DNA of 63,081 bases, the filler included, from Craspedostauros australis (lineage: Eukaryota): assembly GCA_030167865.1 (NCBI GenBank). It is 10 parts of 10 records of this genome, joined end to end, with 100 filler letters (N's around TTAATTAATTAA, not from the genome) between each part and the next. Parts side by side here need not be neighbours in the genome. Positions count along the whole stretch, not along the records: positions 51,734 to 55,824 come from JALAGF010002798.1; 9 more parts are not named here. The stretch is one strand, 5' to 3'. Below, piece after piece: positions 1-63,081 of the stretch. The notes beneath the pieces were generated by a model. The model worked only from the letters and a program-made list of their open reading frames with translations, had not been told where the DNA came from and searched no databases. Within the stretch, counting starts at the first letter, position 1; the number at the start of each line of letters is the position of its first letter. The translations under genes were made by a program, and so were the position numbers.

Positions 1-596
1 TGAGACTGGTCAACGTGGAGTGTTGTTGGCTGTCCTGGCATGGCAAATTTTGTTGTTGCCGCGCGCAGTCATCATCGTGTCTTGCAGAGGAAGAGTCACA
101 CGATGTCTCTTCCTCTGTTGTGACTCGTTTTTCATGACGTGGAATCCGTTCCATGTGACGTAGAAGACGGATCAGCGAGAGTAAACACGAAATAGCTCTA
201 AATATCCAATCGCCGTTTCTCCCAAAAGCAAGCAAACCAGTGGCAACAAGGGGCCAAAACTCCACAACTAGTGATATCGCGACACCGTTTTACATTGAGT
301 GCAGCTAGTAGAGTACTCTACTCTCCTGAAGTTACACGGATGGGTTAAACGATCTCGCATCCCTCCCCGGCGCATGCCTTCTCTGGTCAAGATTGCAAGG
401 GTATGTGTGGGATGCATACCACCGCAATGCGTGAGCTGCATGATGGGACCTAACCCACGAGGATTCTGAACAAACAAGGTGCGCAGATGCGTCGTTGGTG
501 TGACATCCCTGGCGATTGCCATTTGCTCGAGAACACGGTTGAGTGTTGGGCTCTATGGTTCTTTTTGCTTGTTTGTTTACGGAAGGTTTGTTTAGT

Positions 597-1425
597 TTAG
601 TCAACGTTGCTCATGGCGACATCATCCTTCTTCGCGCTGGACTTGCCCTTGCTCTTTGCCTCCAACTTCGCCTTGCGGTCCTTATCCATCTTGAGCTTGG
701 TGATGACGAGGTTCGATGCCTGGATGCCGACTGGGATGGATGCACCGTTGCTCTTGTCCCGGGTGATTCTCTCGACGTGGACGACCCACTTCTTTCTGTA
801 TACTGCTGTGACCTTGCCCTCTCGGGTCTTGTAGACTCCTCTTGTGATGAGGACCTCGTCGTCCTTGCGGATTGGCATTGATCGTACTCCATGTCTTGCT
901 TGCAGTTCCTTGGAGAGGTTGGCAGACATGAGCTTGCGGCGCGCCTCGCTGTGGGCGCTGAAGTGAGCCTTGCGCGACTTGCGGCGGGAGGAGGAGACGA
1001 CTTCAGAGTATTTCCTGTGGTGGTATTCATTGCGTTGTTGCATTGTATTGCAATTCCATCACAATCCGCAATCGCAACAGGAGGTAGCACACATCAGAGA
1101 TGATGAACGGAAGTGAAAAAGAGTCAAAACGATGGTCAGAATTCTGTTGCAGCAGGCTGGTTGGACGCATTCATCCACTACCCTCCATCGCCATCGTCGA
1201 TGTTGTCATCTTCGTCTGCTTCCTGCGTTTGTGTTCGATCTGCCAGCGTGATGCACTCTCATGTCTGGTAGTCCACAAAGCGCCGCCATCACCACCATTG
1301 GATGCAGATGAAATCGTCGATTGCGCCGTCTCAGCACTCTTTGGAACCGCTGTCACTGGTCCATTCTAGAACTCCGCATGATGCATTCGTCTTCCTTCAT
1401 GGTCATGCCGTCACATCACTCACAT
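597..1425 (-). CDS. RPL26: 60S ribosomal protein L26 (uL24); exons 1425-1424 and 1014-597
   Basis: [18 protein letters not shown]...[10 protein letters not shown]...[18 protein letters not shown] is typical RPL26. Minus strand reads CCACC-AT|GTGAGT at 1424/1423 and CCACAG|G-AAA-TAC at 1015/1014, so splicing gives ATG AAA TAC (MKY). Confidence 0.95.
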
Positions 1426-2125
1426 GGTGGATGTCTGTTGTTGTCGTCCTGGTGGGTGTTGGTCGATCAGTAGAGATGACGGATGGCAAGAGCGACGATA
1501 CTCCAAGACAGCTGGATGGTCTCTTGGGCTTGGAGACGAACGACAAGAACAAACAACAGCGACAGCATCAACACCAACACCAACCAACACAACAACCACA
1601 CGAACCGCCACAACAAGGCTTCATCATGGTTTCTTGGCTGGCATGGCCGATTTGGTTTGAATGTTGCTCAAAGCAGTCGAAGTATTCGTTCATGTACACG
1701 CAGTACTGAAGATGCTGTACGAAGAAGAGCAGTAGAAGTAAGTGGTAAAACTATGGAGGTGTGAAGTCGACTGGATCGAGATTGAATTCTTGTCCAATTT
1801 CGACTTGTCCGACTTAATCATCCACAAAACAAAGAACAAAAGCAAACAACCAACACCAACCACGAAACTCTGGACGATCGAGAAAGGCAACTCAACACAC
1901 AACGCAGCACAACACAACACATCAAGGGAAAGCCAGCAGGAGCATCCGTATCTTTTCATCCACCACATCGCTGACACCGACCTGCATCGTGCAGAAGGCA
2001 GCCGCCATCCCTCCACGAGTATCGACGCAACCAAGGAGGTGAAGACAACAAAGCTTGCATCCCAGACGGCCGCCGTTGCGACAACAAAAACTAGAAGCAG
2101 ATCAAAGCAAAGGAAAGAGACGAAG

Positions 2126-4141
2126 ATGTCAAAATCGGAACGCAAATCGCTTGTGTCAAACGCCAACGGCAATAAGAACAAGGACACGAGCAAGGACGCT
2201 GCTCATCACGATGCTGGAGACGAGACGAAGCACAATCGGAAGAAGCGATTGAGCCGCAAGGAACAAAAGGCACGCAAGAAGAGGAAGAAGGACAAAGATG
2301 CTGCATGCTGCGAACCGATATCCAACAGTGACGATGCAAGCAAGGCCATCTCGGATGCCACCGACGAACACGCGAACAATGGCAGCAACAGCAAGAGCAG
2401 CAACGATACCAACAAAGGCAAAAAGAAAGAGAGAAACAAGAAGCACAAGAAGGACAACAACACGACGAGCGAAGCCACACCACGACCTCATCCGATGATG
2501 GTGGAGCACAACTTCGATGACAGTCACGTGCCGATCGCAGTGCCTGCCATCGATTCCAACACATCCAAAGCCAAAGGGAAATCGTTGGGCAAATGGTTCC
2601 CATCTGCCAAGGTCATTAAATGTCGTCCTGCCGCTCCCGTCACTCAATCGTCGTCATCAACAACATCCTCCGAAAATGAAGATGGCAAAGGCGGCAATAG
2701 AAAAGCCCAAGCGGCACTGGTGCTGTTCTACCAGTACGCATCACCGAAATGGTCCGAAGCCAAGGTCGAACAGCTGATGGCATACATTGCCAAGCTCTCG
2801 GAACATCGTCAGCTGGGCGGACGCATCCGCGTGGCACCGGAAGGCGTCAATGTGACGTTGAGTTCGATCGACGATGGCGACGTCTCCGCCTTGCAGACGC
2901 TGCATCATTTCGCAAAAGACCTGAAACATTTTGATGCCAACGTCTTTGAACACACACATTTCAAGTACATTCCGCAATTGGACGCGAGCCGTCATTTCAC
3001 GAACCTCAAGATCCTGCCCATCAAAGAACTCGTGTATTACGGATTGGGCGACGAGGACGCACCGTTGGACAAGCGAGGCGTGCATCTGCATCCCAAAGAT
3101 TTCCACAGCATGCTGCAGGGCGATAAGAACGAGGACGACAAAAAGGAGACGATCGTCGTCGATGTGCGCAATCACTACGAGGCGGCGATCGGTCGATTTG
3201 ATGGACAGGAACTGGTTGCCGCCCAACGCAGTCCCAACAAAGGCGGCAAGAAGAAGAATGCTTCCAACGACTCATCAGCTGCCGCTGCCGAATACGTCGA
3301 TCCCAAGATGCGCAAATCCACCGACTTCCCGACGTGGTTGGAAAAGCCGGAGACGCAACAAAAACTGAAAGGCAAGCACGTGCTGCTGTACTGCACCGGC
3401 GGCGTGCGATGCGAACGTGCCAGCGCGCATCTCAACAGCAAGTTGGGCGACAAGGTCAAGGGAGTGTACCAGCTCGAAGGTGGCATCGAACACTACCTGC
3501 AGCACTATCCCGATGGCGGGTACTGGCGCGGCAAGAATTTTGTGTTCGATAAGCGAGAAGCATTCGATGCGCAGAACTGGAATGGAGATGGCGGCGTGAT
3601 TCGTAAGCAGGCAAAGAAACAGGTCGACAAGAAGAACAACAAGAAATCATCGTCGCATGGCGAATCCAGCTGCTGCATTTGCAACACACCGTGGGATAGA
3701 TACGTTGGAAAGAAGAAGTGCGACACGTGCGGCGTACCTGTATTAATGTGCGATTCATGCATGTCGAAACATGGCGCGATCACGAAACAGAAAAGGAAGA
3801 AGAAACAAGGAATGAGGACCAACACTGCCGGCGACGGAAATCATGATGACGACGCTCGCTTCGACCTGATCCGCTGCCCGTTATGCAAGGAAGAGAATGT
3901 AACGACGAAGGTCGATGATGTCGAATACACCAACAATGGTGTCACCGCGATCCACAAGAAGAAGGACAACGATAATGGCAATGGCCATGGCAAGAAGGCC
4001 GCCACGTCCGTGCTGAAATGGGGTGGCGGGCATGCTGCGCAAAAGAAGGAGAAACGGCGGTTCCAACGCAAACTGTGTCGATTTGGTGTAGAATGCGTGC
4101 GTGACGATTGTTTCTTTGCTCATCCGGAGCGTCAGAAGTAA
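2126..4141 (+). CDS. TrhO/TSTD2-like (UPF0176) rhodanese-domain protein with Lys-rich N-terminus and C-terminal CCCH zinc finger
   Basis: Motifs LVLFYQY, GGRIRVAPEGVN, VVDVRNHYEAAIGRF, LLYCTGGVRCERAS, VYQLEGGIEHY, GKNFVFDKR, Cys-rich tail and terminal CRFGVECVRDDCFFAHP. Start taken at ATG 2126 (MSKSERK). Confidence 0.85.
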   Translation: MSKSERKSLVSNANGNKNKDTSKDAAHHDAGDETKHNRKKRLSRKEQKARKKRKKDKDAACCEPISNSDDASKAISDATDEHANNGSNSKSSNDTNKGKKKERNKKHKKDNNTTSEATPRPHPMMVEHNFDDSHVPIAVPAIDSNTSKAKGKSLGKWFPSAKVIKCRPAAPVTQSSSSTTSSENEDGKGGNRKAQAALVLFYQYASPKWSEAKVEQLMAYIAKLSEHRQLGGRIRVAPEGVNVTLSSIDDGDVSALQTLHHFAKDLKHFDANVFEHTHFKYIPQLDASRHFTNLKILPIKELVYYGLGDEDAPLDKRGVHLHPKDFHSMLQGDKNEDDKKETIVVDVRNHYEAAIGRFDGQELVAAQRSPNKGGKKKNASNDSSAAAAEYVDPKMRKSTDFPTWLEKPETQQKLKGKHVLLYCTGGVRCERASAHLNSKLGDKVKGVYQLEGGIEHYLQHYPDGGYWRGKNFVFDKREAFDAQNWNGDGGVIRKQAKKQVDKKNNKKSSSHGESSCCICNTPWDRYVGKKKCDTCGVPVLMCDSCMSKHGAITKQKRKKKQGMRTNTAGDGNHDDDARFDLIRCPLCKEENVTTKVDDVEYTNNGVTAIHKKKDNDNGNGHGKKAATSVLKWGGGHAAQKKEKRRFQRKLCRFGVECVRDDCFFAHPERQK

Positions 4142-5094
4142 TTGGGCGTGTACAAGTATGATGGTACTCGCAGTACGCTGTGGGATTGTGTTCCATTTGG
4201 ATCACAGGAAGTCGAGCACACTATTATACAATGTTACAGTAGCATGCCTTGTGATGAAAAGTGCCATTTCGTTGTGCTCAAGCAGCATACATGAGTACGT
4301 GTGGAGTAGTTGCGCTGTTGTAGCTGTGGACGCAGACGATTGCCATCTCTTCGCAGAGGGGCATCTGTCCTTCTGCTCCATTCTACACTCCATGAAGTAA
4401 GTACGGGTGATGACCCGGAGAAGAGAATTCCATCGAGTCAAATCGGAGAAGGAACAAAAGAATGGGCGAACCTCGCGGAAAGTTCGACATCACCAATTGG
4501 CGGAAGAACAAAGAAAGAAGACGAAAGGAAGCGCACAGAGAAACGAAGTGCAACATGACCGGCACCGAACAGCCCAACTGCCGACGGCAGAAGGAGAGGA
4601 CAGATTCTTCCTTCCATGTCTTTGTGTTGTGCATGCGGGTGCTCCAGCTGGGAATCTGGTGCTTCGTGGAACATGGTGACCACTCGTGCAACCTGCACAC
4701 TTCCACACCTCAGCATCATGCCGCGACCAATTCCTCCCTTGCTTGCCTCCTCACAGAACCACCCATCTCTGGGGAAAGGCATCACCATCATCATCGCCAT
4801 CGGTCTGTGACAAAGAGCCATCACCAACAACATCCCATCCATCACGGCAAAGCGCTCAGACGGAGGGAACCACTCTGGGGGTGCGACTCATACGTGTCTT
4901 TCGCCGAGTGCTCTTGATTGTTCCACTTCGCATCAGCAGCTGCTTCATTCGCAGGTTGGACTCTTTGATGCTTCCTTGTGTTCCACTCGGCAAAGACCAC
5001 AATCAACAGTGTGGAAGGAGAACAACGCATCACAGCACACCAACGGTCACAACATTGCACAGCACACTACAAGCACACCATTCCACAAACAACC

Positions 5095-7032
5095 ATGCAA
5101 CGACCAACATTGACGATGATTTCAATGTCTGTGAGGCTGCGGACGATTTCGGCGGCTGGATGCCGACGGTGCCTCAGCACCACCAACGGTTTCCACCAGG
5201 GCGACTGCGGCAGTAGCAGCAATAATCCACCACAGCGTCGCGGAGTTTCGAAACTGATCCTCGTTCGGCATGGTCAGAGCACATGGAATGCAACGCCGAC
5301 CTTCACAGGTGAGTCTGCATTGCTTGTTTGGTTGGTTGACGGGTTGGCAATGCTATGCTATGACATGCCATGCCATGCTATGATGCTTCCACCATTCTGC
5401 TTTCTGTTGCTCGCCATGCTCCTTCGTGATCATAATACTAACGCAATCTTCATCTGATTCCTCTGCTCCTTCGGGTTGACCATCTCTATGCCTTGCTACT
5501 GCTCAACTCGACTCGACTCTGCCACCCCATACACACCTCCGTATGCCTTGTCCCAATGCACGTAAAGGCTGGTGCGACGCACCCTTGACACCGCAAGGCA
5601 TGGCACAGGCCCAAGCCACAGGACAGTTGCTCAAACAACGCGGCATTCGCCGTTTTGACCACATCTTCACGTCGCAGCTATCCCGTGCCTACATCACATC
5701 GCAGCTCGTCTGCGCGGCGGCCTTCGTTTCCAGCTGGGAAGGGTTTCACAGCAAGAACTACCACACGGCTTGGCAACTCAACGAACGGCACTACGGCGCT
5801 CTGCAGGGATTGCGCAAGGACGATCCCAGCCTCATCGATACGTACGGCGCCGAACAGATGCGATCGTGGCGGCGCGATTTTCACTCCGTGCCACCGCCGT
5901 TGGATGGATCGCATCCATATTACCAACCGCCGCCAGCACCGCTCACGGAGTCCTTGGAGCACTGCCAGCAACGCGTCGTGGAGTACTTCCAATCCTCCAT
6001 CCGGCCGACGTTGATGCAGGATGGGAACGACGACCAATATGGAAGTGATCCGAGTGCGAGTGGCACTGCAGGTGTCGAAGGTGGCATCAATGGTGCTCGT
6101 GGAAGCGGCGTGAAGGAACAACTGTCCAAGGACAAGTACCGGCATCCTTGCAGGCAACTGTTCCGCGACCAGAACCGAAACACACAACAATCAGCTGCAG
6201 CCACTGCTTCAAAAGCATCCGCACAGGAAGATCCCACCATCCTGCTTGTGGCGCATTCCAACACTCTGCGCGCTCTCATTGCGTACTTCGAGGACATGCC
6301 GGAACACCAGATCCCCAATCTGCACATCCCCAACAGCGTCCCGTGCGTGTATTCCTTCGATTCCGCCACGGGCGAGATCCTGACCGACACCAAAAAACAG
6401 TGGATGTGGTCGCATGAGAACTACGAGCGACTGCACGCCAAGGTGTCGTCGCAAGAGTACATCCAGTCCATGCTGCAATCCATCCTGATGCATTCGCAGC
6501 GCAGCTACGCGGCAGGGTACGGCATGATGATGCGTCAGCCTTCGCAGGGTGGCACAGATGATGATGGCAAGATCTCGAAGCATCAGCTCGAAGTGTGGCT
6601 GATCGATCAGATGGGCAGCGACGACATCGCCATGGGCGCGTTGGCGGGAAAGTTATGGGAGGAGGTGAGTGGATGCATTGCTATGGTATCGTTGCGGGGT
6701 TGTTTGTGTGTCGAGTACATACTCGTATGCGATGGATGATCCGCTGCAACATTCTCCGTGAGACTCTGACCATTCGCTTCCATCTCGTGTATTCGACACT
6801 CTTTGTGACACTCACACATTCATTCCATTCTGTATCACTCTGCATGAATGCGCAGCTTCATCATCTCGAGACGGACTCGATCAGCATTGAGGAACTGGAG
6901 AAATACCTGCAACGCAGCGGTCACAAGTTGAATCTGCCATTCCTGATGAATCCCGACGAGGACCTCGCCCTGTCAACACGCCGCAGCGTTGACGACGACG
7001 TTGACGACAACGTTGCGTCTGCGATGGTATAG
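5095..7032 (+). CDS. Cofactor-dependent phosphoglycerate mutase (histidine phosphatase) family protein; exons 5095-5308, 5568-6664, 6856-7032
   Basis: LILVRHGQSTWN...FTG|WCDAPLT, LNERHYGALQG, ESL, LLVAHSNTLRAL. GT-AG introns 5309-5567 and 6665-6855 keep the frame. Confidence 0.88.
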
Positions 7033-7562
7033 AGACTTAGATGGCGAAGTATACTATACTCCTCTACATATGTAAAGTAACGCTCTTCATGACTAGGTGT
7101 GTCGAGAGAGAGAGAGGTATTACGTGTCCTTGTTCGAATAGCGCACTCGAGTGCTATTCCATACTATTGTGCAAAGCTAGAGAGGCACATTGAATCGTTC
7201 AAGGAATCACTTTGAGTCGCATGAGTCAAACGTATCCAAATTGAGTTCGTCGTGTTCACCAACGTCACACGAGCAAAAGATACGAATGAGTCATCACACC
7301 TCCACCACAGCACACAACACACAACACACACCACTTGGCGGAAGGCGCCAACACTCCACGACAGCATCAGCATCGGCGCCAACCCATAATTCCATTCCCA
7401 TCTTTCTGCATCCTTTGTGATCAACAGAGTTCCAACGCAACGCAACGCAACACGACGCAGCACTCGACACGCTCTCCTCTGGAATAGGTCGTATTGCTGT
7501 TCTGCTCTGTGGAAAGTCAAACCAGCCATAAATCTCACTCCCCAAAGTTCCAAAACAAGACA

Positions 7563-8573
7563 ATGGTGAAACTCTCTGCCGCATTGCTGTGTATGTTCGG
7601 TGTCAGCAAAGCCTTCGTCCCAGCCGCCCGCGCCGCTCCGCGCTTCTTCCCCACCTCTCTATCCTTCGGAGCTGCTTCCAAGGCTGCCAAAAGCGCACCA
7701 GCAACACCAGCCGCAACGGCGACATCCAGAAGAATGATCGGTTCCATCCTCGACTTCCTCGGAGGCGGCGACGCCGGACTGATCGCCCCCGAAAAGGCCC
7801 TGCCCGGACGCGAACAGAAGATGCCCAACATCGACGGATTGCGCCACTACGTGCTGGGCAACAAGATCGACGAGGTGCCGGAGGGCCACGACGTCGCCGT
7901 CTTTGCCAACGGCTGCTTCTGGGGTTCCGAGAAGGGCATCTGGCGCTTCCCCACCGGCATCCATTCCACCGCCGTGGGATACTGCGCCGGCTTCACGCCC
8001 AACCCCACCTACGAGGAGGCCTGCTCCGGCCAGACGGGACACACCGAGGGCGTGCGCGTCGTCTACGATCCCAGCAAGGTCGCCTTCACCGACATCCTGC
8101 GCTGGTTCTGGGAGGCCCACGATCCCACGTCCGGCATGGGACAAGGCAACGACCGCGGCACGCAATACCGTTCCGGATTTTACCATTTCAACAGCGAGCA
8201 GGAGAAGCTCATCCAAGCCTCAAAGCAGGCCTACGAGAAGGAGCTGCAGGCCAAGACCGGTCTGGAACGTGCCATCACCACCGAGATCGCGCCCAGCACG
8301 GATTACGATCAGTACGGCGGACTGTGGTACTTCGCTGAGGCCTACCACCAGCAGTACCTGTCCAAGCCAGGTGCGCGTCCCTACTGCAGCGCCCAGCCGC
8401 AGGGCGTCTCGCTGCCGGATTACGATTCGTGGTGCCCCTTCCCGGAAGGTTCGGAATTGCGCGAGAAGCACCGACCGACGTTGCCGGCAAGCTTCTGGAC
8501 CAAGCACGCACCCCAGAAGGGATGCTCGGTCGTGTCGGCGCCCAATGAGCCAGTCACCGCGGATTCGTTCTAA
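7563..8573 (+). CDS. msrA: Peptide methionine sulfoxide reductase A, probably plastid-targeted
   Basis: GCFWG active site, NPTYEEACSGQTGHTE, QGNDRGTQYRSG, AEAYHQQYL. N-terminal signal peptide ends SKA-FVP (ASAFAP-like). Confidence 0.95.
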   Translation: MVKLSAALLCMFGVSKAFVPAARAAPRFFPTSLSFGAASKAAKSAPATPAATATSRRMIGSILDFLGGGDAGLIAPEKALPGREQKMPNIDGLRHYVLGNKIDEVPEGHDVAVFANGCFWGSEKGIWRFPTGIHSTAVGYCAGFTPNPTYEEACSGQTGHTEGVRVVYDPSKVAFTDILRWFWEAHDPTSGMGQGNDRGTQYRSGFYHFNSEQEKLIQASKQAYEKELQAKTGLERAITTEIAPSTDYDQYGGLWYFAEAYHQQYLSKPGARPYCSAQPQGVSLPDYDSWCPFPEGSELREKHRPTLPASFWTKHAPQKGCSVVSAPNEPVTADSF

Positions 8574-9627
8574 ATCGTGATAGAATATGAGTACTCTAGA
8601 CCAAAACTGGAGACAGAGGTGCGATGATCGATACTACACTTCTGTAGAGCACTTAAGACCAACGCAACATACAAACGCATGGCACTGCTACCTCAGGAGC
8701 GTTTTGTAGCAATCAATCCACTGTAACGCGTAATGTCTGCAATCTAGACCATCCTGTCCAACCACGACTATTGTCCTAGCTCGTACGTCCAGCGTCAACT
8801 TTAGACATGATGCTGAGATCATGGGAAGTCATACAAGTGCAGGGAGAATCGGTTCATCGCTTGAGTTTGTTGAGGTGCTGAATGTTGCATAGATCTGCCG
8901 AAGCATCCGACGTACTTCTGCAAGTCTCAGAGGAGCATCCCACTCGAAGCAGCAGTCTTCATTCGACATAGTACTGATCATCTCGCACTCTCCATGCCTA
9001 TTGTTAGAGAGAGAGAGAGAGAGAAGGAGGTACCTTGAGTATGTGCGCGTATGTGCCATACTCTGCTTGCCTTGGATCCAAGCTAGAGAGGGAAAGAGAG
9101 ACCGGCCAAATTCGGAAGCAAAAACTTGACTCGGATTCGGAAGTCTTGCGCATTCGCCACATATCTGTCGCATGCGACACATATCAATTATGGAGAGGGA
9201 CATGTGACTCTTAGGAAATCGACGAATTGTGCCAAATGATTGACTTCGTTCACAAGATCGGGCTGGCTCTTTTTCGTCACAAAGTGGAGTGTGCAGGCAA
9301 CGACGAGAACAACCCAGAGAGACACGAGATGCGAAGCGAGGAAGGAGAGGGATGGGGAGAGGCACAAGCCACCACTGCCATTCCCATCACTTCCATCATC
9401 ATTATCTTCATTCTCACCATTCTCACCATTGTTGCCAGAAGCCACAAGAAAGACAGACAAGTCAATTCAAGTCAATCCAAGCCAAGTGATTAGCAAGCAA
9501 TCGACAGCACCATCTGCAGTCCTCTATCGGACCACCCGCGACATCAACAGGAGAAGCAACGGTTCTATCGTCCCCGCCAGCATAGTCGTCAACACCGGCA
9601 TAGCTGCCAGCACAGCAACCATCCATC

Positions 9628-12600
9628 ATGTACTCGGAAATGCACGACGTGCTGACGAGCGAGAGCGACGACGATGGCTTGGATCGCATCTCGGAGCGCC
9701 GCAGCGAGGAGGAGAAGTACAATGAAGACGGAGAGAGTCTCAGCAGCCACAGCGACTTTCCCATTCCCAAGGGCGCTGTCGAGCCAGAAGGCCTGCTGCC
9801 CAGCGACACCAACCTCTCCGAAGATGGTGACATTGAGATCACCGTCCCTGCAGGTTCCAACGTCAGGGTCAGCAACAAGAAGAGCAAGAGTAGGAGGGAC
9901 AACACCAACAGCAGCAGCTACACCAGCAATAGCAACAGCGGCTATAACAACAACAACAACAGCAGCAGCCGCGTCGATGGCAACAACAGCGACAGCGATG
10001 ACAGCAGCAGCAGCAGCAGCAGCAGCAGCGAGGATGAAGACCGCATCGACAGCACCACCGATCTTTACACGGATGACATCGACGAATCCAACCTCTCCTT
10101 GGCATCGGAAGAATCCCTCATGTGCTGCACGCCATCACCCGCCACGCTTGCCATTCTAGTCTGCGTCGTCATTGCCATGTGCGGAGCCCTGGCGGCCGCC
10201 GTCGTCGTGGGAGTGGATCGGTACAAGGACAACAACGACAATGATCGATTCCTCAACAATAACAACAACAACACGGACTTCACCAAGGCGCCCGTCAGCG
10301 CATCGCCCACCATGTCCGAACAACCCACATCGGCGCCCGTCGTCACGCAACAGCCAACCGCGGCGCCTGCCACGTCGACTCCCACCGCCTCGCCCACTGC
10401 GCTTGAAACAGAACCGCTCGATCCCAGAGTGAAGCAGCTCGTCGACATTGCGGGGCCCGCCGTGCTGCAGGACGGGACACCGCAAAAGGCGGCGGCCGAT
10501 TGGATCCTGTTCGACGATCCCGCGCTGACAGCCACGTCACGAACTGCCGGACGTCATTTGCAAGCGGATGATACGATCAACGTCCAGCGATTTCTTCTCG
10601 CGCTCTTTTACTACACCACCAGCCAATCGGGGCCTTGGAGGTCCTGCAACCCATCCACGACCGAGACGGATTGTCGGTACTCCAAGTTGCTCGGCACCAA
10701 CGAAGATGGCACGCTCCAGTTCCAAAACATGGAAGCCATGCGATGGTTGTCCGCCGCGCAGGAATGCGAATGGATGGGCGTTGCGTGTGGCACCGATCAG
10801 AACGTGACGGAGTTGGGTTTGGGTGAGTGTTTTACTGTGACATCATGTGCTGTACTCTCCTCTCCTCGTGTGTTAGCTGTGCTGCATGGTGGTGCATCGC
10901 ATGTTGATGAAGTATTGGTACAGAGCATGTTTATGTCTCCCACATACGCACCCGTGCAATTCACTAACTTCCATTCCGCTTCTTCATCCATTTCCGCTCA
11001 CAGAGGCACAAACACTGACCGGAAGCCTCATCACGGAGATCCTGGAGCTCCCATCCCTAAGCGTCCTCCAGGTATCATACAATGAGCTGACAGGCAACCT
11101 TGGTGCCGGTTTCGGACGGATGCAAATTCTCAACGTCGAAAACAACAACATGGGAGGCGATTTCCCCACGGACGAATTGTTTGCCAACGTCGATTCCATG
11201 ACGACCCTCCGCATCGCCAACAACCAATTCACAGGCAGCCTTCAAACGGACAACTGGAGCAACGCACAGGCACTCACCCAGCTCGATGTCTCATCGAATC
11301 TTCTCACGGGAGAGCTGCCTTTGCAACAGATCGGACAGGCGGCATCATTGAAGGAATTCAAGGCCTTCAACAACCAGTTCCGCGGCCGTTTGGCAGACGA
11401 TGCCGGTGACCTCGCCTGGAAGGCAGCGCTCGAAGTTCTGTGGTTGGGCCAAAACAACTTCGTAGGCCCACTTCCCGGAACTATCGGTGGCTTGCAACAG
11501 CTCGTCGATCTGCGTCTCGCCAACTGCATGTTCAGTTCCAGCCTGCCCGACAGCCTGTACAATCTCGTTAATCTCAAGACTCTCCATCTCCAAAACAACC
11601 AGCTGCTGTCCGGGTCCATCAGCCCCTCCATCGGCAACCTCGTCAATCTCGTCGATCTGCGACTGAGCGGCAACACCTTCACCGGCGCCATCCCATCCGA
11701 ACTCGCCAACGCGGTCGGTATGACCACGCTGGAATTGAATTTCAATGGATTCTCCGGAGCCGTCCCCGACGAACTCTGCGTAGGCTCCGTCACGGAATCC
11801 AAGTGGGAATTGCTGCAGGCCGATTGCCAACCACCGCAATCCCCGCCCAACCGATGCACCTGCTGTACCATGTGCTGCACGCGCGACGACAGCACCTGCG
11901 TCGACAATCGTGACGAGGCATTGTTCCGCGATTTCTTTGTCGAAATGGTGGGACCGCAGATCAATGAGGCCGGCACTCCCGCCGATCGGGCTGTGTCCTG
12001 GATCGTCTTTGATGATCCACTCGAGCTGTCGGTGCGAGCTCCGAATCTCTTGCAACGCTACCTGTTGGCGCTGTTCTACTTCCACACCACGTCGGAGGGC
12101 GAATGGACGGTATGCAATCCACCCAAGGATGACACTGAAACGGACGACTGCACTATCCCCACGCTCGTCGAAGGGTCATCCGATACATTCCAAGACGTTG
12201 CGACTTCGCGATGGTTGTCAGGTCGAACAGAATGCAAATGGGCCGGTGTGCAATGCGGTGGGACCTTCGTCAATGAATTGGTTGGGATTTCGCTTGGTAA
12301 GTTTGTTCTATTCTGCACTGGGTGGTGCATACATTTCGTTGTGTGTGTGTGTCACGATCGAAAGCAGAGCCTGCAATTAACTTTTCGTTCACTCACACTC
12401 TTCTCATTTGCCATCATCGCGCCATTCATTCCAAAACGCTGTGATTCTCCGCAATCCTCAATCACAACCACAAACCAATCATACGAATTGCTCCACGTGC
12501 AACACTCCGCTCTACTTACTGTACATCTCCGTCCTTAGCCGCCAATGGACTTGCCAATACCCTTCCACAAGAATTGCAGCTGTTCAAAACGCTGCAACGT

Positions 12601-13344
12601 CTCTCCTTCCCCATGAACAAGATGAGCGGCGAGTTGCCAGAATTCCTCGGGGATATCTCCACCTTGAAGGACCTGGTGCTGCGCAATAATACCTTCGACG
12701 GAACCATCGCCGGGCGGTTCTTCACCGGCAGCACCCAGTTTACCACCTTCGACATTTCCGAAAACAAGTTCAGCGGGAACTTCCCCAATGCCATCGGCCG
12801 TAAAGGTGGCATGGTTGCTTTGCACATCAACGACAATGACTTTGCTGGCACCATCACGGCGTCGCTGCGAGGACTTGGCAACTTGGAAACGCTGCGGATG
12901 GGTGGCAATAAGTTCGGTCCTTCCATCCCATCCGAACTGGCCCAACTCAAGTCGTTGAAGGAGCTGTCGCTGCAAAACAATCAACTCTCGCAGTCCATTC
13001 CCGACGAGCTCTTCACGATGTCGAATCTGGTATCGCTGGATCTGAGTGGGAACATGCTCACGGGAGATCTTTTTGACGGTGCGTGGGAAACCAGCACCTT
13101 GGAAAGTCTGGTGCTGTACTCGAACCAGCTCAACGGAGACATCCCAGCGGCCTTGGGCGACCTGGACAGCCTGCAATCCGTCTCGTTGGCATTCAACAAC
13201 TTTGAAGGATCTATCCCAGCCGAAATCTGCAACTTGCCGATGCTGGATACGCTTGTCGCTGATTGTGCCGGTGCATCACCAGTGGGGTGCACCTGCTGCA
13301 CTGGATGCTGCGACCCGCTCATCAACATCTGCTTTGCGAGCTAG
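9628..13344 (+). CDS. Single-pass membrane leucine-rich-repeat protein with two tandem cap-LRR-Cys modules; exons 9628-10822, 11004-12296, 12539-13344
   Basis: Acidic/Ser-rich N-terminus, hydrophobic helix (LAILVCVVIAMCGALAAAVVVGV), PT-rich linker, LxLxxNxLxGxIP repeats and two ADC...CTCC..CC caps. Phase-1 GT-AG introns 10823-11003 and 12297-12538 join the three ORFs. Confidence 0.88.
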
Positions 13345-13612
13345 ATGGTTGATGAGGAGCATTCTCCTGCACTCCGAAGGCAGCCGAATGGCGTGTACAT
13401 CCGTCGGTGAGGCCGCTCAGTGTATACGTTGTACTCATTGCAAATGAAGATATCGCGATCTTGACGATGTCTATTAGATACTATTCCAAATGCAAATGCA
13501 TCTCCTTCAATTGTAAAGTACAGTAACGTTCTTGTTTCATATTATATTATATTATTAACATGATGAAGTTACAAAATTGGTCACGAGGATGCTGTCTCCG
13601 TCTCTGGATCCT

Positions 13613-15557
13613 TCAAATGCTGGGGCGCTTGTGGATCACGCGTCGGTTGTATCCCTGCGAGTCGGTGGTAGTTGGCGACGTTGTAGTCGATTTACACCTG
13701 CCGCTCGTGCTGCCGTGACTGTTGTTGCTGCTGCTCCTCGCGGGAACGATGCTCGTGGATTTCGATCGGTGCTCATGCCGTCGGTTGTGCCCCATTCCGA
13801 GCTTCGACATGAACTTCGCCAACGAACCCGGCTTCTTCTCCCTGGGCAAGAGCTGTGGCAAGGGTGGTGGTGCCGCTGCCGCCAGCCAATCATGATCCAA
13901 CGCGGCAAAAGCGGTGAGCCGGATCTCCGCATTGGTGAAGAGGAGATTGGCGACAAATTGTTTCGCCGACGTCGTGACGTTGTCCCATTCCTCCGTGTAG
14001 AAGGAGTACTGACCCAGATTGACGCGCTGCGCGCACGTAGCCCGGGCGTCATCGTAAAATGGAAGCCTTCCCGACAGACAGCAGAACGCGATCACCCCGA
14101 CGCTCCACACATCTGCTGGCTTCCCATGCCGCATGCGCTGCAGGATCTCTGGCGCCGTGAAGTGCTTGTTGCCGTGCCTATCGCGGCACAAACACGCGGC
14201 CTCGTCCTTCGCCGCACCGAAGTCGCACAGCCGCACCTGATCGTACTCGTCGACCAGCACGTTGTCCGGCGTGATGTCGTGATGCAGGATGTCAAATCCG
14301 TGCAGCTCTTCCACGGCCTTCAGCAGGGATCGGATTATTCGTTTGGCCCTGTCCTCCTCCATATGCATGCCTCGCTCCTTGTATTCCTGCAGGATGGATT
14401 GGAGGTTGCGCGCATGGACCAACTCGGTGACGATGAAGTCATGCCGACTATCCGCCATGACATCGACAAGGCGGACAGAACGTCGCGCGTCCAGGTCTCT
14501 TAGCTTTTGCAGGATGCGGATTTCATTGCGTGCGATATCTTCATCGGCCGAGCATCTGTACTGTTTGTGGAAGACCTGTTTGACGCAGTAGATCCTGTTG
14601 CTGTCCAGATGGACGCACTGGAATGTGCTTGACAGGTGGCACTCGTATATCTGTGTGGCATAGCATGCGCATAGGGTGTTACGAGAGTTGGATGCGAGCA
14701 TGAGAGCATCATAGACAGCATGAAGTGTGCAACGCAGTGTGAGCATGGTGAAAGAATTGCGAAGCGAAGCGGGACTAGGTGAAGCGAAACGAAAGGAAGC
14801 GAAATGATAAGACCAGAACACCTCAGAACAGAAGAGTGAATTGCAGCACACGATCAGACAGGCTCTGACAGGGCAGAGCACAGAGCTTTGGTTGCGCACG
14901 ATGTTGACGACTGCTGCATGTAGTAGTAGGTGCTCTGCCTGGTGCTCTGCCTGGTGCTCTGCCTGGTGCTCTACAGCACGTCCCAACATTGCAAACACCA
15001 AAGGATGAACTCACCGTCTGCGTGAATCTGTACCTCTGCTCGAATCTGACAGATTCCATGCCATCTTCAGCGTCGGACACGGGCGGCACAGACTCTGCGG
15101 ACCCCGACATGCTCGACAGCGCCGATTCCTGGCGACGGTGTCCGTAGGGACTGCTCGTGAGGCTGTTGGTGCCGCTGGCGAAGACGATGCGAGGGCCATG
15201 ATGCTGCGGCGTCTCCGTCCATCGTTCGCGTCCCGGCGGCGATGGTCCGTAGTATCTGGAGAGATTGAGCAGCATGGTGGGGGGTTCGGATGGGCTGCGG
15301 ATGCTGGCTTGCGATGGCGAATGAAGGCCGCGGGCATCGCTGCTGGTGCTGTTGCTGCGTTGGCGACGATGCACCTCTGGACATGGAGATATCGCTCCGG
15401 AGTGTATGCAGCTCCTGTATTCTGGGCCCATCGATGAAATGTCGAAGACGCGTGGATACAGGTGCCCCGTTGTGGTGCGAGATACTTCGATTTCTTGCAT
15501 TGTGGTGTTTGTATTGTTTGTATTGTTTGCAGCGTTGGAGGGAGTGCCGGTGGTCAT
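13613..15557 (-). CDS. CAMK-like Ser/Thr protein kinase (atypical motifs); exons 15557-15015 and 14650-13613
   Basis: YCVK, NEIRIL, HHDITPDNVL, LCDFG, FTAPE, DVWSVGVI, LSGRLPFYD. GTGAGT donor at 15014 and CAG acceptor ending at 14651 join FTQT to IYEC in frame. Confidence 0.85.
14929..14972. repeat. 12-bp tandem repeat (GGTGCTCTGCCT)x3.7 in the kinase intron
   Basis: Directly visible in the sequence. Confidence 0.9.
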
Positions 15558-18211
15558 GTGATGTATTAGTGCCAGCTACTTGTGGCGTGGCTGTTGTGGA
15601 TGTGATGGATGTGATGTTTGTGACAACAGTGACAACAGTGACGACAACGACAACTCAGGAAGATGTAACGGTCAGATTGTGGGAATGATCTGCCTTGGTA
15701 TTGCCGTTGCGGTCGTGTTCTGGTCGTCGTTTGTATTGTTCGTTTGTGTTGTTAGTTTACATGCGCTCGTGCAGAATGCTGCTGTTGGAGCTTCAACAGT
15801 TCGTGCTCTTTGGTGTGTGGTGGTCTGCGTGATGGGTGCGACGACAGAGAGGATGAAGCGGTACACGAGGGCAGAATCTGTCTTGGAGGCTGTGGCGGCG
15901 GTTTTATGTTCGCCTCCGCGTAGAAGCGTGTGGACCGACCTTTTTGTCGCGTCCTTTGTTCACAAAGAGAGAGAGAAAGAGAGACGGAGATGAAAACAGC
16001 TCCCTTCTTTTTTCCATGCTCTTCTATTGGTTGTGAGCACTGCTGGACCTATAGTTTGAGGTGGTGACGTTGATGATGTTGATGACGACAATGACTGATC
16101 TACAAGTGCGACCATGCACTCTCTGGATGCTCCGTTTGGTTTGTTTGCGGAGCGGCTCCGAATTTAGTCTCGAGTAGAGGAGCAGAATCGTAGAGCGCAG
16201 ACGCGTCGGCGAGTGGCTTCAGTGAATCCGATGATGTGCCATCAATGGCGGTTTCGGGTTTGAGATTCCGAACGAGAAACTTTCTTCCCAACCGAGAATG
16301 AAGGGCGAAAGGAGTCCCGCAATTGATGGGAACGATGAGAACGATGGAGTTGTTCGTGGTGGATGGGGGTGTCTTGGTCTTTGATCTTGGGCAAGGTCAT
16401 TGGTGCCGGGCTTGGTTTCGGCGCCAGATGTGTTGACACCACAGCGAAGCGACACACAACCGGATAGTCGTACTACTATTAGGACTTAGCGACTTCAGCC
16501 TCTTGTGGGCGAGCGGCGAGGTGGATGGATTGATGCGACCAGTGCTGGCCGCAGTGGTGTGTGGCTCACGCAGAACCATTTCATCAAGACACAACGCTGA
16601 CCCAATCAACAACAACGGCACCTACCTCGAGCACGCTGAGATACAAAGCGCTCAATCCACGACTCTCGACCTACCCACCTACCTTTCCTCCTTTCGGCTC
16701 CAGGAGGGCGGAAGTTTCTTCGATCTCGTGCTCGTGATGTTTGCGTTGAGGTGATGGCAAGGGCGCTTCATGCAAAGAGAAACAAGAAAAAGGGAGACGG
16801 CGGCGACAACGGGCTCTGTGCACCTCATGATGTTTGCGATGCTCTGTGAGAGAAAAGCTTCACGAGGAGCGTTCTGATCCCCACATGTTCTGCCAAGTTA
16901 CAAAGAAGTTTACTCACAGTCACCACTACGATTCGCATCGCCATCATGCTTAATTATGGTTCCGACTGCAGTTGATTTAGCATTGATAAACTACTTCGAC
17001 ACTGTTGGAGAACTCGTTGACGAAGAAGGTTGAAGAAGGTTGAACGAAACGACAGCGGGAGATTCGCTTCGTTGGCATCACACGCGTGAATTGGATGGCC
17101 GGCGGTATCTTCCAATCCATCCTCCAATCACAGTGCGTGACCGCGCATTCCACGGTTGTGTTGTGATGAATGGATTGGCATCCAGGCCATTGTGAACTGA
17201 TGGAAAACGTTATTCTGGCGTTACTGTCGAGGATTTGGCGTCGGGATCTCGCTTCTTGATTCTTGCGTTTCGTTCGGCAAACACAAAGTCAAATTCTCCT
17301 TCTCCTCCGATGTCGCGATAAAACTGCGTGTGATGGTGATGTGTCATGATCCAATCGCACAGGAGTATCACACGAACAGGGAGTGCGGTCGGCGCGGTCG
17401 TCATGAAGTTTGAGGTGGTGTGGCGTGGACCCTTGTGGTGGCTTCTCTCCAAAACCGCGAACAGCGAAACGCCTCACGCCATTCCTTTCCTTCTCATCGG
17501 ATGCTATCGACATCACCGGCATTCATGACATTCACAACACCCGCAACAAACATGGCGAGACGGATGATGGCAGCTGGTCGATTATGGAAGTGAAGTGACC
17601 ACGACATGCGACATTCACTTTCGTCATGGCTCGTCTTTGAAGGGCCTCATCTAAAACGGGTCGCAGCATCTACGGGAATCCTGTGGTATGAACCATTTGC
17701 TGGGCTCCTCTTGTCATACTCGCGGCCTTCTCACCCGATTCACGCTCCCAGCGGCAACGATTGGTCCAAGTTTGCTTTGCCCCGTCGCGTGGCCATGCAA
17801 GATTCTGTTGGGAGGAGGTGATGGGAACGGAGGTCGTCCTCACACATCAACATCAGCATTGACGTCACTCGAAGCTGTCTCGGCTGCCGGTTGTGGCTGT
17901 TCTGGTCTTTCCCGTCATGGAGGCGCATCACAAGACGCTCTTCCTGTATCTTGCTTCACATTTCCCAGGTCACCAGCGCAGAGATGTGCTAGTTGGCACA
18001 GAGCTATGGCGACATTTGACATCATTCACATCGAACATTGCCTCGGAATCAAGAACAGCCGACGACCGGTGTCCAATCGTCCATCCGGTCAATAGTTCAT
18101 GCAGCCCTCATCATTCTCTGGCTGGATACGCGCACAGGCAAAAATAGAAACGAGTACTGCGTGAAGTATTCTTGATGAAGTGCTCTCAGGCGTGACTCTA
18201 TCTGTTCGTCA

Positions 18212-19753
18212 TCACGAACACTTGGCGTGCGCTGCTGTCATCATCTCAGCATCATTGCTGTAGCCATGGCCATGACCGTCTCCATACCTGCCATTGTATT
18301 CGGCCGAGTCCTCTTGCGCTTCACTGGAAGATGCACGATTCTGGCAGAATAACCGCTCCCAAAACTGCATCTTCGACGTTTCCGGCATCCTCCACCAATT
18401 GATCGAAATGGTGCGCTGCAAGTGGCTGTTGGCAGCAGCATCAGCAGTTGGACCACTATCGGGAGACTCGCTTCCCTTCTTGTTTAATCTTTGAGGCTTC
18501 TTCGCCTGTGATTGTGGCGTGACGACGGCGTGATACCAGTACACGGGGATGTACAGACAGTCGCCAGGGTGCAAATTGACCATCATCGGCAGAGCATGTC
18601 GAAAGAGCGAGTATTTGGAATCAAGACTTGCCAACGGATCCTCCCTGCCATCATTGTTGCTATCACTGTCGCCATCATCGTCATCGTAGATGTCATGTAT
18701 CAGCTCACGTGGGAGCAGATCAGATGGAACGCCGTTTCCGTACCTGGAACGATCGATGTAGAGAAAGTGCTTGGAGTGGAGTGGGTCATACAGCAGGAAT
18801 TTCTTGGGAGTGGACGCATCTCCGCTCACCACGCACACCATGTTCTCCATCGAATCGTAATGAATCGGTGTCAGCAAAGGCCCACTTCCCCAGTAAATGC
18901 TCAACGGCCGATGGGACAGCGGCGGCATGGGACCCATGGCCTTCAAGATTTCCGCGGGCGGCGCTGATACTTGGATTTTTGGAAGCAGATCGGGCAAGGA
19001 CTGCAGCACATCGATCTGTGCAGCGTAGTAGTGCTCGTTGACCTCATTCTCTTCATTTTCATCAGGTTGGCGTTGGTACGAACGGACGTATTCTTCCAAC
19101 TTCATCCGCCGTTGCTTGTAGCTTGGCTGCCTTGCCTTCTGAGTATCCAATCTCTTGAAGACGGTCAGCTTTGCCCGATCACTCGTTCTTTGCGATGATT
19201 TGGATCGAGACCATTTGGCAGCACGTACATCGATGGTTGACTCGGCACCAGCCACCTCCATGATGGATGCATCGTCATTCCAAAATGACTCTGACCATCC
19301 CGACGAAAGGCAACCCCTGCATACAAATGGCTCATTTCTGGACACGAAGTCTTTGACCCGATCTTGCATGCGGGCATCCGTATCCGTATTCTCTCCTCTT
19401 TGGATGCGAATATTCGCTACTCCTCTTCCTTCATTGGTGATGCTGGCATCCCGTTGGGAAGGTCCGAGATGTGAAGATCGCGATTGCGGCAGTACCGATG
19501 ATGATGTTGCTGCTTGCCTGCCTTGGTGCTGTCCATGCATCATCTCCGAAGGATGACCGTGCTGACTGGCATGATTGTAGTTCTCGTACAGTGATTGCAC
19601 CTGGTGGAGAAAATAGCCACACAGCACTGCGAGCAGGGCTCCCGACCAAACGACAGCATTGTCCCAGAACTTGGCATCATCCGGAAAGTCTTCATCCCTT
19701 TCCTTTCGCAACGAATGTTTGTGCTTGTCCAGTCGAGATCGCCGTTGCACCAT
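18212..19753 (-). CDS. JmjC/cupin-like 2-oxoglutarate oxygenase with N-terminal transmembrane anchor
   Basis: TPIHYDSMENM (HxD), LHPGDCLYIPVYWYHAV (distal His), TISINWW, NEPFVCRG. Hydrophobic AVVWSGALLAVLCGYFL near the N-terminus. Start taken at ATG 19753. Confidence 0.85.
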   Translation of the reverse strand: MVQRRSRLDKHKHSLRKERDEDFPDDAKFWDNAVVWSGALLAVLCGYFLHQVQSLYENYNHASQHGHPSEMMHGQHQGRQAATSSSVLPQSRSSHLGPSQRDASITNEGRGVANIRIQRGENTDTDARMQDRVKDFVSRNEPFVCRGCLSSGWSESFWNDDASIMEVAGAESTIDVRAAKWSRSKSSQRTSDRAKLTVFKRLDTQKARQPSYKQRRMKLEEYVRSYQRQPDENEENEVNEHYYAAQIDVLQSLPDLLPKIQVSAPPAEILKAMGPMPPLSHRPLSIYWGSGPLLTPIHYDSMENMVCVVSGDASTPKKFLLYDPLHSKHFLYIDRSRYGNGVPSDLLPRELIHDIYDDDDGDSDSNNDGREDPLASLDSKYSLFRHALPMMVNLHPGDCLYIPVYWYHAVVTPQSQAKKPQRLNKKGSESPDSGPTADAAANSHLQRTISINWWRMPETSKMQFWERLFCQNRASSSEAQEDSAEYNGRYGDGHGHGYSNDAEMMTAAHAKCS

Positions 19754-20468
19754 CGTTGTCGTTCCTGAATGCTGAAGCAGGTGCACAGACGAGCGTCGAG
19801 GTGTGATCCTTCGTCATTCCTTTGTCATTGTTGGCGATGACGTCGTTTGGTTCGCAGACAACGAAAGCGACCTTTGGAGTACCTTTGATGGTGTTGCGAA
19901 AAGCGAACGCACAAACGAATGCCAAAACGTTGTATGTCGTCCAGGACACGCTAACTTTCAGACAGGAAATGTCACGTAAAACCGTGGGGTATTGTGTAAA
20001 TAATGTAAATTAGTTCAGTATGACACATTCCCAGTCCAGGAATAACATCAGTGTGATCTAAAGCACAACAACCATTTAATGATTTCAACTCCACGCCAAC
20101 CAAACAAAACATGATGCGAAGATCCAAAACAGAACCACAGAACAAACACCACATCACATCACACCACGCCCATCCCGACAACGACATCTGTCAGCACCAA
20201 GGGAGAGGAGGAGAGACATCCATCACACACAACAACAAATGAGTGAATGGATGAATGAGGATTGGATCAGACAAGCACATTGAAATGCACAAGGAAGATG
20301 ATGGAAGTGGATCAGATGAGAGTAGTCGGCGATATCTGCGACGTCTGCGATACGCAATCGGAGAAGCCACCTCACAACTGTCTCAACTGTCTCAACTGTC
20401 TCAACCACCGATACAGTCCCCACAATAGTCCCCAACATCCTGCTCAGCCCAACACAGCGCCATCCATC

Positions 20469-20751
20469 ATGATATGCCCCAGGCCGTCCCTTACATCATC
20501 GTCTGGACTGATACTGGCCGTGATTGCGCTATCGATTCTATCATCATTGTCATCATCATCATTGTCATCATCATCATTGTCAATCATACCAACACCACGG
20601 ATCCATGTTCATGCATTCATCGTCAATGCCTCAACTCGGCACAACCACAAACACAACCAACCTCAACATCAACATCAACATCAATCAAGATACTATCACA
20701 TCCTCACCCTCAAACACAGCAACAATGACAGCGACAGCAACAGCAACAGCG

Positions 20752-20785
<34 letters not shown>

Positions 20786-22010
20786 TGAGATTGATACACA
20801 ACCCTCGTACGAGTATCCACCCATTCGACTCAACAAGATCTTCAAGGCCACGCACTCCAGAAGAGCTGCCGATCAGCTCGTCAAGGATGGTAGAGTGACA
20901 ATCAACGACCAGCCAACAGATGGCTGCATGGTCACACCATATCAAGACATCGTCAAGTTGGATGGTCATGTCGTCACAGGGTGGGAGTCCATGAATGCCA
21001 TACAGCCAACACAGTCAACACAATCAACACAGCAGGCACAATCAGCGCAACAACAACCAACAACAACAGCAACAACAGCAACAAGAAGAAGAAGAAGGCA
21101 AAGGGAACCTGACATGCAAACGAGACAGATGATCGAACCACCAACAATGAACAAACCTCCACCCAGGAGATCCAAACAGCAACAATCAAGACAACACCAG
21201 CCACCGTCAGCATCGACATCGACATCTTCTTCTTCTTCATCATCAACGTCAACGTCAATAACACCCCCATCACCCACCATGCAACAGTTCGAATACGTCA
21301 AGTACTGGAAGCCGAGAGGCATCGTCTGCACCACAGATCCAGACATCCCAAACAACATCATCGACGAAATCACGATCAACCACGGATACAATCCGAAACA
21401 CAGAGTCTACACAGTCGGTCGTCTCGACAAGGAATCATCCGGTCTCATCCTCCTCACATCCGACGGTCGCCTGCCAAACTCCATCCTGCGATCGGAACAT
21501 GCACATACCAAGGTGTATCGTGTCCGAGTCGATCATCAGCTTGAAGAGCGCGATCTGGACAAGCTCCGCAGAGGCGTGATGATCACGACCATGTCAGCTC
21601 AAGACAGGAAGCGCGGAAAGGCGTTGCGGGCTCGGACGAAACCGTGCGACGTTGAGTATGAACATGTGTATGTGGAAAGGTATGGTGCTACATACGGTGT
21701 ATCAGGCGGTGTGCCAGGCAGTGAGTCACACGATGATGCATCACCATCGCCGTCGTCATCGTCAATACCGCCCGTATCCAGCAGGAGGAGGAAGAGATAC
21801 GATGTGTGTTACATCACGTTGAAGGAAGGTCGCAATCGTCAGATCCGCAAGATGATGGGCGCACTTGGATTCAGTGTGTTGGAGCTGGAGCGTGTGGAGT
21901 TTGGTCCAATCGACATGATGGATCTGTCAGGTCCTGGTGATTGGAGGCGGTTGGTTGGTGATGAGCTGTCATCGATCGGCTCGTTGTTGCAAGAGTCAGC
22001 GCAGGAACCA
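20469..22010 (+). CDS. RsuA/RluB/RluF-family pseudouridine synthase with S4 domain, probably plastid-targeted; runs into an assembly gap
   Basis: IRLNKIF...SRRAADQLVKDGRVTIN (S4), YWKPRGIVCT, VGRLDKESSGLILLTSDG (catalytic Asp), ITLKEGRNRQIRKM. Hydrophobic leader ends VHA-FIV. Confidence 0.9.
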
Positions 22011-22110
22011 NNNNNNNNNNNNNNNNNNNNNNNNNNNNNNNNNNNNNNNNNNNNTTAATTAATTAANNNNNNNNNNNNNNNNNNNNNNNNNNNNNNNNNN
22101 NNNNNNNNNN
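22011..22110. other. Artificial contig spacer N44-TTAATTAATTAA-N44 (also 24105-24204, 46448-46547, 48282-48381, 49958-50057, 51634-51733, 55825-55924, 60635-60734, 61878-61977)
   Basis: Identical 100-nt structure occurs nine times, and the 12-mer gives stop codons in all six frames. Confidence 0.98.
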
Positions 22111-22193
22111 AGATCGGTGAGTCTAATTTTGGTATTATGGGAGGTGCGGCAATCTAGGATAATACGACATAGTCGCACCCTCGATTCCTGACA
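22111..22193 (+). mobile_element. Terminus of the TGT...ACA element family (diverged copy), abutting Copia RNase H sequence
   Basis: GAGGTGCGGCAATC...AGTCGCACCCTCGATTCCTGACA matches the end of the 53234-53982 element. Confidence 0.75.
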
Positions 22194-22500
22194 ACAATGC
22201 AGTGATATCGAACACGACCATTGCAGACAGCTTGCTCCAAAAGAAGCATGTGGCAATCTCATTCCACAGAGTCCGCGAAGCGGTGGGAGCTGGAATCCTT
22301 GTTCCAGTCTATGTCCCGTCGAAGCGGAACTTTGCAGATATACTCACAAAGGCGCTGGCAAAGCCAGAACTCACATCATTTGTCACAACTCTGTTCTATG
22401 CAGGTCTACCTCGAGATCAAGGGGCGTGACAATTCTCACAGAATTCCTTACTTCTTACTTCTTTACTAATCGTACTAGTCAAATACTGGTCGGGGGCTGT
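22194..22500 (+). mobile_element. Ty1/Copia 3' fragment: RNase H C-terminus, polypurine tract and start of 3' LTR (LTR end unresolved)
   Basis: NAVISNTT...LQKKHVAISFHRVREAVGAG...NFADILTKAL is Copia RNase H, followed by AAGGGGCG and TGACA at 22427. Confidence 0.8.
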
Positions 22501-22829
22501 CTTCGGGCAGCACTCACAAATAAACAACAAGAGCTCCGACCAGGGCACGCAACAACGGGCCAATACGTCTTCCGTAGTTACTTGTACTGTTTGACATCTT
22601 TTGTCTCACCCTTTGGTTCGTCCTCGCTCGCCGTCTTTTGTTGATGTTTCGTGTGTGTGCATGTGTGTGTCGGATTGTTGTTGGCGCTCGGCCAGCGAAC
22701 CCAGAATACTGCCACAAGCAGAAACCAAACAGCGATCGAGCCTCGACTGCACACAAATACGTGCAGCACAATTACAACAATCCACCACAGACATACCGTA
22801 CTATACAACACCACATCAGACACATCAAG

Positions 22830-23658
22830 ATGATTTCTGCCACAGCACGTGTCGTCACATGCAGATCACTCCGTTGTGGACTGACACCGCCCACACGTAT
22901 CAGGACGGGACGAATGCAAGTGTCGATCCATCGACCATCAATGACGCCTCGCCAACCACTGGGCATGTCGATGAGCATCATGCCGACGACTGCCAATTAT
23001 GACTCAGTGAGAGACAACGAAGAAACAATGCAAACGCAGACAGGCAGCGCCCGCCCTTCGCTGGCTTCACCCGAACACAGTGTGATTGCTGACATTCTCC
23101 AGGACAACAAGGTGTTCATGGAAGGCTCGGCCATTGGCAAGGGCCTGCGCCACGCCACTCGCCATTTCCTCCGCAAGGAGCAGGCCATTGCCAAGACGAA
23201 TGGGTCCGATATCACCGACGAGGCATTCTACGTGTGCGATCTGGGCAGCATTGTGCAGCAGTACATGCAATGGAAGCATCGCTTACCCCGCGTTGCGCCG
23301 TACTTTGCTGTGAAGTCCAACCCAGATCCCGTCATCGTCAAGATGCTGGCAAGACTTGGGGCTGGTTTCGACTGCGCGTCGCTGGGCGAGATTACTCTCG
23401 TGGAAGAATGCTCCGCGGATCTGCCGCAGCGCCCCGACATCATCTTCGCCAACCCCTGCAAGCAGCGCTCGCACATCCAGGCCGCCATCAAAAAGAATGT
23501 ATGCAGGGTCACATTCGACAATGCTGACGAGATCCGAAAGTGCGCGGAGATATCCAAGGACATCGAGCTTGTGCTGCACATCGTCACGGATGACTCCGGC
23601 TCGGAATACCCACTCTCCACCAAGTTTGGTGCGACGCGCGCGCACTGGAGGGATCTGC
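22830..23658 (+). pseudogene. ODC: Ornithine decarboxylase, N-terminal half, interrupted by an LTR at 23659
   Basis: AFYVCDLG, LPRVAPYFAVKSNPD (PLP Lys), GFDCAS, IIFANPCK, VTFDNADE, KFGA. Similarity stops at WRDL, before the expected GVSFHVGS motif. Confidence 0.85.
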
Positions 23659-24104
23659 TATTAGCATTATGCTTTATTCCGCACAGCTCTCTCTCGTGTT
23701 CCAGCTTAGTTGTGCGTATGAACCGTATCCTGAACCAACACGGACCATGAAATGGTCACATTACGAGCGAATAGCTCGACGAGAAACGAAAATGAAGATG
23801 TACCAAGGTACTGGGTACCAGAGACAAGGTACCACGATACAAGAACGATACTGTGAGATAGCTACTGACCCAAACAAGTTGAACTTGAAGAGATCTAAGG
23901 ATCCCATCCGATGCTTGCAGAACAGAGGAATGCAAGAGCAGAGGCATGGACATGAACAGAGGTCAGAGATTAAGCTCACAACTCTTAAGTTTGTAATAAC
24001 ATTTGAGTTCCCAACAGACTACCAGTGAACGCCACCTTCTCGACCTGATCAATCGCAGAAGGACGCGTTCTTCCTAAGTTACAACCAATTCCTCAAGTCT
24101 AACA
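23659..24104. mobile_element. 446-bp LTR (TATTAG...CTAACA), reverse complement of 54306-54751
   Basis: Same length and about 96% identical by eye to the TSD-flanked copy. The contig ends exactly at the terminal CA. Confidence 0.88.
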
Positions 24105-24204
24105 NNNNNNNNNNNNNNNNNNNNNNNNNNNNNNNNNNNNNNNNNNNNTTAATTAATTAANNNNNNNNNNNNNNNNNNNNNNNNNNNNNNNNNNNNNNNN
24201 NNNN

Positions 24205-25240
24205 TGGTCTGCTCGGTGCATGTCGAGACGGGGATGTTTCGACGGGGCACCTCCGGCAATGACGCGATCAACCTCCGTGACCATGTCCGCGTTGAGATCT
24301 GTGATGGCGCTGTATCCCATGATGGCTGCATTGGAGGCACATGGTGCTGTGGATGGCGGGAAGGAGAATTGGGCTGCACAGAATCAGACGGTGATGGCCA
24401 CAACGACGATGATGATTCGAAACATCCAAGGCATGGCTTGACGTGAGGTGAATGAAATGATCCTGATTGCGACGTCCTCTGAGCGTGTGATTGGTAGCGC
24501 ACTATTCGTTGCTCTTGTCTCTCCGATTCTTGTTGCCAAATGCTGATTGCAGTTGTCTCTTTTGCAAAGGCAGATAGCAAAGGTGCTGATAGATGCGCAG
24601 CTGTTGATGCTGTTGTTGATGCCGTCATGGAGACCCTTCCCTCAATGTTTCCATTGTGGTCAACGTTGAGACAGAATCATGAGATCCTGTCGGAATCGGG
24701 TTTGTGTCAACCATCAGTCCATTTTGTGAGCACCCTCGTTTCACGATCGTGACTGCAGGCGGGACTGAAGACGAACAACAAGATACCAATTGGCCAGTTC
24801 GCGCCAAAAACAACCATCACACTTTTTCGACCACATCATCGGTGTTCCAAGACAACACACATCCTCCAACGGAGGGTCACTTTTGAGACCGCGTCCTTGA
24901 AGTCGCACATGCAGGCCAGCATCCAATCACATGCGTCTATGCAACTATCTATGGCGACCGCTCGACAAGACACAACCTTCTCAAGCGTTTGAGTAACCTT
25001 CTCAAAGGATTGTCCAAGCCGTCGCAAGACAAGGCATGCACCCATCGTGGATGTTTTACTAGTGCCACCCACTACACCGTAATAACAAACTGAGCTCTGC
25101 ATCGCACCTCAGTCAAGTAATCATAAAACCAAGTTTACTACAATCACAAGAGATCCGAATGAACCTTGGCGATGCAAGGAACGCCACCACACTCTCCAAA
25201 GGCACGGCACAACGCAACGCAACGCAACGCCATCATCATC
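24205..25240. repeat. 1036-bp reverse-complement duplicate of 46548-47583 (unmerged contig overlap or haplotype)
   Basis: Identical ORF translations in mirrored positions (coordinates sum to 71788), and both copies lie at contig starts. Confidence 0.92.
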
Positions 25241-25964
25241 ATCATCATCATCATCTTGCTTGCTGTGTTGTCTGTGCGGAAACGCAGGTGTGAAGATGAA
25301 GTTGATAAGTGGTTTCGAATTGTGAGGTGCTCGAATCCATCCGTTGAGCTGCGTGCAGAGCGATCATTGAGTTTGGCGAATGTTCTGTGAGTGCAAATGT
25401 TCCACAAACATGAAGCCGACACAACATGCAGCCAACAAACGAGAGTTCTTCCACTGATTTTATGATATATTACATATAATGCCATAACCTCCAATCATCC
25501 CATTCCATTGTCCGTAAAATTGTTGTAGACGCGTGATGTGTTTCTAACGGACTACGTACCTAGTTAACAGGCCAATATATGTCCGTTAATCTCACCAATT
25601 CGATTCTAATCGAAGCAGTCATCCTCAACAACTTCTCTCATTCAATCACGCATAAATGGGATCAGACGCGACGTCAGTATCCTCTTCGCGCAAAGATCGG
25701 AAAGCGGCCAAATTGTGCACGCCAACGAGAAACACATCAAGCGATCTCCAGCCGACACCCTCGCGTACACGCCAACATGATGATGTCCACAGTCGGTCTC
25801 GCACCTGCACCATAGTTGTCTGAGTCTGAATGGCACAGGGAAGTGGTGTTGTATGTACGAGTATAATACCATACACACGAGTAAAATACCTCGCGTTAAG
25901 ACGCCCATCCTTCCACTAACTGCTGCAACGAAAGATACAACAGAGCTCCGAAAAGAAATGCACA

Positions 25965-27368
25965 ATGGATAGAATGATGACGGCAAAGATGAGATCCTCC
26001 CGGCTATTGAACTGCCTCATCCTCTCGGCGTGGTGGATCCAGCAGCGTCATTCTTTCTGTGATGCATTGTCGATACGACGGTGCACAGCAAATGCACATT
26101 CTCGTGGAGCAAGACCATCGATTCAATCAGCGCCTCAGCTTTCGTCGTATTCGTCGTGTCCGCGAATGTTGCGATCGATGCAAACGCCAATATTACAGCG
26201 AATACATGCATCGACACAAAGAGCAAGCCACGTTCCAAACGAAAGATCTGAATTGATACCGTCATCATCGTTGCAGTCATTGCCACCAACGAAGACGACG
26301 GATCCCATGGAGTCGACAGACTCTGCACCCATCTTCGCAGGCAACAGGAAGCGTCGGACAGGCGACAGCACCTCTGAGGAGCTCTTCACTGAGAATTTGC
26401 TCGAGGCCGTGAAACTCATCGTCGTTTCCATAGCAGCATCCATAGCCTTGATATCATGGGAAGAAGTGAGCATGGTCCATCCCATGAGAACGCAGATAAA
26501 TCGTGTCGAAATGAGTCCCAGCATTGATGACGGCGACGGCGACGACGACGGTGGTGGTGGTGGTAGCGATAGCAAAACTGAGGAGGTCTTTGAAAGAAAC
26601 CGGTTCCGCCCGCCGATAGTATCATCAGCAATCCCAACTTCACCAACCTTCGGCGCCTCAACATTGCGCGGAATGGGATTCGGCACAACCGAACGAAACC
26701 GCGACATTCTCGAAGATATTGAACCATCCTCTGCACGATCCATACGGTCCTACAACGAGATCATGCTTCAGCACCGACAACAGCGCGTAACGCAATGGAA
26801 TATCGAGGCTTCCTCGATCACCGAAGGTACTGTCCAGGCCTCCGTCGCCACTATCCAACGTGCGTTGATATTAGTGCTGGATTGCAAGCTATTGGCGCAA
26901 GACTACGAATGGGAGGAATTGCGGCAACGTGTGCGAGATCCCCTTTTGCAAGAGCAGCTGCAAAAATCGTGCGCTCTGCTGCAATCGGCCAAAGAGTATC
27001 TCGGGCCGGAGGCACGACAGGAAATTGGATTCGGGTGGTCCAGTTGCGCTTGGAGACACTGCGGCGCCTTTGCGGATGCGCAGGAAGCCATCGACGAGTT
27101 GGATTATGCGGTTGGTATGTTGGAGCCCTTCGAATGCGCCTTCGTCATCGATGTGCTGGAACGGAGTTTGCGGGATATCTTGGATGTGTCGAAGGCATAC
27201 CAGGACTCGGACATCGCCATTCCACCCTACCAGCAGTTGACAAGAATGAGCGACATGGCAGACGAAGGTGCATCGGAATTCACGAATGATGATATGGACT
27301 ACTTGGAGGCACTGTCCAATCTGAGGAGCTTCGACGCCGACGACGACGACGACGATGGTGACGAATAG
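25965..27368 (+). CDS. Hypothetical protein with N-terminal targeting-like sequence and helical C-terminal domain
   Basis: 467-aa ORF with hydrophobic leader, Ser/Arg-rich segment, hydrophobic helix (AVKLIVVSIAASIALISW) and globular-looking C-terminus (GWSSCAWRHCGAFADAQEAIDELD). No family recognised, and the start is uncertain (25965-25989). Confidence 0.75.
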   Translation: MDRMMTAKMRSSRLLNCLILSAWWIQQRHSFCDALSIRRCTANAHSRGARPSIQSAPQLSSYSSCPRMLRSMQTPILQRIHASTQRASHVPNERSELIPSSSLQSLPPTKTTDPMESTDSAPIFAGNRKRRTGDSTSEELFTENLLEAVKLIVVSIAASIALISWEEVSMVHPMRTQINRVEMSPSIDDGDGDDDGGGGGSDSKTEEVFERNRFRPPIVSSAIPTSPTFGASTLRGMGFGTTERNRDILEDIEPSSARSIRSYNEIMLQHRQQRVTQWNIEASSITEGTVQASVATIQRALILVLDCKLLAQDYEWEELRQRVRDPLLQEQLQKSCALLQSAKEYLGPEARQEIGFGWSSCAWRHCGAFADAQEAIDELDYAVGMLEPFECAFVIDVLERSLRDILDVSKAYQDSDIAIPPYQQLTRMSDMADEGASEFTNDDMDYLEALSNLRSFDADDDDDDGDE

Positions 27369-27628
27369 TCGATTGGTTCATGCATCGATTGAGTCCTACG
27401 TCCCACACTAATTGGTATGCGCATAGATCGTACACCATAAAACATGGACTGACACTTGCTCGTCACAATACACTAACTTTACTCTCCATATCAGTAGAAT
27501 GATCCAACGTGTGGAAGCAACTCCAGGACTATTCGTCCATCCTGCGCCCCCTTTCCTTTCTCTGATTAATCACTTTCTACTTCCATTCCGACTCCTATTT
27601 CAAAGAATCGTGGATTATAGACCAATTA

Positions 27629-30600
27629 TTATGTGCGAACTGCGTGGAAACCTCCGAGGATGTTGTCAATGTGCAACAGCAGCTCATCGAGACCGTGCTT
27701 CCTCGCGATCCCTTGCAGGACGAAGAACTCATCCATGGTTTGCTGCTGCGTCATATCCAATTTCATGGGCGCGGAACATTGCGAAACCTTCGACATGGAG
27801 TTTGTTGCAACCTGTTGGGTCTTGGAACATCGAATGTCCTGCAGCTGGTAACGCATGAGCTTGCGATTGACGTGCGCGACGAGGCGGTCCTGTATATCAT
27901 CAGCGTCATATGGTATGCCGCACTCTTCGCAGAACCAGCTTGTTTGAGCCGTCGCCTCGTCATCGTCCTCCGTCGGTGGGAGGTAGCAAAGGTTAACATC
28001 ATGGCTTTCCTGGCATTCGGCGCAGAACACATCTGAGAGCATGAACTTCGGGCACGGGTTCTTCCACACGGCTAGGTCTGAATATTCAGCCACTCCGATT
28101 TGCGACAGCAGACTCTTCTTCAGCACGTTCAGCTCCTTCTCCACATCCCTGTCCAGCTGCAACACGACGATGATGGAATTGATGAATTCCAGTGCAGGTC
28201 GCATCGTGCTGCGGAACTGACCACCCTGGAACGAGGCGCCACCGCCAGCATCCATTTGATTATTGCCGGAGTCGTCTTTCAGGATTTCCCCAACAGCGCG
28301 GGTCAGATAGGCCGAGAAGTGCTTTGAGACCATCTTCTTCTTGTACCCCATCACTTGCTGATTGACCTGCTTGGAGAAGATGGACAAGCAGTCCAGCTCC
28401 TCCTCCTCTTTGGCCTTGCATTCGAGCTGCTTCCGAAGTACGTCCTTTGAGAAGCGCGCAATGATCAGGCGGAAGTACTCCTGCGCGGTGGCACTTCCCA
28501 AGTAGTTCATGATATTCCATGCGGTGACCACGTTGGCGACGACCGTTCCCTGGCCATCGCTCGCAGCGCCCTGTACGATGTACATCTCCGCGGCTTGGTC
28601 TGATGGAACACGTTCCAGGTGCATCGTGCCGTAGTTGTATTCGTCAAGAAACACATAGTGCGTGTGGAATTGTCGAGGCCGCAGCGATAGCCGCGAGAGG
28701 GATCCATACTGTGCGCTGTTGTCGGCGCTGGTCGAGCAGATGGTGGAAATCACGAAGTTGATGTACTCCTCCGCATCCGCGAGAGTCGTTTTCTTGGTCG
28801 CGACAGTGATCTTGTTGAACGTGGCCTGGACGATAGAGCATCCCAACCGCTGGAGTTCGGTGAGCAATCTCGAGAATGTGGCTTTCATCAATGAATGGAT
28901 CACACGATGGAGAGCCGGGTCGTGTAACAGCGATCCCTGGCTGGACACCAATCGGTAAATGTGATGCAGCAAGGTATCCGCGACCTTGCTGTTCAGGTTG
29001 AACGCATCGCGCAGCCAGATCCCGACCAGCGATCGGATCATCGGCAGAGCGATCAACATCGACATCTCATCTCCGAGAGGTTCGAATGATTTCGTCGTCG
29101 TGCTAGCTGTTCCTTCAATTCCATCGATGTGTGCGACGCTTGTCGGCGTTGTGTCGAGCTCGTTCGTCTTCGCTGCTGCGCCGCTCGTCTTTAGCTGGAA
29201 TGCCGTGGTGAACGTGTATCCAACGGCTTCTGTCAATGCCGCAATTGCAAGGTCTTGCAGGTCGATGTCGACGCAAAGCGATCGGTAGCACCCGGGCCGT
29301 CGCACGATGGGGCTGATGAGGTCGTCGTCGTCGCCCCAGATCTCATCCTGCGACACCATGTCGACCTGTGATTCGAACGACGGGACGAAGCCGGACTTGT
29401 GAGCGGATGCGTGGAACTCTACGCCAAGATCTGGCCGGCCTGTGTAGACGCTGGCCCACGAAAGTGCGCGATTCTGTTTGATGGTTCGCAGGAGGCTCAC
29501 ATCGAAGACCGATGAGATCTCGTCATGTCCGACGTTGCCGATGGGGATGTTTCCATACTGCGCGTACTCCACCCGCTTGGGATACGAGATGATGACCATG
29601 TACAGGTACGCCTCCAACGCCAGCTGTGCCGCCGGTTGTTCCCAACCCAAAGACTGCATGACGGATTTTGACGGGTTATGATCCGGTCCTGGTGGGAACG
29701 GGACAGGGACAACGGGCAATGCATTCAAGGCTGGGACATGCCGTCTGAGCTGCTCCGTCGACCTGTTGCTGTTCAAGACGAGGAACGTGGGGCCTTGGCC
29801 AGACTTCGACAGAGCCATGATGGATTTGTTGACATCAGAGTACGCGACATCCTCGTTCACGAAATCAAGATCAGAGATGGTGCATCTGCTGCCGTGAGAG
29901 ATGCTGGCGTATTCGGAATCTGGATCGGCCCCTTCCTGGATCATCGTGAGGAGGCCTGAAAACACCTCTTCGCATTGCCGTCGGATGCCGCTCGTTTGCG
30001 TATTACCGTTGTTGGCACTGGCGGGTTCCGACCTGGTGGTATCTGATCTCCTGTTGGCGTTGCTGCCCCTCCCTGAGTCCGGCTTGATGATCCAAATGTG
30101 GCACCTGGCGCTCACATCGACGTTGTTGGCGCCATCTCCAGCGCTAGAGCTGTTCTGCGGGGCTTGCTCCATGGTGAACAACGCCACAATTCCTGTGGTT
30201 CTATGACCTTCCAGCCGGACATAGAGGAACGATCGTCTGTACGACATCGCGCTGTTCAAGTAGGCCCCGTCTTTTGGTCTATCGACACGCTTCATGTCCG
30301 TCAAGAGGTAGGCATTCTTCTTCGATTGTTGCTTGCGCATCGCTCTGCTCTTGTTCAGCTTGGACACGCAGCCCAGCTCTGTCAGCGCACGGACAACGAG
30401 CGGGGTTCCGCTCTCGTACATCGACTGCAGCAGGCCGTCCTTGCCCTTGCTGATAACGGAGAATGGTTGCAACGATTTCACCCACGTGTTGTTGCGGTAA
30501 ATGTACTCAGGCATGGACACCTCGTACGTGAAGTTGGCTTTCTTGTTGTGTGGCAGGTGCTTGTCCACCTTTTTGAAGGAAAAGATGTCGGAATTGTGGC

Positions 30601-33600
30601 AGCGCAGCTCGTAGAGACTCGTGATGTAGACAATGCGCGGCACAGTCACCTGGACCTTGCGAAGCGAATCGCCACCAACCAAAGCCCAAACCACGAAATC
30701 GCCTGACGTTCGGGCAGGCGCAGCAGCATCCGCATCCTCCTGGTAGCCCTTCTCACGGATTTCGACGATCTGCCATTCCGAATTGACCAGGTCGTGTGCT
30801 GCGTCCCGAACAAATCCCTCCAGACTCGCTATATTCTTGCGTGCCCTCTTGACGGATGCCGCCCGGTTGCGACCGGATGTCGATGAGTCATTCGTTGCTT
30901 CCTCTTCTTCGAACTGTCTCTTCCTCCCTGATCGCATGCTCTTCCATCGAGCCTTCTTCTGCTTCAGCCAGCTGTTGAAGTTGCCGTTCCCAAGCTTGAT
31001 GCGAGGCTCGTCTCGCACAGCAATAGCTCCCTCGGTCTCACCCTGAACGTCCGTGACAGCGCCAGTGGTGGAGTCGCGATTTCGTCGAGACGTCGATTTT
31101 GGGTCGGCGGCCGAGCTCGCAGCTCCGTCATCGACGGCAATCGTGGGACGACGTTTACGGCTGTGCACCATTGGTCGTTTTGCGCCACCACCTCGTGAGA
31201 CACCTCCGGATCCGAACATATCTTCCATGTCGGCCGATTTTGCTCCTGCTTTGCCTTTCTGCAATGACGACGGCGTCTTGGATGAGTCCGCCTTCGATTT
31301 GGGCGCAAACATGCCGCGGATGTCCTGCTGTTGGAACGTGTCATTCAACTCCTGGACCTTGGATTGCAACCAGTCTGGATGTGCGATGCTTGGGACGGGA
31401 TTCTCAACTTTCTGCAACGCGGCCGGGATTGTGATGATCTTTTGGATCGTTTTTCCGAATCGCTGAAGGTAATAACCCCAGTCCAAGATGTTGCCGATCT
31501 TGAGGTCGTCACCTTCGAGGCCGGGTGACTTTAACCACTTGCAGAGAAACTTCTTCTGAGTCTCGGGTGGTGTCATCCAGATGGTGGTCGGGATGGCACG
31601 GTCGGTTACGGGAGCTCCGAAGGGTTTTGCAGAGACGATGAACCTGCAGTTCAATCCTTTGTCCTTCGTGATTTCGTCGCCAAGGAACTCCTGCAGTCTT
31701 CTGGCCGTGGTCTGCGATGTTCCCTTCTGGTCCCCGTAGTCTTCCAATCGCTTGCTCATGCTGCGATTCTCGCTGATGAGTTCGATCAGCTGCTCCTCTG
31801 TGAGCCCTGCTCCCTTTTCTTGAATGACCTTCACCCAGCGATTCGCGACCTCTGCAACGCTGGCGTAGCATGTTTCCAAGCTCGTTCCGTCTAAGAACTT
31901 CTCGAACACCTCGGACTGGAACTTCTTGATCAGCTCCAGCTCTCCTCGACGTTTCAGTTCGAAGCCCTTCAATTCTGCCAGCGACCCATCGAAGTTGAAC
32001 ACGGCGTAGCGCTTCTTCAGCAGCTGCCCTTCCTCTGTACCGGCTGGTAGCACCATGCACTTGTACGGACCGTCGACCTCGAAGAAGATGGAGCATTCAC
32101 TGCGGCTCTCGTACGTCCCGCGTTTGGGGTTGGTCAACGTTTGGTACTGATGGTTGGTGAAGTTGTCGTACACATCTGCATTCAACATGACGCACGGATA
32201 CTCCAGCTTGATCTTCGATCCGTCATGAGTTTTGAACAAGTACTCATCAGGGAAGCTCTTGGGGAGGATGCACCAAATACCGTCGGTGTCGAGCTCAAGC
32301 GGGCGGCCGATCTGCTCCACCAGAACACGTGCTTGCGTGATCAGATCAGCACCTGTCTTGGTGACGATCCCCGCCATCTCCATGGACCGCCACCGTGCGC
32401 CCTTCCGCATGACGTAACCGTAGAAGGAGTTGAGGATGCATTTGTGCGCAACCTGCAAACTGTCGTACACAAGCGCCTTGTCTTCGGCCTCCTTCTTGGA
32501 GGCAGCGTCCTTGGCCGAACCGATCTTCTTCTTCCAGGACTTGGTCAGCTTCTTGTAATCGTACCTTCGGTCGCGGAAACGACGCACTGTGGCAACGTAG
32601 AAATCGTTCTCGCGCATGCACACGACGTTTTTGCGCGTGATCTCTTCCGTGATCTTGGTCTTCCGGTATGCATTGCGCGAGTAGAGCTTGAGCGTGTCGG
32701 AAATCTTCTTGGCCTGTTCCTTGTCGGTGAGGTCTTGGAACTTCCTCCCATCAGGCAGCAACTGCCGCGACACTTGATCCTTGGTTCGCTCGTATTCTGC
32801 TTTCGTCGATGGAGTGTAATCGCCGCGCCACACCCAATCCATGCGCCGCTTGCAATTGTTCTTGACCTGGTTGAAGTCGCACGCAGCACACGTGGCGTCG
32901 TCCACCATCGCGCTTGGTTGAAGACGGTTGGTCAAGATGATGTTGGGGTACATCGCACCGACGTCCAAGTGATACACGTAGGGTCGTTCGCGACGTTTGG
33001 GACGATCGCGGAGCATCTCCAGCTGCATCACGATTTGTGCCTTGATTTCGTCGTAATTCGTCACGTTCTTCCGTTCCATGCCGGCCTCCACCTCGATGGC
33101 GAATGTGAGGTCGCGGTCGATGTTGTCGATCAGCTGCTGGAACGCTGACGGCTTCAGATCGAAGTCGTATTCGAAGTCGCTACGATAGACGCCCGTTTCC
33201 AAGCACTCCACTTTGCCGCCGATGTAGGTCTCGCTTTCCAACAAATGGCCTTGGTGGAACTTGGCCAACGCATCGACCTGCTTGTTCGGGCACAGCACTT
33301 TTTTCTCCGTGGCCTGCACCATGAGCAATGCCTCGCACAGCGTTCCTGACCCTTTGCGGAGGACGTCTTCGGGACTCATGGGGATCAACGTGCAGAGACT
33401 GAAGATGAAGAGATGCACGTACTTTTGGTACAGGTAGAAGGTCGCGACGGCATCAGACACGGAGTACTGCGCCATGTACACTGGCCGATCCTTCGCGAAT
33501 GGAAGCATATCCTCTGCGTCGATGTCCACCGGCTCGTACCCGAGCTTGTACTTTGTGACGGCCTTGAGACCCTGGGCTCCCTGCGGCAAGTAGGAGTCAC

Positions 33601-35584
33601 GTTGCACCCAGCAGAATGCGTCGAGATGGACGCAGCAGCGACCGCGGACCTCCGTGTCCATGGAGCTGTCGCCGCCACCGAGGACGGTGATTCCAAGCTC
33701 CTTCCAGATGTCGATGTTGTACGTCTTCGCTCTCGTGTTGACGTAGGGCCAATCGAAGCCGTCTCCGTTGTACGTGACGACAATTTGGGGTTTGTGCATT
33801 TGGTACTCTGCCACGAAGCGACGCAGCAATGCCTGCTCGTCTTTTTCATTGAAGATCTTGAAGGCACCAGGATACGACGGTTTCGGCGTGTAATCGAAGT
33901 CTTCAATATCTTCCGAGACGATGCTGCGGGAGATGATGAGGTAGCCCTGCGGATCGCTGCCGGGAACATTGATCATGTAGGAGATCATGTAGATCTCATC
34001 GCGATCCGGAGCTGGAAATTTGAGCGGTGCTTTGGCACATTCGATATCAAAGGCCAAGAATTTGGGATCTGCCTTCGTTTCGATGTCGTGGTCCGAGAGG
34101 GTTGGATGTGGCGCGAGCTCTGTTGGATCCAGCGTGACGGTGTACCACGAACCAGCGCGGATGTCCATGTCCATGCAAACGCGTTCCACATATCGGACGT
34201 CATACTCGCGCAGTTCTGAACACTGCGACATTGGTTCGGTCTGTTTGGCGGCGACGGTCGATGCGAATGGTGTCGTAGATGATGGATGCGAGACCCCCTG
34301 ACCATCTGAAACGAACGACCAATCCATCCCCACCTTGCCTTCTTTCTTCTGCTTCTGTTCCTTGATGAGCCTCTGCAACGATTTGCGCACCTCCATCAAC
34401 TGCGAGACGTTGTCAAACAGCAGCTTCCATACCGTTCGCGTGGCTGAGCTGGGAGACAGATGATTCGGCTGGTCTAGATCGACCATCTGCACAGCTTGCG
34501 CAGCCGCCAATCCCATGGATCCGTACTTCTTCATTAGCCAATTGTTGAGAGACCAATCATCCTCCATGTCGTCATCATAGTCGCCGCTGCCGTCGACATG
34601 GCCTCGACCGTCACCTCCCCCCGCTGACATGGACAGGTTCCCTCCCATGCTGTTGTCTGTGCACAGGTAGAAGTACGGCCGATGCAGGACGGTAGTTTTG
34701 AAGTTGTTGGTGCCTTGCGCACCCAGGAAGTACAAATCAATGCCGGCGCATTCCACTCCCGTGCTCTTGTCGATCCTCTGCGCGGATATGATCCAGCAGA
34801 GCACGAATGAGTTGGTTCGAGAAGTGCAGCGTGTTATGGAACGTTCATGAAGATTGCATGAGACCATTGCGTGGTGACAACATGCAACAAACCGAAATGG
34901 AGTCCACCACGCGGAATGGCACCAGAATCGAACGGCGCGATATGTATGGAAAGTAAATAACATAGATGTTGATCAGAAGGTGAGATTCTGTGTGCGTGCT
35001 GATGAATAGTCTGTTTGGTATCCGGATAAGCATGAGCGAATCACTGCAACGGAAGCTGCGCGCCTGACTCATTCAATGTGGCATGCAGTGCTGTGCCGTG
35101 ATTCATTCCTCACTTCATCGATCCATTCATTGATACATGGATACATTGATACATTGACACACTGACACATCGGTGCATCGATTCGCCAATGCATGGAAAC
35201 GTTGCCTGATAGACTGCATAAAATGGTCACCCATCACCCCACAGGAGAAGAACGTACCGTCGTCGGCAACATGTGAAACAACCAACCACGTCGCACCACC
35301 ATCTCCGTTGAGTCACTGCCAGCGATCTGATCCTCCAGTCGGGTGTAACCAAACCGGACGTCAATCTCTTCGCCCTGCTCTTGCCTCAGACGCTTCCTCG
35401 CCGCCTGCGCTGCAGCTTCCGACTGTTGGCGCTCGTGAGCGTCGTCATCATCGTACGCGATGCGGGAATGGGACGACCGTTGGTTTTGTCCAAACTGTCG
35501 CTGGTACCGACTGCCACGCGACGAGCCCTTCTTGCGCATCGTCTGCCCAAAGACACGGCGTTGGCCTTCCTGGTCTTTCGCCAT
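27629..35584 (-). CDS. POLE: DNA polymerase epsilon catalytic subunit; exons 35584-35258 and 34777-27629
   Basis: Exonuclease LAFDIEC and TYNGDGFDWP, polymerase HLDVGAMYPNIILTNRLQP, HKCILNSFYGY, LELDTDGIW, and C-terminal Cys motifs. GTACGT donor at 35257 and CAG acceptor at 34778 join RRGWLFHMLPTT to RIDK in frame. Confidence 0.96.
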
Positions 35585-36292
35585 GTTGCAACGGATAAGC
35601 TGTTCAAGCCCAAAGCTCCTCCTCTCCTCGTAATCGTTGCTGTGACTGCGGCAATGCCTATTCCTGTTGCCAGCGCTCTTGTTGATAGTGCTATTCCTAT
35701 TGTCGTTGTTGCCAATGCCACACGCTTCAGTCCGATGCTCTCGAAGTCCCCCAACGTGCTCAAAATGACATCAGGGTGGATCTGTGGTTTTGTGCGTGTC
35801 ATGTGCGGGCGAGTGTGGTGTCGGCACAGAATGAGCATTGGCACATCTCGTCCCCATGCCAACACAAGGACACCCCAACACTCCGCGCCATTTTTTGAAT
35901 TCAAATGTTGCGTTGACCTGTTTTTAGCGCTTTGATAATGAATGTCGCACTTTTTTACCTTTGTTTGGGTTGAAATGTTAGTGTTACGCCCTTTTCGATG
36001 AATCGTTTTTGACCCCAATTCTCGCGCTTCGCTTGTTGGCACTGGATTAGTCACGCGAGTCGACAGTGCGAACACCTTGGTCTTGTCCCAAGAAATTTTC
36101 TGTGCCAACAACGACACGGAAAGGCGCAGCGACGAACCACCCACCCACTTCCGATGTGTCATTTCTCATTTCACACATCGCAACGACATGTTCGGCCATC
36201 GGCATCATTGATGCCACCATCTTTGCTCTCACAAGCACCGCTCTCGCCATCAAAGGTGCACAAGTGCAAAGTGGTTCCGCACTTGCCAAAAG

Positions 36293-37984
36293 ATGAGCTC
36301 ATCTGAACAAACAGGACTGTCGGCGACGTCCCCACGAAGCTTCAACAGCATTTCGGGCGGCGGGACGCAGAAGAGCTTCGATCGTACTGATGCTGTCGCA
36401 AGCAATGGCCACCGCGAACATGATGGTCATCATGCCACGAACAAGGTGCACAACTTCGCCGACGGTCACGAGATCGACGTCGATGATGCCATCGAGATGA
36501 TTGGCATGGGGCGCTTTCAGCTGCACATGCTGTTCGCGGCTGGTCTGTGCTTTGTGTCGGACGGCATCGAGGTGCTGCTGCTCTCCTTTCTGGGGGTCGT
36601 CCTGGCAGCTGAGTGGGATCTTTCGGAGCGCGACATGGACACTGTGATATCCATCGTCTTCGTCGGCGAGATCCTCGGAACCCTCTGCCTCGGACCGCTC
36701 GCCGATCGCATGGGCCGCAAGCCGCTGTTCGTGGCAACCGCCTCTATCATCGCGGTGTTTGGACTTTTGACTGCCTTCGTCCAAACCATCGAGTGGTTCT
36801 ACGCCGTCCGCTTCATCGTTGGGTTTGGCGTGGGCGGATTGACGATTCCATTTGACATGCTTGCGGAGTTCATCCCAGTGTCCCATCGCGGAACGAACCT
36901 CCTCAACATCGAGTTCTTCTGGACTGCAGGATCTCTGCTCGTCCCACTCCTCGCCAAGTGGACGATGGGCAACGGTGGCGACAATTCATGGAGATGGTTC
37001 GTCGTTTGCTGCGCCATCCCTTGCATCATCTCGACCATCATTGGTATCGCTTTCGTTCCCGAATCTCCTCGTTGGCTGCTGACGCAAGGTCGACAGGCGG
37101 AGGCCGTCGCTAATCTAAGACACGCGGCCAATATGAATGGCAAGGACGGCATGGCTCTGTTTCCAGATGGTGTCAAGATTACTCAGAGCGAAACGGAAGT
37201 GTCAGATGATGGAGCTTGCACCAAGTTGCTGTCTCCCAAATGGTTCAAGACTACCATTCGGCTGTGCGTTGTGTTTTTCGGAGTTTTCTTCCTTTACTAC
37301 GGATCCATCCTCCTGCCCACCCTCTTGTTTTCCACCATCGAACATTCAGGTGGTGACAGGGATACGCTGGCGAATGGCGGAGACGACGGTGGTGCTGAGC
37401 GATCGTACGACTTTGATTACGACGCCATCTTCGTCAGCGGATCATCGGAGGTGCTGGGACTCACCGTCTCTCTCCTCACCATCGACAGGTTCGGCCGGAT
37501 CAGGACGCAAGTGGTCATGCTCCTCGTGGGTGGAACGGCGATCCTCATCCTGGGCTTCCTGTACGAATCAGGAAATGCTTCACGCAGCGTGTTGATTGGC
37601 TTCGCCTTCCTGTCCCGCATGTTCATGATGGCCGGGAACTGCACAGCCTGCGTCTTCATCGCGGAGATCCTGACGACCGAAATCCGATCGACCGGGCATA
37701 GTATTGCCAATTCAGTAGGGCGCCTTGGGGCATTCTTCTCGCCCTACATCATTACACCAGGGATCGACCCATCGCGCATCGGCATCATCATGTTCGTTGT
37801 CAGCGCCGTGACAGCATACATCGTGGGAGGATTACCAGAGACCAGCGGCAAGGCGTTGGGAGGAGTCATAGGAGAAACGACCGCAACTAACCAGACGCAC
37901 ACAGAGATGGAGGATGCCTCCGCGTCAAATGGTGACGGTAATAAACAAGCAGAACGCACTAGCCTGTTGCCGGCGTTCACGTGA
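36293..37984 (+). CDS. MFS transporter, SV2/SVOP-like
   Basis: About 12 hydrophobic helices, with motifs IGMGRFQ, LADRMGRKP, AEFIPVSHRG, VPESPRWL, IDRFGR, EIRSTG, LPET. Confidence 0.92.
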   Translation: MSSSEQTGLSATSPRSFNSISGGGTQKSFDRTDAVASNGHREHDGHHATNKVHNFADGHEIDVDDAIEMIGMGRFQLHMLFAAGLCFVSDGIEVLLLSFLGVVLAAEWDLSERDMDTVISIVFVGEILGTLCLGPLADRMGRKPLFVATASIIAVFGLLTAFVQTIEWFYAVRFIVGFGVGGLTIPFDMLAEFIPVSHRGTNLLNIEFFWTAGSLLVPLLAKWTMGNGGDNSWRWFVVCCAIPCIISTIIGIAFVPESPRWLLTQGRQAEAVANLRHAANMNGKDGMALFPDGVKITQSETEVSDDGACTKLLSPKWFKTTIRLCVVFFGVFFLYYGSILLPTLLFSTIEHSGGDRDTLANGGDDGGAERSYDFDYDAIFVSGSSEVLGLTVSLLTIDRFGRIRTQVVMLLVGGTAILILGFLYESGNASRSVLIGFAFLSRMFMMAGNCTACVFIAEILTTEIRSTGHSIANSVGRLGAFFSPYIITPGIDPSRIGIIMFVVSAVTAYIVGGLPETSGKALGGVIGETTATNQTHTEMEDASASNGDGNKQAERTSLLPAFT

Positions 37985-38519
37985 TCGAAACCGATCTTGA
38001 CAATGCAGTCCTGTGCAATGCGATACGCCGAGGTTGATGCTTTGTTGCACCTTCGAGGTTCCTCGTCATTTGTTGGAAGATGGACAGCACCCGATTATGG
38101 GAACTGCAGATCCACAGCGCAAGATTCTTGGGAGGGGAGGGGAGCGCATCCAAAGCCACGCAATTCAGTGGCATCAAATAAGTTCCATGCTGAAACGGCG
38201 TGCAGCATAAATGGATAGAGTCTTGGCAGAGTAGAGAAGTGTAGAGCAAACTGGGAAGAATGAGACAGTACGTTGTACCGCACCGTATTGGTAGCTTCAT
38301 TACGGTGAGCTCATCTACGAGCTGCACCACGAGTGGATCAGTCACAACTGATGCTTCGTAAGACTTGTGTCACAGTCTTCGCTACACACAGTGTTATTCT
38401 ACCACGTGCATAATACTATTCTCTGCTATCCCCAAATGTATCATTCGACTTCCTCCACAATCATAGCTTTAGCGCTTGTGGAGCGCGATTATTACGTACT
38501 CTACGAATAGCATTGTATA

Positions 38520-40883
38520 TTACATGAGGACCGCCAATCCAGCCAGGAGGCTGGTGACGAGAGATGCAATGCTGAGCTGCTGCCCGGACATGGCGCTCGA
38601 TCTGCGCGCAGTGGTGGGACGCGAGGTGGGGAGGGAGCTGGGAATGGCAGATGGCATCTCAGTGCCGGACGTTGTCGGGCCATGCGATGGGATTTTGCTT
38701 GGTTGGAAGCTGGGGATGCCGGATGGGGACGCGCTTGGATATCGGGTGATCGGCGAACAGTCGATAGTGTTGAGCGGGCAGAGTCGGTCCACGACATCGT
38801 CGTATTGCTCGCATTTTCCGTTGGGAGATTGGCATGGGCCTATCGTGTTATCCTCGCACAGCGTGCAGTTCTCCGGCAGAGTGAAGGTGGGCATGCTGGT
38901 CGGCAGACTCGGAGCCTCGGATGGTCGTTCGGAGATGGGATCGCTCGGCGATGCTGTGCCCCGAACGCAAGGATAGAACTTATCGGAACACTGCCTGGCT
39001 TCGGCATCAACGTAGTCCTCGCAAATTCGTGAAGATATCTGGATGCACCAGCCCGTCGTGTTGCGGTAGCAGCCTCTGCACTGTTCGAAGACCACCGAGT
39101 TGTCGACCGAGTAGGATGGTTCAGACGTCCGTTCTGGCGTCGGGAGGAGGGTCGGTGTGCTGGACTCCAACGGGGTTGGCTGCGAGGTTGGCGAGAACGT
39201 CCCATTGAACGTGGGCGCAGCGCTGTTGGTAGGAGCAGCTGTTGTCGGGTTGGAGGACGGGACGTCTGATGGAGTCCCTGAAGGACTCTGCGTCGGTACG
39301 GAGGTCGGCGACGATGACGGCTCGTTGGTGATGATCTTCAGCGGTGATGCGGAGGGAAAGTCAGTGACGTCATCACAAATGTAGGCAACGGGGCCGCCAA
39401 ACTCCTGGCACTGGGCTTGATCGATGACGTTGAGACAGAATGGTTCCTCGATTGACGAGACCGCTGCTGCGCAGTTTCCGAAATCGCCACCATTGCAGGC
39501 CTTGCAAACGACCGACGGGTCGAACCATTCTCGGAGGATGGGAGCGGGTTCTTTGCCGTCGGGGATTGGGTTGGTCAGCGGATCCAGGGCATGCTTGAAG
39601 AATGCCATGGATTCGACGAAGTAATCGAAGCGTTCTTCTGTCCCGGACACGGGAACGCCTGAGCATGTAGCTGCTGGACAGCCACGGTTGAGGATGCCGC
39701 TGACTTTCAAGTTGAGCGCCTCGGACACTTCGCTTGTGGGGTCTTCAAAGATCTGCGCGGCCGTCGTCTTGAGCTCCTGCTCCAAATTGAAGTTGCCGAC
39801 AAAGTTTTGCATGCTCCGCACCCAGAAGAACAGACCGGAGAGCCACTTGATCTCAGGTGGTCCATCGCAGATGTTTCCCGGCTGCTCGCACAAGTTCAAA
39901 TCTGGGAACGCCGCGTTGACGGCGGAGTCCTTGCTGGCTTGCCCGTTGTCGTACCGTGTGCCCGTGAGGTAGTAATTGAGCTGGCCGATGTTGCACGGTC
40001 CGGTCGTCTGCACCACTCCGCGGCCCCACCAGCAGCACCCCTCGACGTTGCTGTATCTGACCGATGTATTGTTGGGCGCATTGAAGCAACCGACCTCCTC
40101 ATCGCAGGAGTCGTACGTGAACCATCCTTGCGTCTGGCCGAAGTAGGCATTGCAAACTGGCTGGTCGATATTCTCCTTCACGGATTCGTTGATGTAGGGT
40201 TGTGGGAATTCGGGTACGTCGTCCTGCCCAGCCGGTCCGCAGAAATCGCCGATCGTATTCCAACGCGGCGTGCCGGGCCCGGTCATTGAAGTCGGCGCAC
40301 ACATGAGCGGAGGTGGGGCACCCAGCCAGAGCGCCTTCGTGCGTGCCTTGGAGACCATGTTGGGGTCCACTGGACATTCCATGTGCTCACGACCATTTCC
40401 GTCGCATCGGTAGGCTGGGCCCTGGTAGTCCTGCTGGATCTGACCGCATGCCGCTGAGAGCGGGTAGGATAGGGGGGCTCCGCTGTAGTTGTTCTCATCG
40501 CAAGAATCCGTGCTGATGCTCTCGTGACGAGACTGGCCCAGGAAGAGGGCGATGTTGACGACCGCGGTCTCCATGGAGTCCCCGATGATGAACTTGTCGC
40601 CATCGAAGCCTTGCGATGCCGTGATGTCGTACGCACTGACGAAGTCCTTCCACCTGTACTCCCTGGATTGGTAGAGAGAGACGCCGCCAGTGAGCAGCGG
40701 CAGCTTGGATATGAGGACGAAGGCGTCCATGATCCCTTCTGTGTATGGATCCAGAAGGAACTCCATGATCTGCTTGTTGATTGCCTCGTTGGTGTTGTCC
40801 TGCGCACTCACGAGTCTGTTGTGGGATAGGCTGGTGAGTACCAGCGTGCAGGCGGCTCCGGCATGGCTGATTCCGATCCTCAT
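38520..40883 (-). CDS. Secreted/surface GH19 chitinase-like protein with Pro/Ser/Thr linkers, three 6-Cys modules and a GPI-like C-terminus
   Basis: Signal peptide from ATG 40883 (..VSA-QD). NIALFLGQSRHES and WWGRGVVQTTGPCNIG resemble the GH19 AAFLAQ..HET and YGRGxxQL motifs. SGLFFW is present, and the tail is hydrophobic (IASLVTSLLAGLAVLM). Confidence 0.75.
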   Translation of the reverse strand: MRIGISHAGAACTLVLTSLSHNRLVSAQDNTNEAINKQIMEFLLDPYTEGIMDAFVLISKLPLLTGGVSLYQSREYRWKDFVSAYDITASQGFDGDKFIIGDSMETAVVNIALFLGQSRHESISTDSCDENNYSGAPLSYPLSAACGQIQQDYQGPAYRCDGNGREHMECPVDPNMVSKARTKALWLGAPPPLMCAPTSMTGPGTPRWNTIGDFCGPAGQDDVPEFPQPYINESVKENIDQPVCNAYFGQTQGWFTYDSCDEEVGCFNAPNNTSVRYSNVEGCCWWGRGVVQTTGPCNIGQLNYYLTGTRYDNGQASKDSAVNAAFPDLNLCEQPGNICDGPPEIKWLSGLFFWVRSMQNFVGNFNLEQELKTTAAQIFEDPTSEVSEALNLKVSGILNRGCPAATCSGVPVSGTEERFDYFVESMAFFKHALDPLTNPIPDGKEPAPILREWFDPSVVCKACNGGDFGNCAAAVSSIEEPFCLNVIDQAQCQEFGGPVAYICDDVTDFPSASPLKIITNEPSSSPTSVPTQSPSGTPSDVPSSNPTTAAPTNSAAPTFNGTFSPTSQPTPLESSTPTLLPTPERTSEPSYSVDNSVVFEQCRGCYRNTTGWCIQISSRICEDYVDAEARQCSDKFYPCVRGTASPSDPISERPSEAPSLPTSMPTFTLPENCTLCEDNTIGPCQSPNGKCEQYDDVVDRLCPLNTIDCSPITRYPSASPSGIPSFQPSKIPSHGPTTSGTEMPSAIPSSLPTSRPTTARRSSAMSGQQLSIASLVTSLLAGLAVLM

Positions 40884-43800
40884 CTTTGTTCTCTGCGAGC
40901 TATGCTTGATGAGTGATGCGTTGTGCTCTTTGATTTCAGCGTTGGTTGGTGTCAAGTTTGTCTCTCCCCACTCGGATGCTGCGACTAATAGTGTGATTGT
41001 GATTGGGAGGTTGCGATTGATGCGATTGATGCGATTGATGCGGTTGTCGGGTGTGTTGTTTTGTTGCGAGTGGGAGCAGAAGGGGAGGGATGCGTGTTGT
41101 GCTGCGTTTGTTGAGAACTCCATCACAACGGAAGAGGACTGTGCGGATACAGTTGGCGTCAAGAGGCGCATTGGTTGGTACGTGTTTGTGATGCTGCGCG
41201 TGCTTCTTGGCCACCCGCTCTCTCGCACATCTCCGTCACACACAAAAACCACGCTCGCGCAAATGGGACACACAAAAGGGATTGCTCGCACACAACCACA
41301 CCAGGAAACACAACACAAACCGCGATCGAATCTTTCTTCACATTTTGTGAACTGTGCAATCCAACATCAATTTGTCGCTACTTTGTCGCAGAAAAGATCT
41401 TGTTTAGATTTGGCTCCAACTACGACATTGATACGACTCACATGAGACATACGTACAGAAGTGTCACATAACAATGGTGTGATGGCAAAGTGTGTGACAA
41501 ACCGATCGTTTCAAAAATCAAACCGGATGCACGATTGATACTTCCTGAGTCACGATGATGGTGTGTAAACGGGAACAACAATTCGCATTTCCTTCTTTGA
41601 TTCGACCGAGTATTTAGAAACCAGCACAGCCGCGAGCAAGCCCATCGGCGTTCCTGTCCGAGAAGTGGACAGCGCAGAAAGAAGACATTGTCAGTCCCAT
41701 CAACTTCCACCACACTGACGACGTGAAGGCGGTTCTTTGGACACGGCCGACAAATGTTGTTTTTCGTTTGGACGAGGAGGATTGGCGCCAAGCAATTGCT
41801 TGGATGGTGCCGCGCGTGGCCTTGCGAGTACGGAACGCAGCACACAGTGGTCTGGCATGACAAGGTGTGGCAGACAGCAAGCTTGCTCCTTGCTCACGTA
41901 GAAGAGAAGTCTGCCATGGCAACTTTGGTGCTTGTTCGGAGCATGATACCAGAGTGCAACATGCTTTCGCAAGATCGTTTTGGTACTAGCGGAACATCAA
42001 GAAGAGGACAAGAAAGAACGTCCGCGGAGGCCTGATGCAGATTGGACGTTTCTGTTGGATGCCGCAACATGAGTATGGTACGAGTATGGTGATCGTGCGT
42101 AACGTATTGGTAAACACGCTTTCACAGCTGCTTCCTCTGCATGAAGCGCCGTGCCGCTCATCTGCGATGGGATTTGCTGTGATGTTCTGATCGTGCGACC
42201 TGCTCATTCATGGGGTGCTCCTCCCTCCTTGGAATGATGCCAAATCCCTGCGTCGCGTTTGCCTCCTTCTGATTCGACTGCAGTCGAGCGACTGTGAATC
42301 TCAGCGCGGCATTGGCACAGAAGCAGGTGAGAGGGGGACATTCCAAAACAAAGAAGCATGTTGTCGGGACATCCGTGTCAGTACTCGTGCGAGGACATGT
42401 GCCTCAGACGTGTTGTCCTTGCATCCTCTCCATCGTATCGACCGCCGCCCCAGCCACCGAAGAATCGGTGGCGTTCTGACGTTCTTGATGATTCTGCTGA
42501 TGGGTTGTCTCGCATGATTTGGTACGATTCGTCCTCAATCCAGCCAGGATGGTTGCTGTTCCGATCCACTTCTCTGAGTGGAATCACTTCTCACATCACA
42601 CCCCTTCCATCCACTTCGGTTTCGTGTGCGTCGTGGCGAAAATGCATCGGCGCCAGCGCTGGACGTGGTCGCTCCCACCCAAATTCGAAATTGTGAACTC
42701 GTCCGAAGGCGACCTTTGTTGTCGATGGTTCGACGAAGTTCCAAATCGTGTCATGATGGGACGTGCACGTGGGCAGACGTGGTTGGCAACAACTGATGGC
42801 TTTGTCGGACAAGCAGGACAAATCGAGGATCATGTCCGTGTGATGGTTCGTTTGTTGATCATGGATGCGTCGAAACGGCGAGAAGCTGTTTTGGCGTTCA
42901 ACGAATCGCCTTCGTTTCTGGCGTTACCATTTGCGCGGTGGTCACGCCGCGCAAAGAATAGAGTGGTTCGCAACGATTGTTCTTGCGGAAATGCGAATAC
43001 GAGTACTCAAATGGACTTTTTGCTCCTCGCGGTGAGCCGTTCCAAAGATACAAATGATCCTTGAGCACCGTGAACGCGGTAGCAGTTGCAGGGGCCACTC
43101 AAGAAACAGGTTTCGACATTCCATCTCATTCCGCCCATACTCGTACGATAGACACCCTCCCCTGGTTTGAGCAACAAGGTAACGAGGTTCTTCTGCGTGA
43201 GACCTATTTTATGTACGAGTACGAGCTACGAGTCTCTATCCTTTCGTATGTTCTCTACCACCTTCACACGCATCCAACCTCATCCACATCCTCGTTACCA
43301 TGACAACATGACAACATCAACGATGGATGAACAACGTGGTCTTCATCTGTGTTCCTGGAGCTGACTGCACGACTCAGCGGTAGCTCTTGATGTCCAATAA
43401 CCAACAGCCACAAGCAGTAGGAGTCTTGATCAGTGAACCTTTCAGGAACAAGCATTCTCTGTTTGCATTCTCTCCCCCTCCAGAGAAAGAAGAGAGAGCA
43501 ATACTTAGACCAATGCAAGTGCCACGTTTAGAGCTTCAAGTGCCGACGCGCTTCTCTCTGTTCGTACGACGGGTAGTAGTGAGAGGTTCCTTCGGATGGA
43601 ACACGGTACGACGCAACAGAGTGGAAGGATCCTGTTCAGATTGCGCTTCGCTCTGGAGTTTTCGATTTGTGCTCTGCCCCAAGATCGAGCTTTGCCCTGG
43701 CCATCCGCCTCCCTGTTGATCTCTCCGTCTCTGTCGCTTGGTTTGTTGCTCTCTCCGTCTCTACTTCAAGGTAACACAAACCCAGCGGCAAATAAGTCCA

Positions 43801-44856
43801 ATCGACCACAACGTCCACCATGAGCGAGGAAATTGCCGAGGAGACAGCTTCCGTCTTGTTTGAGTTGGTCCTTGCACGATACCCTTGGACTCATCATTGT
43901 GTCTGGGCGCATCCGATTGCAGATAGAGTTCGGACGGAGCAGAGAGACGAGCAGAGCGCTCCAACTCGGCAGGTACTGCGCTTTCTGCTGGTCGTATCAA
44001 GGGATCGTTTGGGACTTTGGACATGGTGAAGAAAGTGAGCGCGAACAGCGAGGAACAGGAGCGGCGATGTTTCGACAGCATCCCCAACAGTGGTGATCAC
44101 TTTGCAACTTCTTCTCCGCTTCACCTGTGTGGACATCACATGAGTAGTCGTAGCTCCTCCCCCACGACCAGGCTCCACTCGACTCCGCTCTACTCTCCCT
44201 TGCGAGACCAACCTTTCTGTGTCGCGCTCTGTCCATCGCTTGTCGCAGGACCTGTGTCTGGTTCAACCATCACCTAAGTTCATGCCACGGCAACGCCGCA
44301 AGTTAGCACGTCTCTGTGTTGTGTGGATCATCCTCTGACAAAGTCGGCAGGAACGACAAAAAGGGCACACGAAAACGGACAATGGGCGGTATTACATAAC
44401 GCCACGCCTGTCTCCCTCCGCAAATACGCCGTGCTATCACCGGACTCCCTGGGAGGGGAAGGGAAAACGGCGTTTTTTTAAAATTGCGACGAAGGAAAAC
44501 GAAAGTCGAAAAGGGATGCGGGCCACCAAATGGCGAAAAATTCTTGCGTATTTTCAAAACCTACTTGTGGCTTTTTTGCTCATTATCATGTTGTGCACGG
44601 ACTGCATCTTGTTGTTTTTTGGCTTTTTTCATTCTGGTCCACGGATCCTTCGCCTCTTCATGCGATTCCACACATTCGACAGCCACAGAGTCAGCATGTT
44701 CCCCTCTCTTCGAATGGGGGTTGCGGATGTTGTTGTGGCTCTCTTGCCAGTTGACTTGTTGCATTCCATCAGCAGGATTCGTCTAGTTACAACAAGCAAA
44801 CATTGTACATTCTGACCCCACTATTTATGGTATTCTCCTTTGCCTTGCTGAGGCGG

Positions 44857-46242
44857 TTAAGTTGCATCACCACGGCGTTGTCGTGCTGACCTCCCACGGG
44901 TCCTCATCCCAGTAGTAGTCGGCTTTCTTTGTTCTTTCTCTTGGTCATCATGCTGGTGCTGTGATTGTTTGTCTCCTATTGCTTGTTCTGCCATTGTGGA
45001 ATTATTCGTGGTTGCTTCCGCCGTTGTTGTGGGCACTGTTGCAACCTGCGGCGGCTGTTGGATACTTCCTTCTGCTGTCTCTCCTCTTGCATCATCTTTT
45101 GCGACCGATTCGGTTGATGCCAAAGTTGCGCTTGGCGATGGCATCCGGACTCCAGCTGTTTCGGCTCCTCTTGTTGATGCCGGTGATGGTGGTGATGGCA
45201 AGATCGCCACCTCTGTTTGTGCATCTGTTCGTGTTGTATGCTGCGCACCGCCTGCCTGGGATGGCACGATCCATTGGGGCGATCCTGCTGTTGCCATCTC
45301 GTCTGGCCATGCCCTTATTCTTCCAATTTCTGAGACTTTGGAACGTCTGGCTGCTGGTGATTGTGGTGGTGTTGGCAAAATCGCCACCTCGGATTGGGCA
45401 TCTGTTCCTGTTGTATGATGCACACCGCCTGCCTGGGCTGTTGGGATCTCTTGGGGCGATCCCACCACAGCAACCCCCTTTTGCTGTGCCTGTCCCCCTC
45501 CACTGTCTGAGCTTTCCACCAATGCTCGTGCTGGTGATCTTGGTGGTGGCATTGCCTGTGTGTCTGTTCGTGTTCTGTGATGTGCATCGCCCGCCTGGGC
45601 TGGTAGGATCCGCACAAGTGATTCCACTACAGCAATCGCCTCTTCTTGTGCCCCTCCTCCTCCACTGTCTGAGCCTTCCACCAATGCTTGTGCTGGTGAT
45701 CTTGGTGGTGGCATTGCCTGCGTGTCTGTTCGTGTTCTGCGATGTGCATCGCTTGGCTGGGCTGGTAGAATCCGTTGGAGTGATGGGTGAATGCGACTGT
45801 TCTGGCTTCTTTCATCCATAGCAGTGCGACGGCGCGTGTACTGATCTGTACTGGCTCTCACACCTGCTGCTGCTGCTGCTGCTGCTGGAGGTTCACCACC
45901 TGATCTGCTTGCCAACTGGCCAGCAGCATCAACCAACGCCGCATCGAGGGAGATATCCTCGTGCTCCCACCATCTGTTGGCATGTTGGGAGACGTCCACA
46001 TTGACGTTGGGGCCACCTGCCATGGGCACTTGTGTGAGAGCACGAGGCTTCTTTGTTGCTTGGCTTTCTTCAGTTGCATCTGCAAACAATCTGGGTCTCT
46101 CTTGCAAGGTGTCCTCCCGTGCCCGCTTTGCACGCTTTTCCTCCACCTTGAGAGCCAGCTCAGCCTCCATCATCTCAAGCGTTGCCCGTTTGATTTCAAT
46201 ACGATCTCGCATTATTTCGGTACTGTCTGTAAAAACTGACAT
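44857..46242 (-). CDS. Hypothetical low-complexity protein with coiled coil and four ~54-59-aa internal repeats (possibly transposon-borne)
   Basis: Open frame from ATG 46242 with repeat units ILPAQ..DAH.RTRTDTQAMPPPRSPA.ALVE.SDSGGG. No family recognised. Confidence 0.5.
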   Translation of the reverse strand: MSVFTDSTEIMRDRIEIKRATLEMMEAELALKVEEKRAKRAREDTLQERPRLFADATEESQATKKPRALTQVPMAGGPNVNVDVSQHANRWWEHEDISLDAALVDAAGQLASRSGGEPPAAAAAAAGVRASTDQYTRRRTAMDERSQNSRIHPSLQRILPAQPSDAHRRTRTDTQAMPPPRSPAQALVEGSDSGGGGAQEEAIAVVESLVRILPAQAGDAHHRTRTDTQAMPPPRSPARALVESSDSGGGQAQQKGVAVVGSPQEIPTAQAGGVHHTTGTDAQSEVAILPTPPQSPAARRSKVSEIGRIRAWPDEMATAGSPQWIVPSQAGGAQHTTRTDAQTEVAILPSPPSPASTRGAETAGVRMPSPSATLASTESVAKDDARGETAEGSIQQPPQVATVPTTTAEATTNNSTMAEQAIGDKQSQHQHDDQEKEQRKPTTTGMRTRGRSARQRRGDAT

Positions 46243-47353
46243 GGTGTCGTCGGTGGCAGTCTGGGTTGCTGTCTGATGACTGATGGCAGAAACCGTGGGT
46301 GTGGCTTGTTGGCCATGCAGCCTTGGCTGCGTTGCTGATGGTAGTTGTCTGTTGTTGTTGTGGTGACTGTCCGCTGCTGGGGTGGGGCGACGACCTCCTA
46401 GGTGGATTGTGGGTTGGGGTGTTGATGGTGTCATGCTGTTGCCAGCCNNNNNNNNNNNNNNNNNNNNNNNNNNNNNNNNNNNNNNNNNNNNTTAATTAAT
46501 TAANNNNNNNNNNNNNNNNNNNNNNNNNNNNNNNNNNNNNNNNNNNNGATGATGATGGCGTTGCGTTGCGTTGCGTTGTGCCGTGCCTTTGGAGAGTGTG
46601 GTGGCGTTCCTTGCATCGCCAAGGTTCATTCGGATCTCTTGTGATTGTAGTAAACTTGGTTTTATGATTACTTGACTGAGGTGCGATGCAGAGCTCAGTT
46701 TGTTATTACGGTGTAGTGGGTGGCACTAGTAAAACATCCACGATGGGTGCATGCCTTGTCTTGCGACGGCTTGGACAATCCTTTGAGAAGGTTACTCAAA
46801 CGCTTGAGAAGGTTGTGTCTTGTCGAGCGGTCGCCATAGATAGTTGCATAGACGCATGTGATTGGATGCTGGCCTGCATGTGCGACTTCAAGGACGCGGT
46901 CTCAAAAGTGACCCTCCGTTGGAGGATGTGTGTTGTCTTGGAACACCGATGATGTGGTCGAAAAAGTGTGATGGTTGTTTTTGGCGCGAACTGGCCAATT
47001 GGTATCTTGTTGTTCGTCTTCAGTCCCGCCTGCAGTCACGATCGTGAAACGAGGGTGCTCACAAAATGGACTGATGGTTGACACAAACCCGATTCCGACA
47101 GGATCTCATGATTCTGTCTCAACGTTGACCACAATGGAAACATTGAGGGAAGGGTCTCCATGACGGCATCAACAACAGCATCAACAGCTGCGCATCTATC
47201 AGCACCTTTGCTATCTGCCTTTGCAAAAGAGACAACTGCAATCAGCATTTGGCAACAAGAATCGGAGAGACAAGAGCAACGAATAGTGCGCTACCAATCA
47301 CACGCTCAGAGGACGTCGCAATCAGGATCATTTCATTCACCTCACGTCAAGCC

Positions 47354-48281
47354 ATGCCTTGGATGTTTCGAATCATCATCGTCGTTGTGGCCATCACCGT
47401 CTGATTCTGTGCAGCCCAATTCTCCTTCCCGCCATCCACAGCACCATGTGCCTCCAATGCAGCCATCATGGGATACAGCGCCATCACAGATCTCAACGCG
47501 GACATGGTCACGGAGGTTGATCGCGTCATTGCCGGAGGTGCCCCGTCGAAACATCCCCGTCTCGACATGCACCGAGCAGACCAGCTATGACACGATCATC
47601 TCTGTGTACGACGGCGCATGCAGAGTGCTGTCCTGCATCGCGTCTGGTGACGACAACGGCATGTGCGAGTTTTTCACCACCACCAGCCAGGCGGAGTGGA
47701 GAACGACCAAGGGCACCATGTACCACATCCGCGTGAGCGGATTCCAGGAGCTGCGTGGCACGTTCGGCGTGTTCGCCACAACCGGCGATGCGGCGCCGGA
47801 CAAAGACAAATGCGAAGACGCCATCAACCTCCGCACGGACGGCTCCGTCATGTTTGGTTCCACCATCGCAGGCGACTTTGAAGGGGCGAGGGATTGCATC
47901 GGAGGTGTGCACTCTTCGTTGGATGTTTGGTACCGCGTCGTCGGATCCGGCGACAGGATGACCGTCTCGACATGCTCTGCGGCCACCAACTTCGACACTG
48001 TGCTGTCCGTGTATATTTCACGAAGCAAGAGTTGCAACGACCTGCAGTGCGTCGCGGGTGACTATGACGATGGCGCATGCAGCAACACGGCCGCAAGTGC
48101 GCTGACTTGGGACACTGAACGGGATGTGACGTACTTCGTCCGTGTCAGTGGATTCGGCGATGACACGGGCAACTTCGGCATCCGTGTTGCGAAAACGGGC
48201 AGCCCAACCGTGACATCGAGACCCACTCGACCACCGAACCTCTCGCCGTCCGGCATGATCCCAACTGGCAACAAGTCTCTC
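47354..48281 (+). pseudogene. Disrupted secreted protein with beta-sandwich-like repeats (VSTC...DT..SVY); truncated by gap
   Basis: Signal peptide MPWMFRIIIVVVAITV*FCAAQF has an in-frame TGA at 47402. The frame changes near 47550 to two VSTC..T.(Y/F)DT..SVY..C..L.C...DD..C...W....Y..RVSGF repeats. Confidence 0.65.
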
Positions 48282-48381
48282 NNNNNNNNNNNNNNNNNNN
48301 NNNNNNNNNNNNNNNNNNNNNNNNNTTAATTAATTAANNNNNNNNNNNNNNNNNNNNNNNNNNNNNNNNNNNNNNNNNNNN

Positions 48382-49957
48382 GAAAGACTGCGCCAAATGT
48401 TCATGAAAGCGTGCACTCGATGTTCGCAGACCGTACAGACCCTTGTGAATGATGAGGGGTCGTCCAGCAAGGTTCCCGAATTCTGGGCCAGCGGTGACAT
48501 AACAGCGCTCCTTTGTCTGTGCATACAAGAAGGCGTTTCCCACATCACCAGCACATACCTGAAGATCGTTCATGGCTGCAATGACGAATGCAATCCTCAT
48601 GGTTTCAAAGGCGACAACCCCGGAGTAGACATCCTCGATGGTGGGATCTGACATGTTGCCGTTCGCAACAAGGCGGGCCTTGCGCCGTAGGTCAAACTTG
48701 ACGTCGAAGATGATGTGGTACGGGATGTGCTGGTATGTCGTCAAGTCATCGTCCTCGCGGGGTAAGCGGAATGTCTTGTAGTCATTGATTTGGCGAAGCT
48801 CCTTGTCAATTGCTTCCTTCCATTGATGGTCGCCATTCATTCGATCGAGGTAGAGGGCGTGTCGGACGTTGTTGGGAACAAGCACACCAAACTTGTATCG
48901 GTTCTTGGGTTTTGCGGATGGCTTGCTGGCTGCTTGTACCAAGACTGTGTCCATTTGAAATCGCGGGATCCATTGGAAAGGTGTGGTATGTTCCAGTCCC
49001 CATGACAGTGCGTACTGGACAAGTGCATATGGGTCCTGGAGTCGGACTTCATCCACATGATGCCATGACTGGCTGTTGTTGCGCCACTTCACACGTACCA
49101 TGTCAGGATGTCGATGTGTCACAACTGACTGGATCATGTTGTTCATGCTTGTGTTATCAGTGTCGCTCGTTGTTGCGGCGATGGCATCGAGGGCTGTCAC
49201 AAGGTTCAGTTGGGCCATTTCGGTGTCGTTCAGTCCAGCACGGATGCGACGAGGTTGTGCATCACGGAGCATCATGGCATGTGAAGGTGTTGTGTTGACG
49301 GGGTAGAAGCGATTGCCATGACGGATGCCTGTCCCTTGCTTCTGTGACACGCCAAGGAAGGTGTCTGGCCCAATTTGTACAGGCTGGTCGTACTGTGTTG
49401 CCGCCAGTGTAATCGCTTTGACCTGTGTCCGGGTCATTCTGGTCTTCCATGGTGTTGGGTCTCCACGATCCTGGATGCGTTGGGACGTCCGTCGTTGAGT
49501 TCCCCGAGGAGAGCGTGATGCATTGGGTTTGCGTGGAACAGAAAGAGCCGAAGGAACAGCAGGAACCCCCCCTTTCGCCGGTGATGGCCGCGAGGTCGAA
49601 GCCGGGGAAGACTGCGGAAGGACGGGATTGGAACGAGGCTCACCAAGGGGCAGACGGGAAGGTGGAGGCCGGTCTCGAGGAACACGGGCAGGTTTGCGGT
49701 ATTGGAGAAGGCGACGGCTGGTAGGCATGCGTTGTGCGCCAAGAACGAGCGGCAACGGCGGTGGTGAGTGGTGGCGACCGGGATCGAGCTCGGGATGAAA
49801 GGAAAGGCGGTGGTTGGTTGCATTGGTGCGAAAGGGGCGCACGACGCTCCGCACAAGCACGCGTTGAGAGTGGTCCGTGAGTACGAAGTACGTCAGAGCA
49901 TCCCCGCATGATGGAGCCACACCCAGCCAATATCCAGTCCGCTCTTTGGGGTCAGGG
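48382..49957 (-). mobile_element. Ty1/Copia (CoDi-like) pol fragment: integrase C-terminus, chromodomain-like segment, reverse transcriptase N-terminal half
   Basis: GYWLGVAPSCGDALTYFVLT, YKFGVLVP, WKEAIDKEL, IFDVKFDLRRKARLVANG, AGDVGNAFLYA, KGLYGLRTSSARF. Confidence 0.93.
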
Positions 49958-50057
49958 NNNNNNNNNNNNNNNNNNNNNNNNNNNNNNNNNNNNNNNNNNN
50001 NTTAATTAATTAANNNNNNNNNNNNNNNNNNNNNNNNNNNNNNNNNNNNNNNNNNNN

Positions 50058-51633
50058 GAAAGACTGCGCCAAATGTTCATGAAAGCGTGCACTCGATGTT
50101 CGCAGACCGTACAGACCCTTGTGAATGATGAGGGGTCGTCCAGCAAGGTTCCCGAATTCTGGGCCAGCGGTGACATAACAGCGCTCCTTTGTCTGTGCAT
50201 ACAAGAAGGCGTTTCCCACATCACCAGCACATACCTGAAGATCGTTCATGGCTGCAATGACGAATGCAATCCTCATGGTTTCAAAGGCGACAACCCCGGA
50301 GTAGACATCCTCGATGGTGGGATCTGACATGTTGCCGTTCGCAACAAGGCGGGCCTTGCGCCGTAGGTCAAACTTGACGTCGAAGATGATGTGGTACGGG
50401 ATGTGCTGGTATGTCGTCAAGTCATCGTCCTCGCGGGGTAAGCGGAATGTCTTGTAGTCATTGATTTGGCGAAGCTCCTTGTCAATTGCTTCCTTCCATT
50501 GATGGTCGCCATTCATTCGATCGAGGTAGAGGGCGTGTCGGACGTTGTTGGGAACAAGCACACCAAACTTGTATCGGTTCTTGGGTTTTGCGGATGGCTT
50601 GCTGGCTGCTTGTACCAAGACTGTGTCCATTTGAAATCGCGGGATCCATTGGAAAGGTGTGGTATGTTCCAGTCCCCATGACAGTGCGTACTGGACAAGT
50701 GCATATGGGTCCTGGAGTCGGACTTCATCCACATGATGCCATGACTGGCTGTTGTCGCGCCACTTCACACGTACCATGTCAGGATGTCGATGTGTCACAA
50801 CTGACTGGATCATGTTGTTCATGCTTGTGTTATCGGTGTCGCTCGTTGTTGCGGCGATGGCATCGAGGGCTGTCACAAGGTTCAGTTGGGCCATTTCGGT
50901 GTCGTTCAGTCCAGCACGGATGCGACGAGGTTGTGCATCACGGAGCATCATGGCATGTGAAGGTGTTGTGTTGACGGGGTAGAAGCGATTGCCATGACGG
51001 ATGCCTGTCCCTTGCTTCTGTGACACGCCAAGGAAGGTGTCTGGCCCAATTTGTACAGGCTGGTCGTACTGTGTTGCCGCCAGTGTAATCGCTTTGACCT
51101 GTGTCCGGGTCATTCTGGTCTTCCATGGTGTTGGGTCTCCACGATCCTGGATGCGTTGGGACGTCCGTCGTTGAGTTCCCCGAGGAGAGCGTGATGCATT
51201 GGGTTTGCGTGGAACAGAAAGAGCCGAAGGAACAGCAGGAACCCCCCCTTTCGCCGGTGATGGCCGCGAGGTCGAAGCCGGGGAAGACTGCGGAAGGACG
51301 GGATTGGAACGAGGCTCACCAAGGGGCAGACGGGAAGGTGGAGGCCGGTCTCGAGGAACACGGGCAGGTTTGCGGTATTGGAGAAGGCGACGGCTGGTAG
51401 GCATGCGTTGTGCGCCAAGAACGAGCGGCAACGGCGGTGGTGAGTGGTGGCGACCGGGATCGAGCTCGGGATGAAAGGAAAGGCGGTGGTTGGTTGCATT
51501 GGTGCGAAAGGGGCGCACGACGCTCCGCACAAGCACGCGTTGAGAGTGGTCCGTGAGTACGAAGTACGTCAGAGCATCCCCGCATGATGGAGCCACACCC
51601 AGCCAATATCCAGTCCGCTCTTTGGGGTCAGGG
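50058..51633 (-). mobile_element. Second copy of the same 1576-bp Copia pol fragment
   Basis: Same boundaries as 48382-49957. I see only two substitutions, one changing WRNN to WRDN. Confidence 0.93.
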
Positions 51634-51733
51634 NNNNNNNNNNNNNNNNNNNNNNNNNNNNNNNNNNNNNNNNNNNNTTAATTAATTAANNNNNNNNNNN
51701 NNNNNNNNNNNNNNNNNNNNNNNNNNNNNNNNN

Positions 51734-51904
51734 CAACAACCAGCACCAGTGCAACAACCAGCACCAGTGCAACAACCAGCACCAGTGCAACAACCAGCAC
51801 CAGTGCAACAACCAGCAGCATCAATCCCATGGCAGTCACAGCAGCAACCACAAGAATTCTACTGGCAACCACTACAAGCAGCAAACAACAGAGCTTTCTG
51901 GTAA
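51734..51904 (+). repeat. 18-bp tandem repeat (CAACAACCAGCACCAGTG)x4.7, probably the 3' end of a CDS encoding QQPAPV repeats
   Basis: The repeat starts at the contig edge, and the frame continues QQPAASIPWQ...NNRAFW to TAA at 51902-51904. Confidence 0.7.
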
Positions 51905-53065
51905 AACGATAGAACGAGGAGAATAGCAGGACTATAATCTAATGAATACCACCGCCAGCAGCCGTGAACAGGCTGGGGTGGCGGGGCCACGGCCAATGCG
52001 TCTCGTGTAGATTCTGCATTCTATTTTTGGTTGTTGATGATGGTGATGTTTGTGATTTTGTGACAGAGAACGTGTTGTTCTTGTGCGTGTCTTGTCTCAT
52101 GTTGTTTGCTCATGTTGCTTGTGTGTGATGGATTGGTGGGCATCCCTTTTTGTACGGTGTGAGTGCATGTTGTTTGTAACTGTTGGTTGGTGATGGGCGC
52201 CTGATTTTGTACGATGTTTGTCAGTGTTGTTGGTGCATGTTGTCTTCGTTACTTCTGGAAGTCTTTCCGTTTGCGCACGATAGCACCATGTTGTCACACT
52301 GGTTGATGGGAGGAGGAACTTGTTGGCCTTGTGATTTGCTTGTGCCATTGTCAAAGGTGATACTCAGCAATTACATACAGGTCAGGGCACCAAACACTAC
52401 ACTTACTACGCCAGCAGGGTGATCAATCCGTCAGGTGAAGTTGGTTGGTGTTTGGTTGTTGTTGTTGCTAATATTAGTTGTAGTCAATTGATGATTGATG
52501 AGATTTGTGAGAACAAGATCTCATTCATCCTAGGTTGGTGAATTCTTGCACTATTCCTACTATCTTGCCCGATTCCACCTTGGTTCATCATCGGGTCTTC
52601 CTACTGTTCTGCTCAATGCCATCGTGGTCCATCATGCATTATTTCTACTTTGTTGGCCAAGGTTGTCATCCTGTTTTGCGCAGTATCTCGTGTTATTTTT
52701 CCTCTTGGGTCTTTCTTCATCTCTGTCTGATCTTGTCTAGTCTTGGACTCTCATGGTGTCCATATATCTCAGCCTGTCGATGTCAGCAGGGTGCATGCAT
52801 CATCCCTGACATCATTGGACTATCTCCTATTTGTTGTCGTCACGTGCTCACTGATGCACTCGGCGTCACTAGACATGTCAGTATACCATGACTATCACAG
52901 AATCTTAATTCCTCGGATCTCAGTGTCTGATCCTCTGATGTCATCTCTGATGTCAGTTCCTATGTCAGTTCTGATGACAGTAGAGCCTGAACACCATTCA
53001 CATCATCAAGACTCATTCAACTATAATATCAATCGAGTCGAATCACGTTTCAGTCATGTGTGATG

Positions 53066-54183
53066 TTAGCCTAATTTCGATCTAGATGTTGACACGTTGC
53101 GACACGCGATGTGGATGGGCAAGAGGCCATCATGAGAAGGCAGGAGCAGATTTCTGCCAGCGTTGCGCGCAAGGTATTGGATGATATCCAACTTATCACG
53201 TCGACAGGTGAAGTGGAGTGCGCTCATTCCATCTGTTGGAAATCCGGGGTAACCCAGTCTCTAGTAGTAGTCTCCGGTTACCTATTCCTGTTGTTGCATT
53301 GTTGGAACTGTGAGTACAACATCTCCATCTCTTTCAATTCCATTTGCCATAGCATACATAATCCACAGTAGCACACAGTCTTGCCCTTGCTCATGTAGTG
53401 CTGTCTCCTGCTTCATCATGTCATGCATCATGCACTTCATGTACATCTCATCTTGCATTTCAGTAGTTTCATTTCGCTCTACGCTCATGCAGTATATCTC
53501 GTAGCCGTGTACGTACCTCACCATGGGTCTCATGACGATCGATCCCACATCATCGTCAATTCCTCAGTATTCCTCTCACGCGACCATCATGTCACCTGCC
53601 GCGTCGCCATTCGTGCTCTTGGGTGACTAAGGGATCGCCTCCGTTTCTCCTTCTCACCGTTTCTCCCTTTCAGGTGACTCCGAAGTGTCTCTGTCCGTAG
53701 GGGCGCATCGACTTGGTTGGGATTTATTGTTCGCGTCGTCCATAGTTGTTGGCCCATGCGCGGATGCATCCCTAGTGGTAAAATCATAGGTTCGCCCTCA
53801 CTTCCATGACGGACCATGGACAGACCCTGTGATGCAAGACACGATTGGTTGCGTGAGGTGGGACAGGCAATAAGGTTGTCCGAGTGTGATCAACAATGTT
53901 GAATCCATTGAGTCGTGAAGATATATTGAGAGGTGCGGCAATCATGGGTATCTTGACAAAGTCGTACCCCCGATTCCTGACATCCATCTTTGGAAAGGGC
54001 ATCGACGTCAACACCGCGTTGTTTAACCAGGAATCGACCGACATTGAGCGTGCCAGAGCAGCATGCCTTCTGGAACAAGGATCTGCGACTGCTGTCAACA
54101 AGTTTGTTGACATCAGGGTTGCCTGCATCTTTCAGATGGTCCTCTATCAATGGAACAACTCCCACAATGACTGCATGGAACAA
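53066..54183 (-). pseudogene. Ankyrin-repeat gene remnant split by a 749-bp insertion
   Basis: Removing 53234-53982 and one TCCATC restores the frame SLFQKACCSGTLNVGRFLVKQRGVDVDALSKDG-MSALHFTCRRDKLDIIQYLARNAG...DGLLPIHIAC. Confidence 0.8.
53234..53982. mobile_element. Non-coding 749-bp element with TGT...ACA ends, imperfect 18-bp inverted termini and 6-bp TSD (TCCATC)
   Basis: TCCATC at 53228-53233 and 53983-53988. The left end TGTTGGAAATCCGGGGTA matches the reverse complement of the right end, TGTCAGGAATCGGGGGTA, at 14/18 positions. Confidence 0.88.
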
Positions 54184-54305
54184 CCCATCTACTATGGGAC
54201 AGGAGGAGTGGCTTGGCAGGCCTTGTGTTTTGGATATGGTGGAAGCAGTGGAACAAATGAAGCAGTCAAACTCAGCTGTTGTGGATACAGCAAGGAGTCA
54301 GAAAT

Positions 54306-54751
54306 TGTTAGACTTGAGGAATTGGTTGTAGCTTAGGAAGAACGCGTCCTTCTGCGATTGATCAGGTCGAGAAGGTGGCATTCACTGGAAGTCTGATGGA
54401 AACTCAAATGTTACTACAAACTTAAGAGTTGTGAGCTTAATCTCTGACCTCGGTTCATGTCCATGCCTCTGCTCTTGCATTCCTCTGTTCTGCAAGCATC
54501 GGATAGGATCCTTAGATCTCTTCAAGTTCAACTTGTTTGGGTCAGTAGCTATCTCACAGTATCGTTCTTGTATCGTGGTACCTTGTCTCTGGTACCCAGT
54601 ACCTAGGTACTTCTTCATTTTCGTTTCTTGTCGAGCTATTCGCTTGTAATGTGACCATTTCATGGTTCGTGTTGGTTCAGGATACGGTTCATACACACAA
54701 CTAAGCTGGCACACGAGAGAGAGCTGTGCGGAATAAAGAATAATGCTAATA
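54306..54751. mobile_element. Solo LTR, 446 bp, TGTTAG...CTAATA, 5-bp TSD GAAAT
   Basis: GAAAT at 54301-54305 and 54752-54756. A second copy lies at 23659-24104. Confidence 0.88.
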
Positions 54752-55696
54752 GAAATGAAATCGAAACCAGCTCACACAGATGATTGACCACAAAATCATA
54801 CACATACGCAGCCAAAGTCATTGTCAATGCCAATACCAGTGACAAGAACAGCAACAATGGTGATAGTGATGATGGTGAGAAATCAAGACATTGAGGTCAG
54901 GTCCATGGATTGACGTACAGCAACTAAATGCAGCAATCAGATGAAACCAACACAGAATCATTGCATTTCATGAATGGCATCACTTCAAAGACAGATAGCA
55001 ATGCATCCACACATGGACTGTCTTACAAGAGGCTTGGATTGAATACGACTCTGAATGGTGATCATGGAGGAATGAACAGGGAGGAAGAAATGGGCACACG
55101 AACTCGCGAGCAGTATTCCAATCAGACACAAGGAAACGATGCGAGAACAGTGACCAGCAACTACGAGATGAAGAGACACAGACACAACAAGATGCCAATG
55201 GAGATGAAAGAACAAGAATGCAAAGAGCAACCTGTGAACGGAAGTGCCAGAGAGGCACGTGAGTATGTTGTAGGTTGCGTGGTCTAGAGTGCGTGTCCAG
55301 TGTGCGAAGTGCACCGGAGTTTCACCAGGTCGTGACTGTGGGTGGACTGATTTGCACAAGATCATGTGAGTGAAGGAGAACATGCCAGGAGATGACACAG
55401 ACAGCGACGAAATGAGGGTTGGACACAACCATGGTACCAACTGCGATGGTATCGCATGAACTCTACACTCTCTAAGCATGTACTATCAGGGTCCGTCGGG
55501 TGTGCTTCTATTGGTTCTACTGCAAATGAATTGCATGAATTAATATTTCTCCCGCAGCTTCTGATAGTGGCTGAATGACAAAAACAGAGTGTGCCGTGCC
55601 GATCGGAGTAGTCGAAATTCGCAATATGGATAATTCTGTTTGAATTTTCGAATCGTGATTGGATATCGCTACTTTTATGGATTTACACTGTCCCCC

Positions 55697-55824
55697 TGTC
55701 AGGAATCGGGGGTACGACTTTGCAAAGATACCGTATTCTGCCGCAGCTCCCATGAGGACTGACTGGAACCGGAATGGTATTAAGTGCAAAGATACCCACG
55801 ATTGCCGCAACCCCCAATAGCATC
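55697..55824 (-). mobile_element. Third terminus of the TGT...ACA element family, opposite orientation, cut by a gap
   Basis: Begins TGTCAGGAATCGGGGGTACGACTTTG, the exact reverse complement of 53957-53982. Confidence 0.82.
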
Positions 55825-55924
55825 NNNNNNNNNNNNNNNNNNNNNNNNNNNNNNNNNNNNNNNNNNNNTTAATTAATTAANNNNNNNNNNNNNNNNNNNN
55901 NNNNNNNNNNNNNNNNNNNNNNNN

Positions 55925-56073
55925 CGATGACCGAAGGGCATCAGCATCATGGATACAGAAGGTGAACTTCAAATGGCGAGTACTCATGGAGTAGGAGCCA
56001 GTACTGAACGAACGGAGTTTCAAATGCAGAGTATGCATCGAACATGGAGTATCGTGCGCGACGAGCACATGAT

Positions 56074-56107
<34 letters not shown>

Positions 56108-58977
56108 CAGAGAGGAGCGAGAGAGCATCTCGCGTACCGACTCATAGTCAGAGACCAAATCTACGAAACAGATTGAAGCACCGAGAGCATCGTGCAAGAG
56201 AACTGGTGTACACTGAGAGGATCGGAGTAGCCAAGTAATGAAATAGCAAACGAACAACTATCAACCAACACCATCTTCCACGATCGTAGGTTACCAATCA
56301 CGAAACTTGCCAACACGTTTATAAACAATAGATCAGGGCGAGCCCGTGGATCGGATCATGCGAGGAAGACGAACATCATTCAAGAGCTGCAGGCTGAATG
56401 AGCGAGGAAGAGGAATTGAAAGACATCCCTCTGTCCCAACTGGCTATCAAGCAAGAAGAAGATGCGAGTTAGGCTCGACTTCAAGAACAGAAGGAAGCAG
56501 CCGCGGCTACTCTCCTATCAGGTGCAGAGGCAAGCACAATCGACGAGACCGAAGAGGAACGATCTGCGAGACTACATCACGAGGAGAAGAGCATTCTCAA
56601 GGCGAGCAAGCAAGAGGAGACTGGTGTGACGGAGAGCATTCGCACAGCCAAACGAAGTGGTAAAAGTGAGACACCACCAGGAGGAGAATTTGTGATGAAA
56701 ACAATCTCCGCGAAACTACAAGCGAAAAACGAAGAATCGACAACACAGAAACAGACGGAAATCAAGGGCGCGAGCGCACCAACAACGAAACAACAAGACA
56801 AGATGGCGACATCAGCCAACATGAACAAGCGGCATATCAAGGCGCCGATGTTCAGCGGTGAACAGGAAGACTACAGCGCATGGGAGTCCCAAGCGAAGGC
56901 ATACGCTCGTGCACAGAAGACGAGAGACGTGATGTTGGGCAAGACCAAGGTGCCAACAGTGAGCGAGATCGCGGCAGCCGCTGGCGATGACAAGGAAGCG
57001 ATGGAGGAAATCTACGAGCTGGGATGCGACTGCTTCAGCGATCTAATCCTCATGATGGATGCAGAGAAAGGAAAAGGCAAGCAGGCCATCCAGTACATCA
57101 ACCAATGCGTCTCCGACGATTACCCCGAAGGAGACCCACACGCAGCGTGGAACGTTCTCGCGGAGAAGTTCCGTCCATCCGATGCAGCAACGAAGATCAA
57201 GCTCAAACATCAATTCAACAACAAAAAGATGAAGAGAGACACGGACCCCGACATCTACATCACGCGACTTGAGGGTCTACGCTCGCGTCTCCACGATGTC
57301 AAGTACGAGATCACAGACGAGGAGATGATCATGCAAATCCTCAGCACGGTGAGCAGTGAATACAAAACTCACATCGTGAACTTCCAACACCAACTCACGT
57401 TCAGTCCAGATGTAGTCACCATCAACGCAATCAGAGGAGTACTCCGCACAGCACACGCTACTCATCAAGGAGGAAAGGCGTACGTTGACGACTTTCAAGA
57501 CAGCAACATGAAGAGCAACGACACCGGCTTCACAAGCACCGGTAACTTCAAGGGGACCTACCACAACTGTGGTGTGTATGGTCACAGATCCGCCGATTGC
57601 CCAGAACGCAAGAAAAACAACAACAACAACAAAATGAACGGAAAGCGCAACAAGGGAAGCGGCTTCAAGGGCAAATGCAACTACTGTGGCATCTTCGGAC
57701 ATCGCGAGGCGGAGTGCCGAAAGAAGAAGTTCAACGATAACAAGAAGGCCAACGAACAGGCCAACACGGCAACGGAAGGACACGACAAGAGCGGGCACGA
57801 GATGGTACTCTCGGCGAAAGACATGCTGCTCTGCATGTTGGTGTCCGATGACTACATCGAAGACTCCTTCTTCGATAACTTCGAATGCGTCAGGAGTGAC
57901 GACGAAGTGCAGGACGATGAGATCGTCCTGGAGTGGCTCAGCGAAGAGCCCATCATCCACGAGGTGGATCCAAGACGCGAAGTGAGCTACGAGTGCTGCT
58001 TCAACGCGAACAACCTGATTGGTCCATACGGCGACGGAGCTGAGATGGGCAACAAGGCCATTGACATCGACATCGAGGAGGCCATGAGTGCAGAGGAAGA
58101 CAACGCCAACAAAGACGGCGCGAATCAAGACAACGACGACGTCTCCGGAGATGAGACGAATGGCGGCGAGGTGCCGCCTCCTCCAGCAGCAGGAAATGAG
58201 AGAGTGGGCATCTTCGATGAAGATGACAGTGACAAAGCCGAAGGTCGTCCGAGCAACACCTTCAATCCCCACAAACATGTCGTCTATCCAATCAGAATCC
58301 AATTCCCAGCGGAACCAAACCCAAGAAGAGTCGACGACATCTACCAACTCGACACATTCCCAAATCCAACGGTTACTGCAAAGAGAATGCAGAAGCAACT
58401 CATCTACAATGCAGTACTCACAACTGCACTGCCAATGTTCCTAGGGTTCGTGAGCAAACCATTGAGATACACATGGGTGAACATGGTGGGCACCATCCTG
58501 TCCAAGAACTTCAAATCGATTGAAGTGATCCTTGCCAACGCAGCCATCCTCAACCGACTATTGGAGGCAGCAGAAGAGGAACCATTTTCGGAATTGGATC
58601 TACACTACATCCTTGGAGGATGCATGTAGGTGCTCCTGCGCGAGCGACCACATGTTGTACCATACGACACAGTGACCGGAGTTCATCGAAACAGCACGGT
58701 TCCATCGGACTTCGCAGAACTACCCAGTGACGATGACATGGATGACGAAGACCACCATCCATAAAACGAAGATGGAGTCCACAAAGATGAAGAGGAAGGA
58801 AGCTTCAATGATGAAATAGCTGCAGCCGCCGTGGAGCAGCTCCACGAACTGAGCACCAAGTACAAGGACAAGGTCAACAAGGACACCTGGGGCAAGTGCG
58901 GGAAACTCAATACTGTCTGGCCGCTGTACGTTATTAGCTCCAGCCAATGCCTAGCCCAGAAAGAAGCATGCCAATAG
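55925..58977 (+). mobile_element. Degenerate Copia-type retrotransposon: possible 5' LTR remnant, gag ORF 56803-58629 with two zinc knuckles, no recognisable pol
   Basis: PMFSGEQEDYSAW, GDPHAAWNVLAEKF, DPDIYITRLE (Copia gag). Knuckles YHNCGVYGHRSADC (degenerate) and CNYCGIFGHREAEC. In-frame stops at 58627 and 58762. LTR and PBS boundaries are uncertain (near 56315-56340). Confidence 0.8.
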
Positions 58978-59522
58978 AACTTGGAGAAAACAGCCACGAA
59001 CGAAAACCTTTTTCTTACAATGATGTAATGTGATACGGTGTATTGTTGTTGGTGGAGATGTAAGCTCAATCCATGATGTGTTGTTGGATAGTTGGACGCT
59101 GCGTGCAAGATCATGTTTGGTTCCAACAACAACGAACACAGGAAACAATCGCAGATGAACAAAAGGAAGAGAAGGGACGGAGAAACAAAGAAAAACGAGG
59201 AAGGAAACTCAATTCTCGGAGGTGTTCGCATCCGCTCCCGTCCTTTGGCCGCACACGTGCGCCACAACGCATGGGGGGTAGGGGGTCCATGCGTCCTGAA
59301 ACATGGTGCCAAGGCGGTGCGTTGTGACGACCAAAAAAACTCATGAGGGATATCCTATTGTGTGTTGATCCATCCGTTGGAAATGACAAGTCAAGAAGTC
59401 TCAAATCAAAAGGTCTTTGCTGTTGCCGTTGGCTTCGATCAGAAATACGGACACACAAGCTCACATCATCGTCATCGTTATCGCTATCGTTGTCGCTATC
59501 GCTATCGCCTCCTCTGCGAACC

Positions 59523-60634
59523 ATGGCCGTCATCGGTTTGAAGGGCAAACGCCAGGGAGCCTCAGGCTCCACTTCACCCACCTCGATGGTGATGATCTCC
59601 ATCCTCATCGGCATCGTCTTGCTGCAATTCTGTTTCCCCATGAGAAATGATGACATCCAGTCCGTGGATAAGGCAGTCGCCAGTCAGGCGAGGGTCGTCG
59701 GCCAGTCAGCTGTCGAGGTACCGTACGATCCTTTGGCGATCCCAGCAGGCCGCGCGCAACCGTTGCCGTCCATTCGAACCACCAAAGAGGAAGAGCAACA
59801 AATAGTTCGCAAGCAATACGGAGGTAAAGGTACGACGAATTGGCGCGAGAGTTGTTGGATTGGAGACTGGAGGTTTGGATGGATGGATGGATGGATGGAT
59901 GAGTGTACGAATGTATGAATGCATGGATGCACACGTGGGTGCTTGGGTGGATGCAGGGATGATGTTCAAATCGAAGTTGCTGCTCTACGATTTTAGGTAT
60001 GCTGGATGGAGTTTGCCTTTCCTCCTGAGTTCAGGACAGCAAATGTCGTGGTGTGCTATGTTGATGTGTCCTCTCTTGTTGTGCTCCGCCACCCAACTTC
60101 TCCTTCAACTCACGCCTCTCTCCAACTCTCCTTGATGCTTCGTGCAATTCACTTTCTGTTGCCTCGCCATGCCTCGCAATGCCTCACTGATGTCCATCAT
60201 CTTTTTTCCGATCAGGCGACAAAGCACATCTCGGTGGATTCACAGAGCTCGATCTCATGGGAGTGTCACCAAGAACATGGAAGTTCATGATCGAGTACAT
60301 GGGAATCAAAAGCATGGTGGATGTGGGTTGTGGAAAGGGGACCAGCACGAGCTGGTTCCATGATCATGGCGTGGATGCGTTGTGCGTGGAGGGATCGCAT
60401 GATGCCGTCCTAGCCAACGTGCTTCCAAACAAAGACACGCATCTCGTGGAGCACGACTTCTCGCGTGGTCCGTACTGGCCAGATAAGTTGTACGATGCCG
60501 TGTGGGCAGTTGAGTTTCTGGAACACGTTGGCAGGAACTATCAACACAATTACATTCCCATCTTCCGCAAGGCCGCTTACTTGTTCGTGACTCATTCGAC
60601 GTGGTCGGGATGGCACCATGTGGAAGTGCATGAC
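59523..60634 (+). CDS. SAM-dependent methyltransferase-like type II membrane protein; exons 59523-59829 and 60216->60634 (cut by gap)
   Basis: TM helix MVMISILIGIVLLQF. Intron 59830-60215 joins YGGKG-DKAHLGGF. Motif I MVDVGCGKG and YDAVWAVEFLEHV are present. Confidence 0.85.
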
Positions 60635-62170
60635 NNNNNNNNNNNNNNNNNNNNNNNNNNNNNNNNNNNNNNNNNNNNTTAATTAATTAANNNNNNNNNN
60701 NNNNNNNNNNNNNNNNNNNNNNNNNNNNNNNNNNGACGCATACGACATCGATAAGACTCATAATCTGCATCTTTACTCTTTTTCACTCTAAATCAGTTTC
60801 ACGTGTGTCGTAACTTGGCAGATTCACCCCACCAGAATTCTGTCTCCATTCTCACCCACATGCTTCGTGCGCGAGCCAAGAACTGCTCCCAAAGAGAGCG
60901 CCGCCCTAGGGGACAAAACGGAACGTGTGGACACGGCACCCAACAAAAGTTCGCAGGGACTGACTAGTTGCTGCAGACACGTGGAAAGCTGCGAAATCGC
61001 AGCACGAAAGGAAATAGAAATGTCACAGCATTCTCGCGCTCACCACGGGCCTGTGGCCCAAGTGACGAAACGCTCCGCGAAGCGGGAGAGAGGGAGAGGG
61101 AGAAGTTGGTTCTGCGAGTCTTCTCTTCCTTGGAACGCTCCCAATACTTGTGGAACTTCATCAGTGATGCAGATAACCTCTTCGAACTTGGAGCTGTACG
61201 CGTATGCACAAGCACGGATGTCGCCCGACAATGTTGCGAATTCGTTCAAGACGAGTGCATACGACCCCATTCAGGATACGAGAGTATACAAATGCGGATT
61301 TTTAATATTTTGACTTAAACCATCCTATTATGTTGCAGATAGTATATGGGCTAAGTTACAAGCTTCTGGGCCTTGTAGTTAAAAAGTTTATATTTTTCGC
61401 ATTAGTCTACAACTAAACACGTGAGGCATGCGAACGTAGAGGAGCAACTTGGATTCGAAATTCTCAGTCGTGCTTCGACCAATGTCCAGTCGTGTCCTTC
61501 ATCGACACACTCACATTTCGCGTGGGTGAGGCGGGTTGTTGCGAAACAATGTCGAGGATTGGGCAGTGGCAGTAGGCATGCTGAAGTTGCTGCTTTATCT
61601 GGGTTGTGGATCAGTTGTCAAGATCCAGAGTTGTGGGTTGGTGTGTAATCCAAAGCCTGACCCCCACCAAGACTGTCACACTGCCTTGTTCTCGGTTCTG
61701 CCACCGTTCATGGCCCAACAGGTTGAGCTTCGTCCACGTCCCATTCAGCACACATTGCCTTCCCTCCATGTACCCACTCAATTGTACAGCCTTGTCCTTG
61801 CTTCAGGTCTATTCCCTGCCTGTGTGCTTGGACCTCCTCTCTGCTGGTCGTCGCGAACAGTCATTGTTGGCTTCTGGNNNNNNNNNNNNNNNNNNNNNNN
61901 NNNNNNNNNNNNNNNNNNNNNTTAATTAATTAANNNNNNNNNNNNNNNNNNNNNNNNNNNNNNNNNNNNNNNNNNNNGATGTGGATGCAGGATTGTTGGT
62001 TGGAAGGATGACGCGAACAGTGAAGCAAGACAACAGAATATGAGAATAATATGTGAGAATAGAATGCAATGTTGTTCTGTGTGTGAGGAGCGCGATGCAT
62101 ACACTGGAATACTTGCAGAGCTTCTTCAGCTCGTTCGTGCAGTGTACTGCGCATTGCGCATTGTACGTAC

Positions 62171-62410
62171 CTTGGAATCCTTCCACAGATTGAAGAGNNN
62201 NNNNNNNNNNNNNNNNNNNNNNNNNNNNNNNNNNNNNNNNNNNNNNNNNNNNNNNNNNNNNNNGACGTCCACGATGCTTTTGTCGGATCTGGTCTTGGGC
62301 TTCGTAAGACTGCCGAGCGTGTTGAGGCACATGTCGTTGGCCCTGGAGCCAAATCTCATGGAAGATTTGCTATCCTCATCCTCCACCGAGATGGAGGGAT
62401 CGTCTGCCAT
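62171..62410 (-). CDS. Possible first exon of an unknown gene (contains an N gap)
   Basis: ATG at 62410 (MADDPSIS...), frame preserved across 66 Ns, and an AAG|GTACGT donor at 62170. Confidence 0.35.
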
Positions 62411-63081
62411 GTTCGTTTCTCTTTGCGTTGTGGTGCGTTGTGGTGGGTGATGTTGTGTTGTGGTGTGGTGCATTGTGATGCGTTGGAATTGTCACGGTCG
62501 CACAAGCAGGAATGAGTGACCGTAACGGTACAACCCACCAACTGAACACGAGCGGCNATCGGTCAATTGATCGAATCGATGAGAGATGCCAGTTGGGCGT
62601 GGGATGAAGCACTTCAGAAGATGAACGTGCTTGTGCATGATGCTCTTGATGGAAAAAGATGATGGCGAGCGAGTATGGTACGTGCGGTTGCCAAGGGATG
62701 CCGATGGAAATGGAAATGGCAACGGCGATGATGCGAAGCCACGCCACGCGATGTTTCCCACCAGTCAACACAGGGCCCCTTTCGTCTCTTGTGTTGACGT
62801 GTTTCTTGTCTTTGTTTGTCCAAGTCTGTCTCTTTGGATGGCTCATGCGTTGAGATTCTCAACGAAGCCTTCGAGCCAACGTGCCAGGTTTTACTCAGCA
62901 GATATGGCGTCTGTCCGGATACCAGGGTCACAATCGACAATGTTGATTACGTTTCATTGGCGCCAAATAGTTCAAAGGACGTTCTGTAGGATACCTTCGA
63001 CGAAACAAACTGTAAAAATTGTGAAATCGAATCAAAAACGCTGGAACGGCGGCCGTTGAAATGGATCGAAACAGTGCGGGA

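Follow-up and report, generated by a model that had tools for sequence, protein, structure and literature searches.

A 749-bp insert between two copies of a six-base duplication in an ankyrin-like reading frame of Craspedostauros australis is probably a solo LTR

What kind of mobile element has interrupted the ankyrin-like reading frame on a small contig of Craspedostauros australis? The interruption lies in a stretch of 63,081 bases from assembly GCA_030167865.1 (the window, the whole stretch of DNA that was analysed), which is made up of ten contigs with spacers of 100 bases each, of the form N44-TTAATTAATTAA-N44. The original prediction had presented the inserted DNA as a candidate for a new family of integrase-type DNA transposons and had named an unusual solo long terminal repeat (LTR) as the alternative. 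The contig that carries the insert is 4,091 bp long (51734-55824). The contigs do not stand in true scaffold order, because the segment 46548-48281 overlaps the start of the segment 24205-46447 over 1,036 bases at 100% identity on the opposite strand. Two further segments, 48382-49957 and 50058-51633, differ from each other at two positions and at no others. Ordinary nuclear genes, among them those for DNA polymerase epsilon, a protein kinase, LRR proteins, MsrA and a sugar transporter, are found on the long contigs, and pieces of Copia elements are found on the short ones. These Copia pieces comprise gag, integrase-RT and RNase H fragments, none of which is linked to the insert sequence. The window holds no tRNA genes. 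A search of the insert's contig against Rfam gave no match inside the insert, the sole match being a sub-threshold snoRNA outside it.

The interrupted frame is read on the minus strand, and the insert divides it into two halves. When the insert is removed together with one copy of TCCATC, the halves fuse in frame (...ALSKDG, then MSALHF...) and form an open frame of 159 codons, as the original prediction had claimed for an ankyrin ORF; with the insert retained, the three frames of the stretch contain 13, 22 and 15 stops. The distal half carries the ankyrin signature (Pfam Ank, E = 7e-6, 26.5 bits against a cutoff of 21.1), and the proximal half has no relatives among longer proteins. In our own reading of the translation, the DG-x-x-ALH joint has the spacing of the next repeat (DGLLPIH), which supports a site that held TCCATC only once before the insertion. 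At its head the restored frame lacks a start methionine, and for this reason it may represent an exon or part of a gene, perhaps a dead fragment.

The insert itself is a real mobile-element insertion with clean bounds and a 6-bp target duplication. It begins with TGTTGG and ends with CTGACA. Because a T follows both copies of TCCATC, the borders can be read either as a 6-bp duplication around an element with TGT...ACA ends or as a 7-bp duplication around a 748-bp element; we prefer the 6-bp reading for its canonical TG...CA ends. The two terminal arms are complementary at 14 of 18 positions (78%), and pairing at this level or better had a frequency of 1.5e-5 among 200,000 random pairs of 18-mers from the window. 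Beyond the terminal 18 nt, the two ends have nothing in common. The whole window was also searched for TG...CA pairs with a spacing of 100-3000 bp, a flanking duplication of 4-6 bp and terminal complementarity of at least 12/18. The scan returned 13 hits, among which the insert alone reached 14/18 and the other 12 stood at 12-13/18. Thus far the description in the original prediction holds: the 749 bp, the flanking TCCATC duplication and the 14/18 inverted ends are all present. A further element of that description, a hairpin near the left end, stands in part: the sequences GGTAACC (53248-53254) and GGTTACC (53276-53282) exist, but their folding is no better than that of shuffled sequence (z = -0.33; 78 of 200 shuffles fold equally well or better).

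No ORF inside the insert is longer than 100 aa, and the 100-aa ORF has no protein relatives. By BLAST, the interior of the insert shows no similarity to any other part of the window, Copia contigs included. The window contains no second full-length copy of the 749 bp, and no gag-pol region between two copies was seen in it. The coordinates of the insert, of the reading frame and of the related features are collected in Table 1.

Table 1. Features of the interrupted frame, the insert, its related termini and the Copia fragments in the window.
Feature	Position	Strand or orientation	Remark
Right terminus, related copy	22111-22193	+	cut by contig start at 83 nt; adjoins RNase H end of Copia pol
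Copia pol C-terminus	22163-22429		polyprotein homology
Integrase C-terminus and RVT_2 (Copia)	50058-51632 and twin segment		Pfam
Distal half of ORF (DGMSALHF...), ankyrin repeat	53069-53233	-	Pfam Ank
Left TCCATC, target-site duplication copy	53228-53233	direct repeat	
Non-coding 749-bp insert, TGTTGGAAATCC...CGATTCCTGACA, probable solo LTR	53234-53982	putative +	
Left terminal arm, imperfect inverted repeat	53234-53251	+	TGTTRNR, 0 mismatches
Right terminal arm, imperfect inverted repeat	53965-53982	+	YNYAACA, 1 mismatch; end common to two other copies
Right TCCATC, target-site duplication copy	53983-53988	direct repeat	
Proximal half of ankyrin-like ORF (ends ...ALSKDG)	53983-54297	-	alone, no Pfam family
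Right terminus, second related copy, inverted	55697-55824	-	cut by contig end at 128 nt
Retrotran_gag_2 (Copia gag) and zinc knuckle	56473-58626		Pfam

The right end of the insert recurs in the window. The sequence CGATTCCTGACA is found exactly, three times, with ends at 22193 (+), 53982 (+) and 55697 (-), and three such matches were obtained in just 1 of 100 shuffles. Alignment showed one and the same sequence in all three copies through ...CGATTCCTGACA and no relationship directly after the final A. Their last ~25 bases are near-perfectly common, and they also have in common a GGAGxTGCGGCA block. In BLAST comparisons with the insert, the copy at 55697 matched at 94% over 36 nt and the copy at 22193 at 80% over 56 nt. 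The related termini that had been predicted at these two places are therefore right ends with the same final base as the insert. A common end base followed at once by divergence in three copies points to independent integrations by an end-specific enzyme, and three independent insertions fix the right boundary of the element. The left end has a single occurrence in the window. The two additional copies are truncated because their contigs end there and not for a biological reason; contigs that end in both extra copies are the behaviour of a short-read assembly at a multi-copy repeat. Judged by these shared termini, the insert belongs to a multi-copy family.

The three copies occupy different sites, namely an ORF, a Copia pol region and unannotated DNA. 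Beside the copy at 22111-22193, four of five Copia polyproteins match, with the homology starting at 22190 in three of them and at 22163 in one. That this copy is itself pol sequence was considered and rejected, as the pol homology begins only at 22190; because most of the pol matches begin at that position, the copy lies inside another retrotransposon. In the copy at 55697, a subterminal TGCGGCA...GGTATCTT block is duplicated internally. A connection between this copy and the gag ORF at 56473 by way of contig order was rejected, since that order is not a true scaffold. A TGG-type primer-binding site follows none of the three right ends, a result that is uninformative for solo or 3' LTRs and lends an LTR no positive support. 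The terminal pattern AGTCGYACCCYCGATTCCTGACA, in exact or degenerate form, had 0 matches in metagenome contigs and 0 in viral contigs.

We conclude that the insert is probably a solo LTR left by an LTR retrotransposon, most plausibly one of the Ty1/copia type. An element of this kind, resembling the CoDi elements of diatoms, would have been integrated into the ankyrin-repeat frame by its DDE integrase. The integrase would have cut the two strands with a stagger of 6 bp, and gap repair would have duplicated TCCATC. Unequal recombination between the two LTRs may later have deleted the gag-pol interior, with a single 749-bp LTR inside an intact duplication as the outcome. The sequence itself shows the boundaries, the duplication, the restored frame, a right end conserved across the family and the agreement of both ends with the LTR integrase consensus; we infer that the insert once flanked gag-pol, to which superfamily it belongs, how it is oriented and that recombination took place.

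The termini fit this reading at both ends. The general consensus for recognition of LTRs by integrase is TGTTRNR...YNYAACA in the available part of PMC3601003; the 5' end of the insert (TGTTGGA) agrees with it without mismatch, and the 3' end (CCTGACA) with one. The same part of that source quotes the 5' motif of Ty1 as TGTTGGAATA, which is identical to the first 8 nt of the insert, and describes such repeats as longer in Pseudoviridae. As had been predicted, then, the TGT...ACA ends are of the type typical of recognition by a retroviral-type DDE integrase. Because TGTTRNR...YNYAACA is a perfect palindrome, either orientation fits equally well (1 and 0 mismatches on the reverse strand), and the plus orientation of the insert is a tentative one, assigned solely from the TGTTGGA start.

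The length of the insert is equally in keeping with an LTR. CoDi LTRs of diatoms span 153-844 bp (PMC2806351, in the part available), a range that includes the 749 bp found here, and the lengths listed for CoDi2 and CoDi3 are 614-843 bp (PMC8147415, tables S10/S11). The size of the duplication requires more attention, as Copia elements usually make 5-bp duplications and the insert does not have one. In the tables of full-length diatom LTR elements (PMC8147415, Tables S10, S11), duplications of 4, 5, 6 and 8 letters are listed: five letters form the majority, many rows have four and two have eight. By our hand count, six letters are given in 2 of the 60 rows for T. pseudonana, both of them CoDi6.2, and in 3 of the 84 rows for P. 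tricornutum (CoDi4.4, CoDi5.1 and CoDi5.1-like A), two of which have extra bracketed letters. A total of 5 six-letter rows in 144 counts against the solo LTR to some extent. Nevertheless, these six-letter rows among diatom CoDi elements mean that 6 bp is no anomaly, and the duplication is inside the 3-6 bp range that a review gives for LTR elements (PMC10045372). The original objection that Copia usually makes 5-bp duplications is thus correct as to the majority in diatoms but is weakened by these rows, and the solo LTR that was named as the alternative need not be called unusual.

Overall, the insert agrees with every LTR feature tested, namely ends, duplication, length and non-coding content, which supports the solo-LTR alternative. 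It resembles the solo LTRs of diatom CoDi elements in its TG...CA ends, its length, a duplication within 4-6 letters, the absence of coding sequence and its insertion into a gene or another element. This likeness is one of features, and Copia coding fragments are present in the same window. It differs from them in that 6 bp is a minority duplication size and in that no partner gag-pol was found in the window. In P. tricornutum, LTR elements make up ~75-80% of the TE content and are mostly solo LTRs, according to the available part of a preprint (bioRxiv 10.1101/2025.10.24.684338). The internal duplication of the subterminal block in the 55697 copy counts against the solo LTR, as such repeats occur in DNA transposons also. 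The interior's lack of resemblance to the Copia contigs of the window and the failure of the shared terminus to match metagenome or viral contigs weigh on the same side.

For comparison with undoubted Copia elements, metagenome contigs were scanned with a Copia RT alignment composed of the window fragment and 24 of the 150 representatives listed. The scan yielded 80 metagenome loci. In the loci of at least 4 kb there were 21 direct-repeat pairs, of which just 2 had flanks on both sides. One metagenome contig (L052) holds a complete Copia relative with both flanks, identical LTRs of 236 bp, an ORF of 1402 aa and a purine tract before the 3' LTR; it is the only interpretable complete element among the 80 loci. 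Its termini, TGTCAG...TTTTACA, pair at 12/18. Because an undoubted Copia LTR pairs at 12/18, the 14/18 of the insert is not beyond an LTR. This relative and the insert are alike in their TGT...ACA ends and in an extended imperfect inverted repeat, whereas its duplication is 5 bp (GTTGT) and that of the insert is 6 bp. Two other loci (L077 and L074) were dropped because their boundaries are ambiguous, and the repeat pairs at contig ends (L036, L038, L049, L065, L064, L021, L076 and L044) gave no usable LTR ends or duplications; several of these pairs read as coding sequence, for example L036. The terminal motifs of the insert were absent from the 80 Copia-bearing metagenome loci, which also counts against the solo LTR. 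Matches to TGTTGGAAATGC in Copia loci were rejected as termini, as they are codons of the RT motif DVGNA. Among viral contigs, a single-protein search with the Copia RT found no relative. One viral contig (L001) with a weak match to the C-terminus of pol was dropped as unrelated; its long ORFs overlap on both strands, and it has no LTR-like repeats.

Against the solo LTR stands the proposal with which the locus was first described, that the insert is a non-autonomous cut-and-paste DNA transposon of a family undescribed in this lineage. In this scheme, an integrase-like or IS481/IS3-like DDE transposase would bind the imperfect 18-nt terminal inverted repeats (TIRs) and cut with a 6-bp stagger. 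We regard this as unlikely. The combination of TGT...ACA ends, an 18-nt imperfect TIR and a 6-bp duplication is what such an enzyme could leave, the insert is non-coding as a non-autonomous element would be, and the duplicated subterminal motif of the 55697 copy suits a transposon as well. The ends do not settle the matter: the TIRs of Ginger elements begin with TGTNR too, so that the ends alone cannot separate LTRs from Ginger-type transposons. However, each of the described candidate superfamilies fails in at least one tested feature, a Pfam scan of 33 ORFs of the window revealed no transposase-like one, and the ends of the insert have no common sequence past 18 nt. The prior is also low, as the passages found in two diatom TE papers contain no mention of Ginger or IS3EU.

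The comparison with each superfamily makes the disagreement specific. Ginger1 and Ginger2/TDD resemble the insert in their TGTNR termini, and a Gypsy-integrase-like enzyme belongs to Ginger. They differ from it in longer TIRs (40-270 bp in Ginger1 and 50-180 bp in Ginger2, against 18 nt) and in shorter duplications (4-bp CCGG/CCGT in Ginger1 and 4-5 bp in Ginger2, against 6 bp), as given in the available part of PMC2836005. GingerRoot/IS3EU elements, described in lycophytes, bryophytes and animals (PMC6839031), share the 6-bp duplication and occasional TG..CA termini with the insert (PMC10045372, PMC6839031), and an integrase-related enzyme belongs to GingerRoot. Their TIRs, by contrast, are 100-150 bp long, their ends are mostly TA..TA and their length is 3.9-12.9 kb (PMC6839031). 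In the IS481 group, prokaryotic IS481 elements mostly have 6-bp duplications, and IS481EU elements have TGT...ACA (TNT..AYA) ends and short TIRs, mostly <50 bp (PMC10045372). Unlike the insert, IS481EU elements make duplications of roughly 4, 15 or 25 bp; their autonomous copies have a single DDD/E transposase, they are known only in parabasalids (PMC10045372), and none of the 33 ORFs scanned is IS481-like. The insert thus lacks at least one of the defining TIR, terminus and duplication features of each described superfamily, and neither a DNA transposon nor a new type of family, as originally proposed, is supported. It is very improbable that the family of the insert is a non-autonomous offshoot of some integrase- or IS481-like DDE transposon lineage, so far undescribed, in a diatom-like alga, with 6-bp duplications as in most bacterial IS481 and inverted ends of only ~18 nt; such a lineage, if it existed, would fall outside both the IS481EU of parabasalids and the GingerRoot/IS3EU of plants and animals.

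The probable solo LTR could also have acquired a second role. However it was mobilised, the ankyrin gene might now use the insert as a spliceosomal intron, although we consider this very doubtful and a speculation prompted by the border sequences. On the coding (minus) strand, the borders read ...GATGGAT|GTCAGG...CCAACAG|ATGGAATG and so have the form GT...AG, in which GT is supplied by the element end (T|GT) and AG by the ACA end together with the G of the duplication. Splicing at these positions would remove exactly 749 nt; in our own reading the frame would stay open, and the duplication would add Tyr-Gly. The donor GTCAGG looks weak against the general splice consensus, which counts against an intron. 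Introners are recognised by many near-identical copies that form spliced introns in different genes, and here the window contains a single full copy and no further one within a gene. In addition, the ankyrin ORF has neither a start codon nor relatives and may be a dead fragment. There is a precedent in that solo LTRs of a Copia family have been reported to generate functional introns (PMC12130899, in the part available).

That the insert is not a transposable element at all, its TCCATC repeat and inverted ends being due to chance and its body to filler or duplicated DNA or to an assembly artefact, is extremely improbable, because the right terminus occurs twice more with the same end base, a 14/18 terminal match is rare by chance and excision exactly restores the 159-codon frame, even though the window contains the complete 749 bp a single time and belongs to a fragmented assembly.

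The meaning of the locus depends on which of these readings is adopted. If copies of the family carried a transposase without a reverse transcriptase, integrase- or IS481-type DNA transposons would extend to a new eukaryotic lineage, and such transposase-only copies would bear on the link between the integrases of LTR elements and DNA transposases. As a side feature of a DNA transposon, TGT...ACA ends combined with a 6-nt duplication would let insertions splice out in frame. Most likely, the insert represents an LTR family of a known kind rather than a new kind of DNA transposon. As a solo LTR it would be a routine addition to the LTR families of an algal genome rich in TEs, of use only in annotating repeats and in illustrating how an insertion with a six-base duplication can cleanly disrupt a gene.

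A complete Copia-type element was found in one of the metagenome contigs, at locus L052, where two 236-bp LTRs that are identical to each other (TGTCAG...TTTTACA) enclose a 1,402-aa ORF, a tract of GAGGAGGAA lies ahead of the 3' LTR, and the target-site duplication is the 5-bp GTTGT. The insertion looks recent. In many Copia RT genes, the codons of the RT motif D-V-G-N-A (gaTGTTGGAAATGC) match the first 10 bases of the 749-bp insert in the ankyrin ORF, TGTTGGAAAT; the metagenome loci with this overlap are L007, L013, L021, L022, L024, L028 and L032. We take the match to be a coincidence, a product of the way in which the loci were selected.

Copia sequences also occur on several contigs of the window. 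Ahead of the gag ORF of 718 aa stands ...GTCCCAAC TGGCTATCAAGC, resembling an LTR end plus a primer-binding site, and no pol was found downstream of this ORF on its contig. The integrase C-terminus and RT are encoded on both of two 1,576-bp contigs, which show mismatches only at positions 699 and 778 and probably represent haplotypes or a pair of nearly identical copies. On another contig, the stop codon of a Copia pol is followed by GGTCGGGGGC and then by TGTCTTCGGG...GTTTGACA, a stretch of about 99 bp containing AAATAAA and located directly upstream of an ornithine-decarboxylase-like ORF. This stretch, with its TGT...ACA ends, may be a very short 3' LTR.

The ten contigs are joined by 100-base spacers (N44, TTAATTAATTAA, N44), and being neighbours across such a spacer does not show that two sequences are linked. 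A run of 66 N also lies inside the window, and one contig starts with a perfect tandem repeat (18-bp unit CAACAACCAGCACCAGTG, 4.7 copies). Two contigs that the assembly left unmerged overlap in reverse complement over 1,036 bp with 100% identity.

Features and their coordinates in the window and in the metagenome contig
Feature	Coordinates	Remarks
Complete Copia-type element	L052:128-6752	metagenome contig
Putative LTR end and primer-binding site	56435-56452	upstream of gag ORF
Copia gag ORF	56473-58626	Retrotran_gag_2 + CCHC knuckle
Methyltransferase ORF	60191-60634	same contig as Copia gag ORF
Integrase C-terminus + RT contigs	48382-49957; 50058-51633
Stretch after pol stop codon, with candidate short 3' LTR	22430-22596
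First spacer	22011-22110
Eight further spacers	24105, 46448, 48282, 49958, 51634, 55825, 60635, 61878
66-N run	62198-62263
Tandem repeat	51734-51817	contig start
Contig overlap	24205-25240; 46548-47583
447-bp repeat	23658-24104; 54306-54752	opposite orientation
Terminus copy with duplicated block	55697-55824	minus strand
Insert and borders	53228-53988	coding (minus) strand

In one copy of the insert's right terminus, the subterminal block TGCGGCA...GGTATCTTTGCA is duplicated in tandem by comparison with the 749-bp copy. Read on the coding strand, the borders of the insert are GT...AG (GATGGAT/GTCAGG...CCAACAG/ATGGA, with slashes at the borders), and hypothetical splicing there would remove 749 nt, keep the frame and add two residues.

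The two copies of a 447-bp repeat share 96.4% identity; one adjoins the truncated ornithine-decarboxylase-like ORF and the other adjoins the head of the ankyrin ORF. A contig end cuts one of these copies, so the repeat may be longer than 447 bp, and a larger repeat could enclose the ankyrin ORF itself.
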